Notes: generated by a model not told the origin, from the letters alone. A DNA stretch of 29,786 nucleotides from an uncultured Syntrophomonas sp. (GCA_964510795.1 CAZEDT010000034.1:10905-40690); one strand, 5' to 3'. Shown: positions 1-29,786, counted from the first letter of the stretch. Program-made: numbers and translations.

Positions 1-1008
1 TCGTTCCGGTAAGCTCAATAACCTTAGATAAGACTTCAGTAAATATGGGTATAGGTGACAGCCAGGATCTAACGGCCACCGTCCTGCCAAACAATGCTAC
101 CAACAAAGCGGTAAGCTGGACATCAAGTAATCCAGCTGCAGTCACGGTAAGTAATTCTGGTTTAGTAAAAGGAATAGCAGCCGGAACAGCAACCATCACC
201 GCAACTACCGAAGACGGCGGATTAACTGCAACATGTAATGTAGAGGTAGTGATCGTTCCGGTAAGCTCAATAACCTTAGATAAGACTTCAGTAAATATGG
301 GTATAGGTGACAGCCAGGATCTAACGGCCACCGTCCTGCCAAACAATGCTACCAACAAAGCGGTAAGCTGGACATCAAGTAATCCAGCTGCAGTCACGGT
401 AAGTAATTCTGGTTTAGTAAAAGGAATAGCAGCCGGAACAGCAACCATCACCGCAACTACCGAAGACGGCGGATTAACTGCAACATGTAATGTAGAGGTA
501 GTGATCGTTCCGGTAAGCTCAATAACCTTAGATAAGACTTCAGTAAATATGGGTATAGGGGGCAGCCAGGATTTAACCGCAACGGTGCTGCCAGCCAATG
601 CCACCAACAAAGCAGTAAGCTGGACATCGAGTAATCCAGCTGCAGTCACGGTAACTAGCAGCGGTCTGGTAAAAGGAATAGCAGCTGGTACAGCAACCAT
701 CACCGCAACTACCGAAGACGGCGGATTAACTGCAACATGTACGGTAGAGGTAGTAGTAGTTCCGGTAAGTTCAATAACCTTAGATAAGACTACATTGAAT
801 ATGGGTATAGGTGACAGCCAGGATCTAACGGCCACCGTCCTGCCAAACAATGCTACCAACAAAGCGGTAAGTTGGACATCAAGTAATCCGGAAGTAGCAA
901 CTGTAAGTAATTCTGGTCTAGTAACCGCAATTGCTGGCGGTAGCGTGACAATTACCGCAACCACAGAAGACGGAGGCTTCGCTGCATATTGTGGCATAAC
1001 CGTAACTG
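1..1008. repeat. Four tandem 252-bp (84-codon) coding repeats, each encoding one Big_2 domain
   Basis: Units start at 1, 253, 505 and 757. Units 1 and 2 show no difference over all 252 nt in a base-by-base reading. Unit 3 has scattered substitutions and unit 4 has more. The window starts exactly on a unit boundary, so further copies may lie upstream. Confidence 0.95.
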
Positions 1009-2600
1009 TTCCAGTAAAAACGGTATTTCTAAACCACAAACCTAGATATCTTAGCCTAGGCCAAACTATCACCTTGATCGCCGTAGTATTACCATCCAAC
1101 GCTACTAATAAAGCAGTAACGTTTAGTTCGTCAAACCCCGCTGTAGCAACTGTAGATAGCGAGGGTAAAGTAACCGGGATAAGTTTAGGTAATGCAACAA
1201 TTACCGTAACTACGATAGACGGAGGACATACCAATATTGTTGATATACCAGTTATTATTCCTATAACCAGCTTGTCTATAAATAAGGATAATACAAATTT
1301 AAATATAGGTGCCGAAGAAACTTTAATTGCTAATGTATTACCCGATAATGCTACCGAAACGGTGTACTGGGATTCTAGTAATCGTGAAATAGCTACAGTA
1401 GATTCTAATGGTAAAGTAACCGCGATATCAAATGGGACATCAATAATTATTGCATACACTAAAGGCACCAAAAATACAGCAACTTGTAGCGTAACAGTCA
1501 CCACACTGCCGGTAAGTTCAATCTCATTAGATAATACTACTTTAAATATAGGTGTAGGAGATAGCCGAGGTTTAACAGCCACAATAATGCCAGCCAATGC
1601 AAGCAACAAAGCCGTTAGATGGACTTCGAGTAATCCAACTGTAGCAACTGTAAATAGCCAAGGTCTAGTAAATGGAGTTAATGCCGGATCAGCTATTGTC
1701 ACAGCAACAACAGATGATGGCGGCTACACAGCGACTTGTAATGTGGAGGTAAATAATTCAATCGTCCATGTAAGCTCAATATCTTTGGATAGAATAAACC
1801 TTGCTATGATTACAGGCGATTACACGATATTAGTAGCTACCGTAAATCCCAACAATGCTACTGATAAATCGGTAGCATTTACAACCAGTGATCCATCAAT
1901 AGCTATAGTGGATGCTTTTGGTAAAGTAACTGCAGTATCAGTTGGCAGTGCAATAATTACTGCAACCACAAACGACGGTGGCAAAAAGGCTACTTGTAAT
2001 GTAACGGTAAACAACCTAAGACCTAATAATCAGTATGTATACGATTCATTAAATCGATTAATAACGATCTCAATGGATAATAAAACCATTACTTATCAGT
2101 ATGATTCCACCGGTAACATTACCGGAGTTAGCTATACTGGAACAACAGCCGGAGAAAACACCAACTTGGCATTAAATAAGTCCTACACAAAGTTTGAACA
2201 ACCGGATAGTAATTATGCTGATTCAGGTAATGAATCTACGGACGGAATCATATCAGGAGATTACTCGGATGGAAAGTCATATGGATATCGTATTCCTAGA
2301 GGGGAAAGCAAAAGTATAGACATTGTCTTGGACATGGGGCAATCAACTACAATAAATAAAGTAAAAGCAAATAAATTGAAGGGAATCCTAAACTACGGAG
2401 GTGATACCATTACTGTGTATACTAGTGAAGATGGGGCTAGCTATCAGTTAGCAGGCAGTTGTACATCATCTTCTAATTACTGGTATAGCATTCCCATTAC
2501 CAGTACAAACGCCCGCTATGTGAAAGTCAACTTCACCAAATATAACGATGGTTCATGGGGAAATGATTGGCTCTTCATTGATGAAATTAAGGTGTTTTAG
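1..2600 (+). CDS. Cell-surface protein, 5'-truncated by the window edge. It has an array of bacterial Ig-like group 2 (Big_2) domains, two YD repeats and a C-terminal discoidin/F5-8 type C-like domain.
   Basis: The frame is open from nt 3 with no stop before the first ATG at 45, so the true start lies upstream. There are eight ~84-aa units with the Big_2 pattern (VPVSSITLDKT..L.IG.S.DLTATVLP.NATNKAV.WTSSNP.VATV..G.V.G...G.A.ITATT.DGG..A.C.V.V). YD repeats follow (YVYDSLNRLITIS, ITYQYDSTGNITGV; about nt 2030-2140). The last ~145 aa end in ARYVKVNFTKYNDGSWGNDWLFIDEIKVF, which is typical of discoidin-type carbohydrate-binding modules. Confidence 0.85.
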   Translation, partial: VPVSSITLDKTSVNMGIGDSQDLTATVLPNNATNKAVSWTSSNPAAVTVSNSGLVKGIAAGTATITATTEDGGLTATCNVEVVIVPVSSITLDKTSVNMGIGDSQDLTATVLPNNATNKAVSWTSSNPAAVTVSNSGLVKGIAAGTATITATTEDGGLTATCNVEVVIVPVSSITLDKTSVNMGIGGSQDLTATVLPANATNKAVSWTSSNPAAVTVTSSGLVKGIAAGTATITATTEDGGLTATCTVEVVVVPVSSITLDKTTLNMGIGDSQDLTATVLPNNATNKAVSWTSSNPEVATVSNSGLVTAIAGGSVTITATTEDGGFAAYCGITVTVPVKTVFLNHKPRYLSLGQTITLIAVVLPSNATNKAVTFSSSNPAVATVDSEGKVTGISLGNATITVTTIDGGHTNIVDIPVIIPITSLSINKDNTNLNIGAEETLIANVLPDNATETVYWDSSNREIATVDSNGKVTAISNGTSIIIAYTKGTKNTATCSVTVTTLPVSSISLDNTTLNIGVGDSRGLTATIMPANASNKAVRWTSSNPTVATVNSQGLVNGVNAGSAIVTATTDDGGYTATCNVEVNNSIVHVSSISLDRINLAMITGDYTILVATVNPNNATDKSVAFTTSDPSIAIVDAFGKVTAVSVGSAIITATTNDGGKKATCNVTVNNLRPNNQYVYDSLNRLITISMDNKTITYQYDSTGNITGVSYTGTTAGENTNLALNKSYTKFEQPDSNYADSGNESTDGIISGDYSDGKSYGYRIPRGESKSIDIVLDMGQSTTINKVKANKLKGILNYGGDTITVYTSEDGASYQLAGSCTSSSNYWYSIPITSTNARYVKVNFTKYNDGSWGNDWLFIDEIKVF

Positions 2601-2700
2601 GTAACTATGGTTATGTTATAAGGATTTCCCCTTTTAATTTTATTGAAGTATTGCTTTTAATACCTATCTATTCAACTTTCAAGAAAAGGAGTGCTCTAAT

Positions 2701-5700
2701 TTGTCTAAAAAGTTTTTAAGTATAAGTTTTTTGGTATTGATGTTTTTATGTGTGAATTTAACGTTATTTCCACAGTCTACAAATGCAGCCGAATCTATTG
2801 AAGTTTCAACGGTTGAGGACTTGAATAATATGAGTAATAACGTTTACCAAGCTGTTACAATTGACGATGTTAAGCAGTTTTACCTCGCTTGTGATCCTGA
2901 AACCCGAAAATATTCCTTTGTGCTTGGACTCGTTGATGCAGCAACTGGAACACAGATTGTAAATGAGCCAATAATTACGGTCAATGGCGCTATTCCTATT
3001 CCCTTCACTTTAAACTATAATTCCCTGATGCTGGCTGAAGGCCCCATGGGTAAGGGCTGGGGCCACGATTATGAAACCCGCATTGACGAACAGCAGGATG
3101 GTAGCATAAAACTGTCTTGGACTGCTAACCGTTGTAATACCTTCAATCTGACAGGAGTTAATCAATACACATCATCAGACCAAGCCTGTAGATGTGATAA
3201 ACTGATAAAAAATGTCGACAACAGTTTTGATTTAACCCGCAAAGACCAGAGCGTTTATAAGTTTGATACTTCAGGAAAAATCATCCAACAACTGAACGGC
3301 CATGGGCAATCTCTCAACTTTGGCTACAACAGCTCAAACCATTTGCAAACAATAACAGAACCACTGTCTGGAAGAACCTTAACCATTACCTGTAATACAG
3401 CCAATCTAATAGCTTGCATCTCTGATGGTATGATGCGCCAGATAACATTTAGCTATGATGCTCAGAATAATATGACTGGAATTACCTACCCTGATAATAA
3501 GACAACTACCTTCACCTACGATTCCCAGGGACAGGTATTATCGCAAATCGATGGGGAAGGTAAACAAGTATTTCTTGATAATTATGATCAACAAGGGAGA
3601 GTAATCAGCCAGAAAGATGGCATTAACCAGACTAGTACCCTTGTTTACGATACAGGAAAACAGCCAGGCAAAATAGTAACTACCGTAATTAACAAAAATG
3701 GCAAGAGCAAGACATACATCCACAACAGCAAATATGAACTGGAACAGGCTGTAGACGAACTGAATCATACTAACATCTATACATATGATACCAATGGCAA
3801 CCGCACCAGTATAACGGATGCGGCTGCAAATAATACCATTATGACATACGACAACCGGAGCAACTTACTTACTACTACCGACGTGGCAGGCCATACCACA
3901 ACTATGGGCTATGATGACAAAAATAACCTTACATCTATTACTGATACTAATAACAAAACCACTACCAGTAGCTACGATGCTAACAATAATTTAACCTCTG
4001 CGACCGATACCTTAAATCATATTACCAGCTATAGCTACGATATTAATGGCTTATTAGTTAGTGAAACTCTACCCCGATTAGGACAGACCACCTACACCTA
4101 TGAAAATGGTATGTTAAAAACCATCACTGATCCTGTCGGAGTAACACTAAGCTATGGTTACGACAGCGCTGGCAGGGTAGCAAGCATCACCAATGCCAAT
4201 AACAAGACCAGTACCATAAGCTATGATATCCGGGACAACATTATCCAAACCAGAGACCCCTTAAACAATACCGCTAATTTCACCTATGACAGTAACGGAA
4301 ATCTATTGACGAAAACTGACGCCAGAGGCAACACAACCACCTATGCCTATGATGCCAACCTTAAATTGACCAGTGTTACAGATGCTTTAAGTAATATAAC
4401 GAGATATGAATACGATCCAGAAGGAAATTTAACTAAAACTACCGATGCCAGAGGCAACGCAGTAACAGCCGCCTATGATGATAAAGGCAGGCAGATATCC
4501 ATAACAAATCTACTAGGTAATACCAGTAAAGTTGAATATGATGCAGTAGGCAATATTACTGCCCAATACGATGCTTTAAATAAAAAAGCAGTTGCGATTA
4601 GCTATGACAAGCTGTACAACCCCTTAACTGTAACCGACGCATTAGGTAATACAACAACTAACGAATATGACCAATTAAGCCGTCTCAAAAAAACAAGCAG
4701 TCCTTTAAACCAGATTACTCAATATAATTATGATGACTTAAACCGTTTATCACAAAGCACTGATGCTATGAATGGCCTGGCCAGCCAGCAATATGACGAC
4801 GACGGCAACCATACAGCCATGATAGATCCAGCTAACAACACCCTGACCGCTACATATGATCTGGCCGGTAGACTGACAGCTGTCAGTTCCCCAACAGGAT
4901 CTCAACAATATGCCTGCAATCAACTGGGTTACTTGTCAAGCATCACCAATGGTCGTAATCAGAGTAGTGCCTATGTTTATGACGACGCAGGACGCTTAAT
5001 TAGCAAAACTGACTCAGGTGGAACCATTGCCTATACATATGATGCAAACGGAAATGTACTTACTGTGAGTGATACCAGCGGAACTATATCCAGAGAATAC
5101 GATGCACTAAATCGTATAACCCGTTACACCGATACCCGGGGTAACAATATCCAATATGCCTATGACCAAGTAGGGAATATGACCTTGTTGACCTACCCGG
5201 ATGGAAAACAGGTGAGCTACAGCTATGATAGCAGCAACCGCTTAATCCAGGTAACAGACTGGGCAGGAAGAACAACTACTTACATTTATAACCCAAATGG
5301 ACAGCTTACCCAAACAGTAAGACCAGATGGATCAACTGAAACCAGAACTTATGACGATAACGGTAGGATTATTCAGCAAAAGGATAGTACCAAGAATGGA
5401 GAAGTTATCAGTCAGAACGATTTAGCATACGATTCGGCAGGAAGAATAATTTCAAGTAGTCCAGATTTACAAGTATCTGAATCATTAGCTAAGAATAATA
5501 TAACTTATACTACCGATAACCGTCTTGCGAGCATAAACGGGATATCGGTCACCTACGATGCTGACGGTAATATGATAACCGGTCCCCTGAATGGACAACT
5601 AGTAAGCTTTATTTTTGATTCAAGGAACCGCCTTTCGAGTATTGGCAACACAACATACGCTTACGATGCTGAAAATAATAGGATTGGTGTAACAGAAAAC

Positions 5701-6765
5701 GGAATAGAAACTCAATACACGATTAACCCCCATACCCAACTAAGCCAGGCATTGGTGAGAACAACACCGGATGGCAATGAAACGTATTATATTTATGGAT
5801 TAGGACTAATCGGGCAGGAAGAATCGATCGGCTATAGAAACTATCACTATGATCTAAGAGGTAGCACCATAGCTCTAACTGATCGATACGGAACGATAAC
5901 CGATACTTATCAATACGGTCCATACGGGGAATTGGTCAACAAAAACGGTACCTGCTCCATCCCCTTTCTCTATAACGGCAGAGACGGAGTAATGACCGAT
6001 AATAACGGACTGTATTATATGCGAGCCAGATACTATAGTACAGAGATGTTAAGGTTTATAAACCAGGATGTACTCATAGGAAAAATTTCTGATAGTCAAA
6101 GCCTGAATCGGTATGCATATGTTAACGGGCAGCCAATCTCCTTTATTGACCCATTTGGACTACAACTTATGAATTGGGAAAACCTCGGTAAAACCTTTAA
6201 GCAGACAGGGCAGTATTTAGTTTCAAGAGAAGCTGGAGAAGCTTATTTAGATACAATTGGGACAGTAGCAGAGGCTCATGTTATCGCATTTTCGATGACG
6301 GAAGTAGCAGCAGCTGCTGTTGTGGATACTGCTGTAGTCGGGCGGAGGACTTTAAATACAGCTTCTAAGGGTGGGGGAAATGCTAAGTCATTATTTAGGG
6401 GTGAGCGATCTTCTGTAACACCGGATATTACTTTTGAACAAGGTTTATTACCTAAAGGCACTCATGGCAATTTAGAACAACACATAACAAGTAATACAAC
6501 AGCAGGTAACTTCATATCGACAACGTCGGAACGAGGCATTGCAGAACAATTTGCTGGGAAAAATGGTTATGTGTATGAGATTGAAACAACCAATTATATT
6601 GATGTTAATAAGGTACTTGGTGCAAAGTCTCCATTTCCTGAACAAATTGAGCATGCAATTCCAGGAGGTGTAAATCCATCACAAATTAAAGGAGTATGGG
6701 TAATGAAAAATAGTGTTCCGACAGGAGAATTTATCCCAAATCCGGGATTTAGAGGAGTAAAATAA
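2701..6765 (+). CDS. Secreted Rhs/YD-repeat polymorphic toxin (WapA-like) with a variable C-terminal ADP-ribosyltransferase tip
   Basis: The TTG start follows AAAGGAG with a ~10-nt spacer. There is a signal peptide (MSKKFLSISFLVLMFLCVNLTLFPQSTNA|AE). Dozens of YD repeats (Y.YD..GN....TD) run from about nt 3250 to 5950. The Rhs core ends YYMRARYYSTEMLRFINQDV...NRYAYVNGQPISFIDPFGL, with DPFGL at nt 6148-6162. About 200 aa of unrelated tip follow. Confidence 0.9.
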   Translation: MSKKFLSISFLVLMFLCVNLTLFPQSTNAAESIEVSTVEDLNNMSNNVYQAVTIDDVKQFYLACDPETRKYSFVLGLVDAATGTQIVNEPIITVNGAIPIPFTLNYNSLMLAEGPMGKGWGHDYETRIDEQQDGSIKLSWTANRCNTFNLTGVNQYTSSDQACRCDKLIKNVDNSFDLTRKDQSVYKFDTSGKIIQQLNGHGQSLNFGYNSSNHLQTITEPLSGRTLTITCNTANLIACISDGMMRQITFSYDAQNNMTGITYPDNKTTTFTYDSQGQVLSQIDGEGKQVFLDNYDQQGRVISQKDGINQTSTLVYDTGKQPGKIVTTVINKNGKSKTYIHNSKYELEQAVDELNHTNIYTYDTNGNRTSITDAAANNTIMTYDNRSNLLTTTDVAGHTTTMGYDDKNNLTSITDTNNKTTTSSYDANNNLTSATDTLNHITSYSYDINGLLVSETLPRLGQTTYTYENGMLKTITDPVGVTLSYGYDSAGRVASITNANNKTSTISYDIRDNIIQTRDPLNNTANFTYDSNGNLLTKTDARGNTTTYAYDANLKLTSVTDALSNITRYEYDPEGNLTKTTDARGNAVTAAYDDKGRQISITNLLGNTSKVEYDAVGNITAQYDALNKKAVAISYDKLYNPLTVTDALGNTTTNEYDQLSRLKKTSSPLNQITQYNYDDLNRLSQSTDAMNGLASQQYDDDGNHTAMIDPANNTLTATYDLAGRLTAVSSPTGSQQYACNQLGYLSSITNGRNQSSAYVYDDAGRLISKTDSGGTIAYTYDANGNVLTVSDTSGTISREYDALNRITRYTDTRGNNIQYAYDQVGNMTLLTYPDGKQVSYSYDSSNRLIQVTDWAGRTTTYIYNPNGQLTQTVRPDGSTETRTYDDNGRIIQQKDSTKNGEVISQNDLAYDSAGRIISSSPDLQVSESLAKNNITYTTDNRLASINGISVTYDADGNMITGPLNGQLVSFIFDSRNRLSSIGNTTYAYDAENNRIGVTENGIETQYTINPHTQLSQALVRTTPDGNETYYIYGLGLIGQEESIGYRNYHYDLRGSTIALTDRYGTITDTYQYGPYGELVNKNGTCSIPFLYNGRDGVMTDNNGLYYMRARYYSTEMLRFINQDVLIGKISDSQSLNRYAYVNGQPISFIDPFGLQLMNWENLGKTFKQTGQYLVSREAGEAYLDTIGTVAEAHVIAFSMTEVAAAAVVDTAVVGRRTLNTASKGGGNAKSLFRGERSSVTPDITFEQGLLPKGTHGNLEQHITSNTTAGNFISTTSERGIAEQFAGKNGYVYEIETTNYIDVNKVLGAKSPFPEQIEHAIPGGVNPSQIKGVWVMKNSVPTGEFIPNPGFRGVK
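6163..6762 (+). other. Variable toxin tip of the Rhs protein: a ~75-aa linker with an Ala/Val-rich hydrophobic stretch, then a cholera/pertussis-toxin-like ADP-ribosyltransferase domain (about nt 6385-6720)
   Basis: Three segments line up with cholera toxin A1 as I recall it. SLFRGE..PDITFEQGLLPKG matches KLYRADSRPPDEIKQSGGLMPRG (Arg codon at 6397-6399). NFISTTS matches GYVSTS (S-T-T at 6517-6525). VLGAKSPFPEQIEHAIPGGVNPSQIKGVW matches VLGAYSPHPDEQEVSALGGIPYSQIYGW. The last segment aligns without gaps and places Gln (6643-6645) and Glu (6649-6651) at the two catalytic-loop positions. Confidence 0.75.
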
Positions 6766-7188
6766 ATGAGTATTGAAAAGAAGAGTATTAAGCTACGAAT
6801 TAATGAAGAACCTGTGACTGTTGAAGATTTGATTTTGTGGGAAGAAGCGCCTGACGATGAGGAGATGGTTCTCTTAGAGTTGACTGTTTCCGGTCGGATA
6901 ATCAGTGTTAAAGATGAAAATCTCTTTTCAGCATTAACAGCATTAAGGCAAGAGTTAGAGGCAGTAAGTATTCAGATTTTGTGTAATGGTGCTGCTGAAA
7001 ATGTTTATCCGTCACCAATGCAGATGTCAATGGGGCCAGGCAGATTGGCGTATAAATTGTGTATGGGAGTGCAGACTGGAGTTGCGGATATTGTTGATAT
7101 TTTCGATTGTGATGAGAACTTGAAGTTTGTAACGATAGATGAACAATCAAAATATTACTCGGAATGGATAAAAAGTGTTATGAAATAA
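6766..7188 (+). CDS. Putative cognate immunity protein of the Rhs toxin tip (140 aa, acidic, no family recognised)
   Basis: The ATG follows the Rhs stop directly (TAAATG, 6763-6768), which implies translational coupling. The position immediately 3' of a polymorphic-toxin tip is the canonical immunity slot. The N-terminal half is Asp/Glu-rich (EEAPDDEEMVLLE). The function is inferred from context only. Confidence 0.6.
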   Translation: MSIEKKSIKLRINEEPVTVEDLILWEEAPDDEEMVLLELTVSGRIISVKDENLFSALTALRQELEAVSIQILCNGAAENVYPSPMQMSMGPGRLAYKLCMGVQTGVADIVDIFDCDENLKFVTIDEQSKYYSEWIKSVMK

Positions 7189-7231
7189 ATGTATGGGATT
7201 CAATGATAGAATATTGAAGAAAGGCTTAGAT

Positions 7232-7669
7232 ATGGCTATTAAGTTTTATAAAGTAGATGAACAATATGGTTGCCTTTCAAACTTTTCAAAGCACGGATTT
7301 GAATTAGATGGAAAGTATTGGCCCACTAGCGAACACTACTTTCAAGCTCAAAAGTTTGTCGGTACTGAATATGAAGAAGCTGTCAGAATGGCAAAATCGC
7401 CAATGGATGCAGCTCGAATGGGCCGAGATAGGAAAAAACCATTACGCCAAGATTGGGAAGACGTTAAGAATGGAATTATGAGGAAGGCGGTTTTGCAAAA
7501 ATTTCAAACGCATCAAGATATACTTGAAACTTTGTTATTGACTGGAGATGAGGAAATCATTGAAGACACAGTTGATGACTATTATTGGGGTTGCGGCCAA
7601 AATGGAGATGGGTTGAATGTTCTTGGCCTAATTCTTATGGAAGTACGATCAATTCTGAAGGAGACTTAA
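7232..7669 (+). CDS. NADAR domain protein (YbiA/DUF1768 family), predicted ADP-ribosyl N-glycoside hydrolase
   Basis: The protein is near-colinear with E. coli YbiA as I recall it (FY...YG.LSNF....F..DGK.WPTSEHYFQAQKF......E..R...SPM.AARMGRDR.KPLR..WE.VK...MRKA...KF..H......LL.T.......T..D.YWG.G..G.G.N.LG..LMEVR). I prefer the ATG at 7232, which lies 8 nt after GAAAGG, over the track start at 7193. The track start has no Shine-Dalgarno and adds 13 non-homologous residues. Confidence 0.9.
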   Translation: MAIKFYKVDEQYGCLSNFSKHGFELDGKYWPTSEHYFQAQKFVGTEYEEAVRMAKSPMDAARMGRDRKKPLRQDWEDVKNGIMRKAVLQKFQTHQDILETLLLTGDEEIIEDTVDDYYWGCGQNGDGLNVLGLILMEVRSILKET

Positions 7670-7689
7670 AGATCGATAGTTTAACTGTT

Positions 7690-7734
7690 CCCGCCATCCC
7701 TGCATTGCCTGTAAGGTTGGCGGGCTTTCTTTTG
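7690..7734 (+). terminator. Rho-independent terminator closing the Rhs/immunity/NADAR unit
   Basis: CCCGCCA (7690-7696) pairs with TGGCGGG (7718-7724) and is followed by CTTTCTTTTG. It sits about 20 nt after the NADAR stop codon. Confidence 0.6.
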
Positions 7735-7767
7735 TCCAATTTAATATACTTAATAGGCACTTTTGTA

Positions 7768-7796
7768 TTTACATATATGTTAATTTTGTATATACT
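7768..7796 (+). promoter_or_regulatory. Candidate sigma-A promoter for the RHH/Com-like genes
   Basis: TTTACA (7768-7773), a 17-nt spacer, then TATACT (7791-7796). It is followed by AAAGGAGGTG and the ATG at 7824. Confidence 0.35.
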
Positions 7797-7823
7797 TATA
7801 TCATAAAAGGAGGTGTCATTCAA

Positions 7824-8363
7824 ATGGCAGACATAATAAACATCCGCATCACCAAAGATTGTCCAGAGGTTTCACTCATGGATGAAACCGCCCAAGCCCT
7901 TGGCATGTCGAGAAACGAAATGATTATCAAGGCTATTACCATGATGGTTAACTTCGACCGGACATTCTACAAACGTCTGGAAAAATACAGCGAGAACCTC
8001 AAGGTTCCCATGTGGCTGGCGATCCAAAACACCATGGTCAAGAAATGGGCAGAGAGCAGCGCCAAAAAGAACGCATGGGAGAATAACTCAGAAATTCTGC
8101 TGGAGTATTCCTGCACAGAGGATGGCTTCATTCAGCCCAAGGAACTCTATGAAATGGTTTACAAGATAACCTTTGAAGCAGAGACCAAGGAACGCTTCAA
8201 ACAGCTTTCCGAAGATTTGAACAAGGGCATGAAGCTATCAGCAGCAGATCAGGAATTCTACAATGAGTTCAAACCCAAATACGGCTACATCCCCAGACTT
8301 GAACGCGAGAGCTTTGATATCAGCGAAACTTACTGGGAAAGCGACCTAAAGGGGCGTGAGTAG
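7824..8363 (+). CDS. Ribbon-helix-helix (CopG/Arc-like) N-terminal domain protein with a C-terminal domain of unknown function
   Basis: There is a strong SD (AAAGGAGGTG). The N-terminus INIRITKD...LMDETAQALGMSRNEMIIKAITMMV fits the beta-strand/helix/helix RHH pattern. I do not recognise the remainder. Confidence 0.65.
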   Translation: MADIINIRITKDCPEVSLMDETAQALGMSRNEMIIKAITMMVNFDRTFYKRLEKYSENLKVPMWLAIQNTMVKKWAESSAKKNAWENNSEILLEYSCTEDGFIQPKELYEMVYKITFEAETKERFKQLSEDLNKGMKLSAADQEFYNEFKPKYGYIPRLERESFDISETYWESDLKGRE

Positions 8364-8364
8364 C

Positions 8365-8538
8365 ATGAAACGAATCATTTGTCCAAGATGCAAAAAACTG
8401 GCCTACTACGCAGAGAATGGCGCGGTAGAAGCCAAATGTCCCCACTGTGAGTGCTTCGTAAGGGCGGTGTTTGCAGATGGGAAGATCAAGACCAGTATTG
8501 TACCGCCGAGAACCAATCAAAACCACATACCAGCATAG
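8365..8538 (+). CDS. Small zinc-ribbon protein, Mu Com-like
   Basis: MKRIICPRCKKLAYYAENGAVEAKCPHCECFV has a CxxC...CxxC spacing and flanking residues like phage Mu Com (RC.NC.KLL......EI.CPRC). The ATG at 8365 lies 11 nt after AAGGGG. The track start (GTG at 8356) is too close to that SD. Confidence 0.65.
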   Translation: MKRIICPRCKKLAYYAENGAVEAKCPHCECFVRAVFADGKIKTSIVPPRTNQNHIPA

Positions 8539-8569
8539 AGCCATAAGGAACCGGATGAGTTACCACGGA

Positions 8570-8622
8570 GCCTAGCAGACGGAAAGTAGATCGATTTCTA
8601 CTCCTGTTTGTTAGGCTTTTTT
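8570..8622 (+). terminator. Rho-independent terminator after the Com-like gene
   Basis: The outer stem pairs GCCTAGCA (8570-8577) with TGTTAGGC (8609-8616). The inner stem is AGTAGA/TCTACT. A TTTTTT run follows at 8617-8622. Confidence 0.6.
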
Positions 8623-8721
8623 GTTTGGCTCAAAGTTGAGCAAAAGTATCGATTACAGCAAATTTCAATTGAGACTTATTGGTTTCCTGAAAATGAGAAG
8701 CCAATCGAGGGAGGTGAGAAC

Positions 8722-9420
8722 GTGGAAAATGAAAGACTTAACGCAGCACTTGAATATGTGAAGGTTGGCATTCCAGTCATCCCGCTTCATGGCATAAAGC
8801 CGGATGGCTCCTGTACTTGTAAGAACGGGCCTAACTGCACCAGCAAGGGCAAGCATCCAATCTACTCTGGTTGGCAGAATCGTGGTATTGCAGATGCAGA
8901 TGAGATTCAGAACTGGTGGAGAAATAATCCCCATGCCAATGTCGGCATCATCACCGGAGAATCTTCGGGCTGGCTGGTGCTGGACACAGACACCAAGAGC
9001 CAGGGCTTTGGAACACTTCAAACCTTGGAAATGCTCCATGACACACTCCCTGAGACGGTTACCGCCATCACTGGCAGCGGTGGTCAGCATAGAATTTTCA
9101 AATACCCTGACGGGCTAAAAGTCCCCAACATAGCAGGGTTTGAGAAGGGACTCGACACAAGGTCAAACGGCGGTCTGATTGTTGCCCCACCAAGCCGCCA
9201 TGAGAGCGGGGGCAGTTACAAGTGGGCTGACGGATTATCACCATTTAACCGGGAGCCTGCAGAAGCACCTGCATGGCTGGTCAAGCTGATGATGGCCGGG
9301 GTGAACGAACATAAGAAAATTTCCAATGCAACAAACAGAAGCAATGCGCGGAAATCAGTCCCAGAAGGCAGCCGCAACAGCCACCTTGGGATAGGTACTA
9401 GCGTTAAAAAATCCATCTAA
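8722..9420 (+). pseudogene. Bifunctional primase-polymerase (PrimPol, N-terminal domain), 3'-truncated
   Basis: The GTG start lies 5 nt after GGAGGTGA. PrimPol hallmarks are present (GIPVIPLH....P.......GKHP...GWQN, NVGIITGESSGWLVLDTD, GGQHRIFKYP, GLDTRSNGGLIVAPPS.H.SG..Y.W). The reading frame reaches the start of the PriCT-type motif (PEGSRNSHL). It then runs into unrelated sequence and stops, and no helicase or C-terminal domain follows. Confidence 0.8.
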
Positions 9421-9795
9421 TATTAAGTTGAGTTCTTGATCTGTATATATTCTTATTTCCCTTTCACTTTTTATACTGTATGGAATAATGGTTTTGTTTA
9501 GAGATAAATTGCTCCAACCCATTTTCTTTGCGTATTTAAAAAAAGTCTTAAGACTTGTCCAGTAATTGCGAACTGAGCCAGCTGTCAAGGTACCTTCCTT
9601 AAATCGCTTAAAAAGATGATCACGGTATTCTTCAATATATTTATAATTAATATATGTTCAAGACAGTGTTTTATAATTTTCTTCAGATCCCGTTATATAT
9701 TCGGCTGCCCATTTCAAGAATGCAAGAACAGTGGATTTTAAACCAAATATTGAACGGTATTTTATCTGATGAAACGATCGTAGCGTGAGGTGCAT
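9385..9795 (-). pseudogene. Tyrosine recombinase (phage integrase) N-terminal fragment with an in-frame TGA and no catalytic domain
   Basis: The minus-strand frame from the ATG at 9795 reads MHLTLRSFHQIKYRSIFGLKSTVLAFLKWAAEYITGSEENYKTLS*TYINYKYIEEYRDHLFKRFKEGTLTAGSVRNYWTSLKTFFKYAKKMGW...IYTDQELNLIL. The stop codon is at 9660-9658. The segment SVRNY...LK.FFKYA is the SAM-like N-terminal domain signature. The frame then dissolves into the antisense of PrimPol. The junction lies somewhere in 9385-9420. Confidence 0.7.
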
Positions 9796-9926
9796 ACGAC
9801 CAAATATCACCCCATGTTCTTAAGAAAAAATACGACCAGGCTCAGGCTGAAAACCAGGTGGTTGTACGCAGAAAACCAGAAAAAGACGCAGTAACCACCC
9901 TGGCTTAAAGTCTTGGTATTACTGCG

Positions 9927-9955
9927 TTGACAGTGGGTTGCGACCCTGCTATAAT
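9927..9955 (+). promoter_or_regulatory. Consensus extended-minus-10 sigma-A promoter
   Basis: TTGACA (9927-9932), a 17-nt spacer ending in TGC, then TATAAT (9950-9955). Both hexamers, the spacing and the TG motif all match consensus. Confidence 0.65.
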
Positions 9956-9967
9956 GTACACGTACAT

Positions 9968-10020
9968 TTGAGGGACGTATGCCGAGAGGCATAAGGGTTC
10001 AAGTCCCTTTCGCCGCACCA
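9968..10020 (+). other. 3' portion of a class II tRNA (Leu-like), probably an att scar of the adjacent integrative element
   Basis: The long variable-arm hairpin is TATGCC-GAGA-GGCATA (9978-9993). The T arm is AAGGG-TTCAAGT-CCCTT (9993-10009). The 3' acceptor strand is TCGCCGC, followed by discriminator A and CCA (10018-10020). The preceding TTGAGGG could be an anticodon loop (GAG). No D arm or 5' acceptor strand is present upstream. Confidence 0.7.
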
Positions 10021-10211
10021 AATAAGTTAATATTCTGGAATACTCGTCAAGCTTTTATTTTGAACCTACAGAGTTAATCAGGGAGTTCGTACTGGATGCA
10101 GATATTAAGCCCTAATATCAGGGGAAAATAGAACCATTCATGAGAACACCCACCTATCGAAGGATAGGTGTCAAAATAGGGCAACGGTATTTTGGGTATA
10201 TATAGTAAGTT

Positions 10212-10240
10212 AACCGTGGAATTGATCCACGGTTTTTTTT
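10212..10240 (+). terminator. Strong rho-independent terminator (plus strand)
   Basis: AACCGTGGA (10212-10220), loop ATTGA, TCCACGGTT (10226-10234), then TTTTTT. Confidence 0.8.
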
Positions 10241-10333
10241 GTACTATCAGAAAGAATAACTTTTTTAAAGTAGGCACCCTTCGGGTACACAGATGCTCCC
10301 GGTGGTCGCCACTAAGGTAGCGGCGCAAGCCGG
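10241..10333. repeat. Copy A of a ~90-bp element, the inverted partner of 12336-12426
   Basis: Hand alignment to the reverse complement of 12336-12426 gives roughly three-quarters identity with two small gaps. Shared blocks are TCAGAAAG, GCACCCTTCGGG, ATGCTCCC, GTGGTCGC and TAAGGTAGCGGCG. Confidence 0.8.
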
Positions 10334-10342
10334 GCTTTCGGT

Positions 10343-10807
10343 TTACTGACGGCTGTTTTTCTTGGTTTTTTTGTTCACTTCATGTTTTAACACCATAAGC
10401 TCCTGAACATTCCTCAAGATAGCCTCACTATCTACCGGAATCATTAGCCACTTGGTACCGTTGAAGGGGCGGGCCGATTTTACAATCTCCATTACAGCTG
10501 GTTCATAAATGGTGGACATAGCTTCAATTATATCCACCATCTCGAGTTTGATTACGATCAGGGCAATAAACAAATCCTTTTCGGGGTAAAGGGTACACAG
10601 AGATTTACCGGATTTCTGGTATTTAATATTCCATCCCTTTTGCATTGAACATTTACTATAGGTTATTTTAGGGGATATCTGGTATGTGCTCTGAACGAAG
10701 AAATTCATAGCCTGCCACCAGCTGCGAGCTGGTTCGTTAATATAATCGGATATTTCCTCGAATTCGGCGGTATGACTCGCATCCAGCAACAGGTCTTTCT
10801 CAATCAT
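10343..10807 (-). CDS. DUF3788-like protein
   Basis: The ORF is 154 aa. The central pattern (KITYSKCSMQKGWNIKYQKSGKSLCTLYPEKDLFIALIVI) resembles the DUF3788 family as I remember it. The family name is tentative. Confidence 0.6.
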   Translation of the reverse strand: MIEKDLLLDASHTAEFEEISDYINEPARSWWQAMNFFVQSTYQISPKITYSKCSMQKGWNIKYQKSGKSLCTLYPEKDLFIALIVIKLEMVDIIEAMSTIYEPAVMEIVKSARPFNGTKWLMIPVDSEAILRNVQELMVLKHEVNKKTKKNSRQ

Positions 10808-10826
10808 GGCTCACATCCCCTTTAAC

Positions 10827-11288
10827 TCATTTCAGATAACATACAATATTGGTTTGCAGTTCATTCTCCGGTGTATCGGCGGGATCATTCAAATAAAACT
10901 CATAACACACACCGTTCCATGTATGCCCATTGGCAGGAATCCATTCCATCATCGCAGTATAAGCAGGTTCGATTTGACTATATGATCCGGTATAGATGCA
11001 GGCTACCGTTTTGCCAGCGGGAATTTCACTGACCTTTATATCACCCTTGCCACCATCTACTAACTGCGCTACCGGAAAGCCTGCTTCTATATCCAGATCC
11101 TGCATATCCATATTAAAATAGCCTACAAAAGGTACACCTGATGGTGGTACTCCAATCTCATTCAAATAAGCTATAATTGAATTGTAAGCGCTACCTAATA
11201 CCTGAGGCAGATCTCCAACTGCGCACCGGGTACGAATAGAAACGGTTGGCTGAGCTGCCTGCTCCATGACATTGAATTTAAAACTCAT
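10827..11288 (-). CDS. GyrI-like small-molecule-binding domain protein
   Basis: The ORF is 153 aa with an SD of AAGGAGG. The typical GyrI-like/AraC-effector-domain layout is present (..P.VSIRT.......P..LG.AY..I..YL...G..P.G.PF..Y.......D.D.E.GFPV......G.I....IPAG....I.Y.G.Y.....AY.....W...NG......YE.YLNDP....E.EL.T.I...L). Confidence 0.8.
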   Translation of the reverse strand: MSFKFNVMEQAAQPTVSIRTRCAVGDLPQVLGSAYNSIIAYLNEIGVPPSGVPFVGYFNMDMQDLDIEAGFPVAQLVDGGKGDIKVSEIPAGKTVACIYTGSYSQIEPAYTAMMEWIPANGHTWNGVCYEFYLNDPADTPENELQTNIVCYLK

Positions 11289-11349
11289 TTAAGTTGGCCT
11301 CCTTTTTTCTAGATTATACCATCCTGAATATGACAGCTGTGTGTCAGGT

Positions 11350-12285
11350 TTAGGATGAGTACTTTTTATAAATTTCTAAGGCTATGTTTCCCAGCCGCTC
11401 ACGAATATGAGGTGGATTTATCACCTCGACAGCACTTCCAAAACTCAAAAGCCAACCATACAGCCAATTGTTTTCCGGTAACAATATTTTAATCATGAGC
11501 CTGCCATCTTCCTGGCGGACTATATCCTCGCTAAAAAATTCTTCTGCCAGGCTCTCCATCTCCTGCTCAAAAAGCAGATCAAGTTCAACCACGTTGACCT
11601 GGTTAGGCCATTCATTTTCCCAGGATAATTGTTCAGCCGGTAGTTCTCGGGGGCTGAAAGTTCTGTCCGTAAACAGTAATTCCTTTATCCTGGACAACTT
11701 AAACAGGCGGAAATCCTCCCGCAACAGGCACCAGGCATACAGATACCAGTTTTGTCCTTTTAAAATCAATGAATAAGGTTCTGCGTGGCGCCTGGTTTTT
11801 TGACCACCAGCGTCAAAGTACGCAAATTCAATTGCCACGTTATTCGTAATAGCCTGGCGCAGCAGTATAATTTTGTCTTTAATTAATTGATTTCCTCCCC
11901 AGGGAGACAGATCAATTATCATTTGCCTGGTTTTCAGGTTAAGCATTTCAAGCTGGGTGGATGATAGGGGATTTTGCAGTTTTTCCATTAATATATCATA
12001 GCGACTATCGGGCATACTCCCGGCTACCCCTTTTAGGGTAGAGATAATAGCCGCCATATCATCAGCGCTGAGAAGGGTTTTATCCAAACGGTAGCCTTCG
12101 GCAATACTAATACCGCCGTTGGCACCCTGAAATGTCACAATGGGAATTCCAGCCAGGTTGATGGCCTCCACATCCCTCAGGATAGTCCGCACAGAAACCC
12201 CGAACATATCTGCCAGATCTTTGGCCTGAACCCGTTCTCTTCTTAACAGAACAACTAAAATAGAAATCAATCTATCGATCTTCAT
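11350..12285 (-). CDS. YafY-family transcriptional regulator (HTH + WYL domains)
   Basis: The N-terminus MKIDRLISILVVLLRRERVQAKDLADMFGVSVRTILRDVEAINLAGIPIVTFQGANGGISIAEGYRLD is the classic HTH_11/DeoR-type head of YafY proteins. The central block (IEFAYFDAGGQKTRRHAEPYSLILKGQNWYLYAWCLLREDFRLFKLSRI) is the WYL domain. The SD is AAGGTGGTG. Confidence 0.9.
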   Translation of the reverse strand: MKIDRLISILVVLLRRERVQAKDLADMFGVSVRTILRDVEAINLAGIPIVTFQGANGGISIAEGYRLDKTLLSADDMAAIISTLKGVAGSMPDSRYDILMEKLQNPLSSTQLEMLNLKTRQMIIDLSPWGGNQLIKDKIILLRQAITNNVAIEFAYFDAGGQKTRRHAEPYSLILKGQNWYLYAWCLLREDFRLFKLSRIKELLFTDRTFSPRELPAEQLSWENEWPNQVNVVELDLLFEQEMESLAEEFFSEDIVRQEDGRLMIKILLPENNWLYGWLLSFGSAVEVINPPHIRERLGNIALEIYKKYSS

Positions 12286-12335
12286 GCAACAAGCACCACC
12301 TTGAGAGTTAAGATAAATTGGACTTTTAAGAAAAC

Positions 12336-12426
12336 TCGGCGTACGCCGCTACCTTAATTGCGACCACAGGGAGCATATGTAATGCCCGAAGGGTGCAACA
12401 TTCAGGAATGTTATGCTTTCTGATAC
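12336..12426. repeat. Copy B of the ~90-bp element, inverted relative to 10241-10333, lying in the 5' leader/promoter region of the YafY gene
   Basis: See copy A. This copy starts 51 nt upstream of the YafY start codon. Confidence 0.8.
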
Positions 12427-12752
12427 GGCGAGAAAACCTTAAGGCTATTCTACAGTTTTATAAGCGTAATTACTAAATTTTGACTTGGTTTATTGAGTGT
12501 TCCTTTAATACTAATGTCTTTTCTAGGATTAGATGCTTGGAATCTATCTCATTTTGGTTTATCCTCAGAAGAAAATAATCCTGTCGCTGCAATTGAGGTT
12601 GCCATGACTATGGAGATCATAAGAACAGTTACTCAGCGAAGTATAGATGTCAAAATCGGGCGACCGTATTCTGTTTTTTTGGATGTTTATTTTATATAGG
12701 AAAACACTAAAGTTAGGAGGGGGGACTATAAATAATACATTTCACGTAGAGG

Positions 12753-13916
12753 TTAAACAGTCTTAAGCCGGGCTCGTGATGCTTGTGCTTCTTGTTTATC
12801 CCAATACATAAGTTTATCAATATGCCGTAAAAAATCGTCCTCGTTCATGGCTGAGCTGTAATCGTAAACATCGTAGCCCATACTTAAGTTGAGACGGTAG
12901 GGCTTATCTGCTCGGAGGTTAAAGCTCCTCAAATTTGCACGGATTCTCTCCACTGACTTTTCCAAATCGTTTCTATCTGATATATCTAAAATAATTATAA
13001 ACTCGTCTCCGCCGTAGCGAGCCAGAAAATCGCCTTTGCGCAAACTGCCTGTCAGTAATTTAGCGGTTGTTTGCAAGGCATCATCGCCGATTATATGTCC
13101 AAACTGATCATTAATCTTCTTGAAATCATCAATATCAATTAGAATTCCTGAAAAGCTCCGATTTGCGCTGCTGTTACGAATTTTGGCCTGTAGATGGCGA
13201 TCTAACTGCAGCCGGTTATTAATCCCGGTAAGATAATCAGTATTTAATTTGCCATTCTGAATATATAAATAAATTATTAATAGAGATATGGTTATGCTGC
13301 CCCATACTAAAGCTAATCCATCATAACTTGGCTGTGAAATACCTAAAATAACTCCGATAAAGGGGAACCAGGAAAACATAAGTAAGGGGAGAAAATGTTT
13401 TTTTTCTATCCGGTTACGTCTGAGCAGGACGAAGAAAAAAGCATAGATGAGATATAAACAGGCTGCTGTTACCAATAAAGGGTACCAGGGGCCACGATGA
13501 TAAAAATTATTGGCGTCCAAAAAGAACATTAACCTTGTATAAGGAGTGGTTAATACAATTAATGTATTAATAAATACTGGAACAAGTAAAGGCAAAAATA
13601 ATTTCCTGATACGGTTTTTATCGTTGAATACTTGATAGTCGGCATAAAGTGACCACAAAAAAGGCGGCAGCAAACTCGCAATATGATACAAGATGTTAAC
13701 CGCCATGAACAACCCGGCATATATTGCCCCTGCTTGTCCGTTCAGGGGCCAACCCAGCATATCTAAAACCAGCAAAACCATATTTGAAATTAATAAGGCT
13801 ATAAATAATCTGTCTGCTAATGAGTGCTTTTCGCCGCGCTGAAACATATTAACCAGCAAGACCAAACAAACAATCAACGAAAAGATATCAAATTCTGTGT
13901 GAATTATGTACGACAT
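12753..13916 (-). CDS. Membrane-anchored diguanylate cyclase (GGDEF domain)
   Basis: The N-terminal ~220 aa contain several hydrophobic spans. The C-terminal domain carries DDFKKINDQFGH..GD and an intact RYGGDEF active site, with an RKGD (RxxD I-site) five residues upstream. Confidence 0.9.
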   Translation of the reverse strand: MSYIIHTEFDIFSLIVCLVLLVNMFQRGEKHSLADRLFIALLISNMVLLVLDMLGWPLNGQAGAIYAGLFMAVNILYHIASLLPPFLWSLYADYQVFNDKNRIRKLFLPLLVPVFINTLIVLTTPYTRLMFFLDANNFYHRGPWYPLLVTAACLYLIYAFFFVLLRRNRIEKKHFLPLLMFSWFPFIGVILGISQPSYDGLALVWGSITISLLIIYLYIQNGKLNTDYLTGINNRLQLDRHLQAKIRNSSANRSFSGILIDIDDFKKINDQFGHIIGDDALQTTAKLLTGSLRKGDFLARYGGDEFIIILDISDRNDLEKSVERIRANLRSFNLRADKPYRLNLSMGYDVYDYSSAMNEDDFLRHIDKLMYWDKQEAQASRARLKTV

Positions 13917-14102
13917 AATATCACCTCAATTAAATGAATAATATATTACCATTATAAACCATTCGCACATAATTAGCTTAATAAATAAAAAAATTCGGGC
14001 ACAAACTACTAAATAGTCCCAAATTGTGTATTGGATATCGTTGTTTAGGTACTTCTGATGAAGGACCTGCTAGATTAAGAGAAACAAATCGTCTAATGTA
14101 TG

Positions 14103-14130
14103 TAAAAAGAACTGGTTATGCACCAGCTCT
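14103..14130 (-). terminator. Rho-independent terminator after the DegV gene (minus strand)
   Basis: On the minus strand, AGAGCTGGT-GCATA-ACCAGTTCT (one mismatch) is followed by TTTTT. Confidence 0.55.
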
Positions 14131-14181
14131 TTATTACAGCTTGCTGAGGCTGCTTTATTGGTTCAGTTGGGATTGATTAGT

Positions 14182-15135
14182 CTATAACTTGTGGTGGATT
14201 CTATCCAGAAGTTCATTTTTCTTTTCTCTAAGTTCATTTAGCTCATTTATAATGAAATTATCAGGCTGATGGCTCTTTTCAACAAAGAACATGGAAAGGC
14301 CGCCTAATCCCACATGGGTACCCACAGCGACCCCCATTTGCATGATAAATATATCTCCGCCAAAATTGCTCTCCCGGAGAAGCTTGTGTTTCAAATTCTC
14401 AGCATAGGTAAGGTCCGAAGTATAGCCGATTATTATAAAGTCAGTAATATCTGGGTCATTGCGCTTAATGAATTCGCGGACATAATGCCCAAGTACTTTT
14501 TTTCTGCCCTTCTCCTTAGCTACTATGGCACCTTTGGCATTTTTCATGGTCATTATGGGTTTCAAGTTTAATATTCTGCCGATAAAGGTGCTTGCATTCG
14601 AAAGTCGGCCACTGCGCCGCAGATGTTCAAGATCATCAACCGATAGGAAATGTTTTACCCGGGTTTTATATTGTTCATTAAAAGCTACCAGTTCTTCAAA
14701 ACTGGCTCCTTGCTCTCTTAAGCGGGCACTTTTAAGAATTAACCAACCACTGCCATGGCTCATGCTTTTGGAGTCAACTACATGAATTTGTAAACTTGAA
14801 TTAGGGTGTTCCTCGAAGAAATAATCCTTGGCTATTACCGCCGATTGATAGGCACCACTGGTGCCGCTTGACATGCAGATACACAGTATTTCATTATAAC
14901 CATCCAGAACAGCATTATTAATGATATCTAAATACTCATTGGGACTCGGCATGGAGGTCGTTGCCGGTTCGGATAAATCCTCAATGATTTTATAAAAATC
15001 ATCAGCTTGCATATCTATTTTATCTTTATAAGAATTGCCTTCTATATTTATAGTAAAGGGGGCTACACCGATCTCATACTTTTCCACCACATCAGGGGAT
15101 AAATCGCAGGTTGAATCAGCTATAAGCTTTATCAT
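14182..15135 (-). CDS. DegV-family fatty-acid-binding protein
   Basis: IKLIADSTCDLSPDVVEKYEIGVAPFTINIEG..Y.D is the characteristic DegV/EDD-fold N-terminus. The length (317 aa) is slightly longer than typical. Confidence 0.9.
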   Translation of the reverse strand: MIKLIADSTCDLSPDVVEKYEIGVAPFTINIEGNSYKDKIDMQADDFYKIIEDLSEPATTSMPSPNEYLDIINNAVLDGYNEILCICMSSGTSGAYQSAVIAKDYFFEEHPNSSLQIHVVDSKSMSHGSGWLILKSARLREQGASFEELVAFNEQYKTRVKHFLSVDDLEHLRRSGRLSNASTFIGRILNLKPIMTMKNAKGAIVAKEKGRKKVLGHYVREFIKRNDPDITDFIIIGYTSDLTYAENLKHKLLRESNFGGDIFIMQMGVAVGTHVGLGGLSMFFVEKSHQPDNFIINELNELREKKNELLDRIHHKL

Positions 15136-15493
15136 AACTAGCCTCCATATTAATTGATGAGTATTGAATGAATAGCTCTAAAAATAAATGTGCTACAATT
15201 TAGTATATGCTATTTTATGTATTTTCGACATCATTTATTAAGTGTATTACTCATATAAGAAATACCTTAGCAGGCTGTTTATTCTATATCAGCTAAGCTT
15301 ATATACTGCAATTAATAAAAAAAGCTTATTATCTTTATATGGGTCTACCAGAACTATTCCAATAAAGAAATAGTTCGCATAAAATACTGGAGTAAAATGT
15401 TGATTTTATTGTAAAGTTATTCAATTAACAGTCAGGTTGTAAGACATGGTATTATTGAAAGACTAGAAGTTATATTGTTTGGGGGAAAGTACT

Positions 15494-17287
15494 ATGAAAC
15501 GCTTAACCGATGCTGTTAAACGTATTTTATTGGGCCTATTTGCGGCCGTGGAGCGTTTTCCGCTAACTGTTGTATGCCTTAGCTGTGCCGCGGTATTGAT
15601 CTGTTACATGATTTCCTTGCACAAAGGGCCTGAACTATTTATCCAAAAACTAATGTTTACCTTTTTATTTGGTTCATTCCTTGGAATTGCTGCCCAGTTT
15701 ACTCATGAAAGGTTTGAACGCCTTTCCAAGCTGCGCTTGGCCGTCTATGGAATAGCTGCCGTTGTTACGGTAGGCTATTATTTGATTCTATGGCCTGCTC
15801 CCAATATCAGCTTTGAGGTGGTAATACGAACTATTGTAGCCGTTTTTGCTATGTTCTGTTTATCTTTATGGGTACCATCATACCAGGGCAGGTTTGATTT
15901 TAACTCCATTACCCTGATACATTTCAAAGCACTGTTGACCTCGGTACTCTATTCCGGGGTGCTTTCTGCTGGCTGTGCCGCTATTATCGCGTCCGTAGAT
16001 ACCCTTCTGTTCAACGTCAACAATGATGCTTACCCATATACGATGACTATCATCTGGGTGTTGTTTGCTACGATTTATTATTTATCACTGTTACCCCGCT
16101 TCAATTCTGAAGATGTTACCGAACGTGAATATGCTGAGCATATGGGGGATTATCCCCGTTTCCTGGAAATACTGATTTCCTATATTGCTATTCCACTTTT
16201 AACTGTCTATACTCTGGTCCTGGCGGCTTATTTTGTGAAAATACTGGTGACCTGGAACTGGCCTTCTGGGCAGCTAGGAGTCATGGTATTGGCTTATGCT
16301 GCGGCCGGACTGACCGTATATGTTCTGGCCAGCCGGCTTGAAAACCGCTTCGCTGGTCTGTATCGGATGATTTTTCCCAAGGTACTCATTCCGGTTGTTA
16401 TTATGCAACTTACCTCGGTGGCCATTCGTTTAAATGCCTATGGGGTTACCGAGTCTCGTTATTATGTCACTCTCTTCGGGATATTCTCTATTGTCTGCGG
16501 CCTATTCCTAAGCTTCAAGCCAGTATCCAAAAACGGTATAATTGCACTGCTGGCGGCTGGATTTGCAGTCTTTTCAGTTATACCGCCAGTCGATGCCTTC
16601 ACGGTATCTAGGGTCAGTCAGGTAACCCGGCTGGAAAAAATGCTAGTTGCCGAAGGCGTGCTGGTTGACGGAAAACTGAGTCCCAAAGCAGATGTATCTA
16701 TGAAGTTAAAGGCCGAGTCCACCAGCATACTTTCTTACCTGGATAATCGCAATTATATTAAATCTGTAAAATGGCTGCCACAAAATTTTAATAGCTATGA
16801 GGATATGAAAAGTACTCTGGGTTTTGAACCATCCTATGTCGATAATGATATTAAAAATTTCTATGCCAGCCTCGATATGCAGAAACCTTTTAATATAAGC
16901 GGTTATGATATTTGTGTGAGCAGATTTTGGAACAGCATGAATAAGGGCAATCAGCCTGTTACTGACTTTGAGGTGCGGGGAGTAAAATACCAGCTGGTAT
17001 TTACAGACATAGAGTCAGGTGACGTACGCGTAGCCATAAAAAATGTAGACGGAGTTGAACTGGTGGGTACAGGGATAAATGACTTTGTTAAGTTGCTTAC
17101 CGGAACCAGCAATACGCCTAAAGAGGCTCTTTCCCCCGAAACCATGACTTTGGATGTGGTGAAGGATGGCTATAAACTGCGTATAATCTTCCAAAATGTA
17201 AATGTCACCTATGGCACTGAATCAGAAACAGGCGTTAACTATGACTATTCTGTCTGGGTGTTGTTTGGGTCCCCAAACACACCATAA
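15494..17287 (+). CDS. Large polytopic membrane protein with a soluble C-terminal domain (possibly DUF4153-like)
   Basis: At least 10 hydrophobic spans fill the first ~380 aa, followed by ~200 aa of hydrophilic, beta-rich sequence. I prefer the ATG at 15494, which follows GGGGGAAAG, over the TTG at 15479. The family assignment is tentative. Confidence 0.75.
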   Translation: MKRLTDAVKRILLGLFAAVERFPLTVVCLSCAAVLICYMISLHKGPELFIQKLMFTFLFGSFLGIAAQFTHERFERLSKLRLAVYGIAAVVTVGYYLILWPAPNISFEVVIRTIVAVFAMFCLSLWVPSYQGRFDFNSITLIHFKALLTSVLYSGVLSAGCAAIIASVDTLLFNVNNDAYPYTMTIIWVLFATIYYLSLLPRFNSEDVTEREYAEHMGDYPRFLEILISYIAIPLLTVYTLVLAAYFVKILVTWNWPSGQLGVMVLAYAAAGLTVYVLASRLENRFAGLYRMIFPKVLIPVVIMQLTSVAIRLNAYGVTESRYYVTLFGIFSIVCGLFLSFKPVSKNGIIALLAAGFAVFSVIPPVDAFTVSRVSQVTRLEKMLVAEGVLVDGKLSPKADVSMKLKAESTSILSYLDNRNYIKSVKWLPQNFNSYEDMKSTLGFEPSYVDNDIKNFYASLDMQKPFNISGYDICVSRFWNSMNKGNQPVTDFEVRGVKYQLVFTDIESGDVRVAIKNVDGVELVGTGINDFVKLLTGTSNTPKEALSPETMTLDVVKDGYKLRIIFQNVNVTYGTESETGVNYDYSVWVLFGSPNTP

Positions 17288-17397
17288 AATACCTTAGGTA
17301 TTGACACACGGAACACATGCAGGAGCCTAATTGGTGAACGAAATCAATAAGGAAGTAACCGCTTTTTATGTCGCGGTTATTAAAAAAACAAATTATA

Positions 17398-17431
17398 GAC
17401 CGCCTTGCTTAAAGGCGGTCGCACTATTTTT
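17398..17431 (+). terminator. Probable terminator after the membrane-protein gene
   Basis: GACCGCCTT (17398-17406), loop GCTTA, AAGGCGGTC (17412-17420), then GCACTATTTTT. Confidence 0.5.
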
Positions 17432-17587
17432 CGCACCTAAAATACAGGAAAATAACTCCCGCGATTACCCGGCCAAAACAAGATCAATTCACACAGCTTC
17501 TGTGGCCTGTTTACTTATCTTTGATATTTTTAAGCAAGGGCGAGAAACTATAGAGGCAAGAATTTATGATTATTGGAGGAAACAATA

Positions 17588-18493
17588 GTGGCAATCGGTT
17601 ATGCATGTATTCCTCTGGGGTTAAACGATGGCGGAATGAGGGGCTGCATCCTGAAAAATGCCAGTCCTGAGCGGCTGGATCAGATTACGAATACCAACCT
17701 GCAAACGCTGAACCGGGTATTGGATTACAATGCCACCCATGCAATCAAATTGTTTCGCATCAGCTCTGATATAATCCCTTTTGGCTCTCACCCGGACATT
17801 CAGAATACCTGGTGGATTAGCCATGCCGAAGTACTGCAGAAAACAGGAGAAAAAATAAGGCATCTGAATATGCGCGTTTCCATGCATCCCGGTCAGTACA
17901 CCGTACTTAATGCTTTGGATCAAGATATAGTGAAACGGGCGGTGGCCGACTTGGAATACCACGCACGCTTTTTGGATGCCCTGGGGTTAGATGCCCGACA
18001 TAAAATCATAATTCACCTGGGTGGAGTATATGGCGACCCACAGCAATCTGCTGCTCGTTTTGAGAAGAACTTTGAACTCCTGTCGCTTAAGGTCCGGCGG
18101 CGCCTGGTGATAGAAAATGATGAGAAATATCATATCTCCGAGGTACTGCATTTAGCCAGAAAGCTAGGAATTCCTGCGGTAATCGACGTCTTCCATCACC
18201 AGTGTTATCCTGCACCCGGCGGGAAAGACGTATATCAGTGGCTGGACGACTGTCGCCAGACCTGGCAGCCTGAGGACGGCATTCAGAAGATCCACTATTC
18301 CCAGCAGGAACCTGGTTTACGCGCAGGGGCACATGCCCACAGCATTCAACTGCAGCCATTCCTGGATTTTTACGACCAATTACCGGCCCAGCCGCTGGAT
18401 ATCATGCTGGAATGCAAGGACAAAGACCTCTCAGCCATCAAATGCCTACTGGCTGTTAATAATATGGCCGCCGAAGACATGTGGAAATTATAG
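17588..18493 (+). CDS. uvsE: UV damage endonuclease (UvdE/UvsE)
   Basis: IGYACI.LG........ opens the protein, followed by LFRISSDIIPFGSHP, SMHPGQYTVLN, IIIHLGGVYGD......RF..N, LVIENDEK, V.DVFHH and IMLECKDKD. All of these match UvsE blocks I recall from Bacillus. The GTG at 17588 lies 8 nt after GGAGG. Confidence 0.9.
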   Translation: MAIGYACIPLGLNDGGMRGCILKNASPERLDQITNTNLQTLNRVLDYNATHAIKLFRISSDIIPFGSHPDIQNTWWISHAEVLQKTGEKIRHLNMRVSMHPGQYTVLNALDQDIVKRAVADLEYHARFLDALGLDARHKIIIHLGGVYGDPQQSAARFEKNFELLSLKVRRRLVIENDEKYHISEVLHLARKLGIPAVIDVFHHQCYPAPGGKDVYQWLDDCRQTWQPEDGIQKIHYSQQEPGLRAGAHAHSIQLQPFLDFYDQLPAQPLDIMLECKDKDLSAIKCLLAVNNMAAEDMWKL

Positions 18494-18511
18494 AAGACGG
18501 GGGACAACTTT

Positions 18512-18943
18512 TTACATTTCCGGGCCTTTTCCAATGATCATTTTACCGTGAAAATATTTGCGGTGAATATCCGACGCCTGCTCTAGCCATTTTCCTAGTC
18601 CCTGTTCTTTTATAAAACACAGGTTAAATATTTTAAGGTTGTGTGGAATGGTGCTTGCCATGTCTGCTGCCGGGTTCAGGTTGGCACAGGGAAAATCTGA
18701 ACACTCAAAACAAAAATCTACCTTCCGCTCTATTGTACAAACATAGGTAGCACATTTATCCTTGATAACCGGACAATTACCATCCACAGCCCGGCAACCC
18801 GGACAGGGGACCGACTCCTGCTTATAACCCTTGGCTAACAAAGCCTCAAGGATAGCCGGGTTATCTTTAGCCCGATACATTACACATTCACCGCAATAAA
18901 TACCGCAGGGAGCGGCTACATGATGATTATTGCTTTCAGCCAT
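18512..18943 (-). CDS. Cysteine-rich DUF3795-like protein
   Basis: The start is at MAESNNHH (ATG 18943-18941), 8 nt after GGAGGT. The Cys pattern is CGIYCGEC...CPGC....C.....C....C......C.EC..FPC. The longer track ORF adds 59 residues that translate an AT-rich leader. Confidence 0.75.
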   Translation of the reverse strand: MAESNNHHVAAPCGIYCGECVMYRAKDNPAILEALLAKGYKQESVPCPGCRAVDGNCPVIKDKCATYVCTIERKVDFCFECSDFPCANLNPAADMASTIPHNLKIFNLCFIKEQGLGKWLEQASDIHRKYFHGKMIIGKGPEM

Positions 18944-19086
18944 AACAATACCTCCAATTAACGATAAGCTGTTGTTTTGGATTATTCGGCATAATAATAT
19001 GTAGCTCCTGCCTAAATCGGATATAAATGTGGGGTTTTTAGTGCAAATATGGATGGAGATATAGAAATAAAATGTTATGACGGTAC

Positions 19087-19136
19087 GGAAAATAACCGGG
19101 TGACTTAACGTTGGATCCAATGTTAAGTCACCCGGT
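19087..19136 (-). terminator. Terminator after the acyl-CoA synthetase gene: a long near-perfect palindrome
   Basis: ACCGGGTGACTTAAC (19095-19109) pairs with GTTAAGTCACCCGGT (19122-19136). The loop TTGGATCCAA is itself palindromic. On the minus strand the hairpin is followed by TTATTTTCC. Confidence 0.7.
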
Positions 19137-19174
19137 CTGCCAGTTTACTTGTTCGGAGAAGCTCTTACCTGGGC

Positions 19175-20764
19175 TTAGGATATAAATTTATCGTGGCCTT
19201 CCCAGTATTTCTTTCTCAGCTCTCTTTTCAGCATTTTACCTACTGCATTGCGGGGGATTAGATCAATATATTCTACCGACTTAGGTACTTTGAAACCAGC
19301 CAGACGTTGGCGGCAGAATTCAATTATCTCATCTTCACTTACAGAATAGCCTGACTTTAGGGCGACTATAGCCTTGACAGATTCACCCCATTTTTCATCG
19401 GGTACGCCAATAACTCCAGCATCGGCAATTCCTTCAATTTGCAGCAAGACACCCTCAATTTCGGCTGGATAAATATTGGTTCCGCCACTGACAATCATGT
19501 CTTTGGCCCGATCAACCAGATAAATATAACCGTCTTCATCCATGCGCGCCATATCACCTACGGTGCCCCACTCGTGGTCCAGGAAGGCTTCCTCGGTACC
19601 GGCTTCATTATTCCAGTATCCGTCCCATAATTGCGGACTGCGTCCATAGAGGTTACCAACTTCACCCTGTTTAACTTCCTGCCCGTTTTCGCCTACTACT
19701 TTTAATTCCATGTCAAACATGGCTTTGCCTATGCTGTTGGCTTTACCCTGTTTAAGCCATTCGTCAGCGGTGATCCGGGTTACAAAGCCCAGTTCAGAGC
19801 AGCCCAGCATGTTCGAGCATTCCGCATCCTTGAAGTTGTCGTACATTTTTTGAAAGATAGTAGTATGCATGGGAGCGCCGCAGGCCACCGCCTGTCTTAC
19901 CGATGACAGGTCATACTTGGACAAGGTTTCAGCCGGTAAAGATAACATCCAATCATACATAATAGGTACCATAAAGACACAGCTGGGGCGGTAGGTATCG
20001 ATGATCCGCAGGGTATTTTCAGGGATAAAAACGGGGACTACCAAGAGAGTTCCGCCTACCAGAAGGGTAGAGAACATATATCCGGCGGTAGCCGCTGCAT
20101 ACAGCGGAGCAACGATTAAGAAAGTGTCATCGCGGCGTAGTCCCATCTCGGTTATGGTTGCAATGCCCATATTATAATCACAATACATAGTCCGGGCAGC
20201 CCCTTTAGGGAGACCGGTTGTGCCGGAGGTATAGAAAAGCAGGTGCAGGTCGTCGGGTAATACCTCTACATCCGGCTCCTGGCTGCCTCCACTGGCCAGA
20301 AAAGCTTCGTAGGATAGGGCTCCTTCGGCTTCTCCATCGATAAGAATGATATGTTTTAACTGGGGAATTTTATCTTTGATCGATAATATCACGTCCAGTT
20401 GTTCTTTTTGGACAAACATGGCTGAGGCCCCACAATTATTGATTTGGTAGGCAATTTCATCTCCGGTTAATCGGTAATTGCCCAAAGTCATTGGAATTGA
20501 AGCCATATTGACAGCAACTATAATTTCTATGTATTCGAAGCAATTGGGCATATAGCTGATAACTCGGTCAGTTTTCTTTATGCCCAAGTCCAGTAAGGCA
20601 TTAGCCAGCTTAGTGCAGCGGTCCCACATTTCCTTATAGGTTTCTGATCTATCTTCGGTCTTGATCGCAACTTGTTGAGGATGCTTGATTACATGTCCCC
20701 TTATGGTGCTGATGTTATTGCTGCTAAGGCTTGTTTTTCCTGTTTTTTTGCCTGGAAAATCCAT
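19175..20764 (-). CDS. AMP-dependent acyl-CoA synthetase/ligase (class I adenylate-forming enzyme)
   Basis: Contains the YTSGTTGLPKGA (A3/P-loop) motif, GYG.TE-type and YGRSPQL.DGYW blocks, GD....DEDGY.Y..DR.KD and a C-terminal GK..K. The substrate is not inferable. Confidence 0.9.
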   Translation of the reverse strand: MDFPGKKTGKTSLSSNNISTIRGHVIKHPQQVAIKTEDRSETYKEMWDRCTKLANALLDLGIKKTDRVISYMPNCFEYIEIIVAVNMASIPMTLGNYRLTGDEIAYQINNCGASAMFVQKEQLDVILSIKDKIPQLKHIILIDGEAEGALSYEAFLASGGSQEPDVEVLPDDLHLLFYTSGTTGLPKGAARTMYCDYNMGIATITEMGLRRDDTFLIVAPLYAAATAGYMFSTLLVGGTLLVVPVFIPENTLRIIDTYRPSCVFMVPIMYDWMLSLPAETLSKYDLSSVRQAVACGAPMHTTIFQKMYDNFKDAECSNMLGCSELGFVTRITADEWLKQGKANSIGKAMFDMELKVVGENGQEVKQGEVGNLYGRSPQLWDGYWNNEAGTEEAFLDHEWGTVGDMARMDEDGYIYLVDRAKDMIVSGGTNIYPAEIEGVLLQIEGIADAGVIGVPDEKWGESVKAIVALKSGYSVSEDEIIEFCRQRLAGFKVPKSVEYIDLIPRNAVGKMLKRELRKKYWEGHDKFIS

Positions 20765-20918
20765 TCTTGTACCCCCCTTTTTTATAAGTCATGATAAATC
20801 GTAATTCAAACTCAGGTATACTAACTACCAATCCTCCCTTAAATTTTTTTGGCATCATCCGAATAAATCAACCAATAAGTTATTGGCAAGATTTCATAGA
20901 AACACAGCTGACGCTTAT

Positions 20919-22538
20919 CTATTTTTTGGCCTCTTCCATAGCTAGAAGTGCCTTCCGGTCAGGTTTTCCCACTGAGGTTCGGGGGAGTTCACTGATAAAC
21001 TTGACATATTTCGGTATTTTATAGGGTGCCAGATCTTTTCGGCAGTAGGTAATTAACTCATCTTCAGTCATTTTGCTGCCGGCTTTACAAACCACGAAGA
21101 CCTTAATGCTCTGCCCTCGCTTCTCGTCTGCCACACCTATGGCACAGGTTTCCAGTATAGCGGGATGTCCATGCAGTACTTCATCTATTTCCCGGGGATA
21201 AACATTAAAACCACTGCTTATTACCATGTCTTTTTTGCGATCAACAATGCTTATGTATCCGTCTTCGTCTATTGTCACTATATCACCCGTATAGAGCCAA
21301 CCATCCCGCAATTCACCAATGCCAGCTGAGGAGTTCTGCCAGTATCCCTTCATTACTTGAGGTCCTCGGGCAATCAGTTCACCAGGTTCACCCGGCGGCA
21401 TATCTGTGGTTCCGCTTTCCAGGTCGACGATTCTTATCTCCACATCTGGCCAGGGTATACCTACCGTGCCAATCTTTTGCTGTTTATAAACGGGATTGCA
21501 ACAGAGAACGTTCGAGCTTTCAGCCAGGCCATAACCTTCAATTATCCTGCATCCTGATAGTTGTTCGAATTTATTGAGTACATCGAGGGGCAATGGGGAG
21601 GCGCCACAAATTACACTGATTAATGAACTGAGCTTGGACTGGAGGGTTGCGGGGTGATTATTAAGCCCGATAATCATAGCTGGTACCATCGAGGTTAGGT
21701 TAGGTTTACTTTCGTCTATAGCTCCGAGGATATTTTCGCTGGAGGGTTGCGCCACAAGGATAACGGTTCCGGCGTAAAACATGCTCAGGTTGAGGCTGCA
21801 ATTGAATCCCTGAGTGTGATATAGGGGGATAAGGGCCAGGACTTTAAGATATTCGACTTGTTTCATAAGGGGATAATACCAGTTGCCGTCCTGGTAGGAT
21901 ATTGCTGTCAGATTAAAATTGCTTAGCGCACAACCTCTAGGTACCCCGGTAGTTCCGCCGGTGTATTGCAGCATAGCAATATCATCTGAATTAATTAATA
22001 TGTCGGGTTCCTTATCTTCGCCTGAAGCCATGATTTCATCGAAACTGTATATACCAGTGTGCACCGACATCAGTGGGGCTGGAATCTGCACCACGATAAC
22101 CGTTTTTATGGCAGTATGACCGTTCTTTAATATTTCAATAGCCTTATCAGCATAAGGAGCCATTACCACAACTGTTTCAGTTCCACTATCCTTAAACTGG
22201 AAAGTTAATTCCTTTACAGTATATAATGGATTTGCTGGAACCAATATGGCTCCTAATTTGAAGCAGGCCTGAGTGGTAATTAAGAACTGAGGAATGTTAA
22301 GCATCATTAAACCGACCCGGTCACCCTTCTTAACACCCAGTTTCACTAAACCATTAGCCAGTTTGCGGGCCATAGAATTGGCTTGGCTGTAGCTTATTTC
22401 TAGTTCCTTAAAAATGATATAGGGCCGGTCTGGATAGGCTCCGGCATTACGATTGAAAAAATCTTTTAGTGGGAGCCGGGGATAGTCCAGGTGCGAAGGA
22501 ACTCCATCGTCATACCATTTAAGCCAGCTTTTTTCCAC
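20919..22538 (-). CDS. Acyl-CoA synthetase, FadD-like (paralogue of 25078-26703)
   Basis: Contains W..YD.GVP...DYPR.P.KDFFN, QYTGGTTGVPRGC, EGYGL.E.S, GWLYTGDI...DEDGYI.IVDRKKD and PRT.VGK. Confidence 0.9.
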   Translation of the reverse strand: MEKSWLKWYDDGVPSHLDYPRLPLKDFFNRNAGAYPDRPYIIFKELEISYSQANSMARKLANGLVKLGVKKGDRVGLMMLNIPQFLITTQACFKLGAILVPANPLYTVKELTFQFKDSGTETVVVMAPYADKAIEILKNGHTAIKTVIVVQIPAPLMSVHTGIYSFDEIMASGEDKEPDILINSDDIAMLQYTGGTTGVPRGCALSNFNLTAISYQDGNWYYPLMKQVEYLKVLALIPLYHTQGFNCSLNLSMFYAGTVILVAQPSSENILGAIDESKPNLTSMVPAMIIGLNNHPATLQSKLSSLISVICGASPLPLDVLNKFEQLSGCRIIEGYGLAESSNVLCCNPVYKQQKIGTVGIPWPDVEIRIVDLESGTTDMPPGEPGELIARGPQVMKGYWQNSSAGIGELRDGWLYTGDIVTIDEDGYISIVDRKKDMVISSGFNVYPREIDEVLHGHPAILETCAIGVADEKRGQSIKVFVVCKAGSKMTEDELITYCRKDLAPYKIPKYVKFISELPRTSVGKPDRKALLAMEEAKK

Positions 22539-22803
22539 AACAATTCGCCCTTTCTTATCACAATTATTTTAATGAGTGGAGTAACTTGCTAATGTCATGC
22601 GTTTTTGCAATATTATATTTATATTTGTTGATAATTACTGAATCAAGACACTTTCTCTTAGCTGTATTTTAACACAGCTAAATATAATTTAATAGTAACA
22701 AAAGGCTGGATAGTTGGCTATAATATAATGTGACGGTAACAGAATGATTTAAGAGTAACATTATTACTTTATAACATATAGAAATATGTAGGAGTTGTTT
22801 TAT

Positions 22804-23796
22804 GTGGCACAAGCCAAAATGTTGAACCGTGATGCCATTACGTCATTTTTTTTGTGGGGCAAGCCGAATCGAGGATATCGTTGGGCTGAACGTAAAGAAA
22901 TTGAGCAGGGACTTAATGTGGAATCACTTAACACCGTAGAAGGCCCATTTATGGTCGAAGACAGAAGCTCATTAAATTACGTTTTATATCACCCCTTGGA
23001 GGAGGAACCTACGCTCTTCTTGAAGTTTGCTGCCTGCGGGTCTGAACTTCAAGCCGTCCTGGACTTTGCGAACCGTTATGGCTGCTTGCGGGAGACTTCG
23101 ACTGATTCTCAGTTCAGAATGGTACGGCATTTTTTTATGGCGGATTTTTCATTGGTTAGAAAGCGTTTCCCGCTTAGATACGAATATGAGCTTGACTCAT
23201 TGGACTTCTGGCGTAATGAGATTAAGGATATGAAGAAAACCGTGCAGATCTGGGAATGGTTAAACGATCGCAATGAAAGCCAATTAGAACAGCTTATCAA
23301 ATGGAAAGAGACTGATTCTGATTTTATTCAACCTTTTATTGAGTGGGATTCCGAATTTATCGCAAGCTCTAACAATCATGGCGGCTCGGATTCCACGTTT
23401 GCAGAAGCATTTACCCAGGGAGACACTTATTCTCTATATTCTCCTTTGGGGGATTATTCCTGTTTCGTACCGGGAGATGTATTCCTGCCTGCCCGATATT
23501 TAATTCAAAATCGCATTAACGAGAAATTAATACGTTTCCCCAGTTATATTCAACTAGCCAGCGATGATGAAGGCAATATAATTAATTGTGTTCAACCCCG
23601 CAATCTGCTGGCTGCTATGTGGCTGCAGTTTTTTGCGGTAATCAGTGGTACTAAAAAAGTAAAAAAATGTTCTGTGTGTGGAGACTGGGAGGATGTAAGC
23701 AATAACCGTTCAACCTGGACCAAACACCCGGAATGCGCTGCTCGTGAGAAAACTGCCCGTTATCGGCAAAAAAAACAGATTGATAGCAGCGAGTAA
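22804..23796 (+). CDS. Hypothetical protein with a C-terminal CxxC...HPEC zinc-ribbon-like tail and a basic end
   Basis: This is a long ORF flanked by AT-rich spacers, and I recognise no family. The start is uncertain. GTG 22804 (9 nt after AGGAG) or ATG 22819 are both better placed than the track TTG at 22795. The tail reads KKCSVCGDWEDVSNNRSTWTKHPECAAREKTARYRQKK. Confidence 0.6.
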   Translation: MAQAKMLNRDAITSFFLWGKPNRGYRWAERKEIEQGLNVESLNTVEGPFMVEDRSSLNYVLYHPLEEEPTLFLKFAACGSELQAVLDFANRYGCLRETSTDSQFRMVRHFFMADFSLVRKRFPLRYEYELDSLDFWRNEIKDMKKTVQIWEWLNDRNESQLEQLIKWKETDSDFIQPFIEWDSEFIASSNNHGGSDSTFAEAFTQGDTYSLYSPLGDYSCFVPGDVFLPARYLIQNRINEKLIRFPSYIQLASDDEGNIINCVQPRNLLAAMWLQFFAVISGTKKVKKCSVCGDWEDVSNNRSTWTKHPECAAREKTARYRQKKQIDSSE

Positions 23797-24021
23797 AGAA
23801 AGCCAACAACCATATTTTCTCAAGGGATGCATCTAGGGGGTTCCGGGTGGATTTATTCTTCTGTAATTAGTGAAAGAAAGATTAAGCTGCAATCGTAATA
23901 TGTGCTGAAACCAAAATTCACGATTCCGCGGCAATGAATGATTGATGGGAGTAGTATGGATTAGCATGGTAGGTTGTTGAAGCATAACTGAATTATTTTA
24001 TTTAAAGTACAGGAGGCAATA

Positions 24022-25029
24022 ATGAAAGCTACTAAAAAAATCCTAGCACTTGCAACAATTTGTACAGTTTTGACAGTGAGCGCTCCCGTTTATGCAGAAA
24101 CTATACCGACTAAAGCAAAAGACTTGGGGGTTGTTTCTACCCAGATGGTGAACCCGGTGTACTCCATTAATGTTAATGGAGAATATATAAAAAATGCCCA
24201 TGTCTATGTATCTGAAGATCGAGTGATGATTCCGCTGCGACAGGTTTTCGAAAGACTGGGTTTTAAGGTTAATTGGAACGATAAAACTAAAATGATTGCC
24301 CTAGAGAAAATGCCGGTCTACATAACCTTATTTGCGGGTGCTGACGGATATACATTCGCTAAAACGGCCCCCCTAAAGTTAGGGAAGGCTCCAGAAATAA
24401 TTAACGGAGTAACTTACGTGCCGGTGGAAATAATGAGTGAGATTTTAAAGGCTGAACTGAAAGTGCAAACCAACGGAGCCATAAGCATATCATATCCGGA
24501 AAAAGCCCCGCTGCCGTTTGTAAAAGCGAACATTAGCAGCGTTGCCAACACTACTGTAACCATTACTGATCCCCAGCGGGGGGAGGTAGTGTTAAATGTT
24601 AATGCTGCTACCGTCATTGAGGATAAGGATGGCAAGGCAGTTAAAATTGATGCTTTGAAAAAGGGCATGTCGATCGAGGTACAATACTCTCCGATTATGA
24701 CCGCGAGTATGCCCGCGCAGAACAGTCCGGTGAAAATCAAGATTAGCCAGCCTGCTGCGCCGGAAGAATCATCAGCTATAGAACTAAATTGCCAGGTAAC
24801 AGGTATCAATAATAATCAAATCACTGTTGCCCCGAGTGGTGCAGAAAGCACTGGGTATAATTCCGTAGTTCTCAATGTATCTGGAGATACTAAAATTACT
24901 GATGCTAAAGGTCAGACCGTATTATTAAGGGATATTAAGATCGGTATGAAATTGACGGTGAAACATTCACGGGCGATGACTATGAGTATTCCACCGCAAA
25001 CCCATGCTTTGGAAATAACCGTCCAGTAA
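24022..25029 (+). CDS. Secreted protein with a copper amine oxidase N-terminal-like (stalk) domain
   Basis: The SD is ACAGGAGG. A signal peptide is present (MKATKKILALATICTVLTVSAPVYA|E). The CuAO-N-like block is SINVNGEYIKN...YVSEDRVMIPLRQVFERLGFKVNWNDKTKMIAL. Two related beta-rich C-terminal segments follow (VVLNV...T.I.D..G..V.....K.GM...V.). Confidence 0.8.
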   Translation: MKATKKILALATICTVLTVSAPVYAETIPTKAKDLGVVSTQMVNPVYSINVNGEYIKNAHVYVSEDRVMIPLRQVFERLGFKVNWNDKTKMIALEKMPVYITLFAGADGYTFAKTAPLKLGKAPEIINGVTYVPVEIMSEILKAELKVQTNGAISISYPEKAPLPFVKANISSVANTTVTITDPQRGEVVLNVNAATVIEDKDGKAVKIDALKKGMSIEVQYSPIMTASMPAQNSPVKIKISQPAAPEESSAIELNCQVTGINNNQITVAPSGAESTGYNSVVLNVSGDTKITDAKGQTVLLRDIKIGMKLTVKHSRAMTMSIPPQTHALEITVQ

Positions 25030-25032
25030 ACC

Positions 25033-25066
25033 GCAGGGGACAAGGGTGCAGGCTCTTGTCCCCTGC
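25033..25066. terminator. Strong hairpin between convergent genes (possible bidirectional terminator)
   Basis: GCAGGGGACAAG (25033-25044) pairs perfectly with CTTGTCCCCTGC (25055-25066) over 12 bp with a 10-nt loop. There is no clear U-run on either side. Confidence 0.5.
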
Positions 25067-25077
25067 ATTAGGCATTA

Positions 25078-26703
25078 TTACCCTTGCTTATTTTTTTCTC
25101 TTTGCCGCAGGGCGTTGCGCATGGGTTTACCAACTGTGGTGCGGGGCAATTCATCTATGAATTCAACCTGGGTTGGAACTTTATAGGGGGCCAGGCTTTT
25201 TCGGCAATGCTCTTTTACTTCTTCTTCGCTCATGGTTTCGTCGGGCTTCAAAATAATAAATAGCTTAGGAGTTTCTCCTCTTTTGGCATCAGGAATACCG
25301 ATAGCGCAGGCATCCAGTACTTTAGGATGGGTGTACATAACTTCGTCTATCTCCCGACAAAAAACATTGAAACCGCTGCAGAGTATCATATCCTTTTTGC
25401 GATCGACGATAGTGATAAAACCATCCTCATCCATGGTGGCGATATCGCCGGTATAGAGCCATCCGTCTCTTAACACATTGAGTGTTTCGGCAGGATTCTG
25501 CCAGTAGCCGCTCATAATTTGTGGGCCCTGGGCGATCAGCTCACCTGGTTCACCGATAGGCATGTCGGTTATACCTTCTTCAATATCCACGATGCGTATA
25601 TCAACGTCAGGCCAGGGAAGACCGACACTGCCTACTTTACGTTTAGTATAAAAGGGAGTGCAGGTAAGTACATTGGAAGTTTCCGATAGACCATAGCCCT
25701 CAGTTATTACTGCCCCTGATACTGCCTCGAAGGTGTTCAAGCCTTCCACTGCCAGAGGTGAAGACCCACAAATCATGCCTTTAATGGATTTAATCTTCGA
25801 TTTACCTATATCAGGGTGAGCGTTCAAACCATAAATCATAGCTGGAACTGCGGCAAAGAAATTAGGTTCGTGTTCGTTGATATTCTTCAGCAAATTATCA
25901 GGCGAGGGGCCATTGACCACTACAACGGTACCGCCTGCAATCATATTCATATTGATACTGGTATTAAACCCATAGATATGATAAAGAGGCATGGCTGCCA
26001 TGGCCTTTATATCCTCGGGTCTTTCAAAAGGAGGAGTAAACCACACTGTATCCTGATAGGCCATTGCTTCCAGATTGGCATTAGTCAAAATACACCCTTT
26101 GGATAAACCAGTCGTGCCGCCTGTATACTGCAACATGGCCAGATCATCAGCAGTAATCTCAATATACGGTTCCTGGTCCTCGCCTCTTGCCAGGAGTTCA
26201 TTATAGTCATAGATAAAAGAAGCCGACTCAATTTCAACTTGATTGGCAGTTTGAATTATAACAACTTTTTCAACGCCGGTGTTGTTAGCCTTAACAATTT
26301 CAATCACTTTGTTAGCAAAATGGGATTCGACAAAAACGATTTTAGAACCGCTGTCTGCGAATTGATGAGTTAATTCCGGAACAGTGTACATCGGGTTAGT
26401 CGGAACAATACCTGCTCCCAGCTTGAAACAGGCCTGCAAGCAGATTACATATTCAGTCAGATTGCTGCTCATGAGAGCTATACGATCACCCTTTACATAG
26501 CCCAGCGACAAAATCGAGTTGGCCAGCTTCTGTGCGACTGAGTTGGCCTCCTTATAAGTGAGGTGCTTATCTCCCCACACTAAATAAGCTTTATCGGGGT
26601 TCTTAGCCACCCAATTATTAAAATGGTCTTTCATAGGAATCCTGGGGTAATCAATACTGTGAGGAACTCCCTGATCATAAAATTCATACCACCGTCTCTC
26701 CAT
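25078..26703 (-). CDS. Acyl-CoA synthetase, FadD-like (paralogue of 20919-22538)
   Basis: Colinear with the 20919-22538 product (W.EFYDQGVPHSIDYPRIPMKDHFN, QYTGGTTGLSKGC, EGYGLSETS, GWLYTGDIATMDEDGFITIVDRKKD). I prefer the start at MERRWY (ATG at 26703), which follows GGAGGTGGG. Confidence 0.9.
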   Translation of the reverse strand: MERRWYEFYDQGVPHSIDYPRIPMKDHFNNWVAKNPDKAYLVWGDKHLTYKEANSVAQKLANSILSLGYVKGDRIALMSSNLTEYVICLQACFKLGAGIVPTNPMYTVPELTHQFADSGSKIVFVESHFANKVIEIVKANNTGVEKVVIIQTANQVEIESASFIYDYNELLARGEDQEPYIEITADDLAMLQYTGGTTGLSKGCILTNANLEAMAYQDTVWFTPPFERPEDIKAMAAMPLYHIYGFNTSINMNMIAGGTVVVVNGPSPDNLLKNINEHEPNFFAAVPAMIYGLNAHPDIGKSKIKSIKGMICGSSPLAVEGLNTFEAVSGAVITEGYGLSETSNVLTCTPFYTKRKVGSVGLPWPDVDIRIVDIEEGITDMPIGEPGELIAQGPQIMSGYWQNPAETLNVLRDGWLYTGDIATMDEDGFITIVDRKKDMILCSGFNVFCREIDEVMYTHPKVLDACAIGIPDAKRGETPKLFIILKPDETMSEEEVKEHCRKSLAPYKVPTQVEFIDELPRTTVGKPMRNALRQREKNKQG

Positions 26704-26916
26704 AATACCCACCTCCACAACCATTATTTGTCATAATTATATTATATTACAAAAATGTATAATTTGTGTAGATATTAGAGGCGGTTATGGTCTGTTTTGT
26801 TCATGTATTTAAATTTTCCACAATATTCACAAAGTGCTGTTTGATACCAACTAATTAATTTAGTTATAATAAATAAGACTAAGATAAAACCAATAACGAA
26901 GGGAGAAATATACATA

Positions 26917-28284
26917 ATGAAGCATAAGTCATTATATCTTGTTACAGTAATTGTCCTATTATTGTTGCCCTGTGGACTGGTAATGGGATATGAAAACAAT
27001 GGTATTTATACGAAAGCTACCTTGATTCTGAATAACCCCGAATTAAATGTAATACAAGACGGCAATGCCACAAACCACAAGCTGGACTGTGCTCCTTACA
27101 ATCCTGATGGAACCACTCTGATTCCAGTACGGGGAGTTTTGGATGCTTGCGGAGATACGGTGACCTGGTCTCCTGCGCAAAGGCAGGTAGAAGTAAGTAA
27201 TTCTAATAGTAGAATTATCATGACATTGAATTCGGATATGGCTACTGTAAATAATGCCGTAGTTAAAATGAGCCGTCCTGCACAGGTAGTCAATGGGCGC
27301 ACGATGATCCCACTGCGATTTGTATCAGAAAATATGGGCTATGAGGTTAAATGGTACGCCAACGAACAGAAGATAGAAATAATCAAGCAGATTGCAGCTC
27401 GAGTAAATGGGAAAGCAATCAGCTTAAGCGATGTGAACAAAACTCAGGCTATTTACAAATATGTACTGGAGAAAAATTATGGCCCAGCAGTATGGGAACA
27501 AAAAGATGAAAAAGGAAATCGGGTTTTTGCTAACCTTCAGGATATGATATTAAATGAACTGATAATAGGTGAAGTGACACAGCAAAAGGCCGTTAACGAC
27601 AAGGTAACGGTCAGTGTTGGCGAAATCGAGCAGGCCCTCAAGGCTTATCTGGCTAATGCCCAGCAAGACCCTGGGCTGGTAGCGGTTCTAACGAAAAACT
27701 CCATCAGTGACAGCTATCTTCGGCAGATGATAAGTCGGGACATATTGGTAAATAAGTACAATGTGAATTACCTTAATTCAGTAAAAATCAGCGATAACGA
27801 GATCAAAGCCTATTTCCAGGCCAACCAATCCGTCTTCAATGAAGAGCAAGTCAAAGCAGCCCATATCCTGATTAAGACCCTGGATACCAGTAAGCCCGAG
27901 AATAATAATGCCAACCAGGCCTCGCTCCAGAAAGCTCAGGATATTCTTAAACGAGCTCAGGGGGGAGAGGAATTTGCTGCTCTGGCTAAAGAATATTCGC
28001 AAGATCCCGGTTCCGCTTTCCAGGGGGGGGATCTGGGTTATTTCAGCCGAGGGCAGATGGTTAAACCATTCGAGGATGCGGCCTTCAGTCTGCGTCCAGG
28101 ACAGATATCGGGGATAGTTCAAAGCATTTATGGTTATCACATAATCAAAGTATTGGATCACAAAACCGAAATTGCCTCCCTGAATGATCTTAACAGACAA
28201 ATTATTCAAGGCACCTTAATAAAAGAAAAGGCTCGTATTCACGCCGATGAACTGGTCAAAGCCGCCCAGGTGCAAAAATACTAA
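26917..28284 (+). CDS. Secreted PrsA/SurA-like peptidyl-prolyl isomerase (parvulin/PpiC domain) fused to a CuAO-N-like domain
   Basis: A signal peptide is followed by a CuAO-N-like block (TLIPVRGVLDACGDTVTWSPAQRQVEV...MIPLRFVSENMGYEVKW). A SurA-N-like helical region follows. The rotamase signature is AAHILIK....(insert)...A..I..RA..GE.FA.LAKEYSQDPGSA..GGDLGYF.RGQMVKPFEDAAF.L..GQISG.V.S.YGYHIIKV. Confidence 0.9.
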   Translation: MKHKSLYLVTVIVLLLLPCGLVMGYENNGIYTKATLILNNPELNVIQDGNATNHKLDCAPYNPDGTTLIPVRGVLDACGDTVTWSPAQRQVEVSNSNSRIIMTLNSDMATVNNAVVKMSRPAQVVNGRTMIPLRFVSENMGYEVKWYANEQKIEIIKQIAARVNGKAISLSDVNKTQAIYKYVLEKNYGPAVWEQKDEKGNRVFANLQDMILNELIIGEVTQQKAVNDKVTVSVGEIEQALKAYLANAQQDPGLVAVLTKNSISDSYLRQMISRDILVNKYNVNYLNSVKISDNEIKAYFQANQSVFNEEQVKAAHILIKTLDTSKPENNNANQASLQKAQDILKRAQGGEEFAALAKEYSQDPGSAFQGGDLGYFSRGQMVKPFEDAAFSLRPGQISGIVQSIYGYHIIKVLDHKTEIASLNDLNRQIIQGTLIKEKARIHADELVKAAQVQKY

Positions 28285-28309
28285 TTTTAACTAACGATCT
28301 TATCAGACA

Positions 28310-28345
28310 GCCCGGTAGTTCTAGAAACTGCGGGGCCGTTTTTTT
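28310..28345 (+). terminator. Rho-independent terminator after the PrsA-like gene
   Basis: GCCCGGTAGTT (28310-28320), loop CTAGA, AACTGCGGGGC (28326-28336). The stem has one mismatch and one G.T pair. CG and then TTTTTTT follow. Confidence 0.7.
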
Positions 28346-28604
28346 GTTCAGCACCAGAGGGGTTAAGAATTGGAATTTGAATGAGCTGTAGTTTTAGACA
28401 GATTTATAATTTCATGGGCTAAGGTTTTATCAAACGATTTCGTAAAAAAATTGTTTTTTAGACATTTTCCCCTAATCAGATATTGTGTTCAACAAATTAA
28501 TGGGACAATGTGTAATGGCATAGTGGAACAGTCGCGGTAGCTGGCATGGGAGCCATTGTTATGGGGTTTAAGGAGGTTTTTTTGCAGGCGAATGGCTTAA
28601 TGGG

Positions 28605-28639
28605 CACAATGTAACCGGTGAAAGGTTACATTGTGTAAC
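28605..28639. promoter_or_regulatory. Nested palindromes, a candidate upstream activator/operator site for the abfD-like gene
   Basis: CACAATGTAACC (28605-28616), 7 nt, then GGTTACATTGTG (28624-28635) form a perfect 12-bp inverted repeat. It overlaps GTTACA-TTG-TGTAAC (28625-28639). A related half-site, ACAATGTGTAA, lies near 28505-28515. The block sits about 90-125 bp upstream of the sigma-54 element. Confidence 0.4.
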
Positions 28640-28727
28640 GGTTATTTAACCACAACTTTATATGGTAAAGCTAATTAAATGAGGTATTTAGGCACCTCGG
28701 AGCAGAATTGAGCTTTGCTTAGGGGGG

Positions 28728-28743
28728 TGGCATGAAATTTGCA
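28728..28743 (+). promoter_or_regulatory. Sigma-54 (-24/-12) promoter
   Basis: TGGCATGAAATTTGCA compared with the consensus TGGCACG-N4-TTGCW. The GG and GC dinucleotides have the exact spacing, with one mismatch (T for C). It lies 163 nt upstream of the abfD-like ATG. Confidence 0.55.
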
Positions 28744-28905
28744 ATATTAGTTGCTAAGTTGATTGACTAACATTACATTACAAAGGTTCACGGAATATAA
28801 TGGAGCTTTGGTTGACATAGCCCGAAAATATTCCCTTAAGACTACAGTAAGTAGTATCTGAATGGTATTGCTATATAATATTTATGAGGAGAAGGGGTAG
28901 AAATA

Positions 28906-29786
28906 ATGAGAACATCACAACAATATTTAGAAAAACTAGCCAGTATGAGACCCAATATTTATTTGGACGGACAATGCATAGGTCGTGATCATCCTAAGGT
29001 TGTACATGCCAGTCAGGCAATTCAATTAACCTTTGACAAAGCAAATGATCCAGAGTACAGCAAATGGCTGACCACCACTTCTCATATTAGCGGTAAGCCC
29101 ATTAATCGGTTTAACCATATTCACCAATCAGCTGATGATCTGCTTCTGAAGCAGGAGATGACCCGCAAAATGTGTAACCTCATCGGCGGATGTATTCAGA
29201 GATGTATGGGTGCCGATTCCATGAATGGACTATCAGTTGCCACCAAAAATGCTGACCTCAAGTATGGGACCAACTATCATGAAAGATGGCTTAAATATCT
29301 TGAATACTTTCAGGAAAATGACCTGATAGGTGCAGCTTCCCAGACCGACGCTAAAGGCGACCGCAGCCTGAGACCAGCCCAACAGGCTGATCCTGATATG
29401 TATTTGCACGTGGTAGAGAGAAGAGATGACGGTGTTGTAGTTAGAGGTGCCAAGCTGCACAATACCATGGCACCCTATTCTGATGAACTGTTGGTCTTCC
29501 CAACCCGCGCTCTGGGTAAAGATGAAAAGGATTATGCGATTGCCTTTGCTATTCCAGCCGACGCCGAAGGAATATATCTGATTGGCCGTCAAGCATTTTC
29601 TCTGGAGAGAGAAGAAGGCATGGAAGCTCCGTATACTGATCTGGCTGATATTGAGAGCATGACCGTTTTTGACAACGTATTTGTACCTAACGAAAGAATC
29701 TTTCTGAATGGCGAAACCGATATCGGAGGCGAACTGGCTCTGCTGTTTGCCTTGTACCACAGGCACAGCTATTGTGGCTGCAAACC
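28906..29786 (+). CDS. abfD: 4-hydroxybutyryl-CoA dehydratase/vinylacetyl-CoA isomerase family protein, 3'-truncated by the window edge
   Basis: This ORF is not in the supplied track because it has no stop in the window. I translated it by hand from the ATG at 28906, which follows GGAGAAGGGG. The product is MRTSQQYLEKLASMRPNIYLDGQ...INRFNHIHQSADDL...GGCIQRCMGAD...KYGTNYHERWLKYLEYFQENDL...DAKGDRSLRPAQQADPDMYLHVVERRDDGVVVRGAKLHNT...KDYAIAFAIPADAEGIYLIGRQ...VFDNVFVPNERIFL...YHRHSYCGCK. It is colinear with Clostridium aminobutyricum AbfD as I recall it. The match includes the C..RC and H......C cluster-ligand positions. Confidence 0.8.
   Translation, partial: MRTSQQYLEKLASMRPNIYLDGQCIGRDHPKVVHASQAIQLTFDKANDPEYSKWLTTTSHISGKPINRFNHIHQSADDLLLKQEMTRKMCNLIGGCIQRCMGADSMNGLSVATKNADLKYGTNYHERWLKYLEYFQENDLIGAASQTDAKGDRSLRPAQQADPDMYLHVVERRDDGVVVRGAKLHNTMAPYSDELLVFPTRALGKDEKDYAIAFAIPADAEGIYLIGRQAFSLEREEGMEAPYTDLADIESMTVFDNVFVPNERIFLNGETDIGGELALLFALYHRHSYCGCK

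Follow-up and report, generated by a model that had tools for sequence, protein, structure and literature searches.

TreX, an Rhs toxin of the Xenorhabdus bovienii T6SS, and its immunity protein TriX are the closest described counterparts of the locus analyzed here (PDB 8S2M, 8S2N, and 9GCO; Nat Commun 2024, PMC11606950). [quoted passage not shown] A second Rhs-delivered ADP-ribosyltransferase (ART) of the R-S/T-E type, TreThr, forms the tip of Chromobacterium violaceum RhsF and has TreX and ScARP as its nearest structures. This T6SS effector modifies RNA, namely, the anticodon loop of tRNA-Thr, probably at G35, and is countered by a single immunity protein, RhsFI, with predicted occlusion by a C-terminal helix and no hydrolase described (PMC13617354).

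Other ARTs are opposed by enzymes that remove the modification. Scabin and ScARP, guanine- and cytosine-specific Streptomyces ARTs of the pierisin family, are free-standing secreted enzymes with a C-terminal disulfide and a stacking Trp, whose homologues were considered restricted to Actinomycetes in a 2026 paper. Their transferase activity is countered by a NADAR protein (SCO5665) encoded away from the toxin gene (SCO5461), and binder immunity has not been described for them (PMC12945103, PMC11543638). Immunity combining a binder with an eraser is already known from Tre1-Tri1 and from Bxa-Bsi-BAH, a polymorphic ART toxin of a Bacteroides stercoris prophage with two immunity proteins (PMC11699363). 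In both, an antibacterial, protein-directed ART meets an active-site-occluding binder unrelated to TriX and an ARH-fold enzyme that removes N-linked ADP-ribose from proteins, and in Bxa the two functions reside in separate adjacent genes. Finally, in DarT1-NADAR (DarTG1) and YarT-YbiA, an ART-adjacent NADAR reverses guanine ADP-ribosylation (PMC11543638, PMC11125620); these toxins are ARTD (H-Y-E) enzymes of intracellular toxin-antitoxin or anti-phage systems, with neither a secretion scaffold nor a separate binder.

An Rhs precursor with an ADP-ribosyltransferase tip

The window, i.e., the whole stretch of 29,786 nucleotides that was analyzed, encodes on its plus strand, like all features described below, an Rhs polymorphic toxin precursor of 1354 aa (2701..6765), a length also obtained by an independent gene call. 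The ORF starts with a TTG preceded 9 nt upstream by an AAGGAG Shine-Dalgarno sequence. The precursor comprises a putative Sec-type signal peptide (MSKKFLSISFLVLMFLCVNLTLFPQSTNA/AE, recognized by eye), a DUF6531 domain (Pfam, 8e-11), 22 RHS repeats (RHS_repeat, 2e-109), and a C-terminal toxin tip. Its shell ends with a DPFGL motif (6148..6162), at which the tip is predicted to be released by autoproteolysis (for the role of DPxGL in Rhs proteins, see PMC11606950). The motif is followed by a pre-toxin linker of ~70 aa (residues 1155-1224, 6163..6372) that falls outside every Pfam match, contains the hydrophobic, helix-like stretch AHVIAFSMTEVAAAAVVDTAVVG, and possibly serves in entry or translocation; the N-terminal residues of the AF2 model of the tip have low pLDDT. 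A repeat shell, a C-terminal DPxGL motif, a variable tip, and then an immunity gene are the hallmarks of Rhs/YD-repeat polymorphic toxins and are all found here; between loci the tip and the immunity gene vary and the type of shell differs. With its putative signal peptide and low-GC Gram-positive context, the precursor appears to be a WapA-like, Sec-exported polymorphic toxin, whereas TreX relies on the T6SS of a Gram-negative bacterium.

The tip holds an ART domain (6373..6762) that belongs to the R-S-E clade and, within it, to the TreX/Scabin family. It matched the Scabin-like Pfam family PF22596 (E=1.1e-14, 54.9 bits for a cut-off of 27) and Enterotoxin_a (E=1.5e-8), and among PDB sequences TreX (1.5e-13), Scabin (6.5e-11), ScARP (6e-8), and cholera toxin A (4e-4). 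The AF2 model (pLDDT 89) gave the same picture in Foldseek, with TreX first (TMt 0.88), followed by CT-A1, Scabin, ScARP, LT, pierisin-1, and pertussis S1, all with E <=1e-6. Enzymes of the R-S-E (ARTC) type have a split beta-sheet fold with an Arg on beta1, S-T-S/T on beta2, and a (Q/E)-x-E ARTT loop on beta5. The corresponding motifs of the tip are R1233 (6397-6399), S1273-T-T (6517-6525), and the ARTT loop F-P-E-Q1315-I-E1317 (6634-6651), in which Q1315 is encoded at 6643-6645 and E1317 at 6649-6651. All three are invariant or nearly so across the family, and Q-x-E is invariant in an alignment of 36 sequences. The initial annotation had read the Rhs ORF, its TTG, and DPFGL at these same positions, and had proposed a cholera/pertussis-fold ART with R, S-T-T, and Q-x-E motifs from a by-eye alignment with cholera toxin A1. 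Pfam, PDB sequences, and Foldseek agree with that assignment: the cholera toxin A match covers the same C-terminal stretch, and the fold search that had been suggested placed ART structures at the top. The closest characterized relative, however, is TreX/TriX rather than cholera toxin.

Indeed, sequence and fold comparisons alike place TreX nearer the tip than either Scabin or ScARP. Besides their common position at the C-terminus of an Rhs protein, the tip shares with the TreX-like clade the absence of cysteines (none in the 200-aa tip) and the C-terminal beta-strand extension, which, together with an IPNPNF/Y motif, is conserved in the tip family according to the alignment and the model. It differs from TreX in the catalytic loop, where E-x-E is replaced by Q-I-E with a Gln that is invariant in the subfamily. 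Conversely, Scabin and ScARP share with the tip their Pfam family, the Q-x-E loop, and, three residues ahead of the Gln, an aromatic side chain. The stacking Trp and C-terminal disulfide of guanine-specific ARTs are nevertheless lacking, and so is similarity at the equivalog level, with NCBIfam ADPrt_Strmyces reaching 48.6 bits where 250 are required.

A TriX-family immunity protein and a YbiA-type NADAR hydrolase

The Rhs stop codon (TAA, 6763-6765) abuts the ATG of a second ORF encoding a 140-aa protein with a pI of 4.35 (6766..7188). This small acidic protein had been located correctly at the TAAATG junction but assigned to no recognized family. That part can be revised, since it matched TriX (8s2m_A) with E=5.2e-25 in an hmmsearch profile search, and its AF2 model (pLDDT 91) superimposed on TriX with a TM of 0.85-0.89 and an rmsd of 2.0 A. 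The inhibitory helix is conserved as well: the predicted helix 84-90 (PMQMSMG) aligns with TriX helix 80-86 and sits in a YPSxM block that is invariant in the family. Homology to a protein acting by active-site occlusion supports the earlier suggestion of a stoichiometric binder. From its adjacency to the tip and its co-divergence with it (see below), we infer that the 140-aa protein binds and neutralizes its cognate tip.

The third gene encodes a YbiA-type NADAR hydrolase of 145 aa (7232..7669) that begins, as had been annotated, 43 nt past the previous stop with its own Shine-Dalgarno, behind GAAGAAAGG. The protein matched Pfam NADAR PF08719 (E=4.5e-39, 134.7 bits for a cut-off of 35.1) and NCBIfam TIGR02464, "riboflavin biosynthesis intermediates N-glycosidase" (151.9 bits for a cut-off of 73.7), and shares 52% identity with E. 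coli YbiA (2b3w, E=2.5e-45). Catalytic and ligand residues E34, K41, E111, D116, and W119, equivalent to E43, K50, E125, D130, and W133 of the P. nicotianae NADAR, are all present and show no variation among the NADARs of 19 cassettes, nor in E. coli YbiA or the P. nicotianae enzyme. Judging from these intact residues, the hydrolase looks active. It is of the minimal YbiA type, as in YarT-YbiA. The BC4488-type NADARs associated with DarT1 have in addition an N-terminal extension that binds nucleic acids, absent here, and carry an Asp at the position of Glu111. With an ARTC/R-S-E toxin in addition, the cassette is thus distinct from DarTG1. A single intrinsic terminator (CCCGCCA...TGGCGGG then CTTTCTTTTG, 7690..7734) is common to the toxin operon and the NADAR gene, closing the unit as the initial annotation had indicated; its hairpin (7690-7724) and T-run gave a folding energy of -22 kcal/mol (z=-3.1).

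Linkage of the three genes across related loci

The association of the three genes was examined in a census of 110 related loci, classified by GC content, toxin motif, and whether they held a full-length toxin, a toxin fragment, or an orphan immunity gene. Low-GC loci are Bacillota-type, E-x-E loci are TreX-type, and high-GC Q-x-E loci belong to Planctomycetota, Proteobacteria, and Bdellovibrionales. A TriX-like gene directly follows the ART tip in 30 of 31 genome loci, and 24 of the 25 low-GC full-length Q-x-E cassettes have a NADAR gene next after the immunity gene, whatever the delivery scaffold (Rhs, PT-HINT, or unknown). These low-GC cassettes span different genera, with the NADAR gene on the same strand and a gap of 9-66 nt in most. 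The ART-TriX-NADAR trio recurs across Firmicutes, and the three-gene module proposed initially is borne out by the neighborhood survey that it had called for. NADAR was by comparison found beside none of the five E-x-E cassettes, none of the five toxin-fragment cassettes, and none of the 35 orphan TriX-like genes. The initial annotation had named, as grounds for rejecting its proposal, a NADAR gene holding this position in relatives that lack the tip; the census speaks against such a bystander, as NADAR accompanies the tip from scaffold to scaffold. It is also absent from six of seven high-GC Q-x-E cassettes, where the TriX-like gene is present, and from one Bacillota locus (L019). A Q-x-E motif alone thus does not demand a NADAR, which is dispensable for some Q-x-E toxins, and the orphan genes suggest that the binder alone may be sufficient against an incoming toxin.

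Mantel tests revealed co-divergence for all pairs of genes, strongest between ART and immunity protein (r=0.78, p=2e-4), followed by immunity protein and NADAR (r=0.54, p=2e-4) and by ART and NADAR (r=0.45, p=0.006). In one locus (L012), the NADAR position is filled by a member of another lineage, indicating displacement, and in a metagenomic contig (L110) the TriX-like and NADAR sequences form one in-frame fusion ORF after a Q-x-E tip. The initial annotation knew of no characterized Rhs/WapA-type toxin with this combination, and a NADAR eraser in a TreX/TriX cassette was indeed not found in the searchable literature; immunity by a binder and a separate eraser, however, has the precedents of Tri1 and Bxa-Bsi-BAH, whose erasers are of the ARH fold.

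Candidate targets of the toxin

The explanation that we consider probable for the locus as a whole is an Rhs-tip ART with a TriX-type plug, a NADAR eraser, and a nucleobase target. The exchangeable R-S-(Q-x-E) transferase would be delivered by the Sec-exported Rhs protein to target cells, presumably bacteria. In a first layer of protection, the TriX-family protein would bind the toxin 1:1, as expected from its homology to TriX in the crystal structure, and fill the NAD+/substrate cleft with a short conserved helix (YPSPMQMSMG). In a second layer, the co-transcribed NADAR would strip the ADP-ribose attached by any toxin that escaped, following the same logic of a separate eraser gene as Tri1 or Bxa-Bsi-BAH. 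The modified group would lie in the target cell's nucleic acid and be guanine N2 or possibly cytosine N4. If so, an Rhs-delivered TreX/Scabin-type toxin hits nucleic-acid bases and is held in check by both a plug and an eraser.

The choice of a nucleobase rather than a protein, our best inference, follows from two properties of the cassette, the first being the conserved linkage to NADAR, which supports it indirectly. NADARs are so far known to act only on guanine- or cytosine-linked ADP-ribose: their substrates are DNA, RNA, or nucleotides that carry it on the exocyclic amine of guanine, or also on cytosine for Glu-type NADARs. Such base-linked ADP-ribose, including G-ADPr and C-ADPr generated by ScARP or Scabin, is hydrolyzed by YbiA-type enzymes, that of E. 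coli among them (PMC11125620, PMC12945103), and NADARs were the only hydrolase family found to reverse guanosine ADP-ribosylation on RNA (PMC11833690). In addition, the arginine-specifying Glu of TreX is replaced by a Gln of the pierisin/Scabin/ScARP type (Q1315-x-E1317); in ScARP, the equivalent Q162 positions the base amine according to mutagenesis (PMC12945103). TreThr, which modifies tRNA, demonstrates that nucleic-acid targets exist in the TreX/ScARP-like fold among interbacterial toxins and makes such a target plausible here (PMC13617354).

Several observations run counter to a nucleobase and could instead indicate that the toxin modifies a protein, either an FtsZ arginine like TreX or an Asn-type acceptor like C3, another Q-x-E enzyme. 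TreX, the closest solved relative and best match in sequence and fold, with a homologous immunity protein, modifies FtsZ; the aromatic residue of the ARTT loop is Phe as in TreX and not the guanine-stacking Trp of ScARP; and the ART core, with a pI of 7.0, is neutral, while very basic clefts characterize strong dsDNA modifiers such as pierisin-1 and CARP-1 (PMC12945103). Targets also differ within the family, as TreXPm does not label FtsZ (PMC11606950), and the Gram-negative Q-x-E cassettes do without NADAR. The hydrolase would then have a different role, such as the clearance of free by-products bearing ADP-ribose or the removal of some as yet undescribed N-linked ADP-ribose from protein. No NADAR is known to act on protein-linked ADP-ribose, the substrates in the studies consulted being guanine- and cytosine-linked (PMC11833690, PMC12945103), and protein-directed ARTs are accompanied by ARH-type erasers such as Tri1 (PMC11606950), BAH (PMC11699363), and Imm-ARG. 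Moreover, the first Glu of E-x-E, required for arginine transfer, is Gln in every subfamily member, and the E-x-E cassettes are devoid of NADAR. We thus regard a protein target as unlikely.

Less likely still is an action on free guanine nucleotides or nucleosides (GTP, GDP, (p)ppGpp, etc.), as ScARP shows in vitro, with the NADAR restoring the pool. ScARP and Scabin do act on mononucleotides and nucleosides (PMC12945103), and both the neutral rather than basic ART surface and the minimal NADAR would be consistent with small substrates. E. coli YbiA and other enzymes of its type nevertheless accept DNA and RNA oligonucleotides carrying ADP-ribose (PMC11125620, PMC11833690, PMC12945103), and the related TreThr modifies a specific tRNA; between free nucleotides and polymer, the sequence itself does not discriminate.

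That the NADAR gene is a housekeeping ybiA for a riboflavin-intermediate N-glycosidase, lying downstream by chance, would fit its TIGR02464 score and its identity to E. coli YbiA but is highly improbable, being contradicted by the synteny of independent low-GC cassettes across varied genera and scaffolds, the shared terminator, the co-divergence with toxin and immunity genes, the empty flanks of the orphan TriX-like genes, the displaced NADAR of L012, and the fusion ORF of L110.

Layout of the toxin operon

The Rhs gene runs on the forward strand from a TTG at 2701 to the TAA at 6763-6765, with an AAGGAG Shine-Dalgarno sequence 9 nt upstream, and encodes 1354 aa, a length returned again by an independent gene call (Logan assembly). 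Its product comprises an N-terminal signal-peptide-like segment, a DUF6531 domain, and 22 RHS repeats, and its shell closes ...NRYAYVNGQPISFIDPFGL, with DPFGL at 6148-6162 marking the end. Between DPFGL and the ADP-ribosyltransferase (ART) core lies a pre-toxin linker of ~70 residues (6163-6372) with a hydrophobic helix-like stretch (AHVIAFSMTEVAAAAVVDTAVVG); this linker shows no conservation among tips borne by other scaffolds and may be a membrane-entry segment. The second gene, ORF2 (6766-7188), starts on the first base after the Rhs stop (TAAATG) and encodes an acidic protein of 140 aa (pI 4.35). The NADAR gene (7232-7669; 145 aa; Pfam 4.5e-39) follows on the same strand 43 nt past ORF2, preceded by GAAGAAAGG, and a terminator hairpin (7690-7724, forward strand; -22 kcal/mol, z = -3.1) followed by a T-run closes the unit. 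Every feature described in the initial annotation was present in the window sequence at its reported position, and its residue numbers for the tip (R1233, S1273-T-T, Q1315, and E1317) were correct.

The tip belongs to the TreX/Scabin family of ADP-ribosyltransferases

Residues ~1240-1350, within the C-terminal toxin tip of the Rhs protein, matched the Pfam Scabin-like family PF22596 (1.1e-14) and, more weakly, Enterotoxin_a. The top sequence match among solved structures was TreX (1.5e-13), the toxin at the C-terminus of an Rhs protein from the Xenorhabdus bovienii T6SS (PMC11606950), followed by Scabin (6.5e-11), ScARP (6e-8), LT-IIb, and cholera toxin A (4e-4), the last of which spanned exactly the stretch previously aligned by eye with cholera toxin. 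An AlphaFold2 model of the tip built from 36 homologues (pLDDT 89) superposed best on TreX (TMt 0.88) and next on CT-A1, Scabin, and ScARP (TM about 0.79), LT, pierisin-1, and pertussis S1. This comparison with known structures bears out the proposed cholera/pertussis-type ART fold and gives its precise address as the TreX/Scabin family. The P-E-Q-x-E motif kept its Gln and Glu without exception, both in an alignment of 36 relatives and across 31 genome loci; the arginine of LFRGERSS and the NF(I/V)STS block were nearly invariant. The tip contains no cysteine, which places it on the "TreX-like" rather than the disulfide-bearing "Scabin-like" side in the scheme of PMC11606950.

ORF2 encodes a TriX-like immunity protein

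ORF2, initially assigned to no recognizable family, had no match in Pfam or NCBIfam. Its close homologues number 61, and a profile of 28 homologues matched TriX, the immunity protein of TreX (E = 5.2e-25). The AlphaFold2 model of ORF2 (pLDDT 91) superposed on the TriX chains of 8S2M, 8S2N, and 9GCO with TM values of 0.84-0.89 and rmsd of 2.0-2.2 Å; apart from these chains, the structure comparison returned nothing significant. The profile match and the fold rule out an orphan family, and the toxin-immunity pair of the window adds a further member to the TreX-TriX family. In the TreX-TriX crystal structure, TriX helix 80-86 enters the catalytic cleft against the R-S-ExE residues (PMC11606950). 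This helix aligns with ORF2 residues 84-90 (PMQMSMG), a predicted helix that falls within the most conserved block of the family (CNGAAKNVYPSPM). The earlier proposal of a stoichiometric binder is backed by the homology of ORF2 to TriX, whose mechanism is experimentally defined, and ORF2 would probably act in the same manner. The TriX-like family amounts to 1980 clusters at 50% identity, 1312 of them with E <= 1e-10. Some members of ~280-290 aa (P0132, P0139, P0155, P0157, P0160, and P0177) contain two TriX-like stretches as tandem double-immunity fusions, and another, P0246, carries HEAT repeats and a C-terminal TriX-like domain.

The NADAR protein is of the YbiA type

The NADAR protein shares 52% identity with E. 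coli YbiA (2b3w; 2.5e-45) and lacks the N-terminal extension found in DarT1-associated NADARs. Mapping against the NADAR-ADPr structure from P. nicotianae and the mutants studied by Schuller et al. paired its residues E34, K41, E111, D116, and W119 with P. nicotianae E43, K50, E125, D130, and W133. All five were invariant in 19 cassette NADARs, and a Glu at the E111 position defines the YbiA subfamily. YbiA-type enzymes strip ADP-ribose from guanosine or cytidine modified by ScARP or Scabin, in DNA as well as RNA (PMC11125620, PMC11833690, PMC12945103). Routine annotation hides the link of this NADAR to the toxin, since NCBIfam TIGR02464 (151.9 bits) names it "riboflavin biosynthesis intermediates N-glycosidase." A sub-threshold match to the NF053876 "NADAR family anti-phage protein" model was also observed.

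NADAR genes accompany full-length Q-x-E toxins in low-GC genomes

We collected 31 loci by scanning the tip alignment against one genome per species, 75 further loci by a metagenome scan with the immunity alignment, and 4 more from look-ups. All were scored with HMMs for the ART, the immunity protein, and NADAR, and NADAR adjacency was counted only where at least 600 nt were available 3' of the immunity gene. A TriX-like gene lay directly 3' of the tip in 30 of the 31 genome loci. For full-length Q-x-E toxins at GC < 0.5, a NADAR gene was adjacent in 24/25 loci (23/24 minus one duplicate contig), usually 9-66 nt further downstream in the same orientation, and the sole exception was an Epulopiscium contig (L019). 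The named genomes in this class were all Bacillota and include Clostridium, Lachnospiraceae, Christensenellaceae, Alkalihalobacillus, Streptococcus cuniculi, Eubacterium, Acetatifactor, and Lachnotalea. Adjacency was 1/7 for full-length Q-x-E toxins at GC >= 0.5, 0/5 for full-length E-x-E (TreX-type) toxins, 0/5 for 3' toxin fragments with an immunity gene, and 0/35 for TriX-like genes without a toxin upstream. The high-GC Q-x-E loci without NADAR came from Planctomycetota, Proteobacteria, and Bdellovibrionales, and the only one with NADAR, a Fibrobacteres MAG (L024), has it at 6806-7270 in convergent orientation on the opposite strand, ending 39 nt from the TriX-like gene. The E-x-E set included two Xenorhabdus loci, in agreement with the published TreX locus; a query with TreX itself gave only four short Xenorhabdus proteins. 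A clean contrast between Q-x-E and E-x-E within one phylum had to be discarded, as the E-x-E cassettes of the census were all Gram-negative-like and high-GC Q-x-E cassettes also lacked NADAR. Having Q-x-E therefore does not by itself predict NADAR, which correlates with the combination of a full Q-x-E toxin and a low-GC genome.

That the NADAR gene is a bystander ybiA was rejected by this synteny census, in which a ybiA gene holding the same position independently of the tip was looked for and not found. The trio occurs behind several delivery scaffolds (Rhs, PT-HINT, and unannotated N-termini), and the pairwise identities of its members co-vary (ART-immunity r = 0.78 and immunity-NADAR r = 0.54, both Mantel p = 2e-4; ART-NADAR r = 0.45, p = 0.006), a signal that owes part to shared host phylogeny. 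The immunity gene evolves fastest (mean identity 44%) and the NADAR gene slowest (62%). In Lachnotalea glycerini DSM 28816 (L012), the slot after the TriX-like gene holds a NADAR of a different lineage (1174-1734; 187 aa), which is 33% identical to that of the window, branches outside E. coli YbiA, and keeps the catalytic residues, suggesting independent recruitment or replacement. In a JGI metagenome locus (L110; 3300042596, contig Ga0466696_014905, 1-1310), a Q-x-E tip (…SPHPYQNEFAIPGG) is followed by one ORF of 293 aa, whose residues 1-138 form a TriX-like domain that continues in frame into a NADAR domain at 149-286 (Pfam 1.1e-39). This fusion, known from a single contig and conceivably a sequencing error, has the same bifunctional architecture as Tri1, but with NADAR as the eraser, i.e., the ADP-ribose hydrolase. 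Scaffold variety, co-variation, the replacement in L. glycerini, and the fusion argue for functional linkage over historical accident, and we consider it highly probable that the three genes form a module with dual immunity.

Predicted mechanism and substrate of the toxin

The Sec-exported Rhs cage would let go a tip of ~200 aa, whose final 130 aa would act as an NAD+-dependent ADP-ribosyltransferase, and the producer would block the tip with a TriX-type plug, an active-site binder, while co-expressing a catalytically competent NADAR. Each of these elements, from the exported cage to the competent eraser, is supported by homology and context.

We lean toward a nucleobase as the substrate, with guanine N2 or possibly cytosine N4 as the acceptor. 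No hydrolase family other than NADAR has been found to undo ADP-ribosylation of guanosine at the base, and NADARs are without activity on phosphate-linked ADPr (PMC11833690). Protein-directed interbacterial ARTs instead pair with ARH-fold erasers, namely Imm-ARG, Tri1 (PMC11606950), and BAH (PMC11699363). A protein target is suggested by the nearest relative, TreX, which modifies protein (PMC11606950). TreX has a Glu at the Gln position, as part of a motif called typical of arginine-modifying toxins (PMC11606950), whereas the Q-x-E Gln of ScARP positions the guanine or cytosine amine (PMC12945103). TreThr, a TreX/ScARP-like Rhs tip, modifies a tRNA anticodon loop (PMC13617354), which likewise speaks for a nucleobase. 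Two features of the tip itself speak against a nucleobase, its stacking residue being Phe rather than Trp and its ART core neutral (pI 7.0) rather than basic. So do the Q-x-E cassettes of Gram-negative phyla, which manage without NADAR, and the orphan immunity genes, none of which retains one (0/35). Speculatively, these two absences point to a plug that is sufficient against toxin from outside; the eraser may be important chiefly for the producer, perhaps because a Sec-exported precursor, unfolded for export, is unable to stay plug-bound; T6SS Rhs proteins, in contrast, are loaded folded.

Evenly poised, in our estimate, is the broader proposal that a family of secreted polymorphic toxins, carried on Rhs, PT-HINT, and other scaffolds, is widespread in Bacillota and uses TreX-like Q-x-E tips to attach ADP-ribose to guanine or cytosine in the DNA or RNA of rivals, the cassette NADAR being a dedicated nucleic-acid-repairing second immunity protein. 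If true, base-modifying interbacterial toxins of the ARTC type would be known for the first time outside Actinomycetes, NADAR would add a class of enzymatic immunity not seen before among polymorphic toxins, and the long-enigmatic YbiA-type NADARs would gain a natural role.

Relation to known systems

Dual immunity has precedents, which corrects the initial annotation: binder-plus-eraser immunity is known as a fusion in Tri1 and as two genes in Bxa-Bsi-BAH (PMC11699363), which differ from the window in that their eraser is an ARH enzyme and their target a protein. A NADAR antidote to an adjacent ART is likewise known for DarT1 and YarT (PMC11543638, PMC11125620), but these are intracellular ARTD toxin-antitoxin pairs. 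In the ScARP system, the NADAR SCO5665 is unlinked to the toxin gene, and that it "may act as immunity" to ScARP is only a suggestion of the authors (PMC12945103), who state that ScARP/Scabin homologues are restricted to Actinomycetes. The TreX-TriX study (PMC11606950) makes no mention of Q-x-E, Gram-positive hosts, or NADAR, and the 2012 polymorphic-toxin census lists Imm-ARG as the sole enzymatic immunity protein. The parts are thus each known singly (TreX/TriX pairs, removal of guanine- and cytosine-linked ADP-ribose by NADAR, and binder-plus-eraser immunity), while their combination in one conserved cassette is new within the openly searchable full-text literature, where we found no description of an ART-TriX-NADAR cassette; subscription journals lay outside this scope and may hold an earlier mention (e.g., de Souza & Aravind 2012).

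The conserved cassette argues, on genetic grounds, for a switch from protein to nucleobase targets in the Q-x-E branch of the TreX family. It would also supply a natural operon-encoded substrate-enzyme pair for YbiA-type NADARs, whose physiological role is debated, and extend Scabin/ScARP-like chemistry beyond Actinomycetes to gut and soil Firmicutes. With a toxin of ~130 aa, a plug of 140 aa, and an eraser of 145 aa, it is a compact system for studying how work is split between immunity layers, and it poses the question of why NADAR is retained exclusively next to intact toxins and, for the most part, where the setting is Gram-positive and the toxin Sec-exported.

Neighboring genes and other loci

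Just upstream of the Rhs gene, a surface protein gene (45-2600) encodes eight Big_2 Ig-like repeats, one RHS repeat, and an F5/8 type C (discoidin) domain, and its product may partner the Rhs toxin as an adhesin; the eight Big_2 repeats are encoded by highly repetitive DNA. Directly past the terminator, the region 7824-9600 contains a gene for a 179-aa protein of no family and then a 60-aa zinc-ribbon-like ORF, together with a gene for a protein with a Prim-Pol domain (8608-9420) and, on the minus strand, a short integrase-like fragment (9355-9588), and looks like the remnant of a mobile element beside the toxin cassette.

At least 35 loci have a TriX-like gene with neither an ART within 200 nt upstream nor a NADAR. 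They lie on metagenome contigs (L037-L043, L051-L082, L088-L100, and others; e.g., L056:2881-3324 and L063:2884-3324), many at a GC content of 0.23-0.29 and beside HEAT-repeat-like small ORFs typical of immunity arrays. In L035, L050, and L067, only a 3' toxin fragment is left. Both kinds of locus look like orphan or displaced immunity cassettes.

In Planctomycetota, an ORF of ~73 aa lies directly 3' of the TriX-like gene (L017:4811-5029, L018:4414-4632, L021:6643-7017, and L027:6655-7032) and resembles the C-terminal strands of the toxin itself (GGWVYEIDD…IVGAWQV…GNIVGEFKPNPNY). The region of these strands binds thioredoxin in TreX (PMC11606950), and the Planctomycetota ORF may represent a decoy or a remnant, or else a third component.
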